DNA of 63,982 nt, counting the filler, from Asterionella formosa (taxonomy: Eukaryota): assembly GCA_002256025.1 (NCBI GenBank). It is 5 parts of 5 records of this genome, joined end to end, with 100 filler letters (N's around TTAATTAATTAA, not from the genome) between each part and the next. Parts side by side here need not be neighbours in the genome. Positions count along the whole stretch, not along the records: positions 38,932 to 51,797 come from NKIB01007114.1; 4 more parts are not named here. One strand, written 5' to 3'. Positions 1 to 63,982 of this stretch are shown here, piece by piece. A program made the translations under genes and the position numbers. A model generated the notes under the pieces. That model saw nothing but the letters and a program-made list of their open reading frames with translations, was not told where the DNA came from and searched no databases. How positions within the stretch are numbered: the first letter of the stretch is position 1; the number at the start of each line of letters is the position of its first letter.

Positions 1-369
1 CGAGTTCTCACGTCCCTGCCACAAACCATGTTGCAGGCCTTGAGGGCCAGTGGAAGTGCCTACTTTTCCACTCTTTGCTGTCTCAAGATTTCATGCGATG
101 GTGAACTCACATGGGAAGAAAGTGCTGGCTGCGACGATATTTCACTTGTGTAGTGTGGGAAGTCTGCACAAGAAGAAGAGATTCAGGCAGGAGCTGCAAG
201 CTCTAGAGGTCAACAACATTGTTTACTACTACTGGTACAGTCAGTCATCCACGTAATAGTCATCACTGCACTGCTGAACCCTCAGCAGAAAGTACATTTG
301 TGTAATTTCAGTTCATAGACTACCAGTACTGCAAACCAAATTTCCAACTCCCCTCCTTTTTTATCATTT

Positions 370-670
370 GTGGAACGATTCTGCGATTGGTCTAGTAAAC
401 AGTGCACCAAGAGAATTCTGATGTCAATCTTTAGAGACAATACAGTACTATTACTATCACAGATAAAGACATGGCCATATAGCGGCCCTTCAGGAAAGTT
501 ACAAACAGATTCTGATCTATTTCAAGTTGTCATGAACATTTTTGTAGGACAACATATAACATTGATTGCAAAAATCGCATCATGTCAAGTCACACATCAG
601 GATTGTGATTATGATCAGCAAACCATGGGATGCTAAACTCAACTGTGATTGCGATATTCAGACAGCACAG
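370..670 (+). mobile_element. Decayed non-LTR retrotransposon (LINE) RNase H fragment
   Basis: Frameshifted translation gives HVKSH(Q)D ... WDAKLNCDCD (about 580-660), preceded by LQTDSDLFQVV. This matches the HVKxHQD...LNxxCD signature of LINE-type RNase H domains. Many stops. Confidence 0.5.
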
Positions 671-1402
671 GTGCATTTCCTGTGCACAGTGTACACATCA
701 AAGGGCTTGACCATTTACACTTGAGCCAGGACATTTGTTGCAACTTTACAATTGGTGGGGGAGGTATACATTATGACCCACCTACCCATGGCTATACGAA
801 ATGCTTCGTTCCGAGAAAATTTCGTCACAGTTCAGCTTCGCCCTGCTCCAGTATGGCAATGGGGGTATGGGCGTCGTCCCAGGGTTCACAAGCGAGAGTT
901 GTAAGTTCACTTGAGTGTCGTCCTGGCACAAGTGCAATTTTTAGTGTGTTTAAATATATTCTTTAAAATATAATTGTGAAATAACATATTTTATGGCGTT
1001 ACCGGTGTAAGGGAATTAAATATTACCCAATGCTAGGATCCCGCCTTGTTTCTTAATCAAGCCGCCCATTGACTTCATTTGATCATTGCCCTACATACGA
1101 TTTAGACTGCTACACCGTACCAGTAATGTATGATCAGTGGACGGACTAGTTTTTGTTTCGCGATTCTTTTAGTTTCCAAGGCCAAATTTACGGAAGCAAT
1201 GTCCGGATTCAAAAAGATTAATGACACTAACTATATGTTAATCTTTCTGCAGACTTTACCTTGTACTGTTCTCAGAAATGTATACAGTACACAACCAGCT
1301 ACCAATACACCTTACACCAGGCCCTAACACCATACATATCGTCGTGCACCTCAAATTATCAGCGCTTCTTGGGCTAAGATTCCACCAGCCTCACACAAAG
1401 CC

Positions 1403-2725
1403 CTAACCCCGGGCAGCTGCAATCACTGCAGCAATGGCATTCATCTCCTTGTTCTGTTTATACAAGGCGTCTTCAATGGATTCTCCATCGTCAGTAGCAA
1501 CATCGCTTAACAATTGGTTCTCCATGTCCAAAAGTTCCTGCAAGCTGGCCCGTCTCATGGCAGACTCTTCCATCAAACGAGCATCTCTCGACTGAAGCGT
1601 GTGCATCAAATGCTCTTGTTGATCCATCATTCCAGTCAAACTGGCAGACAGGGAACCGATGCGATCACTCATAATCTCGCTCTTTCGTTTGTACTTATCA
1701 TGAGCATCAGTAACTTCGCCAAGGGTCTGCCGAAGGCCATCACGCTCTTGCTCTGCCTCTGCCAAAAGAACGGCAGTCTCTTGTAGTTTTGCCTCCAAGC
1801 TCTTCAACCTCTGATCCTTGGCAGACACTATAAGCTCCAACTCCTCCAATCGCACCTGAGCATCTCCGAGACTGTTGGTGGCAGATTCCACCTGTGATTC
1901 GAGTTCTCTATTCTTCATATTCAATGATCCCACACTCATGTTCATGCGATCTTCCCATTCACTATCACGCTGTTTCTTGTCCAACTTTAATTTCGTGATT
2001 TCTTGACGGAGACGACCCACAGTAAGCGGCATGTTGCGATCAACATCCTTATTATTTTCCTTGGAGTCTCCTGATCCAACCGAGCTGACAGTAGTACTGT
2101 CCAAAGATGATGTAGTAGGTGTATCCTTGTCAAACCACCGTTTCAAGGCAGTCACCACCGCATCCTTCTCCGGATACTCTCCTTCCAATGCCAATTGCAT
2201 CGGTGTGTTGCCATCAGCATCTGCCACTTTGGCCACATCTCGATGAGCCACCAAGATCATATCAATGACACCCACCGAGCTGGGTCCCCAACAGGCCAAG
2301 TAATGAATGGGTAACATACCCCGGGGGTCTGTAATTTTGGCAGCTCCAGGAAAGGCCACAATGAGTAAACGAATCACATCACGCGAGGCTTGATTGCCAC
2401 AAGCGTAGTGAAGTGGATACATGCCCTGATCGTCCACTTGTGCCGCACCATTTGGGTAAGCCTTGAGCAGGGCCGAAATGACCTGAGAGGGCGGCTGACG
2501 AGCGCATGCCGAATGGATGGGAAGGAAACGCCACATAATTTCATTGGAGTCTTCGTACCGACGAACGACCCATGTCTCGGCGTCGATAGGGTTGGAACTA
2601 GCAGCAGCAATGGCAGTGTCCCAATCACAATCAGTGATGCTTTCGTAAAGTGCAGTGATGTTTCTGTCATAGTCGACTTCGCGCTGTTGAGGCCGATTGT
2701 CATGGCGGGCAGTGGGTCGAGGCAT
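1403..2725 (-). CDS. Ankyrin-like repeat protein with C-terminal coiled coil (diatom-type family)
   Basis: 440-aa ORF. N-terminal DYD..ITALY..I...DW...AETWVVR...WRFLPIHSAC, then repeated G(M)(Y/L)P(L/I)H(Y) ankyrin-like units, then heptad-rich E/K/Q/L coiled coil. Confidence 0.8.
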   Translation of the reverse strand: MPRPTARHDNRPQQREVDYDRNITALYESITDCDWDTAIAAASSNPIDAETWVVRRYEDSNEIMWRFLPIHSACARQPPSQVISALLKAYPNGAAQVDDQGMYPLHYACGNQASRDVIRLLIVAFPGAAKITDPRGMLPIHYLACWGPSSVGVIDMILVAHRDVAKVADADGNTPMQLALEGEYPEKDAVVTALKRWFDKDTPTTSSLDSTTVSSVGSGDSKENNKDVDRNMPLTVGRLRQEITKLKLDKKQRDSEWEDRMNMSVGSLNMKNRELESQVESATNSLGDAQVRLEELELIVSAKDQRLKSLEAKLQETAVLLAEAEQERDGLRQTLGEVTDAHDKYKRKSEIMSDRIGSLSASLTGMMDQQEHLMHTLQSRDARLMEESAMRRASLQELLDMENQLLSDVATDDGESIEDALYKQNKEMNAIAAVIAAARG

Positions 2726-3730
2726 GGTGGTGGGGTTTCACGTATTTCGGGGTGGCTTTCGTCGAGCGCCTTTTGGCTTGTGTTCTTTATTCCCGTTTTG
2801 ATGATGCCTGACGAGAGATTTTTACAAATTCAGAAAGACTCCTGATTTGTTTTTTTGTGATTGCTGCGTCCTTGTTGTCGTGTTGCAAACAGATCAAGCA
2901 CAAGTGAGGAGATGTACTAATAAGTGGGGCAAGGGCGACGGGTGATTCTTGCAAAGCAGTCGCCGAAATATGTGAGCACCGATACACATGAATGTCCGTC
3001 CCAATGCAAGATACCAATATCGAGAAACAAGGAGCTGTAATCGTATTCGTTGACGTCAGAATGTATCCATGTAATATAAATTGCCAAATATCGGTATATA
3101 GATACGAAGATCAAATAAGAAATTTTTCCCGCTTTCTAATCACTTGCATACAAGCAGGCCGTGCTTTTTTCACGGACAAGTTTGGCACTTGGTAACATGA
3201 CAAATAAAATTTAGCATATGTAGGATAAATAAATCGTAGCATACCCACTCGAGTACATGAATACTTTATTCTGTCGGCGTTAAAATGTCATTCAGTATCG
3301 AGCACAGTACCTGTTACTATTTTACATATGGCTGGGTAGCGGTAATTACCTGGTACCTGGTACCTGGTAGTCTACTTAGCAAGGGTACCAGGTACCGAGC
3401 TATCCTGCCAAATGTCCTCAAGACTTGGACAAAATTGGCTGATGAACAGTTTCAGATGTGAGTACACAGCAATCATCGTTTTATTTCACGCTACCAGGTA
3501 CCTGGTAGTGTGTTGTAGTGTTCCGAGAACACTTCTACACTTTCAATCGATGCGTTCATTTTACTAGGTAATCATAGTACTTCAAAAATGGGTTTTATTT
3601 TGGCAACATGGCATCAAATGATATTGAAATACTGCAGTAAAAATTAACTACAGAAATTTTTCACCAGCCTACCGGTAGTACAATTAATCAAATACACACA
3701 CTAACTCCACCTGTTGCTGTAACTTACTGA

Positions 3731-5093
3731 TTAACAGCATGCCCCCTTGGTTGCACCAGCACTATTACCTCCAACAACATCATCATATGGCATACTTGTT
3801 CCACATCCTTCAAAAATTCCAAAATGCGTAGAAAAGTCCCCAACAAAGTCAAAATATTCCTTCAATGTACTGTCTTGAAGCATTTTGTAGGTATTCCCAC
3901 ATACAGTCTTGAGTCTTCCAGTTTCAAAGTAATGATGTTTGTCCAACAACCATCCCGATGGGTATCTAGGGACAGTCCCTTTATAAATCACTGCTTGTCC
4001 ATAATCTTCACAATGTGGTTCAAGGTCCGGCATATTCCATAGTCGGTAGGTGGCAGAAAAGAATTTTAAATCTCCAGCCCCATGTGTGTCCATCACTTGT
4101 TGTACTTGTGCTGACTGCACCGTAATGGGTGAATCTTCCACAAGACGCGGGTCACGAAATCCCACCTGCCGTGCCAAATTTTGAAAATCATTCCAATACA
4201 AGGCACCCGACAGGCACTCTCCCCACAACACAGGGTCGTCCTTGAGGACTTGTGGGACACGTCGATTTGCATAAACGTCACTAAAGTATAATTCTCCGCC
4301 AGGTTTCAAAAGTGTTAAACAGTGCTCCAATACAGCTTTCTTGTCTTGACATAGATTAATGACACAATTGGATATAATCACATCAAAGGTCCCAGGAGTG
4401 AGTGCGGCAATGTCATCAAGTGACTCCAAATATCCCTTATAAAATTCGACATTATCAAATCCAAATGCCTTGACATGGTACTCTTGTGTACTTGTCGCTG
4501 TTTCCAATTGCTCGTCAGTCATGTCGACACCCACGACACGACCAGTGGGCCCGACCAATTGCGACGCAATGTAGACATCACGTCCAGCTCCACATCCCAA
4601 GTCCAGGATCGATGCCCCGGTCAAATCATATTGTGGCAAGCACAATCCACATCCATAGTACTTGGCAAGGACGGTGGGATGAATGTTGGAAATGGCATTC
4701 TGAATATGGTCTGGAGGTGGTCCTGACAAAGTACAACAAGCGTTGGTTAACAAATCAGACGACGATTGCAATGTTGTTCCGTAGTATGTGGAAACTTGAT
4801 CTTGAAGTGGAGTAGCAGTCGAAGTAGTTGTGGCGTCTACTACAGTGCGTTGACGACAAACATAAGAATGAGTTAGTTTATACAATGGTTGAATACAGGG
4901 TACCTGGTAGTTAGTATCCATTCATTCATTCATTCATTCATTCATTCTGATCCAAGCTGATCCCAACTGACGTACCAAACAAAAGATCTTTCTGTGCATT
5001 CTTGAGAACAAACGACGGACGACTACCTGCCACTAATGTAGCAGGCGGACGAAAGGCACTACAAGAGGACAAGAGAAGGAGGAATAGTTTCAT
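3731..5093 (-). CDS. AS3MT: Arsenite S-adenosylmethionine methyltransferase (ArsM/AS3MT family), two exons (5093-4976, 4839-3731), probable bipartite plastid presequence
   Basis: Motifs TNACC, YYGCG, LDLGCGAGRD (SAM binding), ISNCVINL, WGECLSGALY, C-terminal GACC. Upstream exon MKLFLLLLSSCSAFRPP... joins in frame via a GTACG...CTGTAG intron (4975-4840), replacing the spurious ORF-track start at 4921. Confidence 0.9.
4920..4947 (+). repeat. (TTCA)n microsatellite inside the AS3MT intron
   Basis: ttcattcattcattcattcattcattc seen directly. Confidence 0.9.
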
Positions 5094-5695
5094 CTTTCTT
5101 TGTCTTTGTGAACTCAGTGCGAAGGATGAGAACAGAACGAAGCGAAAAACACAAAGAATCGCTCAGATTTCTACTGGTGTGGTTTTGGCAGAGCAATATT
5201 GCATACCGGTACATCATACCGATAGGAGACAAAGAATCCTCGTCCCTCTCTCCGCCTGATGTCGTTAGGTGCCAAACAATATTTGGCTCGTCTGTAATTT
5301 ATATAGCTTTCATCGTACCGGTATGCACTGACGAGGGTCTGGTGGCATGATACATATGATTCTACCTTCTGGTGATACATACTACCAGTACGGTATTTTG
5401 CTGAACACGCACAAGCAAATCTGTACTCCGAATACCAGCAAGTTGCGGCAATTTTGCTGAAACTAATGATTTAGCTATCTTTATCCCAGATTCAAATGTT
5501 AGTTTAAGCAAAATGACCGCAACTTGCAGGTACAACAAACTGTGTACCGCGCAAGTATCGTACAACTAATGCTGTTGCGCCGACTAAATAATATGGTGAT
5601 GAATAAAACATATGTAGATGCATACTGGTAGATTGAATAAATTGACCGTCGGTGTCGTCTTCATCAATTCAATATAAGATCAACCAACAACGACC

Positions 5696-6637
5696 ATGAT
5701 GTATCAACCCACTACAACTTATGCATCGTCATTACTTGCCATGTTTACGAACAATCCAAACTTGTTAGTATCCTTCCTGTTGTTCCACATGTACGTAATG
5801 ATGAGTTTCATTGCCATGGCATCCTATTATTGTATTCCAGTTTTGATGGAACTGTCCCGTCATGGTAAAACAAGACGACGAAACGGTAATAGTAGTACTA
5901 CTACTACAACTACAAATATAGGTACAGATACTACTGCTAATAGCACCCAGCATCATGACCAGCAGGACAATTACTGGACTGTCCCAAAGTCCTGGTTTTT
6001 GCATTTTTATCTCTTTGGATTGATCATGGTTATGGTTATGCTTTGGACAATGACAACAACCAGGTCAACTGCGATAGCCACGACTACTGCTAGTATTGTA
6101 TTGGTAGTTCATTTACTCCGACGTTGTTATGAATGTATGTATATTCATAAATTTGGAAACAGTCGTATGCATATAATGGGATACATGGTTGGGTTGTTTC
6201 ATTACATGTTACTACCATGGAACTTTATTCATATATCAATAACAACTGCAAATGACAATGCCAAGCAACAACCACAAGAAGCATCCACAATGAAAGTACT
6301 CATTGGACTATTCATTTGTATCATTGGTCAATATGAACAATACCAACATCATTTCATTTTAAGTACATTGCGGGATACTACTAGAAATGCTACACTTCAT
6401 GTTTCTATTCCATATGGAAAATGGTTCAATTATGTAAGCTGTCCTCATTATTTGGCAGAAATTTTGATCTATATTGGTCTTACGATCATTGTTCAGACAC
6501 CTCAGACGGAAGCGCTCCTTTTTTGGGTAGTTACAAATCTTTGCATTTCTGCCATGACGAATCATTCATGGTATTTGGAAACATTTCATGAGTACGCCAA
6601 GTTGCATCGAACTGCCATTATACCATTCTTGGTGTAA
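5696..6637 (+). CDS. SRD5A3: Polyprenol reductase / steroid 5-alpha-reductase family membrane protein
   Basis: Multi-TM ORF with HGKT, VPKSWFLHFY, HLLRRCYEC, H..L..LR, IPYGKWFNYVSCPHYLAEILIY, WY...F..Y...RTAIIPF: SRD5A3/DFG10 signature. Confidence 0.88.
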   Translation: MMYQPTTTYASSLLAMFTNNPNLLVSFLLFHMYVMMSFIAMASYYCIPVLMELSRHGKTRRRNGNSSTTTTTTNIGTDTTANSTQHHDQQDNYWTVPKSWFLHFYLFGLIMVMVMLWTMTTTRSTAIATTTASIVLVVHLLRRCYECMYIHKFGNSRMHIMGYMVGLFHYMLLPWNFIHISITTANDNAKQQPQEASTMKVLIGLFICIIGQYEQYQHHFILSTLRDTTRNATLHVSIPYGKWFNYVSCPHYLAEILIYIGLTIIVQTPQTEALLFWVVTNLCISAMTNHSWYLETFHEYAKLHRTAIIPFLV

Positions 6638-6736
6638 AAGAAACGACACTAGCTATAAAAAGATCAGTCATGTTTCATGTAATCATATAATTTATATAGT
6701 AACGAAAGACAGACACTAAAATGTGATAATTCTCCC

Positions 6737-8131
6737 TCAAGGGACATAGGCCGGTGGGTCCCCTTGTCGTGCTGCAACCTGTATGTGGATATCACTAGGT
6801 GCTGTCAAAATTGATCCCGAAAAGACTGCCCCATCGGCCATAATTTCTGCAGGAATAGCAGTCCCCGTCGTCTTGGCCACAACATTGTTCAATGTTGCTG
6901 TCGCCTTGTTACAACTGTCTTGCAACATTGCACACCAGGCATTCCTCTGGTCACGGCTCTGACCTTCAGCCTCCAAATGTCGCTTAGAGTACTCCTCCAG
7001 TGCCTTGGCACGAGCATCGTCAGCTTCCTTTGCTTTCCAAACTTGATCATTAAGTTGGGCCTTGAGAGAGAGTTGTTGGTCCAACAGTGATTGGACCAAC
7101 GCCACAAGTTCAGTATTGGCATCCGTCAATAACTTCTCACGCTTGACAAGTTTATGTTGTTCAACAGTTTCCTCTTGTCGGCGCGCCTCATTCACAGTAT
7201 TCAATGCCGAGGTAACTTGGCCCAACTTTTGCGTCAAGGCCACTTCAGTTGCCACCTTTTCATTCAATTGCAACGTGGATTGGTCCAACTTCGTCTTTGT
7301 CGTTTCCAATTCCATCGTTGCGGCTGCAAGTGCAGACACCAACTGATCTCGTTCATGACCCAAATCACTCTTTAGACGTATCAATGACTTGGCATGCACA
7401 TCTTGAAGCGCCTCTGTCCTGGCCTCCAACACAGCTCGAGATTCCACCAATCCACGTTGCCGTTCTGTCGAAATAGCAATTTGTGAATACAATTCCAAGA
7501 CACTTGCCTTTTTCTTTCCAAGAGAACTTGCACATGCTGTAGGAGTACGTCCCTTGCGGTCCTTGACAGAAATACCATTGGGGTACGCTGTCACTAATTC
7601 TTCCATGACATCCCACGTGGCATCATTCCGGAATGCCAAATGCAATGGCAACATGCCCTGATCGTCTTTACACTGTGCCCCCATGGGGTACTCTTGCAAC
7701 AACAATTCCACAATCTCCAATGGTGCTTGAAAAATAATACTCGCATGAATAGGAAGGATCCGCCAACGAAGTTTCCCCGACGTTTCTTTCCGAACGACCC
7801 AAGTGGACGCCTGTGTCGAAATGGTGTTCTTGTCGTGAGTCATCATTTGTTTCACATGATCCCATTGTCGTGCTTCAATGGCTTGATACAAGTAGGTTGG
7901 ATTAACATCATAGTCACATTCTAAAAGAGATTGACCAAGACGTGCACCACCTGATGAACGAGAAGGACTAGCACTAATACTACTAGGTGACAGTTCCGGA
8001 GATGCCAACGGCGACGCTGTGCCATTCGTTGGACGGCCAGATGTGGCCAGAGTGTTGTCATGCGTCCAGGCTGTCATGTCACCAGCAGCAGCAGTAGGCT
8101 GAGGAGGAACCCAATCAAACTCGGCTGTCAT
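6737..8131 (-). CDS. Ankyrin-like repeat protein with coiled coil (paralogue of 1403-2725)
   Basis: 464-aa ORF with ECDYD.NPTYLYQAIE...W...ASTWVVRKE..G.LRWRILPIH, DDQGMLPLHLA, DRKGRTP, then coiled coil. Confidence 0.8.
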   Translation of the reverse strand: MTAEFDWVPPQPTAAAGDMTAWTHDNTLATSGRPTNGTASPLASPELSPSSISASPSRSSGGARLGQSLLECDYDVNPTYLYQAIEARQWDHVKQMMTHDKNTISTQASTWVVRKETSGKLRWRILPIHASIIFQAPLEIVELLLQEYPMGAQCKDDQGMLPLHLAFRNDATWDVMEELVTAYPNGISVKDRKGRTPTACASSLGKKKASVLELYSQIAISTERQRGLVESRAVLEARTEALQDVHAKSLIRLKSDLGHERDQLVSALAAATMELETTKTKLDQSTLQLNEKVATEVALTQKLGQVTSALNTVNEARRQEETVEQHKLVKREKLLTDANTELVALVQSLLDQQLSLKAQLNDQVWKAKEADDARAKALEEYSKRHLEAEGQSRDQRNAWCAMLQDSCNKATATLNNVVAKTTGTAIPAEIMADGAVFSGSILTAPSDIHIQVAARQGDPPAYVP

Positions 8132-9995
8132 GAGTATTGCTCAGCGATGGAAGTGTGCAATAAAATGTAACAAATGATTTTTTATGGAGAAGCATGGAGG
8201 ATCCTCAACTCTTTCCTATACAGGGCAGTACAATATAATTATACATGGCCAAAAACAGGTCCATTTCTTCCTAAACAGCATACGTATAGTTTATCATATA
8301 TATTCAGAAAGGAATACATGTTTGCTTTATTTTTTCGAGGGATCCATCGCCAAAGTGAAAACGGAGTGGGATCATAGGATGGATGGGTGTCCTTGTTTTA
8401 TTTCATTGGACCTTTATTTGGTCAAAACTCATCCATGTTCCCAGTATATCAGTACCGTACATGCACCGATAATTGCTGTATACAAGCAACAATATCGGGC
8501 ATTGGAATGTGCGATAAGATTCATTTTAATTATCTGAATACAAGTACCGGTATACAAGGAATAAAATTCATACCAACCCGGAGAAACGTTGAAGGAGAAT
8601 CAGCACACGTACCATACCAGTACCAGTACCAGGTACCAGTAGTCTAGGTATTCAGAACATGATTGGGTAAAATAGGAACATAACTTGGAACTCACAACAT
8701 GTGACTTGACCTCGTAGCGAAAACCTGGTACATAGCTCATAGGCATTGGTACAAGGTTCGAGTACCAGGAACTGGTACCGGTAGGTAAATGGTACTCCTC
8801 CTTTCGTAACGGTAGACTACCGGTTTGTTAAAACCGTTGTAACTGTCAGCCAGGTACTCCCAGGGACTTGGCAGAGGTAGAGGTAACATGTTCCAGGTTA
8901 CTTACCACTGTACTGGAACCGTCCTTGTTGTGAGGAAGAAGGTAACTAACAAACACGATTGGGCATGTCTGAGCAGCCGCCAGCCAGGAGGTGGCTGCTC
9001 AGCTTGGTTTTCCTTCCTCGCAATGCCATCATGTCTCCATGTTGATGAACTACCGGTATAACTGGTACTCCTACCTGGTAGTACTCACTCCCTAGACTAC
9101 CAGGTACCAGTTACCTTTGCTAGACTGTGCCTGGTACCTGGTACCCGATGCATCAGGAAGCAACCTGAAGGTACGTAACGGCATTATAGAGCGACTGAAC
9201 TTCCTCGCCTAAAACGACCTAATTTTAAGTGTACCGGTAATTATAGGGGAGGAACAAAATGGATGCAAACTATGTCTTTATACCTCCGGTTTTCCATGCT
9301 CCCTACTACCGGTATGTGCGCACCTCATATGCCTTTTTCTGGCATGTAATGTTACGATGTTACTCTATACTAAGCATAGACCTACAGTGTCCTGGTTACC
9401 AAGAAAGCAATTTTATACCGGTAAATCATTATGTGTATATACCGGGTATTTGTGAAGGTAACAGTTTTAATAATATTAATTAAGCTCTATGAGGATGCAT
9501 CATCATCAGCGGGTTGCTCTGAAAGACGGCTTTTATTATAAGGAAAACACAGCTAAAGTTCTCGTTTACGAATGGCCACGACCATCTTTCAATATTTCAG
9601 TCGGATAAAGAAGACGAAAATCGTAAAATATACTTCACGATAGAAAAGGATCCACCCCAAAAATCACTGTCGCTTTTTGTGGTCGTGGTTTGTCGATTTA
9701 CTCAGGAGTGAATAAGGATTCTAGCTTGGTTTCAAGAGTTAAAGGAAAACGTATAGTCCACTCACATAGAGGGCATGTAATAAGCCGGGAATTAGTATAG
9801 CTACCATGATAATGTTTGTAATGAAACAAATCTGCCCTAGTTATGAATCTGAAAGCACTCATACATGATTGCTTTTCGTGGGTATTAAATCGAATGAATA
9901 CACACTTCTCTTGCTCTGTCATCACGCCCCAACGTGATGAGGTCACCTAGATCTGGTAGAATGGCTGTTACTTGGTACCATTTGACTATCATCAC

Positions 9996-10811
9996 TCATA
10001 TCTCGTCACGCCCAGTAGCTGAATGAATCTCATCGTCGTACAAACTTTTGTAGAGTTTCCTTTGACTGACACTAGTTGCATCGTAAGCTCCGTCAATCTG
10101 AATAGTTGTACAATTGGCTTGTACCCTGAGATAGGTTGCATCGTCTAACCAATCACTGGTCTTTTGAATCGATCGAAGATACTTGTACGCGAACCAATTG
10201 TCATTGTCAACATTTTGTGGTTTCCGAAGCCTTCTCCGCCGTTTATCACTGTTGTCCAGATAACACGATCGACATTGACTTATCGAAGCCATGAATCTTG
10301 CCATATTGAACCCCCACACCGGCCGTCGAGTTGTGGACGATGAATATGATGTTGTTGTCAGCGAGCGCAGCCGATCATCATTAAAGAGTCTACGTCCCGT
10401 TTCTGGTGTCAAAGGCATCACTTTTTGTACGTATAATATTGCTTCTGTGATGTTTGTTGCGTTGAACGTACCCACGTCAATCGTCGATCGTTTGATGAGG
10501 TTGGTGGACATTGCCAGAATATCGTTGGGACCACCGACGGTATATTCAAAGTTTGGGATAATCATGGAGACTATTATCTCGCATTCTCCTTCTAGAATGA
10601 GATCTTCGTCTAGGAGCACCTCAGTTCCAGCAGGCGCTGTTTCATTTTGTACTTGTAGCACCTCTGTTCCAGTAGATGCCGTGTCATTTTGTTCTTGTAA
10701 TAGTCGAGGAGGCGGCAGGTCGAGTTTCCGTTGAGTTGGCGCATTCAAGCGAGACTCGGTAGTAGTGGAGCACAAGGATATCAGGGGGATTAGCAGTAAT
10801 AGTCGGATCAT
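9996..10811 (-). CDS. Secreted protein of unknown function with RxL motifs
   Basis: Signal peptide MIRLLLLIPLISLCS; RKL/RLL/RRL motifs; CRSCYLDNSDKRRRRL; short tandem repeat QN(D/E)TA..GTEVL x2. Confidence 0.65.
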   Translation of the reverse strand: MIRLLLLIPLISLCSTTTESRLNAPTQRKLDLPPPRLLQEQNDTASTGTEVLQVQNETAPAGTEVLLDEDLILEGECEIIVSMIIPNFEYTVGGPNDILAMSTNLIKRSTIDVGTFNATNITEAILYVQKVMPLTPETGRRLFNDDRLRSLTTTSYSSSTTRRPVWGFNMARFMASISQCRSCYLDNSDKRRRRLRKPQNVDNDNWFAYKYLRSIQKTSDWLDDATYLRVQANCTTIQIDGAYDATSVSQRKLYKSLYDDEIHSATGRDEI

Positions 10812-12711
10812 CTTCGATTTAAGCTGGATTGAGATTGACAGGGAGCTTGTTGTCAGTAATTCGGTGTATGAGACAATCTTGTCATGGCGTTGCGGATGAA
10901 ATATTTTATGTCCCCATGGTAATTCTTTGATGAGGGCCTATCGTGATTAACGGTTAACAAGAGATTTCTTGAAGGGAGCGATGAGTCGACTTCTTTTGAG
11001 ATAGAAAGAATGCTTGGATTTGTCAAATAGGTGTAATGTTTCAAAGTTCAATAGTTATGATCCGTCCTCTTTGATATCGGACAAATGCCGAGCACAGAAA
11101 GCCCTATCAAGAAATTTCGATGACAATAATTTCTAGGTCCATTTAACAGGAGTTTGTAGTGAAATAATAACACTTAGGCCATTGCCAAATACCGATAAAT
11201 TCTAAATGCCATTAGTAATCGTAGATGCCTTGCTATTCGATATATTCTGTAGAATCATTCATTGGTTGCCATATCTACGCAGCGGTACATTTATACTTTA
11301 TCTTCCGGTATTGTATACCGGGTACATTCGTTCTGATTGTCGATGACCCTTCAATTCATTCGTCTAAAATTCTGCTACATATCGTATGTAGCTCGATATT
11401 ACTATGCATTGCAAACACACAGGGTAAGTGCCGGGCAACTTTTCGTCTTCATGTCGGCAATAATCTTGATTTTTGTGCGAGCTGAACCCTATAATAATAT
11501 TGTTTGCATCAAGAATACATTGGTGGACCAAAAAGAGGCGGATTGGGAAAACATTTATATGGTGTAGTCAGTATTTTCCTCTATACAGTTCACCAGCAGT
11601 CTTGTATTTGTCGCCATTTTATTTGTCGCTTCCACGTTTGCTAGCATCGAGAATTAATCGGACTTGACAAGGTTAATTGCACACAAGTACTTTTTATGCA
11701 TGACTACCGTACATAGCAAGTAGCTACTTTACAAAAGTAGTTCGGCATCTGAACTACTAGCCACCTCATAATGACGGCAGTCGTGCCTCATCACCATAGC
11801 ATCTACAATACATTGGATGCAAGGTTTGTACAAAAAATGTGCGTTTTACAATCTAATACAGGAGTAAATTATAGTTCAGCACGAAGAAGTATTAACTTAA
11901 TTATTTATGGTCAAGTCCTCGCAATGTGTTCGTCTCACTCAGACTGGGAAAAATATAAATTGAATTCTTTTGCCTTGGGTACTGACTATTATCCCATTCA
12001 TTAGTAGTAGGGTAGTGGTTGAATTACTTCACTCAATCGTTTCACCTTTGATCATTAGTAGGTATCAGTTTCATTTGAGTATAAGTAAGACACACAACTT
12101 CATCTCAAAGGAATGTTTGTGTAGTACTACTGTGGGTGGTTCCATGTTTCATGGCAATGATATGAAAGATCGCTGGATTCTTTCAAGAAGCGCACATTAT
12201 TTTTGGTTGTGTCCATCTTTGGGTGCCTGTAGAGTACATCATACATATATATATATACAGTATATATATTTGTCGCTGAGTTTCCAACTGTATCTGTTGT
12301 TCCAATTTGCAGGTCGACGCACACCACACCACCACAATTGTAAAACTCCGAGATAATCATTTCGTTACCTATCCTCTGATATATATATAAGTCTCCTGTC
12401 ACTTGAAGGTTCAACTGAATTTTTTGAGTCTGTTGGCGGTACCCACACCATTCGTGTCATATATACAAAAGCACCCAAAAGTGAATAAATGCAATGAAAT
12501 TAAGGAGGAGGAACGTTCCGCTCAACCCATCATTTTCTACAGTTTGCCCATGATTGGTTGTGACATGACTGACACACAAATATATGCATAGTAGTACATG
12601 CATCAAAATCCACTATATCGTACTGCCAAATAAATTCCAAAAACAAGTCCAAGGACTGTCGGTATGAGTCGCAACAAGAGAAAAGGTGGGCATTGTTTCA
12701 CAATTATGATT

Positions 12712-12760
12712 TCATCATCATCATCATCATGCTGATACTGCTGCTGCTGTTGTTGTTGAT
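12712..12760 (+). repeat. Compound trinucleotide microsatellite (ATC)n(CTG)n(TTG)n
   Basis: tcatcatcatcatcatcat...ctgctgctgctgttgttgttg seen directly. Confidence 0.8.
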
Positions 12761-12765
12761 CCTCA

Positions 12766-12891
12766 GGGCCGTTCTTATCATTCTGTTATTTGTTGTCATT
12801 GGTGTATCATCGCCGAAATATGATACAAAAATGGCGGTTTGGTTTTTTTTTGTGTATCACCAACGGTTTTTTTGGTCTGATCACCGGTGTA
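12766..12891 (-). mobile_element. PIF/Harbinger terminus (same end as 27234-27358), cut by assembly gap
   Basis: GGGCCGTTCTTATCATT TIR preceded by TCA. The ~125 bp are the reverse complement of 27234-27358. Confidence 0.8.
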
Positions 12892-12991
12892 NNNNNNNNN
12901 NNNNNNNNNNNNNNNNNNNNNNNNNNNNNNNNNNNTTAATTAATTAANNNNNNNNNNNNNNNNNNNNNNNNNNNNNNNNNNNNNNNNNNNN
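12892..12991. other. Scaffold gap with artificial TTAATTAATTAA linker (also 25864-25963, 38832-38931, 51798-51897)
   Basis: Identical N44-TTAATTAATTAA-N44 blocks at four places. Confidence 0.98.
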
Positions 12992-13671
12992 TCTGGTGCT
13001 ATAAGGATTTTCACGTAAGAGCAGTGTGCTGTCCACATATTTCCAGAGGTATGGAAGTGAGGAAGAGGACTAAATCTTGCAGAGCAAACATTGCAAGTTC
13101 CTGATCTCACAGAATCAATGCAAGACCGCGTTTCAACTTGCGCTCGCATGTGCATAGTTCTAAGTGCACTATTTTCTTCTGTGTCATGGAAGGACCCTTT
13201 ATTGTGCAAGTAAACAACAGTGGCATCGGGTCGCCCAACACAAAAACGATATAAATCCGTCAGTGTGTCTCTTTCATCCCCAGTTTCTTTACTACTCATG
13301 ATTTTACAGTTTGGGTTATTTTGGCAAACAGCTTTTGTAGAATTTATATCCCCGAAGACATTACAGTATATAGGGGTGGATGCGAAGTCAGAGGATTGAA
13401 TTTGCTGCATTTGTGATGTCGTTATGGACATTGCCCGATCTCGTTGATCTCCTCCAGGCAAAAACACATTGAAAAATATGGCTGTTTCACTTGTGTGCGT
13501 GGTCTGAGTGAGTTCCTGAGTTTTTGGCAAGGAATCCTGACCTTGCAGCAAGGGAACTCGAAAGCTACTGATAACAACGAATGCTGACCATAAAATAAAT
13601 ATGTTAGTAAAAGAACGTATTGTTCGCCATTGAATGCGCCGCTTGCTTGAATGAGCAGATTTTTCAGGCAT
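12992..13671 (-). CDS. Type II membrane protein, putative glycosyltransferase-like (3' end lost in gap)
   Basis: Basic N-tail plus single TM (IFILWSAFVVI), IFFNVF, DERDTL..LY.FC, VVYLHNKGSFH, CNVCSARFSPLPHFHTSGNMWTAHCSYV. The YxHxKG motif is GT-like; the function is inferred. Confidence 0.6.
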
Positions 13672-14049
13672 TGTATTAGAAGTGCGGTTGACCTATGGAA
13701 TCACAAATTCAACCACCTTCGTTTATGCGACGACAGGGTTTTGAAAAATTTCAAGCCATTGAGTCCTTTTTGTTATATCCAGGTTGTCATACGTTTTCAC
13801 ATCCGGGGTTCACTACCTATTCCTTTTTACAAATATTTGCAATTAACGTATACTTCATTATACTGGACCCGTAGGATACAGGACCCCCCTACAAATTTTC
13901 TCCACCGGTAGGTGGAACCAAACGTCCAATAATTTTCTAGACACAAAGGCAAAGTAAATAAAGGTATTATATTTGCTGTGCTAAGTCTGATATGGAGACT
14001 TACTCGGATAAAAGGTAAATAAAAAAGGATAAGTTCAAACTTCATGCTT

Positions 14050-14430
14050 TCCACTATTGCTAAAACCTGCCTGCTTTGATGACTAGTCACTGCTTGTACT
14101 GTATTGCTAAGGATTGCTATGTACATCGCATCAGCCTTAATTGTTCAGTCCACTCAAGCAATGTGGAGGGACTGAGATGTCACTTGCCAAAATCTATTAC
14201 CTGGTTTACAAATCCAAATGCCTTGCATGTCCAGGAGGTAACAAGTCATCCCATGATGCTCAATGAACCTACTAGGCTGTACTCGTTTTCAATACATGAA
14301 TTGATCACAAAAAAAATCTTTTGTTGCTTGTACCAATGGCTTAGTCAGTACATCAGCCAAATTTGTCTTCCCATCTTCTTTTGTCACCCTGATCATGCCT
14401 GCTGCAACTGCTTTCAAGTAGTACTCTGTT
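14050..14430 (-). mobile_element. Copia (CoDi-like) 3' remnant: RNase H end, PPT, partial LTR
   Basis: Minus strand translates AVAAGMIRVTKEDGKTNLADVLTKPL (copia RNase H C-terminus), followed by a degenerate PPT/LTR start GCTTGAGTGGAC-TG at about 14160-14147. Confidence 0.7.
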
Positions 14431-14449
14431 GGGCAACTGAATGATGACT

Positions 14450-16050
14450 TTACTCTCCCCAAGAAATCAATGTGGTCTCCTTACCAGATCCGTCCAGATG
14501 ATTCCAGGGCCATCAAGACCGCATTTGAGTTTTTTACTCGAAACATGAAGAGGCTTACAATGGCCCCAATGGTGACCCTATCAACAATCTCATTCTTGCT
14601 CTGCTCTGCACTCTTTTTAACAATACTGCTGTTGCCAACCCAGCGGGAGCTGATGAGGAGTCTCCAGCAGAAGATGATGTTTTGATGTACAGTCCTGCTG
14701 GTTTTGTTGCTTCTTGCTATGACCATGAATTTGATTGGACTTCACTTGCTACTATTCCTGTGACAGCCTTTACTTCTCCACTGGTTTGGTTGGTTCTTGC
14801 TATGACCATGAATTTTATTGGTCTTCACTTGCTACTATCCCTGTGACAGCCTTTACTTCTCCAATTATTTCTGCAACTCCTGATACTGTGGTTCTGACAT
14901 GAAAACCTGCCAACAGTGATGTGTTTCTATTGGCCATCCTACTACAATTCTTGATTTATTATATTGTCCTAAAGAAAACAATGTCAAGCTCCAGGCCTTT
15001 CCAGTTAATATGAGGATACTCAGTGGATTCATGTACAGTTTGTGGTTCACTGCATTGTTACTTGGTGCTTCCTTCTGGGATCCCTATGGTACACAAGCAG
15101 TTATTGTCTCTACATACAAAACTGCTTATTTCCTGACTTAAAATCATCCTGGTCTTTCCCTTGAGAAAGATGAATTTTTTCAGTTTGGCATTGGCATCCA
15201 TTCAAATAGCGTTTTTGATCCAATGTCTCAATCTGACTTGGACTTACACTTTCACAACTCCTTTCTTGCCTCATCTGGTTTGTTTCTTCATCAGCCTCCT
15301 ACTGGCCACAGTTTTTGCTCCCACTCTGAATCAATGACACTTTATGAATGCCCAAGTGTCTTTCTCATCAATGAAGGACCTCCCTTGGTATTTCTGGATT
15401 CCAATGACATCACTGCACGTTTTTCTGTCATTTGGGACACTGGTGCCACTTGTCCTGTCAGTGGGTACTCTGGTGACTTAATTGACCCAATGATTATTCC
15501 CTCTACTCCTTAGTTACTTGGCAGAATAGCCTATGGTCTGGTTGTTGAAGGAATTGGAACTGTCAAATTGTCTTTCTATTCTGAAAATGGCACCCTCCTT
15601 ACTCTTCATTTATACTAGGCCTTTTATGTCCCTACCTGCAAACAATGCTAGATTTTTCACCAGAAAATATTTTTTCCTACTGAAACTGTTCATGGTACTT
15701 TTGTGATCTCTTCCATTCTCACTGTTCCCCATGACCCTACGAATGGGCTACCAATCAGCCCAGCTATTCTCCTATATCATGGTGTGTCTTCCCTTCAAGT
15801 TACTGCCTGTTGCACTCCACCCAAATTTGCAGCTTGTGAATATGGCAAGCCCATTGTTGTCCTCTTGAATCTACACTCTCTAAATTTTCACCTAAGAGGG
15901 AGGGAATCATATTGAATCAAAGGTGCCAGGTAAATCCCAACATGGCACAACTTATAAAGACGGTTGTATTTTTGTTGACCATGCATCTGGACTACTTTAT
16001 GTCTGTCACCAAATTAGCTTTACTGGAAAGAATACAATTTTTGCATAAAA
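14450..16050 (+). mobile_element. Decayed copia (CoDi-like) gag/protease/integrase remnant
   Basis: VIWDTGAT (aspartic protease), LVVEGIGTV, HDPTNGLP, PKFAACEYGK (Zn-finger remnant), YKDGCIFVDHASG (integrase start). Numerous stops; ~85 bp local duplication at 14700-14860. Confidence 0.75.
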
Positions 16051-17199
16051 GTGTCTGAAAATGCATAAACTGACAGTCAAGGGGATTTATTGTCTACATT
16101 TTAGCATCGACCATTTTAGTCACCTAAAGAACAAGGAGTGTATTGCTGAATGTTTGTATGTATGTCTAAATTATATTACAAAATGACGAAATTCAGATTC
16201 CACAGAGTTATGCTACACGACATACACTACCACCTGCATCTAAGCCGCGAAATACACCACTTTTCGAAATTTCATTTACATAGGAGTGTTAATGATGGGG
16301 TACTTGACATGAATTAATTCCACTCTTCCTGTAAAAAAGGTTACTTTTAACGGTTTCATGTGAAGTTCTCACAATGAACTTTGAACTCAAGACTGAATTA
16401 GTTGATTTTTCAAATAATTGATTTCAAAGTTCAACTAGTATCCTGCTCTCATGGCTAATTCATTTACTAGACGCATCTTTATTTGTGAAATAGTAAGGAT
16501 ATTTGTAGTGTCTTATTTCATGCATAGACAATCTACAGTTTATATTTGTGCACTTCACGTAAATAATATGAACTATTATGGTGAACAAGACTTCTCTTCG
16601 TGGTTTTCATGCGATGGTTCAGAATCATACAGTGATTTCCAAGACAAAACTAGTTGGTGTTACAACTACATATTTTAAAAGTTCAAGATAAAATTGTTTT
16701 AGAGGATAAATCATTACGAAATGCAACTCAAGTAACGTATGGTATATATGCTGAGAAGGTATGAATCGGCCAAGAAATGACAGTGAAAAGAGTTTTCGCC
16801 ATCCTCATGCACCAAATTGATGCAACCATAAACATCGCCGCTGTAGGCTGAAGTAAGTGCGCATTGTCAATGTAAAATTCTTGGCAAATTGATCTCGCAC
16901 TACACCAAAGCAACGCCAACTCGAGAGAGTTTCCTTCAGCGCTTGTCATCAGAAGCACTCATGCAATGATAGCTAACCAAGTTAAGTACTGGTGGTACAA
17001 GCACCCCGAGTGCGTGTTGTTTTCTTGTGCTGTGTCATGGCTCAGTTGTTCTAACCCCTTGGCGCTTTTTTCCCTCAAATACTCCATCCGAACTCACAAT
17101 TGGTAGATCGATTATCACAGCGAGGATTGCAGTCATCGGACGCACGCTTTGTCAAAGTGGCCCTGCTGCAGAATTCAAATCTTTCCATTCTCAAACCAG

Positions 17200-17640
17200 G
17201 TTACAACAACTTGGGCAACAAAGGTATGTTTTAATATGTTGGCTGTCGGGATTTCAGCACACCGCGCTTTGGGATCATTGGATCTTGGATTCAACCAAGT
17301 CGGCGATGATGAGATTAGATCATAGGCACGTGCTTTGTTTGGATCTGCCTTGCATACGCTCTACTTGGCAGGGAATCACATGCGGGAAAAAGGATCCATG
17401 ACGTTGGCTGATGGGATCAGGAGAGGGTGCGCTGTGACCAAACTGTATTTGACTGGAAACCGATAAGGGCCAGATGGAGTGATTTCAGTAATAGAAGCCA
17501 TTCTAGAAGATGAACTGAGAAGGAGAAAAAGTCATATGGAGTCAATGACACTCAAGGGAGCGATCCAAGAGCTCGTTTTAGGTGGAACAAGCATGGGACC
17601 GATGGGTTGCCACGCAGTTGCTACAATGCTCTGTATGTAC
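17200..17640 (+). pseudogene. Fragment of RNI-like leucine-rich-repeat gene
   Basis: Across frames: LGSLDLGFNQVGDDEI, LHTLYLAGNH, TLADGIRRGCAVTKLYLTGNR*GPDG, IQELVLGGTSMGPMGCHAVATML. Stops and frameshifts. Confidence 0.65.
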
Positions 17641-18380
17641 GAATCACACAGAATTGAGGAAGACACAACAGATTCAAATTTCATCATGCAAGTGAATTGG
17701 TTAACTCATCAGATGATTGTTTTCAATATAAAATCAAGGCGTACTTTTTTACTATAGTAGGACGAGGCTAATGGTAGATCATTCAGTGCATGTGCAATAA
17801 GGAGTAGTAACTATTGGCTGTGTCCTCTCCCTCTTGTCATATTTGTTCAAGTCACACTTGTAGCCTCAGAAATTTGTCCCGACGAAATTGTTCATAGCAA
17901 GACTGCGCCAGATTTTTTTGTGTAGATTGTAGGTTCTGTTGGTACAAAGAGGAAGTCATGGCTGAGCCAGGATTTTTGACCATCTGAATTCATAAAAACG
18001 CCAACATTCAACACCACTGTGAACAATTTATTTCCAACATGGGGACAACCCTTACAACTAGCATCCCCTTTCCAGATTTTCAGCTGCCTTACTACAAACA
18101 AATCTTTTACCAGCTCACATATGGTTTGTTGCACCAACAATAAAAGGTGGAATGATGCAACATTGAGATGTTCCGCAATGGATGCTTTTGAGGTAAGATT
18201 TATTCGCATACTATTTTTGCTATCATAGTATCACCAAGCAAGTGATAATTCTTAATGATATGCTGCTGTTCTAAACATTCATTTGACATTTGAACAGGCC
18301 TTTTCAGAAAATAGGTGTTATTTTGAAAGCAGGAGAGAAATGATGCAATGGCATATATATTTTTGAAATCGTTCTGTCAT

Positions 18381-19436
18381 GTTAACAAACAATGCCTGCT
18401 GCTTCATGAAAAGATACGTCGTAGTTAAGCACATGACAAGAAAAGAAAGTTTACGCAATACATAACAAAAACATTGTGACTTCGACACATTGCGCCTTCG
18501 AAGGATGGAGAATGTTTAAGGTAATGAAGCCATCAATGCGGTACTTGAATGACAATTGTTGGGAGGCAGGACAACAACAAATTGTAAACTAAAGGCACAT
18601 TTCCTTTCTTCTCAGTTGATTCAACTTCTCGTTTCGCTTGTTGGGGAGCACCAATGTAAAACAAAACCAAATTGAGTAAGTGCTCTTATCGCTCGTTGGA
18701 CCTATTCACTTCTGTTGGAACAAAACTAACAAGACGTTTACTTTCTCTCAAAGTTAAGCAAGCAAGAGGATACAATGGAATGGCGGCGTGATGTTGTGTC
18801 AGTGTAACATGTCCAGCTAACAAGTCATTCCTTCTCATTGTTATTGTATTTGCATAGAACAACAATAAAACCGATCATAGTCGGCGAGTTCAGAATGGCA
18901 GTAACAGCAGGGAGAGAGACGCAACATTAGTAAGGCATTGCTTGGCACAAGATTCAGAAAAGAGGAAGAAAAGGGTGAGACAGGAACAATATACATTGAG
19001 CTGAGTAGAGAGTAACGTTGGGTTGCTGGCATGTAGATTATTAGATATCATTGCTTAATTTGATAGTTAAAATACGATCCATTTCAATCTTTTTTGAACA
19101 ATGCTTTTGATTAGAACTATGATCATGTTTACAATAGATTTACGATGAAACAATTCACATGATAGCATAGAATTGAGCTGGTTTTAGGATACATTGTATG
19201 AGAAGGTTTATGATATTGATGGGAAATGATGTTGATCAGTTTATATACATTGTGTGATGATAATGTTCTCATTATCATGATACTTCAAGGTCGGTAAAAT
19301 ATTAATAAATCATCATAGTTACAAGATACCTTGATCATATTTTTGATCCAAAAATTATCATATATACGAAAATCCTGGGACACTTAGCGTACGATACCCT
19401 TGATCTTATATGCATGATACTTTTTATTTTCAGACG
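18381..19436. mobile_element. Unclassified repeat, terminus ...TTTTTATTTTCAGACG (copy 1, internally deleted)
   Basis: Collinear, diverged copy of 21116-22270 plus 23030-23119, and of the reverse complement of 56460-56888. Similarity stops at CAGACG. Confidence 0.7.
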
Positions 19437-21115
19437 CTGTCTTGCTGTCAATTTGACGGCTCCGTGAAACAGTTTAATAGCACATGTGTGTGTTGCTTTC
19501 TGCTGTTGCTAGTTCTATTAAATGAATTACTGACACACTGTCCTTTTGTAAACCTTTGCAGGTCAAGGAGGAAGCCAGTGTGATAATTCCTGTTGCGAAT
19601 TCGCACCATGATGCCTTTTCAAGAATGAATAATTTTTTCGATCATAATGAACGGTTTCTGTTTTTCTTGCATTGTCCTTATAATAACCAATTTAGTATGC
19701 GAAACCATATTGTTAGCATTATCATTTATATTCTTCTTATATATTTATCAACGTCCTGTTAGACCAGCTGTTGTGTCATGAATTATGTTAGCAATTTGAA
19801 ATTGTATCATATTTGATAAGAATATATTCACCGACTCAAAACATCATGCTTTCGGAGCAATTCCCTGCAAGAACTTACCTAAGATTCCTTAAAATTGATT
19901 ATTCAATACATTCTAACATTCTCTCAACTTTTTTATGCACATGCCATCAAATGATGATTTGATGTAATCTAAACGTGTCTTGATGGTACGTTCAATGGTC
20001 TGATTCATTAGAATTAGTGCATCAGAACCATTCCATATGAAATCGGCAAGCTCTGGGTCACTCTCCACTTCTTTGCCTAACTCCGGTTTCACTGTGTTTA
20101 GCCGATTTAGGCAACATTCGGCAAACCAATCCTGTTTGTGGTGGGAAATGCCTTTCATTGATGTTTGATTCTCTTTTGGGACCAGAAAAAACACATTTGA
20201 TTGATATTCTGTTTCACAGTACCTACAGATCACAAACTACAACATCAAACTTACATGTTCACAGCAGAACTTCTTGGTCTTGAAAATAAAAGCAACTCAC
20301 AACCTTTGTGACAATTGATGGTTTGATTCAAATTTAAGCGAGAACGACATTCTGATAAGGCTGCTGAAATTGAAGAGTCTTGATAACCTCGTATGGACAA
20401 GCAAGTTTTGAACCGAATTACGTCCTTTGTAGTGATTGAGTTCATTGACCAATTGATAACATCCTTTCGCAAGTACAAAATTTTTTTCCCTCAGGTTGTC
20501 ATGTTTTTGTTGGTCCGTGCGATTAGAAAAGTTATGATATGGTACCATGTCGTCCATATGCATCCGGGAGTTATTAATGTCATCATCGACAGGAGCCATT
20601 TTTCTTGTATCAACAACTGAAGTGGAAATGTCATCATTGCTGTCATTATCAATTACGGATCCTTTGTACTAATAGCTGATGGTTGGACCAATTGATAATA
20701 TCCTTTGGCAAGTGCAAAATGTTTTTCCCTCGATAGCAACAGTCCTGAACATATGGTGTTCTGTGGCTTTTCAGTAGAAACAGTCCTGAACATATGGTGT
20801 TCTGTTGCTAGTTTACTACTCCAACTACCCCCAGTATATCACTTACTTCTCTGTATATATATATATAATATATATTGTTATGGTCATATGATGTACCGGT
20901 ACACATGAAGAGCTCCCAACCAAAAAAGGGGCTTAAACAATTTGCTACCAAAACCCTGGCGGTTTTGACTTAAACCAATTGAATGGTCTAAATAATTAGA
21001 TTTAACGGACGTAAAAAATATCGATGCAAACAAATTTCAGAAATAATACCGGTACACGTAGTCGTGGAAAACAATGGACATATAGTGCATTGAGTATTTT
21101 CGAATTATGTATATG

Positions 21116-23119
21116 TTAACAAACAATGCCTGCTGCTTCATGAAAAGATACGTCATAGTAAAGCACATGACAAGAAAAAATTTTTACGCAATACATAACG
21201 AAAAAAATTGTGACTTCGACACATTGCGCCTTCGAAGGAAGGAGAATGTTTAAGGTACCCTTGGTAATGAAGCCATCAATGTGGTACTTGGATGACAATC
21301 GTTGGGAGGCAGGACAACAACAAATTGTTAACTTAACGCACATTTCCTTTTTTCTCAGTTGATTCAACAGCTCGTTTCGCTTGTTGGGGAGCACCAATGT
21401 AAAACAAAACCAAATTGCATAAGTGATCTCGTCGCTCGTTGGACCTATTTACTTCTGTTGGAACAAAACTAACAAAACGTTTACCTTCTCTCAAAGTTAA
21501 GATGACAAAAATGAACAACATTGGATACCTGAAAGTTACTTATTCAAGAATATACTGACAAGTTACTATTATAGACTTATGAAAATTTGCTTTGATTTGG
21601 CTGTGGTAAGTGAAGCAAGCGAGAGGATACAATGTAATGGCGTGATGTTGTGTCAGTGTAACATGTCCAGCTAACCAGTCATTCCTTCTCATTGGTATTG
21701 TATTTGCATAGGACAATAAAACCGATCAAACAACGGAATAGTCGGCGAATTCAGAATGACACTAACAGTAGGGAGAGAGACGCAACATTGGTAAGGCATT
21801 GCTTGGCACAAGATTCAGAAAAGAGGAAGAAAAGGGTGGGACAGGAACAATATACATTGAGCCGAGTAGAGAGAGAAACGTTGGGTTGCTGCCTGGAATG
21901 TAGATTAATAGATAGCATTGCTTAATTTGATAGTTAAAATACGATCCATTTCAATCTCTTTTGAACAATGCTTGTGATTAGAATTATGATCATGTTTATG
22001 ATAGATTTACGATGAAACAATTCACATGATAGCATAGAATTGAGCTGGTTTTAGGATACGTTGTAGTTATAATTTACATCGGGTGATCACGAGAAGTGAA
22101 AATAATATGAGAAGGTTTATGATATTGATGGGAAATGTTGTTGATCAGTTTATATACATTGTGTGATGATAATGTTCTAATTACCATTATTCTTCAAGGT
22201 CGGTAAAATATTAATAAATCATCATAGTTACAAGATACCTTGATCATATTTTTGATCCAAAAATTATCATATACAACTGTTAGAAAATCTGACACATATG
22301 TGTTGCTTCTTTCAGGATAATGGTAGAAAAACAGTATTTGTAAGTTACAAACAGCGCGCAGTGTTGGAGCCCATTTATTGATCGATACTTTGCTTCTCAT
22401 TCAATCTTTAACTGACACATTTTTTTACAGAAATATGCATCAGTTACTTGCTCAGTTTGTGGTAAGTGAAGATAGAAGCGAAATGCATGTTGTTGTGCAA
22501 GAAAAACATGAACAGCTAGCTAACAATGAATTGCTTCTCTTGGTTAGTTTGGCTGATTGGAACAACAAAAAGGATTCAAAAGTAATAGGAAATTGCGTGA
22601 ATGCAAACTCAGATCCGTCAGGAGTAAATGGAACAAAGCAAGCAGGGGAACAACGGCAAGGAAACCAGTACAACAACCTTCAGAATTGGATTGGGGAGAA
22701 GGTGGAAGTGAAAGCTGAAGCACCAATCATTGCGATGAAAGTATTGTAGAACATTCTGTAATCACACAAGATATAGAAACATAAAAACATTTTCTGCTAA
22801 ATATAGCTCTAAATTTTGATCAATTTCATCCTATTATGAACATTGATATTGATGAGAATTTCGATCATGCCAAGATAGATGTATGACAAAAGTACACACA
22901 TCATATGACCATGTTTAACTAATTATATGATGCAATGGTATTATAACTATGATAGTCTCATCATACTTCAAGCTCGGTAAAAGTTTACTTCATGATCATA
23001 ATTATATGATGCATTGATCATATTTTTGATCAAAAAACTATCATACATGGAAAAATCCTGTGCCACTTAGCATACAATACCCTTGATCCTATGTTTATGA
23101 TTATTTTTATTTACAGACG
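21116..23119. mobile_element. Unclassified repeat, terminus ...TTTTTATTTACAGACG (copy 2)
   Basis: Shares long blocks with 18381-19436. Contains an internal duplicated subterminal block (about 22190-22275 and 22965-23045). Confidence 0.7.
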
Positions 23120-23829
23120 CATAAGGAAGTTGGGGATTTGCCATGGCGATGTAAGATTTTATTTTTTTCATGTGGTCATAATTTTTCGTTGTATCATCTA
23201 ATAATTTTGATAAATGCCCTTGTAATTTGAATAGTAACCCTTTTGACTACATATATTTAATTTCTTTTAGATTCCTGTATTCGAATTTCTTGCTAGGATA
23301 ATGTACCAGCTAAAGTTATGTTATTTTGCTCATCATTTCCTTCCGTCATCACTCTGATTTTTGAAACAACAACGAAATACTAGTGATGACAAGTGGATTG
23401 ATTGCTTGCAAAAGTAATGTCTCCAATTGTTGGTCAAGTGATCATTATATCTTTGAGTAATCATCGAGTGCAGTAAACCTTAGTTCATAAACATTCAATT
23501 AAGAGTTTACAGGAGAGAAGAAACCATTCGAACTCGTAATGGTTCCGCACACAGTGCACAAGCAAAGTAAATCCGTTTTGTCGACTTCAGCATGACAATT
23601 TCGCCAATCAACCCGTAAACAAACACATTCTACTTGTTCTCGTTTACATTTTCAAATCTCACATGAGCGATACTACATCTGCTATTGAGATTCAGCATAG
23701 AAGGAGATACGAAAATGTGACAGAGACGACTACTGTTATTAACATAGCTATAGTTATGGAATGATCCTGATGACAATTTCTTTTTCATGTCGCTCGTTTT
23801 TGCATATGGCATGCTGTACTTGTATTTAC

Positions 23830-24180
23830 TATTGAACTTGTCCGCATCTTTGATACCATCAAGAGAGCGAAAGCAAGTGGCTCTCCTTCATTGTTGTTTG
23901 CTTGTAGGAAATATTTGATATCCGTATCGTTATTTGCTTGTTGGAACTGTCCGTTGCCTCAAACCTGCTTAGCGTGTGCGTACACACACTGCCGACTTGT
24001 TTTCATTGGTATGTTGTCCTTTTACTCAATGCTGAACTTGTCCGCATCTTTGTTACCATCAAAAGAGCGACAAGTGGGTCTCTTCATTGTTCTTTGCTCC
24101 TGGAAAAGTCGGTGTCCGTGTCATCCTCATCAATAGAGCGACAAGTTTTCTTCATCATTGCGGTTTGCTACTGAAAAAAT
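23830..24180. repeat. Degenerate tandem repeats (TGAACTTGTCCGCATCTTTG... units ~200 bp apart)
   Basis: tgaacttgtccgcatctttg(a/t)taccatcaa at about 23832 and 24032; related catcaatagagcgacaagt at about 24128. Confidence 0.6.
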
Positions 24181-25964
24181 TGATACCCGTGGTATTGTCA
24201 TTCGCTCATTGGGGATGAAGTGGTTACGAACAATGACATGGACACAAAGATAGGGAAGAAAGACGTAGATATATTAACAAACCCCAGTGCTGATGTCAGA
24301 TACAACGATAAAATCAAAAAAACTACTACCAATTCCACTCACTGATAACTCAGCATACAATGATGTTACAAGAGAAAGAAACAATTACAGTGCTCAAGAT
24401 CTATCAAACATTGAAAGGGACAAAAAGAAGACAAAGACAGATATAGATACCTCTACAAATTACAACAACGATGCCAGAAATAATGATAAATACGAAGAAC
24501 CTACAAGTGATTCCACCACACAACAAACGTTCACCAGTAACCCTGCAAACAATGAAAGGACACCACAAGACAGCAGCAATTACTGTGCTTACAATCTATG
24601 AAACCATCCAACTGATGCAGTGATGTGGGACAGAATTTGAGCATCCCCACATGAAACAGAAATCAATCAACAAAGTTGAACTACAAAAGTACGCCCATAA
24701 TGTGAAGTGTGGAAGGAATGTCATCCTTGGGTGCAATATTGGCTCCCTTAAGACTTATCAAATCCCCCCGTGTCTCTACAGAAAGAAGTGCAATTATTAG
24801 TTTTATTTTCCTCCCTGTACTTAAAATCGCTTCTTGCGCTTTTTCTTGTTGACGAGAGTCACACCACGAACATCTCCGAAGTTCCTCAACCATCATGTCG
24901 ATCATGCTGAAGGCAATAACCTCCCAAGGTGGTCTCATGCCTGCGAGTACACATGTGTACGAGAAGGCACCTACATCGAGAAGGGTATTGCTGAGGCAAT
25001 TCACAAACTAGCTATCGTTGTGCCATTCTTTTATCTACTTCCCACTCATCGAGTGTAAATGTCAATTTTAGCTCCCTTAAGCCCATCATATAAAATATAT
25101 TTTGTATATTTCCTATCTTCACATCGAAATTGGCAATGGGCCCTATATCGCCCATCATTAAAATATATTTTGTATATTTCCTATCTTCGCATTTTGGCAT
25201 TACAATTTGTAGCAATTGCCTCTTGTCGGTTGTCCAGCCCTGTGATTGCCGAAATTGGAAAGGGGTCTCCTTAAGGAAACCATTTTATATACTCTACAGA
25301 TTTTAATAATTTATATCTAGAATCCACCTCTTTTTTGTTCATCTCCTGAAAAGTGGACTCCGGCAATTCCATCATCCATCATTACCGGTTTGAAGCGAAA
25401 TCAGTTTAGTGATGACGCCAGTAGGGATTCGTTGTCTAATGGATGTGGTTGGTTGTTGGATTGCTTGTCTTCTTGAAAGATTCATGTAGTTGCATCGTTC
25501 ATATTTTGTCGGACAGGGGATGATAGTGATACATCTGATGTTGGTGGCAAGTTCTTGCTCCGGACATGCATGTGATGATGCTTAATGGATATTCTACCAG
25601 TAGTCATGGTTTAAGCTAAACTTAACGCTTACTTTGAGCATGATATAATATTATCGCTGTAGACTCGGTATTATCTTTAATCTTTACAAGACCAGAATGT
25701 TAAATTATATCATTCACATATTGATTGATTTTATGTACTGATTGAAAGTATTGAAAGACAAATCTAAATAATTGAGACTTGTCAAGAGTCCAATCTCTGT
25801 GGGAAGTGTGCCAGTGAAAGTGTTGTTGCTCTGCACCGGCTTTTTCTTTGTCTTGTGTTTGGANNNNNNNNNNNNNNNNNNNNNNNNNNNNNNNNNNNNN
25901 NNNNNNNTTAATTAATTAANNNNNNNNNNNNNNNNNNNNNNNNNNNNNNNNNNNNNNNNNNNNA

Positions 25965-27358
25965 GGGTCGTTCTTATCATTTTTTTTCGTGTATCACGGA
26001 ATTTGAATTTTTTTGAAAATGTATCAGCAACGGTAACTCGATTTGAACTGAATTTCATTCATTCCAAAAGTGTCACTGTATCACTAATTTGTGATCACAT
26101 TGTATCATGGAGTAAAATGAATCTTCAACGGCAACAGGCTGGCGAAGATCATGTGTATATCCCTCCAGAATATAATGATGGTCTTGATATCAAGCAACAA
26201 CAAAATATAATTACCGGGAAACTAAATATAATATTAAAAACACACATTTGCATGAATCATGTCGTCGCCATTTGATTTACTTGATGATAATGACGATGAC
26301 AGTAGTGATCTTGATTTCTTCTTCCTCTGTCATTTAACTAAGGAAGCAGAGGAAAAAGAACACTCATCCAAACGACAAAGGCGACGCTGTAAACGGCAGC
26401 TTCAGTCATCTGAACGACGACGACAACGAAGGCACAAGTGGCACCACGAAAGAATCTCCTGGCAATCACATGTCGAGAAACTCAATCACGAGATTGCTTT
26501 CGAGAAGACATACAGAATGTCACACAGAGCATTCAAAAAACTCACCTCCATGCTGGAAATTCAGATTGCAGGGAATTATTCCAAATGTGGCACTTCTGAG
26601 CCCATAATTCCCGAAATTGTGGTAGCCATTGGTTTGCGATGGCTGGCTGGTGGCAGTTACATCGACATTCGTCATGCCTACGGTTGTAGCATTGCTTCAC
26701 TTTATCGATGTCGTGATTTGTTCATTGATGCTGTACTAAACTGTGAAGAACTCGAAATTATTTTTCCAAAAGAAAAAGAAGAATTTATCAAATTGGCTTC
26801 CAGCTTTGAATGCAAAAGCTCAGAGGGCGTGATGAGAGGATGTGTTGGTGCTATTGACGGCTTCCTTGCCACCATCAACCGCCCGACTATAGTTGAAAGT
26901 GGCAACAACCCTGGTTCATTTTTTTCCGGTCACTACTACTTTGCTGCTCATTGCGCCAATTAATCGAGATATAGTCGATGTCGGAAGATTGGTATAGAGA
27001 TGAGCGGACTACTGATTCTTGTATGACTCACGAAGCTGAAAGGTAATGTATACAGAGTACCGTAGTATATATATAACAAAAAATAGTTGGCGCAATATTT
27101 AATAGTGTTGTGCTTGCGTATTTACAGTTATTTTATCAGTGGCAACGGACGTGATACACAGTGATCAACGGCTTGATCAGTGATACAGCATTGGTCAGGG
27201 GTCCAAAAACTGTATCAGTGATACACCCATGATACACCGGTGATCAGACCAAAAAAACCGTTGGTGATACACAAAAAAAAACCAAACCGCCATTTTTGTA
27301 TCATATTTCGGCGATGATACACCAATGACAACAAATAACAGAATGATAAGAACGGCCC
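25965..27358 (+). mobile_element. PIF/Harbinger DNA transposon, internally deleted
   Basis: TIRs GGGTCGTTCTTATCATT (25965) / AATGATAAGAACGGCCC (27342-27358) followed by TTA; subterminal GTATCA/TGATAC repeats; truncated transposase inside. Confidence 0.85.
26259..26963 (+). pseudogene. Harbinger DDE transposase, N-terminal half only
   Basis: F..TYRMS...F..L, GLRWLAGGSY.DI, GCVGAIDG (first catalytic D), FFSGHY, then an abrupt end lacking the other catalytic residues. Confidence 0.85.
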
Positions 27359-27710
27359 TTAGGCAGTGGCTATGATATGTACTCTAACTTGCATGCATTA
27401 TACGATAACAGGTACCTGGTGCCTGGTACCAGTACTACATACCGGTAAATACATACATCATACTCCGTAGTACACGAAAATTCTGAAATGATCGTGACTT
27501 CTGATGTTCTCAAGACGTTCCCCGGTTCTGCTGTTGTGTATCAATGGTTTGCGAACTCTGCCATCACAATTTTGATTGTCAATATCGGTACCAGTAGTAT
27601 AGATTGACTCCAAGATCGAGCATCGCGATTGCAGGATACAAAAGAAAGGATCAACTCACTAAAACTGCAGCTCACAAGGAAGTCGCTTGTGTGTGAGCCG
27701 TCTCGACACA

Positions 27711-29030
27711 ATGATCCGTCGTGTTTCCTCCCGTCAGCGCATTGTCAGTTGGGATGCGTTTGATGCCACTGCATATGCTTCTGGCGCAATGGCCGACGAA
27801 GAATTCCAAACCTGCTTGTCGCGAGTCTCCTCAATTGAGTCGTTGACCACATGTGGGCATCCTTTACATGAGACTGCGTCGACGCCAGTGCTCGGCAAGC
27901 GCATTCGTCGCATCTCGTTGGATCTCCATCAGGACCCTCCTGACCGTAACGTGCAAGATCTGCCATCAGATGTGCAGATTTGCATCGTGTCCTTTCTCAC
28001 CGTTGACGATGCCAGGAGGTTTTCTTGCACGGGCCGATACATGCACAAATTGATTCAGAATCAATCTTTTCTCTGGAAGCAATGGTGCTTTCAGCAGTGG
28101 CCAAATTTGCCCACCGACGCTGTTTTTGTGGATGAGTCCAGTATCTCCGTGTCAGCAATGGGGCATTCAAACTATTACAGCAGCAGGAATTTGCTGCATA
28201 AGTCACTTCTCAGGGTAACAAGCATGAAGCCTGCCGAACCCAACTTCTCAAAACTTCTTCAACAACGAGCCATCGACTACCCCACTGTTGTGGATATGGA
28301 TGGTCTCTTACCCTATTCGACCTACAGATTTCGCAACAGTCGTCGCTCATCTGTCTTTTGCACGCTGGCACCAACAAAGATCCAGTTCACGGGCACTGTC
28401 GGAACCGGCGACCGATGCGTTCGTGCCAACGAACCATTGCCAAGGCCAGTGCGACTGAGCAAGAGTCATTTTCTCAAGTTCCTTTGTCGAGGCGAGAGCA
28501 GGTACAAGCCATTTTGCTCACCCTTTCTTGACAAGTCTGGAAATATAAACTTGACACCTAGACTCTTGGCATATTTTGAAGTCGCCATTTCGGCTCATCC
28601 GACCCCGACGCCATTGCATCGGGCGCAACGAAATGACTGTGTTGCGATTGGGCTTTCGCGACAGGCATTTTCGCCAGATGGTCGCATGCCTGGATGGGAC
28701 AGTCTATCGTATGGCTATCATGGAGACGATGGGGGGCTCTTTCACAATGGAGGTGACATGATTCGACGCTTTGGTCCGTCCTTTGGAGCAGGCGACATTG
28801 TTGGATGTGGAGTAGACTATGTTCATGGAGGAGTTTTTTTCACCTTGAATGGGGAATTTTTAGGGTACGGATGGACACAGTTGGATTTGGATGATGCCTT
28901 TTATCCGACCATTGGTGTTGACACTAATAGTGTATTGGAAGCGAATTTTGGAGCGAGTGCATTTTCATTTGATATGGCCAATTTTTGTCGAGAGCAACAA
29001 CGACAGCAAATACAGGAAACAAGCAAGTGA
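27711..29030 (+). CDS. F-box plus SPRY (RanBP9/10-like) domain protein
   Basis: F-box LPSDVQICIVSFL...CTGR...LWK. SPRY: AYFEV, VAIGLS, MPGW...SYGYHGDDG, FGPSFGAGDIVGCG, VFFTLNG, YPTIG, NFG..F.FD. First ATG at 27711. Confidence 0.85.
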   Translation: MIRRVSSRQRIVSWDAFDATAYASGAMADEEFQTCLSRVSSIESLTTCGHPLHETASTPVLGKRIRRISLDLHQDPPDRNVQDLPSDVQICIVSFLTVDDARRFSCTGRYMHKLIQNQSFLWKQWCFQQWPNLPTDAVFVDESSISVSAMGHSNYYSSRNLLHKSLLRVTSMKPAEPNFSKLLQQRAIDYPTVVDMDGLLPYSTYRFRNSRRSSVFCTLAPTKIQFTGTVGTGDRCVRANEPLPRPVRLSKSHFLKFLCRGESRYKPFCSPFLDKSGNINLTPRLLAYFEVAISAHPTPTPLHRAQRNDCVAIGLSRQAFSPDGRMPGWDSLSYGYHGDDGGLFHNGGDMIRRFGPSFGAGDIVGCGVDYVHGGVFFTLNGEFLGYGWTQLDLDDAFYPTIGVDTNSVLEANFGASAFSFDMANFCREQQRQQIQETSK

Positions 29031-29339
29031 AGAACCGGTAGGCAGTAACCGGCGTTTTGTTATTGCAAAGTGGTGGTGCCTGTTCAGGACGTTGCAATAA
29101 TTCTTTTTCTGGACTATTCTTTGTCGAGGATATATATAGTAAATGTTCATAGTAAGCGACAGTGTATCTCACCTTTAACTTTCTCAATAGATCGTTCTAC
29201 TATATTCGAAAGGTCGGATCGCAAGCAAGTAGATTTCATTATGATACCATTTGTCCGAATCGACAGTAATACCTAGTTCCCGTAAAGCGCAGAGAGCGAA
29301 TACAAATGCAACTTTGACGAAAGCAATAGCATTATAGTA

Positions 29340-31409
29340 TTAATGTTTCCACTTAACATCACAAACCAAACTAATGTGATCGCTAGCTACTTCTTTGGTT
29401 GGCAATGGGTCTGGCATATACGCGATAGTTGGTAACGGAGCTTGCCTACAAACTTCGAAGTCGCTTTCTGATAGAAAGATATGATCTAGAATAGCAAAAA
29501 ATCCTTCCACGTGATGAGTGAATTCAGATTCTTCGCTTGGAGTGTACGCCGACATAAGTGTCGGAAACGACGATGGGAGACACAAGGTAGGTGGTTCTAC
29601 AACTTCAACCTCCTCTGCCAAATTCTGTTTAGACCCCCTTTTTTGAGGATGATTCAGCAAGTTTTTCCATGCGTCGTGATGAGTAGGATCAACATTACGG
29701 CGCAAGAGCAAGTCAATGGCTCCGGCGCCAGGGTTTGAATTGAAATCCCCAGTAAGAATAACGGGACAACCTTCTCTTTGCCTAAATTCGTCGAGCTTTT
29801 GGCAAATGCCAAGTGTTTGGAGGGCCCGGATGTGGTCTCCATAGGGGTGATAGTATAAATGTGTGTTACCAACCACGATTTGACGACTACTGTCACGTCG
29901 GGATGTCAATCGTACGAGTTGAAGGACCTGCCCCAAATCATTGACAAGATTTTCCAGGCGAGGTAAGGAGGTGTAGAGTGATTTCACTTGTTGAAACGCT
30001 TCTTCCCAGGTTGTTTGAATGTCCTCTGGTGCGAGTAAGTGTCGAATGGCAAAGGCTTTTTGATCGTCGCCTTCATCTGCGATTTCAAAGGCTTCGTTCG
30101 ACCAGAACAAAGCACATCCTTCTTTCGTTTCTGTAATTTTGCTAGTGAAGAAACCACGATATCCCTGTGATTCCAGAATAGGGTGATAGAATGTCTGGAA
30201 TAGTTTGCAATCCACTTCCTGCAAACAAATAATGTCTGCCTTGTAGCTCAATATCTCATGCATCAGCAGGGGCATTCGTCGCCCTCGATGCAATATTTCG
30301 CTGGAACAGTATGCCATTCTATCCGGTTTGGGTCCTGCTTTGGACGTGTATTGATCTGCCAAAACATTGTAGGACATTATCCTAAGGTCTTGATCGTTTC
30401 GTGGACAAGTCCACTCACTCCGAAAAGTGTGAACAAATGGCATGTTTCCGATTGCCTGTACTGTGTGGAGGAATTGATAGGCTTCTGCGAATTCATTCGT
30501 TGATTGTTGTCCTGGGTTAATTAGAACAGATACATGCTTGCCGATATCATCAATAGTTGGAGTGAACGACGCTGCATTTTCAGCCCGTAGCTCGCCGTTG
30601 ACGAACCACGAGATGTTCAGTTGGGTGGCATGATGCAACTTTGCTTTGACCACAAGTGGCACTCCACTGAAAATACTGGCTTCAAAGTCTTCCAGTGTGT
30701 TGACAGATAGAATGATCGGTGCACATGAAATAATGTTGAGATGCATGACATCCAAGGCTGTATGAGCCACCGGCACCTCAATTCTAGCCGCCTCCTTGCC
30801 AGCTAAGCGCATCCACACATCCGATCCTGTCATTCCCTTGAAGTCCATTTCTTCTTCTCCAATGAATATTTTTGATTTGCGAGAAGGTGGCTTTCGATTC
30901 GCCTTGAGTAATACTCGGTCCTGCTTTCCCTTCCTGCGGACAACTTCGTCTGGAGATAAGTTGAGACTCAGCCGCTTGAAAGTATTTTCAGCCGGCTCGT
31001 TCCATGATCGCTGCAAGTTGATCTTTCTGACTGTCTCTCCTTGCACTATTGACGCCTGAATCAATATCATTGAGTCCTTGCAGGTGTCCATATCGGTGTC
31101 GAGACGGGCTGCAGGAGGCGACGACGTCGCTACGACATTGACAAGTTGTCTGAAAAGCGGTTCCACGTCAATTTGGTGCTTTGGATGCCGATTCGAATAC
31201 TCTTCAAGCATATCTTTGGGCAAGATCCGAGCTACCAGACGACCCGGCTCCGGCATGACACTCATGAATAGTGCAGATGATGAAGCCGTCAAGGGGCGAT
31301 GCGCAATGAAAAGCGATGGAAGGACGCGACTGGACAAGACTCTTCTGATGTTTGCCAATAGTATCCACATCAAAACCATGAACAGCTGATGTTGGCGCTT
31401 ATCTCGCAT
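29340..31409 (-). CDS. PDE12: 2',5'-phosphodiesterase 12 (CCR4/EEP family deadenylase)
   Basis: SYNVLADQY, DIICLQEVD, EGCALFW, VGNTHLYYHP..DHIR, GDFNS, LDHIF, SDH. Upstream SFTPT.DDIG domain typical of PDE12. Confidence 0.85.
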   Translation of the reverse strand: MRDKRQHQLFMVLMWILLANIRRVLSSRVLPSLFIAHRPLTASSSALFMSVMPEPGRLVARILPKDMLEEYSNRHPKHQIDVEPLFRQLVNVVATSSPPAARLDTDMDTCKDSMILIQASIVQGETVRKINLQRSWNEPAENTFKRLSLNLSPDEVVRRKGKQDRVLLKANRKPPSRKSKIFIGEEEMDFKGMTGSDVWMRLAGKEAARIEVPVAHTALDVMHLNIISCAPIILSVNTLEDFEASIFSGVPLVVKAKLHHATQLNISWFVNGELRAENAASFTPTIDDIGKHVSVLINPGQQSTNEFAEAYQFLHTVQAIGNMPFVHTFRSEWTCPRNDQDLRIMSYNVLADQYTSKAGPKPDRMAYCSSEILHRGRRMPLLMHEILSYKADIICLQEVDCKLFQTFYHPILESQGYRGFFTSKITETKEGCALFWSNEAFEIADEGDDQKAFAIRHLLAPEDIQTTWEEAFQQVKSLYTSLPRLENLVNDLGQVLQLVRLTSRRDSSRQIVVGNTHLYYHPYGDHIRALQTLGICQKLDEFRQREGCPVILTGDFNSNPGAGAIDLLLRRNVDPTHHDAWKNLLNHPQKRGSKQNLAEEVEVVEPPTLCLPSSFPTLMSAYTPSEESEFTHHVEGFFAILDHIFLSESDFEVCRQAPLPTIAYMPDPLPTKEVASDHISLVCDVKWKH

Positions 31410-32005
31410 TGAGGCATGGTCAACGCACGTCGTTGGGATGAGATTGAGATATCGGCTGCGATGGTTTGGTTTCCTTTGGCTTCTATTTTATTGGATATCG
31501 TGTCATAGATGTAATCACACCGGCACCTTAATATTACCGGTATTTATTTGCCGAACAGTTGCTAGCGTATTGTGACATTGTGTCACCCTCCCAAAACACA
31601 GGCATGCTGCATGATGGACGATCCCACAGCATCATTCACCCTGCTGAATTGCGGTTGAAGCCAGACTTATTTGTCAAGTTCATCAGCCATTACGATGGAG
31701 CGAACAAATCGAGCTTCCGGTATGTAAAGCTATAGCTAAAATGACAGCGTGTGATAAATGTATAAAATCCGGTATGCCGGTAGACTACTACATAATATAT
31801 ATTTATATAAATATATGATTAAATATCAATTTACAATTTGTTGTTAAAGTTTTTATAGCATACACTTTGCAAAGGGGGATAAATATAATCCATCGTGATC
31901 ATGGGATTTAGAATAAATGGACCATGTATAAGAGCAATTGAACATCACGCGCCATCAAGAGGCGAACTATAATGTGCAGGCAGTTATCCTTCGGAGTCGC
32001 TTGAT

Positions 32006-33821
32006 TTAACTTGGCATGCTGGTTGGAGACAAAGTGATCGTACTTGGTTTGGGCGATGTTGGAGGCCGCAGTGCTGGCATGACAGTTGGGCTCACAGGTT
32101 TGGAGGTTGGTTTTCTTGTTGGTCTGGTCGTAGGTCGTAGGGAAGGCTGACGAGTTGGTTGCTTTGTCGGGAATGGGGTGGGGACTTTAATACACAGCGA
32201 CATGGCAGTCTCCAGGTAGATGCTAACCACGGCATAATCTGGAGAAGTTCCACTATCTCCCGCCACAAAGCTGCACACCTCAAAGATTAGTCCGGTTCTA
32301 CCAGAATAGTTAGCAGCTCTGTACATTTGAGATGCAAAGAGTCCCGCCAAGGAACTTGAGGTCGATGTCATGTTGGATCTTGTGATTGTTACCGAATTGG
32401 CCTTTTCCTTGACTTGTGCGTTAAAACTGGTAGCCCTATTGTATTGCAAGTAGTACTCTCCAACATTGAGGATAATGTATTGATCACTCAATGTCACACC
32501 ATAGTCAACAAATGCCGCCAGCGTACCAATCCAAGGCCCATTGGCAGGGTTAACTGATACGCGTCGATCGTCGTACCATCCAAGATAGGCATGCTTTGCA
32601 CCGTTGAAGCACATTCGAGGCGAGTTGCTTTGAGCATAAGAATAACCCATAAGGCCGCTCTGGTCCCCATATGCAACACCTCCTTCACCGGAATGAAGCA
32701 ATCCTGGATATTTGGGTTTAGGGATTAGCATCTTTTAGCATTCATTACAAAATCAAGTAATTTACATGTCATGTACATACCGAGATTGTGACCGATTTCA
32801 TGCACCAAACCAGATGGGTAACCACACCACTTGTCATTGAAGACTGCTCTGGGCCATCCAATATAGCCATATGCCTGCCACGTTCCACTAGTTCCTGGAG
32901 GCATGCAGTAAATCACTATGAAGCAAAAAAGGCAAGATTTGAGAATATTCCGAAGCAAGAAAGTAGCGTAAATGCCAATACAAAGTGACTGACCATGATC
33001 AAATGTCGTGGACAAGGTCCCGAACTTGGAATTGGCTGCCAATGTAACAGTATTTTCCAAATCGAATGGCGTGCTTCCCATAACATTGACATCAATGAAA
33101 ACTTCCCCAACTCCGCTGACAATGTTTGCTCCTGTCGCTGGAGTAAACCTGAGCTTGGAATGAGAGCAATTCCCATAAACAGACGACAAAGTATAGGATT
33201 GCCCATACGTTCCAAACGCCGCGTTCGACATCTGCGAAGCGTTCAAACTTGGTTGGCTGTCGAGCGAAGTGATACGAAGAATTAGTACTGTACTGGTCCC
33301 CGAAGTTCGAATAGTCAATTTTCGATGATGTCCCTGTTGAAATTCCACTTGAACATTATCATTATCTTCCATAACGACAGCTTCCTGCTTTTCTGCATGT
33401 AGTGAATTATTTTCCTTTGAAATGCTCCCATAGAGCTCACCCTGTCTGACTTTCTCGGAATGATCATCTGCGAATTCGGGGCCAATCGCCAATGAGTAGG
33501 TCATGTCTGCTTCTCCGTCACTATCGCCATTTGGCAATGTCAAGCAGCTATAAAATGAATCATGCATGTCATTTTCCATGTCAATTTCAATCCTGGTCAC
33601 CCGACAAATGCGTTTTTGTTTGGTTTCATCAGAGCTAATAAGCAAGTGCTGCTGGCGGTTGGACTTGCTTGCCTATTGTTGCAGTTTGTATAAATGGTAC
33701 AGTGTGTGACGAGTTAGATTATAGAAAAAATGATTTCGGAAGATCAAACGAAAACACTTGCCTCATGCGATTGAACTTGAGCCAGCACAATCATCATGGT
33801 TAGTCTAAAGATAGTCTTCAT
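32006..33821 (-). CDS. Secreted metzincin, peptidase M11 (gametolysin-like), four exons, Pro/Thr-rich tail
   Basis: Spliced model: exon 1 33821-33762 (signal peptide), GC-AG intron 33761-33673, in-frame GT-AG intron about 32993-32916, GT-AG intron about 32780-32704. Splicing gives HEIGHNLGLLHSGE, YGDQSGLMG (Met-turn), MCFNGAK...LGWY and a PTxxPT tail. Confidence 0.85.
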
Positions 33822-34883
33822 AGTTCCTTATCCTTGCTTTTCGCGTGCTTGAAGAAGAAATTAGTAAAGTTCAGCAACAACAAGATCCGACACGGCACTC
33901 AAGATGGGAAATCAGAGAAAGTGAGCATATCGAAATCTTTGCTTTTCAGTAAATCCCCAGAAAAGAGTCGTGTGGGGTTGAGTTAGAGTCTTGTGGGAGC
34001 CAACCAATGGGTATGCATGCATTGTGTGTAAGAGATAGAGGTGCGACTGGCATTACTTCTTGTGTCCATGATCAGTATCATGCGCCTCTGAAGCTCCCAG
34101 TAGGTGCACGACGACTTCTTTATCATTCGATAGACGATGCATCACACATGAGGAAAAACTGTGTCCATTTCATCATGAGCACCGGTACCAGGTAGTCGTC
34201 ATCGTCAGTCAACAATTTACAGTACAGTACATCGAAAAAGAATGAGTTTAAATTTCAAGCATCATTGGGGATACAACAATATTTTACATCGCATTTTATG
34301 TATGTAGGGTTATAATAATAATAAAAAAGACAACATCCATCAGTCCTCCACTTCTTGCTTGTGACCGTGAGGACTGCACATACAAAGCTCTCTCGGTATC
34401 GAGATGATATTTAGCTTAAATCTTTGCCTTGTTAAAAACGTGTTTTACCGGGCCTTCATTGGTGGGGTACCCTGGTACCTGGTACCTGGTACCAGGGGGT
34501 ACCAGGCACCTTAGATACCGGTACTTGCAGTATCATTCGGACGTCATATTCCTTCACTGTGATCCACCCATTGCATTTTTTACGTATTCTGGTATGATGG
34601 CAGACTACATACCAGTACCGTTACCGCTCCTGATGGCAGTGTGTTATGTACATTTGCTTTATACAGCGTTGAAGATTCCCAAGGGTACTCCAGGTACCGG
34701 TATGATAGTGTAATTTGTTCGATATAGCTGTGTCGGTCTTCAGCGCCACTGCGAAAGAAGTTGCTCTTTTCCCGAGGCACCGTTGATATTCCTAAGCAAG
34801 CATTCCAATCTCCCCGAAGGACCCTGTCGTAAAGAATCGCACGCGAGGAACGTCGAACAATCCAAAAGCAAGTCAAAACTCGG

Positions 34884-37148
34884 ATGAACCCCAAAATCCT
34901 TCCAGCGACAATTACCATCATGTTGGCAGCAGCAACACTGCGCCGTGTCACTGGCTTTTCCTCCATTCGAAACACGGTCTTCAAATCATCTAGATCATCA
35001 CATTCTCCTTCACTCCATGACTTTGATGTCATTGTCGTTGGAGGAGGCCATGCAGGTTGCGATGCCGCAGCTGCGTCAGCTCGAACTGGGGCACGAACGG
35101 CCCTCGTGACACAACGTCTCGACACCATCGGCGAACTCTCGTGCAACCCCTCCATTGGAGGTATTGGGAAGGGCCACCTGGTCCGTGAAGTGGATGCACT
35201 GGATGGAGTCATGGGGAAAGTGGCCGACGTGGCGGGCATTCACTACCGAATGTTGAATTCGAAAAAGGGCCCTGCCGTCCGCGGACCCCGAGCTCAAATG
35301 GATCGGGACCTGTACAAGGCGGAAATGCAGGCAATTTTGAACAACTATCCTAATTTGAGTTTAGTAGAAGCGAGTGTGGAGGATTTGCTATTGGATGAGA
35401 GCAACTTGGCTTTCTCACAGGCAGACGAATTGATTTTGCCGGATGGAATTGTCACGGGTGGGATGTTGTCTGCCGCTCAAACTGTCATTTTGCCAAAAGC
35501 TAGCGAACGTCAAGCACAAATAAAGGGTATTGTTGCCAAGGATAGTGATGGAAAAATTTTGGAAATCACATCCAAAGCGGTGGTAATTACGACTGGCACT
35601 TTTCTTCGAGGGGTTTTGCTTCTCGGTCACGACCGCTACTCTGGTGGGCGCCACTTACGCGATAGTGAACAGGTCGAGCCACCTTCAGTTGGACTTGCAA
35701 AGACCCTCGAGAGGTTTCAATTTCCCCTAGGAAGAATGAAGACTGGCACACCTCCTCGATTGGATGGGACCACTATCAACTGGGATATTCTCCAGAAACA
35801 GCCCACTGATGACCCAGCCATTCCATTTAGCCATTTGCTTCAATTCAGCGGAAAACAACCGCCGAATATACAAGCTGGTAGAACAATTACATGTTATCAG
35901 TCAGCGACCAATGATAAAACGCACGAACTCGTCATGGAGTACGAGCACTTGCTGCCTCAATACGACGGGATGGATGGAGCAGGAAATGGACCAAGATATT
36001 GTCCTTCTATATACAAAAAGGTACTGCGATTTCCCGAACGTGATTCTCATAATTGCTTCTTGGAGCCAGAAGGACTGGCAACGGATGTTGTCTATCCCAA
36101 TGGCATGTCAGGACCATACCCGGAAGAAATTCAATTGAAAATCATGAGGTCTATGATTGGTTTGGAGAAAGTGGAGATCGTACGACCAGGGTATGACGTC
36201 GAATACGATTATGTTGATCCGACCTCTTTAACGCATACTTTGGAAACAAAGAAGATTGCAGGCTTGTACTTGGCAGGTCAAATTTGTGGCACAACTGGTT
36301 ACGAGGAAGCGGCAGCCCAAGGAATTGTTGCCGGTGCTAATGCGGGAAAGAAGGCGACAGGATCCATGACACCTTTCATCATCGGACGAGATGAAGGTTA
36401 TATTGGCGTTTTGGTTGACGATTTGGTCACGAGAGGGACGACAGAACCCTATCGCATGTTTACTTCAAGGGCCGAATACAGAATCAGTTTGAGAGCCGAC
36501 AATGCTGACTTGAGGCTGACAAGAAAGGGAATGGAGCATGGGCTGGTGACAGATGAGTCTCGCATGGCAGCCATGGAAGCAAGAGAAATCTTGATTGACG
36601 ATCGCATTGAGAAACTCAATGCATTTTCTCTCAAAGTAACAGAATGGGTTGAACGAGGCGACGAATCCATGGGCGGGGCGCAAATGGCTAAGAAGACGAA
36701 TAGAAAGACGGCTGTCGAAATTTTGACTATGCCCCACGTGACATTGAAGGCAGTTGAAGCCATTATGCAGGCAGTCAACGAAGAAGAGAGAGCAGTTGAC
36801 GAGACCATTGAAAAATTTGTTCCTACGTCTGTATCGGTCTTTGATACCGTCGAGGCAGCCATTACATATCAAAATTACGAACGACGACAGCACAAGGACA
36901 TGGAATCTTGGAGACGAGCTCAGGGCTTTCGAATCCCACCTGACGTCATTTATGATCACGCCAATTTGCCGACTCTCAGCGCCGAAGAACTGGAAAAACT
37001 CAGAGCCATCCGACCAAACACTTTTGCCGAGGCCTCTCAAATCAGCGGGATGACCCCGGAATCGCTGGTATACATATATAATCATGTCATCAGACGGAGC
37101 AAGAGACGAGAAAGGCGTGAGGCTGCTGCGGCGGCGGACAAACAGTAG
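34884..37148 (+). CDS. mnmG: tRNA uridine-5-carboxymethylaminomethyl modification enzyme MnmG/GidA (MTO1), organellar
   Basis: VIVVGGGHAG, SCNPSIGGIGKG, KGPAVRGPRAQ.DR, TTGTFL, KTGTPPR, GPRYCPS, FLEPEG, AGQI.GTTGYEEAAAQG, EPYRMFTSRAEYR. N-terminal extension. Confidence 0.95.
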   Translation: MNPKILPATITIMLAAATLRRVTGFSSIRNTVFKSSRSSHSPSLHDFDVIVVGGGHAGCDAAAASARTGARTALVTQRLDTIGELSCNPSIGGIGKGHLVREVDALDGVMGKVADVAGIHYRMLNSKKGPAVRGPRAQMDRDLYKAEMQAILNNYPNLSLVEASVEDLLLDESNLAFSQADELILPDGIVTGGMLSAAQTVILPKASERQAQIKGIVAKDSDGKILEITSKAVVITTGTFLRGVLLLGHDRYSGGRHLRDSEQVEPPSVGLAKTLERFQFPLGRMKTGTPPRLDGTTINWDILQKQPTDDPAIPFSHLLQFSGKQPPNIQAGRTITCYQSATNDKTHELVMEYEHLLPQYDGMDGAGNGPRYCPSIYKKVLRFPERDSHNCFLEPEGLATDVVYPNGMSGPYPEEIQLKIMRSMIGLEKVEIVRPGYDVEYDYVDPTSLTHTLETKKIAGLYLAGQICGTTGYEEAAAQGIVAGANAGKKATGSMTPFIIGRDEGYIGVLVDDLVTRGTTEPYRMFTSRAEYRISLRADNADLRLTRKGMEHGLVTDESRMAAMEAREILIDDRIEKLNAFSLKVTEWVERGDESMGGAQMAKKTNRKTAVEILTMPHVTLKAVEAIMQAVNEEERAVDETIEKFVPTSVSVFDTVEAAITYQNYERRQHKDMESWRRAQGFRIPPDVIYDHANLPTLSAEELEKLRAIRPNTFAEASQISGMTPESLVYIYNHVIRRSKRRERREAAAAADKQ

Positions 37149-37741
37149 TAAATCTAAGTGATCGTTCCCTGAAACGGGAAACGAAGTAACTGTCATCTAT
37201 AGTTTTTGATTTAAATCTGAACTTGCTCCACTTATATTTGATAAGCCAGGTCCTGAGTATATGGACTACTTACAAAACAAATACAATCTCACCAATCATC
37301 ATTTTGAATTAACGAGGAATCAAATAGCCACGTTCGCAATTTCAAGCATCGCAAGTACATTTATGAGGCAGAACCGAGGTGTAACCTCATTCAAATTCAA
37401 TCAAATGTCGATTTGGCTTCTCAAGTCGGACCCCAGCATTTTTGTTCTTTTGGTTTGGTCAAATCCACTCCAGTATCATATTTATGCCATATCGGAAAAA
37501 GTAGATTTCCGTACTGTTCTGGCTAAATACCAGTACTTAAGACTAAAAAATATATATTACATCATGTGTATTATAACATAAATTGTTGTATTCGTAACCC
37601 CAAAATTTGGGCAACAAAAACAACACAAACACATACTTTTTCTATTCATATATGCCTACATATAATTTCCTGGAATATTTCAAGACTTTCTTGCTTATTA
37701 GGGGTTTACTATATATAGAGGAAGATCAAAACAGCTGGATA

Positions 37742-38831
37742 TGTTCCGATCTTGAGAATTTGAGAAAAAGGAATACGTATGGTTGCATACCACGTCAATT
37801 CGGGGATTACGTATGCACTATTTACGTATGGAATTAGTATTAACCTACAGGAAGAGAGGAATGGATTGACCATTGGAGATCATTTCCATTTTTCACAGTT
37901 TATATCATAATTTTAGTTTACGTTTTACATTTTAACCTATATTATCCGGTATTGCCACTGAGAATATCGTCACTGTTTAAGACGGTTTCTGGTTAACAAG
38001 GTTAGCCAGCCCATTTTCCCTCCACTAGTTTATCAGACCCATTCCGCTCACCGTGAGCAAGTGAAGAAAGAGAAGAGTCACTGCGAAGCAACGGCGTGTC
38101 TGCCCAAGTTACAGTGAATACTGACAGAGACAGGAAAGAAGTCAACTGTGTCAAGGACAAGGTTGCAGGTGTCGAGCTTAGGACAAGGAGTCGACATTGA
38201 TCAGAGTAGAGAGTCCTCTGCTGGTATGGATACGCGTGTCTGCGGAAGATACTAGAAAACCAAAAGAGGCTGTAAGCCCCAACAAGGAAGAGAAACCTGT
38301 TGAGATCCCATATATAACCACTCCGTACAGAGTATAAAACGACTCTCGATAGCAACGAGACAAAACAACAACAACTATTAAACAATGAGTACTAATCCAA
38401 TTATCCCAGAGAGTTATGAAATGGCCTGGGATGACAATGATGAAGACATTGATAATGAAGCAGAAATGGAGAATGAACTTGGAACAATGTTAACTAACAT
38501 AATGGGCATTGAAGACGAATTCAAAGAAATATTACGTAGCAATGGAATCATTACTATGAAAATATTTTTCACTTTCATAAGAAGACCAATATTGCAAATC
38601 TTATCCATGCTAGGAGAATCAAGATACAGAATATACAGAGCAAGCATTGTGAAGATACTTACTGTGAATGAAGAAATCAAAGAAGGAGGATCCTTGTACA
38701 AAGAGGATATGAATACAATTCACAATGTTATCACAAAACCCGAATACATTAGCGCATACAACACTCACAAGAAAACATTGCGCGAATCCCTAGAATTAGC
38801 TTGGAGACAACATAACCTACAAACATTGCAA
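37742..38831 (+). mobile_element. Copia (CoDi-like) LTR retrotransposon 5' end: LTR 37742-37998, PBS, gag start at 38385
   Basis: TGTT...AACA LTR immediately followed by AGGTTAGCCAGCCC (copia-type half-tRNAiMet PBS, cf. GGTTATGGGCCC). Open ORF from 38385 runs into the gap. Confidence 0.7.
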
Positions 38832-39029
38832 NNNNNNNNNNNNNNNNNNNNNNNNNNNNNNNNNNNNNNNNNNNNTTAATTAATTAANNNNNNNNNNNNN
38901 NNNNNNNNNNNNNNNNNNNNNNNNNNNNNNNCAATGTTTCACAATTGCATGCATGGCTGGCTGGCTGGCTGCAATCACTATTGCATGTGCCCTGTAACCA
39001 CCACTTAGTGTAAAATTATTGTATACAAA

Positions 39030-39235
39030 GTTGCGACTGACACACTTGTTTTCTTGATGCATCACATGATTGCCATCAGCGATACAAAGACGATCTTTTG
39101 TTAAAAATGGACACCAGTCCCACTTGGTTTCTTTTGATGCGTCATATGATTGCCTGCAACTATAGAAAGACAATCTTTTGTTAGAAAAATTGACACCATT
39201 CACGCTTGGTTTCTTGATGTATCACATGATTCTCT
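39030..39235. repeat. ~75 bp degenerate tandem repeat
   Basis: cttg(g)tttcttgatg(c/t)atcacatgatt recurs at about 39045, 39123 and 39205. Confidence 0.6.
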
Positions 39236-39239
39236 TCAG

Positions 39240-40002
39240 CAATCTTGTATTTTGGTAGAATCCATGCTTGGGGATGTGCTTGAGACGATCTTTGGATGAT
39301 ATTGAATCTTGAAGTAAGTCAAAACCGAGCAAATCGATTGTTCTTTGTTTAAAATGCTTAATGGTTTTGTCAACTATCAGAGCATCCACTGATGCTGACA
39401 CTGAAAGCTATCCTGAAGAAGACAGTCTTCTAACCATATCACCATGGCATAATCAAAAGTGTTATAGGGCCGATCATCTGGGAGGAGTACTTCAATGTTC
39501 ATCCATTCATACAAGGCGATTTCTTTAAGGCACCTTTGGAGTAGAAGAAGGTATTTCTTGCTGGAGGTTAGGCAAGCAAGAATGTCATGAATAGACTCAC
39601 AGCAATCAACAAAGCTTCCACTGAGCGAGCTCCCATGAATCTAATCTTGGTTGAAAGACTCAAGACAACGAACTGGTAAAAATTCATGAAAGGTGCCATT
39701 CTTCATATTTATTATGTTGAGATCCTTGATCAATGGGACCACCACTAGGACTTGAGAATCCATCAACATTGATAATTCTAATTCGACTCTTTTTGAATTC
39801 AAAGTGACATATCTAACTAGAAGCAGTAGGATTTTGTTGAATATATGAGCTTATTAGTTTATCCTTCTGTGCAACTCGCTCTCCTAGGTTGACACAAAAG
39901 TATTCAATAGGTGTTAGTTGAGTTCTCTCCTGATAAGAGTTCTGAAATAATCTATGAAACCCTAACCCTATAGGTGCACGTGTAGTTGATCGGGATCGCT
40001 CA
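39240..40002 (-). mobile_element. Gypsy element 5' end: LTR 40002-39805, 23-nt PBS-position motif, decayed gag-like region
   Basis: LTR homologous to 54848-55042, followed on the minus strand by CTTTGAATTCAAAAAGAGTCGAA and stop-riddled LLQRCLKEIALYEW-type sequence (gag assignment tentative). Confidence 0.7.
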
Positions 40003-40730
40003 CCAGGTACCAGTTCCTGCCAGGTAACTTTGTACTCATACAAACGGTACCTGTATATGCCGGTACCTTAATGTGACGACAAAGCAAGGAGGAAGAAAAA
40101 TTCACAAATAACAAGCAACGCACGACACAGCCAGGGGGAAATGGTGGCCGCAGGCTTAAATTTCTTGTTTCACGTCCGTTCGATTCTTGCGATACAAAAT
40201 GTGACTTTGAAGGCCACGTATACATAAAACTAAAAATATCATTCCTGTCTGTCAAGTATTTTGTCTACATGTCTACCGTAGTGTATATACGATACATTAT
40301 ACCTATACCGGTAGCGGAGGGGTTTTCCATTTTATGTGTGCGATAAATCGTAACTGGTACATACGTACATGGAGTAATCGGAGTACCGGGTACTCCCAGG
40401 TTACTAGAGTACGAGGATACTGGTGCTTGTGAGTGCCAGGAACACTTGCACTCTGTACCTAGTTCCTACGGTTGCTACATTGGTATGCCTGATTTCATAC
40501 ATACCCGCACGTTTGAAATTTTTCATCAGAATACCAAGAACGGAAGAAGGATCAGAAACGGTCATACACAACAGGTAAACTGTTCATGAAGTAGCATTCG
40601 TTAGTTGATGGCATGAAAGTGTGCTTATTTGGCGCTTCTGGGCTCTAAACATCCAACATTTCATCGCACTTTTCATGTGACAAGTAAACTTCCGGCCTGC
40701 CATCTAATTCCTTTCCTGAATTTCTGATAA

Positions 40731-41915
40731 ATGTCTGCCAACATTGGTTACATTGCTGCCGCAATCTCATGTTGCGCCTTTGGCAGTTTCGCCGTCCCAA
40801 TCAAAGGCAACACTGCCAACAGAGTCAAAATCGACCCTCTAGTCATGCAGACGTATAAAACAACCATGTGCTTCCTCACAAGTTGGCTGGTACTGGCGTT
40901 TGGAGTTCCGTTCCATTTCTCGCTGTGGGGAATGGTGTCTGGCTTGTGTTGGGTGCCTGGGGGCACGGCAGGCATTTATGCCGTGCGAAATGCAGGATTA
41001 GCCCTCAGTCAGGGAACGTGGTCGACGTTGAAGGTCATTGTGGGATTTGTGTGGGGGATCTTTATCTTTGACGAGCATGTACGGTCTAGACCAGGGTCAA
41101 CAGCCGCCGTCGTTTGCATGATGCTTGGGTTGTGGGGTATGAGTCATTTTTCATCACTTGACCGTCAAGATATCATTCGAGAGGGTATGGAAGCACCCAT
41201 ACTTTTATCCATTGAAGAACAAGAGAAATACGAGGACGTTATTTACCACAGAGGCAAGTGTGATGAAGCTGCGGATATTGAGGCGGACTCGAATTTCATA
41301 GAGGACCCAGTTAGCGCTGATCGCACGGAAACGGAAGCTCGAACAGAAACGGAAGCTCAGGAATTTGATGCTAGCAGCAAAGAGGAAGAGATTGAAATTC
41401 TCGGATACTTTCGTGTCAGTCGAAGAAGACTAGGATTTTTGTGTGCTTGCTTTGACGGACTCTGGGGTGGCTCAATACTAGTTCCAATGCACTTTGCCAA
41501 AACGACAACTGAAGGTTTGGGATATGTCATTTCCTTTGCTGTTGGAGCCACAACAGTGTTGACAATCATGTGGTTTATTCGATTTACATTTGACGTCGCA
41601 AGTCAGACGCACTCCATCAAAGGATCTTGGGAGCGACTCCCAAGTCTGCATTTATCATCCATGTGGTTGCCAGGTGGGCTTGCTGGGCTCCTTTGGAGTA
41701 TTGGCAACGTTTCATCCATGGTTTCCGTTGCATACTTGGGAGAAGGAGTTGGATATAGCATTGTACAAGCTCAGATGCTAGTGGCTGGCCTCTGGGGTAT
41801 ACTGTGGTATAGAGAGATACAAGGTTGGTATCCAATCGTGGGCTGGTTTCTTTGTGCAGGGATTACATTTATCGGAATCATCCTGTTGAGCTTCGAACAC
41901 CAAAAGGGGATTTAG
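40731..41915 (+). CDS. TMEM144: TMEM144-like drug/metabolite-transporter-superfamily membrane protein
   Basis: About 10 TM in two halves. CAFGSFAVPIK, DP.VMQ.YK, W.PGG...IYAV..AGLA, acidic central loop, GG.ILVPM, G.LWSIGN, VAGLWGI..Y.EI. Confidence 0.8.
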   Translation: MSANIGYIAAAISCCAFGSFAVPIKGNTANRVKIDPLVMQTYKTTMCFLTSWLVLAFGVPFHFSLWGMVSGLCWVPGGTAGIYAVRNAGLALSQGTWSTLKVIVGFVWGIFIFDEHVRSRPGSTAAVVCMMLGLWGMSHFSSLDRQDIIREGMEAPILLSIEEQEKYEDVIYHRGKCDEAADIEADSNFIEDPVSADRTETEARTETEAQEFDASSKEEEIEILGYFRVSRRRLGFLCACFDGLWGGSILVPMHFAKTTTEGLGYVISFAVGATTVLTIMWFIRFTFDVASQTHSIKGSWERLPSLHLSSMWLPGGLAGLLWSIGNVSSMVSVAYLGEGVGYSIVQAQMLVAGLWGILWYREIQGWYPIVGWFLCAGITFIGIILLSFEHQKGI

Positions 41916-42359
41916 AATCAATTGAGCTCAGTTGAGCCCATTTACAGAAATGAAACTTTGGAGATCACTCTCCGATCGTTACAAATGTGACATAATTATT
42001 TCTCCCTCCGCGGATCATCAGCATTGTTGCACAATCACATTGTACAAAAATTTAATGTACATTAGTGATCGCCAAACCAAAGAAAACTTATTTATTGGCA
42101 TGCCGTTTGATGCTACGAAAACTTACTTGTTTGCATGCCTTATTGTACGCGTCATGAAAAAAGTGCTCATGTTTCACAAAACACAGAACTAGCGTAATAG
42201 CACTGAGAGTTGAAATAAATTGTATGGATAGCGAATTTTTAACTATAGACGCTGAATAGAATAGGCCGCATAACGTCGTCTAGTCATGATAATTCTCGTA
42301 GTCGCCCTTCATCACCCATAGTGCATATGATCCCCATAGTAATACATAATATGAAAAGA

Positions 42360-44001
42360 TTAAGATCTTGGCTTGTATTTCCCATTCAGTGTTTCGTCGT
42401 TCCCGCAGCTTTGCAGGTCAACCACAATAGCAGAAAAGTTGTCGGTTGAACCGCAAGACTTGGCGTGTTCCAAAAGGTTTCGGGCAGCCCACTTGAACCG
42501 ATCAGTATCAATGACGAGGTTGCCGTCATCAATGACACAAGAAGTGGCAATCACAACATGTGCAGCTTCTTCATTGTCCAAAACATCCCAAACTCCATCA
42601 CTCGAAATAATGAGGAACCAGTCATCTGGTCCCACATCGTACTCGCATACTTCAGGGTTGGAAGTAACGTATGGTTTCAAGGATGCATCCCCGATGGCGC
42701 GTGACACAGCTAGTAGACCTTCTACTCTCCACCTTCCCCAGTAAATAACTCGTCCCTGAAATTTGGAAACCATGAGTTCGGTTGTTTTGGGAAAAGTACT
42801 GTACACAAATGGTCCAAAACTTACCCCAAGTTCAGTAATGCGCTTGGTTTCATCTGGCATACCGGGCTTGTGATCTCGGCTTATTCTAACAACAGAGCCA
42901 TCTTTTCTCACCACAATTGCTCGTGAATCCCCTGCATTAGCGCAAATAATTCGTTTCCCTCCAACCAAGGAGACAGCACAGGCTGTCGTTCCATCTGGGT
43001 ATCCTGTGTTGATGAAATCTTCGTCAATATTTGTAAATGCCTTCTTCATGGCGAACCCCAAGTCGAAGGGGAAACAATCTTCATTGCGAACATAAGACGA
43101 CAACCAGTCAGCACAGTATTGACTGGCCTTGTCACCACCGTGGCCATCAAAGACAGCCAACCATGTCAAAGGCATCTTTAGGCGGGTACACTTCTTCTCT
43201 TCCGCACCGAAGGAGACTTCAACAGCGGCTCCACTACTGCGCACCGCAACAGGACTGACTTCCACTTGCACAGTGCCCAGATCTTCCACAGAGTAGCTGT
43301 GGACAGAGTAATGGCAACAACGTGGTTAGAATAAAATGCAACACGTCAACACACACGTCATCATGCCCTCGCAATTCGTACCGATCTTCCATATAAGGTC
43401 GCGCACCACAGTCACTCCAATGACTGACATTGACCTGCACATTGTTGGGTCGCAACTCACGGCGTGACATGAGACTTGGCCCATTGGGCTGAGATTGTGA
43501 ACCATCCCCAATCGACGTTCGTAAGGAGTATCTAACTCTTGTTGTATTCGATGGAAGAGTTTCGGGAGTATGCTGCAAAATGTCGTCAAGCTCTGACGAG
43601 ACCGGAGATGGTGGCGACGAGGCCGTTGTGGTCTCGTCCTTTTCTGTGGCCGTATTCTTGAGGCGACGTGGTATGCGGAGACAAGAGGTTTTGATCCCAT
43701 TAATTTTCAAACAATGTGATCGGTAGGATTCCCCTGGATCAGAATCATAAGGGTCCATTTCATCTTCGTATATGGGCTTTTCTTTCTTTTTCTTTTTACC
43801 TTCTTTAATGTCAGAATTTTCGTTCGTGGGCTTGGTTGTCTTGGTCTTGCTCCTCCGCCTCGAGCGTCGAAGCAGTCCATGGGAGTTGTCTTCGTCCGAG
43901 TCCGATAACTGGTCTGATAACGAGATCGATCTCATGCCCGTCAAAGCTTCTGAAGCACCAGCACTGGTTGGAGTCGACGATTGTCTTCGAAAGCGCACCA
44001 T
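42360..44001 (-). CDS. PP2C (PPM) protein phosphatase, three exons
   Basis: G.RPYMEDR joined over intron 43381-43297 to YSVED; VFDGHGG, DGTTA, ANAGDSR, DHKP, in-frame intron 42824-42756, LAVSRAIGD, SDGVWD, GSTDN. ATG at 44001. Confidence 0.9.
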
Positions 44002-45338
44002 TCTTGAATCTACTTTCAACAGAGAAATGGAGTTATGTGTTGATGTTGCGAAATGGAATGAAGTCTTCTTTCTTCGTATGTTTTCTTTCAAAATAAACAG
44101 TCTTCCTGGTAGTGGGAGGGTACAGTTACCGATCACTCAAGAAAATCTTCCAAAGTGTCCTATGAGGACTCAAAAATGAAAGCCAACAGAGCAGAGGGGC
44201 AGGCAGATGACCTACTGAACCAACACCAAACTATTGAGACTTCTACTAATTAGTTGCGCGGAATACCACAAGGAACGTAGACGAGCTCACCTGTCCTTGA
44301 ATCCCCAGTTTCCCCAACGGCTACGTTAGTCGTCTAGTTTTTAAGGGAACAACAGAGTGGTGAGCGTGATGCGAACGAACCATGGCGAGCAATAACAGAA
44401 TGCACACAAGCAAAAAAGGCAAACAGGCAACAGGAATTGGAAACTCCAGAACGCACCTCGTTCGTTCACTTCGTTCTTCTTATCAATGCAAAGCGAAGGG
44501 TATTCTTCTGGTGCGCTTGCTTCCTTGTTCAAACAGTAGTGGAAACAATTGAAGGGAGAGTAGTCCTGTGTAATTCGAGTTTGAAGTGAAAAACAAGCCG
44601 GTCAACAACGATAACGACAGATGCTTTGTAATAATAACAAGTGAAGTGATCAAGTGTACCGGTATTCTCCTGTTAGCTCTCGCGTGGGCCACCCTATTAT
44701 TGTATGTGTGGGGGCCGCCAACACACAAACGTACGCCTGATCTCTATAGTGTCCGTTCATAGCTTTGGGCTACGAATAAAATCCAGGACACATGCATATG
44801 TACTGGTAACTGGTACATAACTCGATTTGTAGAAATTCGCAAGACAAAATACCTCCTCATCAGTCGTTTAAGATTGAAAGACAAGCCGGGCCGTGCGCGA
44901 GGCGACCCATTCTTCGAATGATTGTAGAGGAGTTTGTATATTTCATGAAATTAAATTCTTAAACTAAATCCGTTGAAAAAGTAACGTCGTCAAGAAGACA
45001 GTTATTTGAGGGATAACCGTACAGCCCAAATTATGAGACTGGGTACCGTAGGACGAAGGCGAGCATGGTACTAGGTAAATATGATGAAATATATTCATAC
45101 CGGAATATTAAACAAGAGTGTTGAAGGACGTATGAATAATTTTCCAATTTCCTCCAACCACCAATGATGTGAAAGGGTTGCTGCTGATAATGCTGATCAC
45201 ATCATGAGCGATCAATATTAATATTCCCCCCGGGGCGGTAGTAAGAGCAACAACATAACGGTCGCATGACTCATTCGAATTCCCAACTAGCAACTAAGTT
45301 TGCTTCCGCCTTTGTCGTTCGAAGCAATCCAGACCACC

Positions 45339-46085
45339 ATGCTACGTCGACTTGCGCAATTCAATTCTTTGAATAAGCGATGCCATAGACACCTCGTCGC
45401 TCCTCCAGTATGTATTCGATACAACACGAACGAGGCAAAAGCGCTGGCTAAGGAAAGTGCAACAGAAGGCAAGACGAAGAACGAAGACGCGACTTTAGTC
45501 ACCAACAAACCCTTGTATGAAGGACCCCTTGCTGGAATCACCACCCGCCTCAAGATTGTCTCAATCACTACAGCGTCTGGATCCATGCTGGGCATTCCCT
45601 ATCTCATACTTACACACACTGGTGACTTGGGACTCGCTGGTCAATTGGCAGTTGGAGGCGCTGCCATGCTTGCAGGGACAGCAAGTACCTTTGTTCTCAA
45701 TTTCTTCTTTTCTCCGTACGTGCATTCGTTGGAGCGAATTCCTGTTCGAAAGTGCCAGGCAAAGGTGGACGAAGATCCAGAACTGAAGGCTGCACAAGGA
45801 TACCTCATCAAGGCAACAACTCGGAATTTATTTTGTCGGAAAATTGAGATTGTATTTGATCCATCCACGGAAGTATCTCCCTATAAAGGTGCGCGCCCAT
45901 TTGCCAATTTTGTCGTCAAGGGAACGCCGCTATTTGTGCATGGCGACATGATTTTGGATTACAAGCTTCGGAATCAATTACTTCCGGAAATGAAAGACGA
46001 CGATGCACCACAAGAGTTGAGCAAGAATGCAACTGATGATTTCGACCGAGACGATGACGACGAAATATCGCCATTGGGAAGATAA
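45339..46085 (+). CDS. TMEM70: TMEM70/DUF1301-like mitochondrial inner-membrane protein
   Basis: Arg-rich presequence MLRRLAQF..., LYEGPL....RLK.VS, two TM segments, T..L.FFFSPYV, T.NLF, RPFANF, LFVH. Confidence 0.7.
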   Translation: MLRRLAQFNSLNKRCHRHLVAPPVCIRYNTNEAKALAKESATEGKTKNEDATLVTNKPLYEGPLAGITTRLKIVSITTASGSMLGIPYLILTHTGDLGLAGQLAVGGAAMLAGTASTFVLNFFFSPYVHSLERIPVRKCQAKVDEDPELKAAQGYLIKATTRNLFCRKIEIVFDPSTEVSPYKGARPFANFVVKGTPLFVHGDMILDYKLRNQLLPEMKDDDAPQELSKNATDDFDRDDDDEISPLGR

Positions 46086-46328
46086 GGTGGAGACTGCTAG
46101 CGCTAGACAGACAATAACATTCATGCTAATGTATAATTACCGTGTTCCCTTTGCCGTGGTAGCGACGTAGTTTGATTGAGCGCTTGCAACTGGAATACTG
46201 TGTTAAGACACGATTTGTTGTTAAGCAAATGATTCATGTACGCCGAACGAGTGCAATGAAGATGAATGGTATGAGGCAATAGTCAAATGGTACCTGGTAA
46301 TTGGACAGATGAAATAACACTACAGCAT

Positions 46329-49300
46329 CTATTTAATAAATTTCTTTCTCGTGAATTCTTCGTAGCTTCCACCGAATAGCCGACCTACATCTCGGCGAAT
46401 CTCAGCTCTGGTCATAGCCCAGCCAGATTCGTTCAACTTAGAATACTCGTGTGCAATAACCCTTGCAATGATGGACCGTGAATGAGCCCATTTATACACA
46501 AGCTGGTCCAAAACGCGCGCATCGCTGTGCTGAGCTGTGAAAGCTGTCCCTAACATCTCCACTCGCATTTGCGTCATCTCTCGAATGATCGACGGTTGGT
46601 TGCAAAACCACCAACAACCATAAATATGAAGGTTTCGGAACTTGGAGGCTAAAACACAGGCTTCGTGTTGGTTTGTTCGAGACAGAAATGTGGCCAAGAA
46701 GGATACATTCGGGAAGCGAAGCAAAAGACGTGCCAACATAGAGGTATCAGCGAAGGCGACGACGCCGTCTCCAGCCGCTTTCAAGGAGGGATTCACGCCT
46801 CGGTACGCTCCAATCTTAAGGGCGAGTGGCAATTTACGTTCCTCGCAGATCTTCATTAAGACGTCGCTTAAAAAGTCGCTATCTTCGTGAATTAGACTGG
46901 CTCGTTCGTCGTCGTCCATTGTGCATTCAATACCAGAAGATTGCACTTGTACAAACGCAAAGGGCTGTGACATGGCTTCGTCATTAATGCGAGTGGGCTT
47001 CTTTACAGCCTCGCCGAAGACGAAATTATGAGGAGTTGATGCCATGAGGTATTCTGGAGTCATGGTATCACACCAGTCACGAAGATAGTCACACGCACCC
47101 TCCAGGGTCACGTCATAGCCCGAAGCCTTCAAAGCAGTTTCTATGGTAGCTTTATCCCCAGCCAGTAAGGGATCAACTCGAAGGGCAGATCGATAGCGCT
47201 TAGAATACTTTTTGCGTTCTGGTCTCCAGTATTGAGATTCATTTGCATCAAAAGGAATGTTCGTCATGATGGCATATCGGATACCCGCTTTCTGGAAGAT
47301 ATGCTCACTGAACATTTCAACACCTTTTAATCCCTTGTCGCGATAGTCGCTGTAAAACTTCCGGATCTGCACCAGATTTCGATTCTTGATGGCATCTCCT
47401 AAACCAAGGGCTTGCAATGTAGTCAACACTCCTCGACAAGCTTCGGAAACTGGTGATCGATCAACGAAAAGCCCCATCCATATCATGTCCGCCTGCACTT
47501 GTGTCGAGGCGGCATAAAAAGTTTCTGGTGTGACATCGGAAGGAGCAGTTATAAAATACTCCGCAACCAAATAGTGGTAGGTGAGAAGCTCATCGATCCC
47601 CCACGAGCATAGTGCTCCGTGGCTTGGTGGGAGCAAGTGCGTGTGCAAGTCAATTGCTTCTGCAGATGCTACTTCAGAAATTACAACATCGGCAATCTCT
47701 TGTCCGCTTACAATCAATTGCATTAGCTTACTGTCATCGGGAACCGGTGTTTCACGAAAATGCAGCGGGCGATCGTATTTTAAATTGCAAACATCTACCA
47801 AGGCCATGGCGTCAGTAGCAAATCCCTTGTCGTAAATATCATATTGATGACTCATTTCATCCAACAGTTCCCTCATACCATCACCGACCACCATGCGGGC
47901 CAATAAAGTCGAAATCGCATGGACGATAATCTCAAAGTAGTCTCTCTGTGCGACTCTCAGCAAGTTTCCACCATCCGGCGCCAATAGGTATGCCCGGACA
48001 ACTGGAGCATAGGAAGATGGCTGTGGATTTGTGGAAGCTATCTCGGCCAACCAAGCAGAGAGGTACCGACCATTAACGCGGCAGATGCATCTGAATTCAT
48101 ACCACCCGGCCTCCAGATTGTAGTGTAAGCCATCATGGTACAAAACTTGACTTCCGCCTCCTTGCTTGTTTCGCACCTTGCCATCAAACCAGCCTGTGTA
48201 TACTTCATTCCTGTTAGATTCGTCAATTGGTGTTAACCAACGCAGCAATGCTGCCCAAGCATAAACCATGCTAGTAGTAATTGGTCTATTACTTTCCACC
48301 AGGTCAATCGCGGTTGGTCCCAAGCGGATGCCACCTTTCGCTGCGCAATTCTGCGCAATAAAGAACGTCGACAGTCCAAAATGAGGATGCGTCAATCGGC
48401 TTCGCCACTCTTCGTAGACAGTCTCAGTTTCCGTGATCCCAAAACTCGACCCAGGCAATATTTGTGACTCAAATAGACTGTCGAGATAATCCATCAAGAG
48501 GCCATCTTCAGCCAAGACATCTGTGCTGAGAATAGCCATTAATGCCATGCATTGAGCCAGTGCCGTGTGTGTTCCATTCGCAACACGCAATTTCAATCCA
48601 ATGTCAGCTTCGAGCTGTTCGGCCGTAGATCTAACAATGACCCCAAAATCTACCAAGGATTGAAAAGCTTCTGGGAGTCGCTGCTCAGGATCTAAAATAA
48701 TCAGCGACTTTTTCGGGAGCGGCTCACAGCGGGGAACTAATCCATCTGATCCGTCTCGTTGCGAGGTGATGCGATCCACCATGGTGTTGCAGAAGACGAC
48801 TCGATTTTCTAAATAACTTCTCATTTCTATCTGATCAGTTCCACAAAGGTCCAGCATGTGTGATAGCATGGTGCTTCCATTGCCTGGTACATTGTCCATG
48901 TTCACGACGCAGAGCTCTGACGTATGGAAATTGTGTGATCTAAAGTATTCCAGCAGACGAAACAAAGCTTGCATTGCTTGCGTTTGACTGTTGGCTAATC
49001 CCGCTTCTGTCACACCGACGCCAATCATTTTGATTTGTAAGGGCTGAGTTTTGAGAAAGTCCATCAGTGCAACAGTGCCGTCAGCTGACCCCATGGTGAA
49101 TGCTCCATAGCAAGGAACAGTAGATGTGACTACAGCTCCAGAATCCAGCACAGTATCCAATTCGTATGTGCCCGTTACTCTTGTCTTCATGTACTCTATA
49201 AAGTTGCTTCCTCGTGTTTGAATCAAAGCGGGCTTGAGCTTGGCTTCAATGAGGGCCGGGACGAGAACCGAGCGCAAGAAGCGGCCAGTGCCCAGACACA

Positions 49301-49349
49301 AGCAATCGACAGACTTGGAGTCATCTGAGAGCCAACAACAATTGGACAT
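46329..49349 (-). CDS. Fusion of mannitol-dehydrogenase-family reductase (UxaB/UxuB-like) and uronate isomerase (UxaC, Bh0493-type)
   Basis: N-half: LGTGRFLR, GVTEAG, MDNVPGNG, NTMVDRIT, KLRVANGTH. C-half: DLHTHL, DELLTYHYL, SEACRGV.T.L, ALRVDPL, GCWWFCN, FTAQHSDARVLDQLVYKW. Single uninterrupted 1006-aa ORF. Confidence 0.88.
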   Translation of the reverse strand: MSNCCWLSDDSKSVDCLCLGTGRFLRSVLVPALIEAKLKPALIQTRGSNFIEYMKTRVTGTYELDTVLDSGAVVTSTVPCYGAFTMGSADGTVALMDFLKTQPLQIKMIGVGVTEAGLANSQTQAMQALFRLLEYFRSHNFHTSELCVVNMDNVPGNGSTMLSHMLDLCGTDQIEMRSYLENRVVFCNTMVDRITSQRDGSDGLVPRCEPLPKKSLIILDPEQRLPEAFQSLVDFGVIVRSTAEQLEADIGLKLRVANGTHTALAQCMALMAILSTDVLAEDGLLMDYLDSLFESQILPGSSFGITETETVYEEWRSRLTHPHFGLSTFFIAQNCAAKGGIRLGPTAIDLVESNRPITTSMVYAWAALLRWLTPIDESNRNEVYTGWFDGKVRNKQGGGSQVLYHDGLHYNLEAGWYEFRCICRVNGRYLSAWLAEIASTNPQPSSYAPVVRAYLLAPDGGNLLRVAQRDYFEIIVHAISTLLARMVVGDGMRELLDEMSHQYDIYDKGFATDAMALVDVCNLKYDRPLHFRETPVPDDSKLMQLIVSGQEIADVVISEVASAEAIDLHTHLLPPSHGALCSWGIDELLTYHYLVAEYFITAPSDVTPETFYAASTQVQADMIWMGLFVDRSPVSEACRGVLTTLQALGLGDAIKNRNLVQIRKFYSDYRDKGLKGVEMFSEHIFQKAGIRYAIMTNIPFDANESQYWRPERKKYSKRYRSALRVDPLLAGDKATIETALKASGYDVTLEGACDYLRDWCDTMTPEYLMASTPHNFVFGEAVKKPTRINDEAMSQPFAFVQVQSSGIECTMDDDERASLIHEDSDFLSDVLMKICEERKLPLALKIGAYRGVNPSLKAAGDGVVAFADTSMLARLLLRFPNVSFLATFLSRTNQHEACVLASKFRNLHIYGCWWFCNQPSIIREMTQMRVEMLGTAFTAQHSDARVLDQLVYKWAHSRSIIARVIAHEYSKLNESGWAMTRAEIRRDVGRLFGGSYEEFTRKKFIK

Positions 49350-49868
49350 TGTGATGGCTAATTGCAGACATTAAGATTGTATGACATGTACACATATCTT
49401 GCATCCGATATTCCATGCTGTGTTCTATGATTTGTTGTTTTAATGATGATGATAATTTTTATGGACTCCATTCTTTGTCGCCTGGGAACGGTAACTGGTA
49501 TACTACCCGCAGTTGTGTAGGGTTAGGATCAAGATTAGGGTTAGTGGTACCAATGATACTGTATGCATGATACATGATGCAGTTTGTACCTGGTACCAGG
49601 TACCAGGTACTATAAAGTTCGACATGTACCGGTAGTCTTCCATCGTCAACATTTTCTTATTGTTTTATAATTACAGGGGCTGCTTCTTTATGGTACACCA
49701 GAACTAGATTTATTGTTTTGCTTATCATCAATATAGAGTACCGGTATACATACGACATCGGGCAGAAGAAGTCTCATTTTCTAATACTAGTTCACATACC
49801 GGTAGCAATACTTACAAGTATTGCAAGTCACATAATATTTACTAAGTCAGTCGTATTTTCTGTCGACC

Positions 49869-51746
49869 ATGTCCTCCTCGTTCAATGACGATCCTAATAA
49901 ACAGACCGCTGCCGGTGCCGCTGCCGCTGCCCCTTCAGTAAACATGGATGATGCCACGATCGCCCAAGTCCTTCAGTGTATGGACACGTTGACGTCGTTC
50001 TTCAATTTCACCCCCGAGGTAGCGCAGGAAGCCATCGAAGCCGTTGGAACCGACGTCACTATGTGCTACAACTACATTCTTGATAAGGGATTGGGAAACG
50101 ATCAAGGAGGGCCCATCGTGCCAATTAGCGACTGCCCACATGTTAAGAATCACGTGAAACTGCCTGTGGAAGGCCTGCCGTCGCCGTATGCACGTTGCAG
50201 CCATGGGACAGCATCGTCCACACTAGGACGAGCAAAGGGCGAATTTATGGACGACGGAAGCTGCCCATCAGGAGAAAACTGGATCTGTCTAGAATGCGGC
50301 ATAGTTGGTTGCTCGAGGTATATCAATGGTCATGGATTAATGCACTACGAAGAATCCCTCAAATCAGAAGAAACGAAAGGGAAAGATGGCGCAGGGCACT
50401 GTATTGCTGTGTCCTTGGCAGACTTGTCAGTTTGGTGTCATGCCTGCTCTGCATATCTCAAAGATCCTTCTTTAGTTCATCTGGTGGCGAAGCTAGAAAA
50501 ACTAAAGTTTGGAATCGAAGGCAAGGATAAAAGCGAAGAGGAAATAGAGAAACACGAGGAAGACGAGGAAGAGGGGGCAGGGATCCAGCAAGAAAGTGAA
50601 AGGTCATCACAATCATCATCAGACGACGAAAGTGAAGAGGAGAAACAGCCAGCAGCATTAACGGCTCCATCGCGAGGATTGCCGTTATGGAATGGTTTCT
50701 ACAGTCAGTCAGACAGTGAGGAAGATATTGAATATCCATTTGCATCTTGTCCATCGAGTCTCAGGGATGTTGCTGCTTTTATAAAGTCTGACAGATGTAA
50801 GTCCATTGTCATTCTTGCTGGAGCAGGTTTATCAACTAGCAGTGGCATTCCTGATTTCCGGTCCGTTGGAGGGCTCTACGATACACTTCAACCAGACCTT
50901 TTAACAGCATCCGAACCCCAACGAGCAGCGATCCGAATGGATCCTACGGTTGCTCTGAATCTGCACCTGTTCTTGGAGAATCCTTTGCCCTGCTTAGAGC
51001 TGAACAGACCCTTTATACTGGGAACCCGAGATCAAAAATGGAAAGCCACCTTGGGACATCGCTTTGTGGAGCTCCTTTATGTCAAAACAGGGAAATTGAC
51101 TCGAATGTATACACAAAACATAGATGGTCTTGAAGGCCAATGTGAGCAGCTCCCTCGAGAGAAGGTGATTGCAGTACACGGTAGCATGAATGAAGCCGAA
51201 TGTGCTAGGTGTGGAAGCGTATCGGACTTCCAAGAATTTTGTACTTTGTTGGAACGCAACATTAAAGATATTACTGGAGAAGACCTACATGCGCCCAAAG
51301 AATCGCAAGGGATTGCTTGTAGCGTTTGTAGTTACCAGGCACTTAAGCCATCAATTGTGCTGTTCAGGTCACCGCTACCAAAAGTGTTCTTCCAAAATGC
51401 TTCCCAGGATATCCCTCATGTTGATTTGTTGATTGTTATTGGAACATCGCTCGCTGTCGCTCCAGCCAACTCACTCATCGTTCGAGTGCCCAAAACTGCG
51501 ATGCGGGTTGTTGTTAACCAAGAGCCTGTGGGGTTTCAGCTTGGTATAGACTACAGTGATGAAGCAGAGCGAGATTTTTTCGCAAAGGGAGATGCTGACG
51601 CTGTTTTGTTAGATCTAATGGTGGAATTAGGTTGGTTGGACGATCTCATTCCAATCCTCAACAGCGAGAGTCTGGCACCAGCGAGCGCTGCAATACTTAA
51701 GGCTCGTCTAGATCGCGAAGGCAAAGTGTCCACCAATAGCTTGTGA
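49869..51746 (+). CDS. Class I (SIRT2/Hst2-like) sirtuin with N-terminal UBA-like helix bundle and ZnF-UBP domain
   Basis: CPH...ENWICLECG.VGCSRYINGH...H...H...SLADLSVWCHAC.AY (ZnF-UBP); acidic linker; GAGLSTSSGIPDFRS, YTQNIDGLE, VHGS, CARC...CSVC, KPSIVLF, GTSLAVAPAN. Confidence 0.9.
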   Translation: MSSSFNDDPNKQTAAGAAAAAPSVNMDDATIAQVLQCMDTLTSFFNFTPEVAQEAIEAVGTDVTMCYNYILDKGLGNDQGGPIVPISDCPHVKNHVKLPVEGLPSPYARCSHGTASSTLGRAKGEFMDDGSCPSGENWICLECGIVGCSRYINGHGLMHYEESLKSEETKGKDGAGHCIAVSLADLSVWCHACSAYLKDPSLVHLVAKLEKLKFGIEGKDKSEEEIEKHEEDEEEGAGIQQESERSSQSSSDDESEEEKQPAALTAPSRGLPLWNGFYSQSDSEEDIEYPFASCPSSLRDVAAFIKSDRCKSIVILAGAGLSTSSGIPDFRSVGGLYDTLQPDLLTASEPQRAAIRMDPTVALNLHLFLENPLPCLELNRPFILGTRDQKWKATLGHRFVELLYVKTGKLTRMYTQNIDGLEGQCEQLPREKVIAVHGSMNEAECARCGSVSDFQEFCTLLERNIKDITGEDLHAPKESQGIACSVCSYQALKPSIVLFRSPLPKVFFQNASQDIPHVDLLIVIGTSLAVAPANSLIVRVPKTAMRVVVNQEPVGFQLGIDYSDEAERDFFAKGDADAVLLDLMVELGWLDDLIPILNSESLAPASAAILKARLDREGKVSTNSL

Positions 51747-51897
51747 ATAATAAGTATAGCAAAGTTTTTCAGGTACAATTTTGATTCAGTTTTTTCANNN
51801 NNNNNNNNNNNNNNNNNNNNNNNNNNNNNNNNNNNNNNNNNTTAATTAATTAANNNNNNNNNNNNNNNNNNNNNNNNNNNNNNNNNNNNNNNNNNNN

Positions 51898-54800
51898 GAG
51901 GATCGTTTTCCTTAATACATGAACGGGTTATGCCTCAAGGCATTTCTTTGTCTGACGAGACATCCCAATTAATACATACCATAGCTGGTACTTATTCATT
52001 TCATGCCAGTGTCATGCTATATGACCTAATTTTACCAGAATTTAATCGATCCGCTCATATTTTACAACAAAAGTGTCAAGTCTTTAATGGTCTATGCACA
52101 TTCGATGTTATTTTAGAACGTGATTTCCTCCGTCAAGTTGGTTTAACCATTGATTTTGTAAATGACACCATGTCTTGTATGGATATGATTGTTCCTATGC
52201 ATCCTCTCACATTCTTTGATGATAGAGAACGTTTACGAGATGTATTATTATATTTTGATGCACCTATGATTGTGGAATCTTTATATGCGCTGGAAATTAA
52301 AGCTGCTGAATATAATTACGTAAATATTGATACAGTGGTGGATAAACAGATACATTTGACAACAATACAACGATCATGTTTACGAACTATATTGGTTAAA
52401 TATCAAACATTATTTGATGGCAAATTAAAAGTCTATCCTCATAAACAGGTACATTTGGAATTATTATCAAATGCTGTCCCTCGTCATCAACGAGCATATG
52501 CATCCGGTCGCTCATATTCATTTAGAAGTTTTCAAAACAGAATTACAACGATTATGTGATATTGGAGTCCTACAAAAATGTGGTGCTTCTAAATGGGCAT
52601 CTCCCACTTTTATTATTCCAAAAAAGGATGGAAGTGTCCGATGGGTATCAGATTTTCGTGATCTTAATAAAGTCATCAATCGCAATATATATCCTTTGCC
52701 TCGAATACAAACTATTCTCACTAAACGTGCTGGATATGTACTTTTCACCAAATTAGATGTTTCCATGCAATACTATACTTTTGCATTGGATGTGGAGAGT
52801 CAAAACTTATGTGTTATTTCAACTCCATTTGGTTTATATAAATATTTATGTCTCCCTATGGGGGTGAAACAATCATCTGATATCGCACAAGAAACTATGG
52901 AACAGATCCTTAGTGATTTAGATGATGTAGAAATTTATATTGATGATGTGGGTTGTTTTTCAATGAATTTTTCGGATCACCTTCATTTATTGGACACTAT
53001 TTTACATCGTTTACAGACAAATGGTTTTACAATTAATCCATCTAAGTGTGAATGGGCCGTCCAAGAGACAGATTGGCTAGGCTATTGGTTAACTTTTAAT
53101 GGACTGAAACCTTGGTCTAAAAAGGTCCGAGCATTGATTAATATGTCTTCACCTACCAATCTTAAACAAGTTCGATCATTTCTCGGTGCTGTTACTTACT
53201 ATCGAGACATGTTTCCTAGACGATCTCATGTTCTTGGACCACTTACGGATTTAATTGGAGCTAGTCCATTTATCTGGTTACCTATACATTAACAAGCTTT
53301 TGAAGAAATGAAAGCATTGTTAGTTGCAGATACACTCATGCGTTATCCTGACCATAATCTTCCTTTTCATATCTTTACTGATGCCTCTGATTATCAATTA
53401 GGGTCGGTCATTATGCAAAATGATCTCCCAGTTGCTTATTATTCTCGCAAATTATCTGCTGCTCAAAAGAATTATACTACTATTGAAAAAGAATTACTTT
53501 CTGTGGTAGAAACTTTTTAAGAATTTCGCTCTATGTTATTGGGCGCAGTTCTCCATGTTCACACTGATCATCGAAATCTTATTTATAATACTTGACATAC
53601 TCAACGTGTTCTACAATGGAGACTTAATATTGAAGAATATCATCCTTCTTTTCACTACGTGAAAGGGATTGACAATGCTATTGCAGATTCCATCTCTCGC
53701 CTCCCAAGGCTTGAGTCTTTGGTGGGGGATGATATTGATATTGGACCGAAATCTCCAACATCAACTTCCACTTCTACTTTTTCAATTGAATTAGATGATG
53801 AACCTTTGCTTACATGTTTCCTTAATCATCCCATCTTGACAGACAATATTCAATATCCTCTGGATTATACTAATTTAATACATGATAGACAATTGCTGGA
53901 TATAAAATTGATTCTCAATCAACAAACACATCCATTACAATTTCCTTCTATCAATTTTCATGATATATTTTTTTATTATGTTTCGTGAAGAATCCAGGAG
54001 ATACTTGGCGTATTGCTATTCCTACATCATTATTGGATCCTACTATTAATTGGTATCATCAGATGTTAGCTCATGTGGGTATGACAAGATTAAATGCTAC
54101 AATTGCTACACATTTTTATCACCCACATTAAAAGCAAGAGTGGAACAGCCATATTGTAAGCATACTATGTGAAGCATGTCAACATACAAAATTACCTGGT
54201 ACTGGTTTTGGTGAACTTCCACCCAGGAATGCATTGTTATTACCATGGCCAGAAGTCGCAGTAGATCTAATTGGTCCATGGAAGATAACAGTGGCTGTTC
54301 AAGCGATTAAATTTCGTGCTCTAACTTGTATTGACACAGTCACCAATTTAGCAGAAATTTTACATATCAATTATAAAACATTAGAAAATATTGCGATGTA
54401 ATTTGAAAATGATTGGTTAGCCAGACATCCCAGTCCAGAACGTTGTATACATGACAATGGAGGTGAATTCACTGGTGTTCCTTTCTTACACATGTTAGTA
54501 TTGAATGGAATCAAAGATGTGACTACTACAATAAAGAATCCACAAGCAAATGCTATCTGTGAACGTTTACATCAATCTATCAGCAATAGTCTACGAGTTA
54601 TGTTAAAGGCTCGTCGTGCTAATTTCCGTCGTCGATCTTATGATTACAAAGTGGGTGACGAGATTTTAATATTATTGGATAATCCTACTACTTTGGATGA
54701 TCGTGGACGAGGTCCTTATACTATTATTCAAGTACATGCCAATGGTACAGTTACTTTTCAACGCACCATGTACATTACAGAACGAATTAATATTAGTCGT

Positions 54801-55042
54801 ATCAAACCTTTTCGTAGGTAAAAGGTTTTCCCTGAAGTGTGGGAGAGTGAGCAATCCTGCACATCGATACAAATATATATAGGGTTAGGGTTATATCAAA
54901 TATATCGGAGCTCAATAATGAGAGAACTCGACTAACACCTATTCTATACTTTGATGTCAACTTAGGAAATGAGTTGTACATAAGGATTAATTAATAAGCT
55001 TATATATTCAATAAATACTTCTACTTCTAGTTAGATACCTCA
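51898..55042 (+). mobile_element. Gypsy LTR retrotransposon (decayed pol, PPT, 3' LTR 54848-55042)
   Basis: WASPTFIIPKKDG, VSDFR.LN, YPLP, LPMG, YIDD (RT); [10 protein letters not shown] (RNase H); VAVDLIGPW, HDNGGEF, NPQANAICER (integrase). RT-RH-IN order. PPT GTGGGAGAG, then a TG...CA LTR. Stops, frameshifts and a ~210 bp deletion near 54612. Confidence 0.92.
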
Positions 55043-55254
55043 CCTGCTACCTGGTACCAGGTACCTGGTACCGTAAATCCCTTGCTCAGTCAGGCCTTAC
55101 ACAACGCTCCTGTCTCCTCGTGTACATCCGGTACTACGCACTACATAAAATATTTTACATATGCAGAAAAGAAAACATATTATTTTTCTATTAGAAGATA
55201 TTTTTTGTATTCGCCGGTATGGCTGCAATAAAGATCAGGGTACCTGGTACCTGG

Positions 55255-56459
55255 TAAAGTATTTAACTAGAAGTAGTATTTGTTGAATACAGAGCTTATT
55301 AATTAATTCTTATGTACAACTCGTTTCCTAAGTTGACATCAAAGTATATGTACAATAGGTGTTATTTGAGTTCTCTCATTATTGAGTTCTGATATATTTG
55401 ATATAACCCCTAACCCTATATACATCTGTATCAATGTGCAGGATCGCTCACTCTCCCAGCCTTAAGGGAAAACCTTTTACCAATGAAAAGGTTTGATACG
55501 ACGAATATTGATTCGTTCTGTAATATGCATAGTTCATTGAAAAGTAACTGTACCATCGGCATGTACTTGAATAATAGTATAAGGACCTCGTCCACAATCA
55601 TCCAAAGTAGTAGGATTATCCAATAGTATTAAAATCTCGTCACCCACTTTGTAATCATAAGATCGACGACGGAAATTAACACGATGTAAACGTTCGTAAA
55701 TTATCACTTGCCGACGTTGATGTTTTAATTGTAAATCTGTAATCAAAGGAATATATAATATCATATCACGTTGAAAAACCCATGCTCCTGGTGAAATACG
55801 TAATATACTATGAATAGTAGCTCAAGCTGCATATGATGCAAAAGCTAAACATGTATCCATAATGTTCTGAGCTTGAAATTTATTGATTGGAGGATGAGCC
55901 TTTAACAGAACTCGTAGACTGTTTTCTGGTAGATTGATGTAAACTTTCACAGATAGCATTTGCTTGTGGATTCTTGACTGTAGTAGTCACATCTTTAATT
56001 CAATTCAACACTAACATGTGTAAGAAAGGAACACCAGTGAATTCACCTCCATTGTCATGTATACAACGTTCTGGACTGGGATGTCTGGCTAACCAATCAT
56101 TTTCAAATTACATCGCAATATTTTCTGATGTTTTATAATTGATATGTAAAATTTCTGCTAAATTGGTGACTGTGTCAATACAAGTTAGAGCACGAAATTT
56201 AATCGCTTGAACAGCCACTGTTATCTTCCATGGACCAATTAGATCTACTGCGACTTCTGGCCATGGTAATAACAATGCATTCCTGGGTGGAAGTTCACCA
56301 AAACCAGTACCAGGTAATTTTGTATGTTGACATGCTTCACATAGTATGCTTACAATATGGCTGTTCCACTCTTGCTTTTAATGTGGGTGATAAAAATGTG
56401 TAGCAATTGTAGCATTTAATCTTGTCATACCCACATGAGCTAACGTCTGATGATACCAA
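55255..56459 (-). mobile_element. Second gypsy copy (integrase 3' part, PPT, LTR 55450-55255), inverted tail-to-tail
   Basis: Reverse complement of about 54050-55042; retains the segment deleted from the + copy; truncated at 56460 by a CGTCTG-ended element. Confidence 0.9.
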
Positions 56460-57450
56460 CGTCTGCAAATAAAAAGTATCATGCATATAGGATCAAGGGT
56501 ATCGTATGCTAAGTGGCACAGGATTTTCGTATATATGATAATTTTTGGATCAAAACTATGATCAAGGTATCTTGTAAGTATGATGGTTTATTAATATTTT
56601 ACCGACCTTGAAGTATAATGATAATAAGAACATTATCATCACACAATGTATATAAACTGAACAACAACAGTTCTCATCAATATCATAAACCTTCTCATAT
56701 TATTTTCACTTCTCGTGATCGCCCGATGTAAATTATAACTACAACGCATCCTAAAATCAGATAAACTCTATGCTATCATGTGAATTGTTTCATCGTATAT
56801 CTATCTTAAACATGATCATAATACTAATCACAAGCATTGTTCAAAATAGATTGAAATGGATTGTAATTTAACTATCAAATTTAGCAATCGTCTGTAAATT
56901 AAAAAAAGTTGTTGACAACAACTAGAATTTTTTGACAATGACTAGAAACTGCTGACTACGACTAGAAATTGCTGACTACCGGTATAAATAGAGGGTAGCT
57001 ACTGATTGGTGAATTCCATTAGCAAATTCCAACATCCAGTTGCTGAATACCATTAAGAGTAGTAGTATGTGAACACAATTTCGATGACCAGCCAGAACAC
57101 AACTTGAATTTAATGAATAATAATTTAAAATTGAACAAAGTGAGCGCGCTTCGATATTAAAAAAATTATTGCATGTATATTAAAACATAAATGTTTGTAC
57201 TCATTTGTGTTGACCAAATTTTTAACAGTTAAAAATAACAGTGCATTATATAAAATTATGTATATTCATATATGACTACATATACATCTGTAAATAAAAA
57301 ACAGTTAGGCCTAACAGTTTTGCTGTAAGACCCACTGCCCCAAAAATTCTCAGTATGACGAATTAGTTTTTGATTGATCATACAGAAAATCTGATTGATC
57401 ATACAGAAATACTGATTGATCATACAAAAAAACTGATTGATATCAACTAA
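56460..57450. mobile_element. Three nested termini of the unclassified CGTCTG family with subterminal tandem repeats
   Basis: CGTCTGCAAATAAAAA (56460), CGTCTGTAAATTAAAAA (56889, followed by ~20-nt ACTAGAAA..GCTGAC repeats), CATCTGTAAATAAAAAA (57285, followed by four ~21-nt TGATTGATCATACAGAAA repeats). Confidence 0.65.
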
Positions 57451-57491
57451 CGTTTTGGTGTTCGATCTAAAGATAGTAATTGTGAGACCTA

Positions 57492-58320
57492 ATCAGTTAT
57501 TCATTCTGTCTAACCTTTGGAATGCTAATATCAAATAGAATTTTTAGCTTTCGATGTAACATTCATTACTACTGATCTAACTTATTTATCTCATTGATCA
57601 AACCTACTATCATGTTCGATCAATGATGAACACAAATCGAATTTAATGGATTGCTATTTAATACACAAATATTCTACTTCTGGTCACCCATACTTTCCAC
57701 TTTGCATCCTCTATCAGAATGAGCACACAGTGGTCTTCAATCATACCTTAATTTTCACTATGTTTAGATCATTGCCTTTTAAAAATGAAATGAGAGAGTA
57801 AACGAAATTGATGATGCTTTATTCGAACCTCTACCATTGCGAATGGTAGCAAGTCACATTCTCCAATGTTCACTTTATGCATATAGCTTACCTGTCCTCT
57901 CATGGTTGATTGTTATCATGAGATCATATCAGTTATTCATTCGGTTTAACCTTTGGAATGCTAATATCAAATAGAATTTTCAGCTTTCGATCTAACGTTC
58001 ATTACTACTGATCTAACTTATTTATCTCATTGATCAAACCTATTATCATGTTCGATCAACGATGGACACAAATCGAATTAAACGGATGGCTTTTCAACAC
58101 TCAAATATTCTACTTCTGGTCACCTATGCTTTCCGCTGTGCATCCTCTATCAGAATGAGCACACAGTGGTCTTCAATCATACCTTAATTTTCACTTCCGG
58201 TAGCTATGTTTAGATCATTGCCTTTTCAAAATGAAATGAGAGAGTAAACGAAATTGATGATGCTTTATTCGAACCTCTACCATTGCGAATGGCAGCAAGT
58301 CTCATTCTCCAATGTTCTTG
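57492..58320. repeat. ~436 bp direct tandem duplication
   Basis: atcagttattcattc... starts at 57492 and 57928, with high identity over ~380 bp. Confidence 0.85.
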
Positions 58321-59570
58321 TACGACTTTCCTGTAAGAGATAATAACAACAATGTTAGCAAAACTGTGGTTGCATCAAGTATGCAAGGCATCTAAACGTA
58401 GATATGTGCAACGAAACGATCACATGAACAATCCATCACTCCAATTTCCGTATGAGCAGGCAATGTGTATATAACTTACCTGTGCTCTCATGGTTGATTG
58501 TTGCTTCCATTAAGAATGGTAGCAAGCCACATTCTCCAAGGTTCCTGTATGATTTTGAAGAGATAATATCAATGTTAGCAAAAGTGTTGCAACGATTAAA
58601 GCATCTCCAGCCACACATGTGCCACGAACGGATGACATAAACAATCTATATAATGCACTTCACGTTCCAGCAATCGACATAACGAGCATCAAATGAGAGT
58701 ATAGAAACTTACCTATGCTCTCACTGTTGATGGATGGGTGACAGGTAGCGTTGTTAACTCTCACATCTGCATATATGGAAGGGAAAAATGTTATAAATGT
58801 CGAAATCCTAATTAATTGACACAGACAGACACTACAACAAAGCCTCTGCAGCATTGTGCGCAAACTTAATAAGTGCGGTTTCTTACCTCGTAATTAGGTT
58901 GATTTTTATCGTTCGTCCTGAGGAAGTGTAGAAACTTTGAGTGGTATCAGCGCATACAAACACAGATACAATTTTATAGTTGGCTTCCGGTCTCACACGG
59001 TACCGATCATAAGCCCCTTGGTAGCCACAGTTGAGAAGCAAAACAATCATATAACTTACCTCTTCTCACCGGTTGGTTTGATACCGGTAGAAGGCTCTCC
59101 ATCACCATTCCCTAATCAGTTTGTTATGTGGAATAGAATGCATTACCGGCATGAATTTTTTAACAATATCTCAACATTTCCTCTTCTTTAAAAAGTGTGT
59201 ATAACATACATCTTTGTATGTCTAATAACTTTTTCGATGTTACATGTTTATCCAATATGGCCGGCGTGGGTTTGCACGACCTCGCAAACCAGGCCAATCA
59301 AACAGAGGAATGTACTTCATGCTCACCAATCATGTTATATATGTGGAAGCGGGTACTTACAATGGAATTTTTTGGACAGGAGATTTTAGGACTAAAAATT
59401 CCGGCGCACGACTGCCATTCCGATGATGACGTTTCGGCAATTAATAATTCTGATTCGGATATTTTGGCGACCGTAGAAAAGGCCGACTTTGTCGAGTTTT
59501 CGGACGACGATAGCTAAACGTTGGCTGGGTCTGACGGCGATTTAGATACATAGGTAAATTACAAATAGGA

Positions 59571-59726
59571 TCAGTATATAACTTCTGGCGAGAAACTGCC
59601 GAAAGGAACTTCGGTTTTTTTAACTATGCCAAATAAACAGATTTCCCCCGAATTTTCGAGTCTTTTTAGCATAGCTAAAAAACCGAAGTTCCTTTCTGCA
59701 GTTTCTGACCAGATCCTAGATACTGA
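59571..59726. repeat. Imperfect inverted repeat (~45 bp arms, ~30 bp loop)
   Basis: AGAAACTGCCGAAAGGAACTTCGGTTTTTTTAACTATGC (59591) versus GCATAGCTAAAAAACCGAAGTTCCTTTCTGCAGTTTCT (to 59706); outer TCAGTAT/ATACTGA. Confidence 0.85.
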
Positions 59727-59926
59727 CGATATATTGAGTGAACCTACACCCCTACTTTGTCCGAAGACTGTATTTAAGCATATGGAAAGGGTGTCTATTG
59801 GTGGAAGCTCCGTTGAGCGTTATACATATTTAATTTATATGTGAAAAGGACGTGTTTGATAAGTCTGACTGAATATTATTTTCTTAACCCTACCTCGAGC
59901 TAGGGGTTCAAATGCAGCATTCTTAA

Positions 59927-60085
59927 GGGTCGTTCTTATCATTTTCGATTTGGTATCATTTTTTTTGAAAAAGTATCATGCAACGGCTACTCGATTTAAA
60001 CCGAAAAAGTCTATTCTCCACAAAAATAAAAATAAAGTTGTATCACCAAAAAGTATCACGAAAATTCAACGGTTACGGGTGGCTA
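59927..60085 (+). mobile_element. PIF/Harbinger left terminus (related subfamily)
   Basis: TAA|GGGTCGTTCTTATCATT TIR and GTATCA subterminal repeats, similar to 25965 onward. Confidence 0.7.
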
Positions 60086-61833
60086 TAAACATGTGCTTTT
60101 CCTTCCAGACTACCAGTACATGCTGGTACCAAACCAGTCCTCAAACCATGGAAGAAATCTATGCGAAATATGAATATGGACTACTATAGTCAATAGTATT
60201 TGCACAGGTATTTGTTGTAGTGACGTGATCATTTTCGTATTCTATTGCCTAGTACGTGCTGGACGAGTGATATTAGATATGCACCGGTACCTAGTGATAG
60301 CCAAAGCCAACGTATTTGCACAGCTAGTATATGTTGTAGTCAAGTGATCATTTTGGTATTCTATTGCCTAGTACTTTATCATGAGTTCCCAAATATCAGT
60401 ACCAGGTACCTGGGTACCAAGCACCAAATACTTGTAATTAGATACCGGGTACATCTCCATGAACATGACTCAATCTGTGGTTGTCGTTCTTTGGTGTTGT
60501 GGCTGAACATTCCCACACACGGCCGCTACATATAATGATTGTATGTTGCTTCTTTGATGCACATACCGTAATAATTTTTATGTATATTATTTTGATTTCA
60601 ATAAAAGTATTGCCCTGCAGGCTTATTTTCGGTTATCTTGCTTGTCAGTGACAATGGAAATGATACCCGCGTGAAAAAAGCTTTGGCAAAGCTTTGGATG
60701 ATTTGAAACGGAGATACCTCTAGCTTCATCGTGTTATTCCACGAGAGATTTGTTGAAATATTTGGACAGATATTTGCCAAAGCTACTCCAAAGCTTTGGC
60801 AAATCTTTTTTGAGACCAACTTCATCATGGCCTAGTTCAAAAACAAACCACGGTTTTCGTAAAATAGTCCACAAATATCCTTTACCGTATACTTTACCTG
60901 CAATAATACGCCTTTATAAATTGTCGTTCACGCTTTTTCCAGGTTGTGCCATTTATTCAAAATAGGAAATTCTTATGATTCATCCAAAGCTTTGGATATT
61001 TGGTACCATGTCGAAAGAACTACAAGGACGCCTCGTTTCCGTTGGTAGCAAATCTTTATAGCTGCTGATCTCTTCTTTCAAGCTTTGCCGGAATGAAGCT
61101 TAGTTCGGTTTGAGTCTCAGCCTAGGTGATTTCGAAATTTTTTCGAAATGGAATTCCAAATCTTTTTAGTCAAAATATGTCAAAATCTATCACAAAGCTT
61201 TGCCAAAGCTTTGGCATAGCTTTGATAGCTTTCATGATACCAATCGGTGGTTCTTCTATGGGTGATACACCACTACTCCTCGGAATATCTCCCCCTCACG
61301 CACAATAAGTGGCTGTTGGTGCATCTCAAAACCATTCTCCTCGTTATTACACATCATGCAGGCATAAATACGAATATGTCTACAAAGAGCAATTTTATTT
61401 GTAAATGAAAGACCAGGCATTGATATAGATGTCAGTACAATGCCTGGTACCCCTGCTGGTAATACATAATGATACACATGGTCTATTTACTTCCTGTTAA
61501 TAATACATTTTCTGCATGCTACCTGTACAACATGCTACTACGTATAGAGCTGATGTAAATACATAACAGACTTAGCAACCACGGGTACTCCGGAGTACAT
61601 AATTAGCAGTTGTAACTGATATTTTGAAATTTTCTGCCGCCACGGAATTTCCGGATAAGCATCAGATTGTTGCCCGGTATATACAGACCACCCGGGATAC
61701 CCGGATTGTAATTCTACTGACATCGTTCGGCAGTCCAAGAAGTGGTAACCTGGTATACCGTACCAGGGACCTGGTACCAGTCGTCTATCCCGGTACCAGG
61801 TCAGTTACCAGTAGTATTACCTGGTACCAGGTA

Positions 61834-62871
61834 CCACTTAAAAACTGTAAGCCACCGCTATTTTACTCTATCTTTCGACTAAAAATATTTATGTAATTCA
61901 ACGATCAAAACTTGACGCAAGTACAAAGCTTATGTTAGACAATGCTCTCTGCTATACTATTAAGGAATCAGTTTTGATTCTGTGTATGTAGCCATGAAGA
62001 AATAATTTTTCCAAAGTCACTAAGATTATTGCATAGCGGTGGCTTACAGTGCATATTTTTCTATCTGTACATGTATATATTTTACCCCCAAACCGTGTTT
62101 ATTTTTACTCCGTTAATACTACAAAAATTATTTTCTTATTACTTTACGTTTTACATTTTTGCAGGGGCAGCATCATCGTTGGAGAATTCTTCTGATGCAT
62201 TACATTAATCTCGAGCTTCTTTGCATCCAATTACTTGCTTGCGGAGTCTCAAACTTCATCACGGAATGGTGGATCGGCAGTAGCAGTTGTACTAGAAGGA
62301 GAGGGAATAGCAACAGGAGGAGGTGAATTAACAACAACCACAGCAATAGGAGGTGCATGGAGAGGGACTGGCGGCTGCTGGTCACCACGGTGATTGGTGT
62401 CGTCGAATCTTGCAATCAGAGCTTGCCTTGTCTGTGGAACCGGCAAATCCCCTGATCGTTTGTACCAACGCACCATTAATTTCAATTCTGGCACAGACAT
62501 CTGTTCTTTTGTTTTGTTCTGTTCCTTCAATGTAAGTACTTTTCCGCGAAGTGTATTGAATTCTTGTTGCCTTTTTGTTTCTTTTGTACTAATGACAATG
62601 TCTGAAATTCGCTTCCGTTCCAGTGTAACAGCAAGAATATTTGGCCCAAGGGTAAAGGTTTGTGCAGAGGCCAGAAGTCCTGCTGCTATCCTCTTCTTGT
62701 GTCCCTCAATGTGTGAATCCGCTGTCTCCCTTCTCTGTCTACTAGCTTGGGCGGCGTCCCGGTCGATTCCATTTCGCACATCCTCGCGTTTGCAAAACTT
62801 GTTAATTCTTCCAACAATTGTTCCAGAAAAGCCAGTTTGGAGGTTTAACTCATCTGGAGGGAGAGTGGCAG
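61834..62871 (-). mobile_element. 3' end of a TA-flanked DNA transposon (probable pogo/Tc1-mariner superfamily), copy 1
   Basis: Terminus TA|CCACTTAAAAACTGTAAGCCACCGCTA; internal 18-bp inverted repeat. Minus-strand ORF tail LNLQTG.SGTIV...K..IAAGLL...MSVPELK.MV.WYKR.GD.PVP resembles transposase C-termini. No catalytic core visible, so the superfamily is inferred. Confidence 0.55.
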
Positions 62872-63089
62872 TTCGACTCTTTTTGAATTCAAAGTGAAGT
62901 ATCTAACTAGAAGTAGTAGTATTTGTTGAATATATAAGCTTATAAATTAATCCTTATGTACAACTCATTTCCTGAACTGTCATCAAAGTATAGAATGGAT
63001 GTTAGTCGGGTTCTCTCATTATTGAATTCCGATGTATTTGATAAAACCCTAACTCTATATATATCTGCATCGATGTGCAGGATTGCTCA
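62872..63089 (-). mobile_element. Gypsy LTR (63089-62895) plus 23-nt PBS-position motif only
   Basis: Homologous to the other three LTRs; same CTTTGAATTCAAAAAGAGTCGAA as at 39804-39782. Confidence 0.85.
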
Positions 63090-63096
63090 CCTGGTA

Positions 63097-63982
63097 CCAC
63101 TTAAAAACTGTAAGCCACCGCTATTTTACTCTATCTTTCGACTAAAAATATTTATGTAATTCAACGATCAAGACTTGACGCAAGTACAAAGCTTATGTTA
63201 GACAATGCTCTCTGCTATACTATTAAGGAATCAGTTTTGATTCAGTGTATGTAGCCATGATGAAATAATTTTTCCAAAGTCACTAAGATTATTGCATAGC
63301 GGTGGCTTACAGTGCATATTTTTCTATCTGTACATGTATATATTTTACCCCCAAACCGTGTTTATTTTTACTCCGTTAATACTACAAAAATTATTTTCTT
63401 ATTACTTTACGTTTTACACTTTTGCAGGGGCAGCATCATCGTTGGAGAATTCTTCTGATGCATTACATTAATCTCGAGCTTCTTTGCATCCAATTACTTG
63501 CTTGCGGAGTCTCAAACTTCATCACGGAATGGTGGATCGGCAGTAGCAGTTGTAGAAGGAGAGGGAATAGCAACAGGAGGAGGTGAATTAACAACAACCA
63601 CAGCAATAGGAGGTGCATGGAGAGGGACTGGCGGCTGCTGGTCACCACGGTGATTGGTGTCGTCGAATCTTGCAATCAGAGCTTGCCTTGTCTGTGGAAC
63701 CGGCAAATCCCCTGATCGTTTGTACCAATGCACCATTAATTTCAATTCTGGCACAGACATCTGTTCTTTTGTTTTATTCTGTTCCTTCAATGTAAGTACT
63801 TTTCCGCGAAGTGTATTGAATTCTTGTTGCCTTTTGCTTGGTTTCTTTTGTACTAATGACAATGTCTGAAATTCGCTTCCGTTCCAGTGTAACAGCAAGA
63901 ATATTTGGCCCAAGGGTAAAGGTTTGTGCAGAGGCCAGAAGTCCTGCTGCTATCCTCTTCTTGTGTCCCTCAATGTGTGAAT
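63097..63982 (-). mobile_element. Copy 2 of the TA|CCAC-ended transposon end (runs off the window)
   Basis: Near-identical to 61834 onward at offset 1263, with a handful of substitutions and small indels. Confidence 0.85.

Follow-up and report, generated by a model that had tools for sequence, protein, structure and literature searches.

The question raised by this locus is what a diatom does with a protein that joins, in one chain, the first enzymes of uronic-acid breakdown, which bacteria keep separate. The gene lies in a window of 63,982 nucleotides (the whole stretch of DNA analysed, five parts of the Asterionella formosa assembly GCA_002256025.1 joined end to end), on the part taken from NKIB01007114.1. 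In a review, the isomerase (Ashwell) pathway consists of uxaC, uxaB/uxuB, uxaA/uxuA, kdgK and eda, and the hexuronate isomerase route is described as bacterial, with fungi and animals using reductive routes (PMC6353982). The first-pass annotation saw here a possibly horizontally acquired, bifunctional enzyme by which the alga recycles uronic acids along this pathway. The gene and its parts are as follows:

46329..49349, minus strand: reductase-isomerase fusion, a single intronless ORF of 1006 aa
47823..49328, minus strand: residues 8-509, predicted mannitol-dehydrogenase-family (long-chain polyol/sugar-acid) oxidoreductase, from PF01232, NCBIfam, model and residue mapping
47718..47822, minus strand: residues 510-544, inter-domain linker, from alignment and model
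46347..47717, minus strand: residues 545-1001, predicted Bh0493-type uronate isomerase (amidohydrolase fold), from sequence match, alignment and model
46896..47012, minus strand: residues 780-818, low-confidence insertion loop of the isomerase, from pLDDT <50 and alignment

The ORF listing returned the frame as first annotated, running from its ATG without introns, and the transcript is unspliced; each of the motifs originally quoted occurs once (GTGRFLR at residue 20, VDRIT at 191, KLRVANGTH at 253, HTH at 569, WWF at 913 and HSDAR at 941). RNA contigs span the domain junction in four of four runs, a single contig crossing it each time, and the interior of the ORF is gap-free with no joints reported. 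An artefactual fusion of two genes is therefore ruled out, by the single frame free of N letters, by this junction-crossing RNA and by the fused architecture of 86 of the 120 best homologs. The predicted model of the full protein has a pTM of 0.86. In the alignment the linker is longer in diatoms than in the oomycete and dinoflagellate versions, and the insertion at 780-818 is longest in diatoms. With its Rossmann strand beginning near residue 14, too early for a targeting peptide to precede it, the protein is probably cytosolic. The 23 between-strain variants in the gene comprise 11 synonymous and 12 non-synonymous changes (pN/pS 0.34, p=0.01). Among 19 long or odd homologs searched for a third, Rosetta-stone domain none was found, the MAT1 and PP-binding matches being read as unrelated, and an Atlas search returned solely the protein's own family, in an oomycete-rich cluster.

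The C-terminal half matches the Bacillus halodurans uronate isomerase BH0493 with E 2.3e-98, and its model superimposes on Bh0493 with Z 47.3 and rmsd 1.7 A over 403 aligned residues at 46% identity; the ligand-bound structures 3hka (D-fructuronate) and 3hk8 are among its top structural matches. Searches of this half gave no Pfam match, and hence none to Pfam UxaC, and no NCBIfam glucuronate-isomerase match at E<=0.1, while structures of the E. coli type reached only Z 24-28 against 47 for Bh0493. The domain is therefore placed in the outlier Bh0493 group and not with E. coli UxaC. H569, H571, H592, Y593, R724, W913, W914, D943 and R945 correspond to H26, H28, H49, Y50, R170, W325, W326, D355 and R357 of Bh0493, of which H26, H28 and D355 are zinc ligands and H49, Y50, R170, W325/W326 and R357 are catalytic or binding residues. 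H569, H571, H592 and Y593 are kept in 90 of 90 fused proteins, R724 in 84, and D943 in 79 (Ser in 6, a gap in 5). The dinoflagellate-clade copies (6/90) have no equivalents of R724 and D943 and still possess the isomerase domain; the metal ligands, R724, Y593, D943 and R945 are retained in the others. The diatom domain thus appears to be a Bh0493-type isomerase with its catalytic residues intact, like Bh0493 (PDB 2q08, 3hk9, 3hka) in its fold and in its metal and catalytic residues, but unlike it in being fused to a reductase, in having some 40 extra residues inserted at 780-818, and in having K845 in place of M258 at the end of strand 5. Of the 90 fused proteins, 84 have Lys at position 845 and 6 have Arg, whereas Met is found in 31 of 33 bacterial loci, so the specificity of the isomerase may have shifted.

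The N-terminal half matches Pfam Mannitol_dh (PF01232) over residues 18-210, at 41.6 bits against a cut-off of 27, in keeping with its original assignment, and it has the GxGxF, Lys-x4-Asn-x2-His, DN and VDR motifs of the mannitol dehydrogenase family (GxGxFLR, D152-N153, D192, K253, N258 and H261, together with N334, K338 and R342). K253, N258, D152, N153, D192 and H261 align with K295, N300, D190, N191, D230 and H303 of P. fluorescens M2DH; the first five are conserved in 90 of 90 fused proteins, and H261 in 89. Superposition of the model on 4im7 gave Z 30.1 and rmsd 3.0 over 427 aligned residues, and the scores of the matches to YdfI, M2DH and M1PDH are less than 1.5 Z units apart. UxaB is the best NCBIfam family, at 40.3 bits (below the NF002969 cut-off of 359), as it is the top family in 9 of 9 eukaryotic N-halves tested; UxuB (NF011611) scored 13 bits, below its cut-off of 603. 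TEAG, Q44 and N334 are common to UxaB and absent from UxuB, whereas the DN motif is that of UxuB and M2DH rather than the CE-x motif of UxaB. Judged by its sequence, this half is a very divergent reductase of the mannitol dehydrogenase family, nearest to UxaB yet far below the UxaB cut-off: it shares its fold (4im7), its catalytic Lys, Asn and His and a Lys-x3-Arg motif with UxaB and UxuB/YdfI (PF01232/PF08125), but differs from UxaB and UxuB in its mosaic of their motifs, in being fused, and in an identity of only about 20% to any bacterial reductase aligned; in the tree it stands on a very long branch away from UxaB. R342 is conserved in 90 of 90 fused proteins and is matched by Arg in UxaB, UxuB-type proteins and YdfI, where the neutral-polyol enzymes 1lj8, 7rk4 and 5itg have Phe, which points to an anionic substrate. 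Position 49, non-acidic in 9 of 9 diatom sequences and acidic in 12 of 19 from oomycetes, is a weak hint to the cofactor. Sequence matches, conserved residues and structural matches all support the annotated domains and a bifunctional isomerase-plus-reductase as the predicted activity.

Such a fusion is not new. A composite protein of P. sojae (gene 347522, GI:348670788), with an N-terminal mannitol dehydrogenase and a C-terminal Bh0493-like amidohydrolase, appears in PMC4017328 as a prediction only, under the words 'Prediction for composite case' and with credit to Nguyen et al. 2008; the diatom protein has the same two domains in the same order and is homologous to the Phytophthora proteins. 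An entry in PMC2705460 (Ps131558/Tp264628, 'Mannitol dehydrogenase + unknown', common to P. sojae, P. ramorum and T. pseudonana) very probably refers to the same family, being matched by description only; in Table 2 of that paper the P. tricornutum cell for a probable ortholog is blank. The literature searched, which took in few subscription papers, yielded no biochemical study of the fusion, and no report of its breadth, of the degenerate isomerase site in dinoflagellates, of stand-alone copies on giant-virus-like contigs or of the missing lower pathway. Of the annotation's proviso that the fusion might be already characterised and vertically widespread, the second part holds, and a prediction stands in place of the first.

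The fused homologs belong to diatoms, other ochrophytes, oomycetes, dinoflagellates and a malawimonad, with those of Phytophthora about 40% identical to the diatom protein over the alignment; by homology, then, the fusion is old and common beyond diatoms. In fast, unrooted trees the eukaryotic isomerase copies form one group apart from 24 bacterial sequences, their nearest bacterial neighbours include a Planctomycetales sequence, and a donor lineage could not be assigned from them. One tree places three Lys-type rows of odd composition outside the eukaryote group; a nearly identical counterpart to one of these (L069) falls inside it in a second tree. The GC content of the gene (0.477, GC3 0.484) is like that of seven neighbouring genes (0.44-0.49 and 0.38-0.49), which with the wide taxonomic distribution rules out a recent transfer into diatoms. 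Horizontal acquisition is therefore upheld in that the isomerase is apparently bacterial in ultimate origin, but not as a recent or lineage-specific event. No fused bacterial copy was found in 36 bacterial genome loci or in 80 of 444 metagenome loci. The N-half profile was detected in at least two of the 36, where flanks were often short, both hits being separate uxaB genes, and in at least nine of the 80, as three separate uxaB genes and six fused copies taken to be eukaryotic because of their introns or their place in the tree. The 36 exclude L005, a fused copy from an actinobacterial bin, rejected as a chimeric join for its GT-AG intron and its 53% GC, against 67% farther along the contig. 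A separate, ancient N-only family was not supported: the tree intersperses N-only proteins with fused ones, and a good number of the former are probably fragments or first exons. Four eukaryotic fused loci showed no conserved gene neighbours. Stand-alone copies occur in other plankton and on giant-virus-like contigs, while IMG/VR scans gave no Lys-type copy and one distant match, L136.

Bacterial gene neighbourhoods supply a context for the pairing. Bh0493-type genes adjoin both uxaB and uxaA at several bacterial loci (L004/L070, which are the same sequence, L037, L100 and L127), and at L037 a polygalacturonase and a KduI gene are also present. Since an uxaA-like neighbour was seen at only 6 of the 118 loci retrieved, the family does not belong to a single pathway; uxuA was adjacent at none of the 118. 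The reading that we consider reasonably probable is that the diatom protein is a cytosolic two-step hexuronate isomerase-reductase, an orphan upper module descended from one ancient bacterial acquisition and then passed down through the stramenopiles and alveolates. The C-terminal domain, Zn-dependent and of amidohydrolase fold, would convert free D-galacturonate into D-tagaturonate and D-glucuronate into D-fructuronate; the N-terminal domain, presumably with NAD(P)H, would reduce the keto-acid to an aldonate, most likely D-altronate as in UxaB and possibly D-mannonate as well; and the fusion would let the reductase pull isomerisation forward. The aldonate may then be handled by non-canonical enzymes, or be an end or overflow product, because genome searches detected neither the canonical dehydratases nor a KDG kinase. 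A precedent for upper isomerase steps without the canonical lower half is the hybrid route of Lactobacillus suebicus (PMC6978723), which includes a mannonate kinase and an epimerase and differs in being bacterial and in using separate enzymes.

It is on the lower steps that the recycling of wall or EPS uronic acids through a complete Ashwell route, with dehydratase, KDG kinase and KDPG aldolase missed or too divergent to detect, becomes unlikely. The assembly is fragmented (15,436 contigs) and was searched exon by exon, which leaves room for missed genes, but the control genomes were positive in searches that returned no match here for UxaA (altronate dehydratase, PF20629), UxuA (mannonate dehydratase, PF03786), UxaE or MR_MLE_N. 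Three MR_MLE_C matches proved to be one MenC-like domain and two enolases; the single IlvD/Edd-family gene is by score a dihydroxy-acid dehydratase (290 bits, against 47 for Edd); and KDG kinase was the best family for none of 11 kinase ORFs from 14 PfkB matches, where a bacterial control scored 600 bits. Of the genes that the annotation had suggested seeking, only an Eda-like aldolase was found (PF01081, 105.6 bits, above cut-off), at 147 bits against the TIGR01182 cut-off of 156 for a family that also covers KHG aldolases; by eye it has an apparent mitochondrial presequence, and the fusion has none. Elsewhere, a KdgK-Eda fusion is carried by some marine eukaryote-like sequences (P0419), and a giant-virus-like contig (L073) has the isomerase and a KdgK-like kinase roughly 1.4 kb apart, both observations favouring the complete route. 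MIOX was rejected as a source of glucuronate, the sole match being a GNAT-fascin-MIOX-like fusion with HQ in place of the HD motif of MIOX. The genome does encode L-galactonolactone dehydrogenase (GLDH; 474.7 bits, cut-off 458). Oomycetes, for which PMC4396506 reports GLDH, also hold the fusion; the same paper reports ascorbate formation via D-galacturonate in secondary-plastid algae.

The substrate itself might have shifted, to a phosphorylated, sulfonated or neutral aldose/ketose pair such as the mannitol/fructose of database names. This would accord with the replacement of Met by Lys or Arg at position 845 throughout the 90 fused proteins, with the long branch of the N-half, with fusions of other Bh0493-type proteins to a glycosyltransferase-like domain within glycan clusters (L039, P0367), and with the survival of an isomerase domain in dinoflagellates after loss of R724 and D943; the retention elsewhere of the metal ligands, R724, Y593, D943 and R945, and R342, which sets the family apart from neutral-polyol enzymes, make it decidedly unlikely. 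Operation in the oxidative direction, for salvage or supply, would take D-altronate or D-mannonate and NAD(P)+ to the keto-uronate and on to D-galacturonate or D-glucuronate. The isomerase and reductase reactions are both reversible, the missing dehydratase would be of no consequence, and GLDH and the reported algal ascorbate route speak for it; against this, the equilibrium of the reductase family favours reduction at neutral pH and we know of no source of altronate or mannonate in such cells, so that we regard it as very unlikely. Highly improbable, in our estimate, is a two-step D-galacturonate reductase serving vitamin C, from galacturonate through tagaturonate to L-galactonate. To our knowledge no diatom enzyme has been named for the step from galacturonate to L-galactonate, and GLDH is present in the diatom and reported in fusion-holding oomycetes. 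However, characterised reductases of the family produce the mannitol/altronate configuration, of which L-galactonate is the opposite epimer, and the fusion retains the Lys, Asn and His that set the stereochemistry; the degenerate isomerase site of dinoflagellates and the blank P. tricornutum cell count against it too.

Beyond the orphan upper module that we favour, it is tempting, if decidedly speculative, to see the fusion as the way into an ancient route for hexuronates in eukaryotes that has not yet been described. In diatoms the enzymes of its lower half would belong to no known family, or the fusion would act as a regulator of the D-galacturonate pool for vitamin C; in the boldest version the divergent reductase, together with the Lys845 site, would make L-galactonate directly.

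The finding would bear on why diatoms retain an Eda-like aldolase, a eukaryotic Edd having been rejected in PMC10847513, and a single-chain isomerase-reductase of eukaryotic origin could help to express the route in yeast. If the fusion proves active, then much of the eukaryotic tree possesses, in one polypeptide, the two opening steps of the isomerase route, among them bloom-forming diatoms and those plant-pathogenic oomycetes that encounter pectin; the apparent absence of the lower steps would then point to a new dehydratase or kinase, or else to a new fate of the sugar acids.

The fusion ORF lies at window 46329-49349 on the minus strand (1006 aa, 0 N), and all six motifs quoted in the first-pass annotation were found in it. 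On genome contig C7114 it is flanked by a TMEM70/186/223-like gene and a zf-UBP/SIR2 gene, and its closest named homologs are diatom proteins. Four RNA runs were examined out of 14 listed, and in all four a single RNA contig spans the domain junction; the ORF is gap-free with no joints reported, and the proposal of a single polypeptide holds against that of two transcripts. In runs X1 (46421-49238) and X6 (46498-49441) the contig ends close to the gene ends, and 49709-49875 lacks RNA coverage in all four runs, which is the pattern expected of mRNA; the contigs of X2 and X3 extend into the adjacent gene, and neither strand nor level is readable from such contigs. The ORF carries 23 variants, 11 of them synonymous (pN/pS 0.34, p = 0.01). 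The fusion gene is real and conserved. Also seen in the window were:

49869-51746 (+), the adjacent gene, a UBP zinc finger joined to a SIR2 domain
40731-41915 (+), a TMEM144-family transporter with a weak sugar-transport match, 4.4 kb from the fusion, with no evidence of a link
52471-53292 (+), a reverse-transcriptase fragment where a low-GC region begins

The C-terminal half gave no Pfam match; against B. halodurans BH0493 it scores E 2.3e-98. The AlphaFold model of the fusion (mean pLDDT 87, pTM 0.86) superposes on BH0493 with Z 47.3 and rmsd 1.7 Å over 403 residues, and on the Thermotoga, Salmonella and Caulobacter uronate isomerases with Z 24-28. Counted along the alignment, H569, H571, H592, Y593, R724, W913, W914, D943 and R945 correspond to BH0493 H26, H28, H49, Y50, R170, W325, W326, D355 and R357, which we take to act as Zn ligands, in carboxylate binding and in proton transfer. 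The single differing site is M258 of BH0493, K845 in the fusion; among 90 fused proteins this position holds Lys 84 times and Arg 6 times, and at 31 of 33 bacterial loci it holds Met. BH0493 is reported to isomerise D-galacturonate (PMC2684587). The predicted enzyme is probably active. Equivalents of R724 and D943 are lost in six fused proteins, including all four named dinoflagellate entries, which probably leaves them with an inactive or altered isomerase, a likely pseudo-isomerase:

P0101, P0102, P0110, P0111, P0115 and P0118, dinoflagellate-clade fusions, reductase residues and metal histidines kept, R724 and D943 equivalents gone

The N-terminal half passes the PF01232 cut-off, and its residues K253, N258, H261, D152, N153, D192 and K338, which align with K295, N300, H303, D190, N191, D230 and K381 of P. 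fluorescens mannitol dehydrogenase, are conserved in 87-90 of 90 fused proteins. It is some 20% identical to the four bacterial reductases aligned, and fits no curated subfamily, its UxaB score being 40 bits where 359 is required. Of the bifunctional reductase-isomerase originally proposed, both domain identities are supported. Three clues favour a sugar-acid substrate, and UxaB-like specificity in particular: R342, present in 90/90 fused proteins, aligns with Arg in UxaB, UxuB-type enzymes and YdfI, and with Phe in three neutral-polyol enzymes, and may bind the substrate carboxylate; UxaB is the best-scoring family for nine of nine eukaryotic N-halves; and Q44, TEAG and N334 are common to the N-half and UxaB. 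Against UxaB-like specificity count the DN motif, which is of the UxuB/M2DH type, and structural matches, which do not separate the subfamilies. The genome also encodes a reductase-only paralog, which stops just short of the linker, with catalytic residues intact (dN/dS 0.16) and no isomerase match over 18 kb of its contig:

L002:1519-3081 (-), genome contig C13294, reductase-only paralog of 521 aa, ~72% identical to the N-half

Among the best 120 of 240 homologs, 86 are fused, 17 comprise the N-half and part of the C-half, five are the reverse and 12 are C-half only. Fused entries with a named source belong to diatoms, Nannochloropsis, Tribonema, Chrysoparadoxa, many oomycetes, the dinoflagellates Scrippsiella, Crypthecodinium, Cladocopium and Polykrikos, and, in one transcriptome, the malawimonad Gefionella; no fused bacterial copy was found in 36 genome or 80 metagenome loci. 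In the isomerase tree all 30 fused rows form one group (support 99), and in another tree, of 44 rows, the 20 from eukaryotes or virus-like DNA split from the 24 bacterial ones (SH-aLRT 100); being fast and without a root, these trees do not serve to name a donor. The suggested horizontal acquisition, taken as a diatom-specific transfer, is not borne out, given this distribution across ochrophytes, oomycetes, dinoflagellates and a malawimonad and a base composition that agrees with neighbouring genes. The simplest account is a single acquisition long ago, then vertical descent with losses or fissions. Locus L005:1-2512 was set aside: this fused gene, which resembles those of diatoms, opens a 563-kb contig of an actinobacterial bin, carries a GT-AG intron and is lower in GC. 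It is probably a chimeric join, which one might wrongly take for a bacterial donor.

Stand-alone isomerases with Lys at the 845 equivalent also occur. One (L058) has eukaryotic neighbours and no N-half in the 8 kb upstream; three lie on contigs of 18-24% GC that look giant-virus-like, and L073 has genes for a poly(A)-polymerase regulatory subunit and a helicase close by:

L073:2847-6535, L069:5572-6894 and L072:5976-7247, stand-alone Lys-type uronate isomerases

Two genes downstream of the L073 isomerase is a KdgK-like kinase, whose longer relatives include a eukaryote-like KdgK-Eda fusion, its domain order the reverse of bacterial Eda-KdgK fusions; the lower half of the pathway may thus be present in other organisms:

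P0419 and P0418, eukaryote-looking kinase-aldolase fusions, KdgK then Eda, with an apparent mitochondrial presequence

A second, unrelated fusion, of a glycosyltransferase-like domain with a Bh0493-type isomerase, was observed in Pelagibacter (L039:7059-9119; L038:1-1872; P0347, P0352, P0367), within a glycan-type cluster and adjoining a PFK-like gene; a phage-like viral contig (L136:3943-7690) carries the same genes unfused.

Among bacterial relatives, uxaB and uxaA both adjoin the isomerase in four independent loci (L004/L070, one sequence; L037; L100; L127), and L037 also includes a polygalacturonase and a KduI gene. For some bacteria these neighbours link the family with galacturonate; most loci have none (uxaA-like at 6/118, uxuA-like at 0/118). 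With 15,436 contigs the A. formosa assembly is fragmented, and absences from it are not proof: it yielded no UxaA, UxuA, UxaE or mandelate-racemase-type N domain, control genomes being positive each time. Its three MR_MLE_C matches are a MenC-like domain and two enolases, and none of 11 kinase ORFs taken from 14 PfkB matches is best called as KDG kinase. The search that the first-pass annotation had proposed thus recovered an Eda-like aldolase, and neither UxaA, UxuA nor a KDG kinase. The aldolase is paired with a gene weakly like PRK08245, presumably RraA/HMG-aldolase-like, and both seemingly carry a mitochondrial presequence. The only MIOX match is an atypical fusion, with HQ in place of HD, which we take to be the iron motif:

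L042:156-2133 (genome contig C1280), Eda-like aldolase, divergently paired with the PRK08245-like gene
L049:439-2313 (genome contig C316), GNAT + fascin + MIOX-like fusion

Two further fusions in this genome join a ribokinase-like domain to a xylose-isomerase-like barrel in one case and to a HAM1 pyrophosphatase in the other (L139:460-2541; L138:1318-3039). The sole IlvD/Edd-family gene scores as a dihydroxy-acid dehydratase, in agreement with PMC10847513, which reports eukaryotes to lack Edd.

We favour, with some confidence, a cytosolic isomerase and reductase in one chain that would convert D-galacturonate into D-altronate, and perhaps D-glucuronate into D-mannonate, the aldonate product then having a non-canonical fate; in L. 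suebicus, a bacterial precedent, the upper isomerase route is reported to be coupled to a different lower half (PMC6978723). Free galacturonate is a plausible substrate, since GLDH is encoded in the genome and ascorbate synthesis via D-galacturonate is reported in secondary-plastid algae (PMC4396506). That the fusion instead supplies L-galactonate for vitamin C is the least probable of the readings weighed, and its use in oxidative salvage is scarcely less improbable. A complete Ashwell route is unlikely given five independent blanks, and that its lower genes were missed in so fragmented an assembly is a doubtful explanation; a shift in substrate is slightly more doubtful still.

The fusion is already in print. 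A P. sojae composite of N-terminal mannitol dehydrogenase and C-terminal Bh0493-like domain is tabled as a prediction, citing Nguyen et al. 2008 (PMC4017328), and PMC2705460 gives Ps131558/Tp264628, 'Mannitol dehydrogenase + unknown', as common to T. pseudonana and the oomycetes, the second domain having an ortholog in E. huxleyi; judging by the description, this pair probably belongs to the same family. The open literature searched yielded no assay, knockout or survey of it. The A. formosa gene thus belongs to a known, uncharacterised fusion family, and poses an easily tested question: how a wide range of eukaryotes uses the opening half of a supposedly bacterial pathway.
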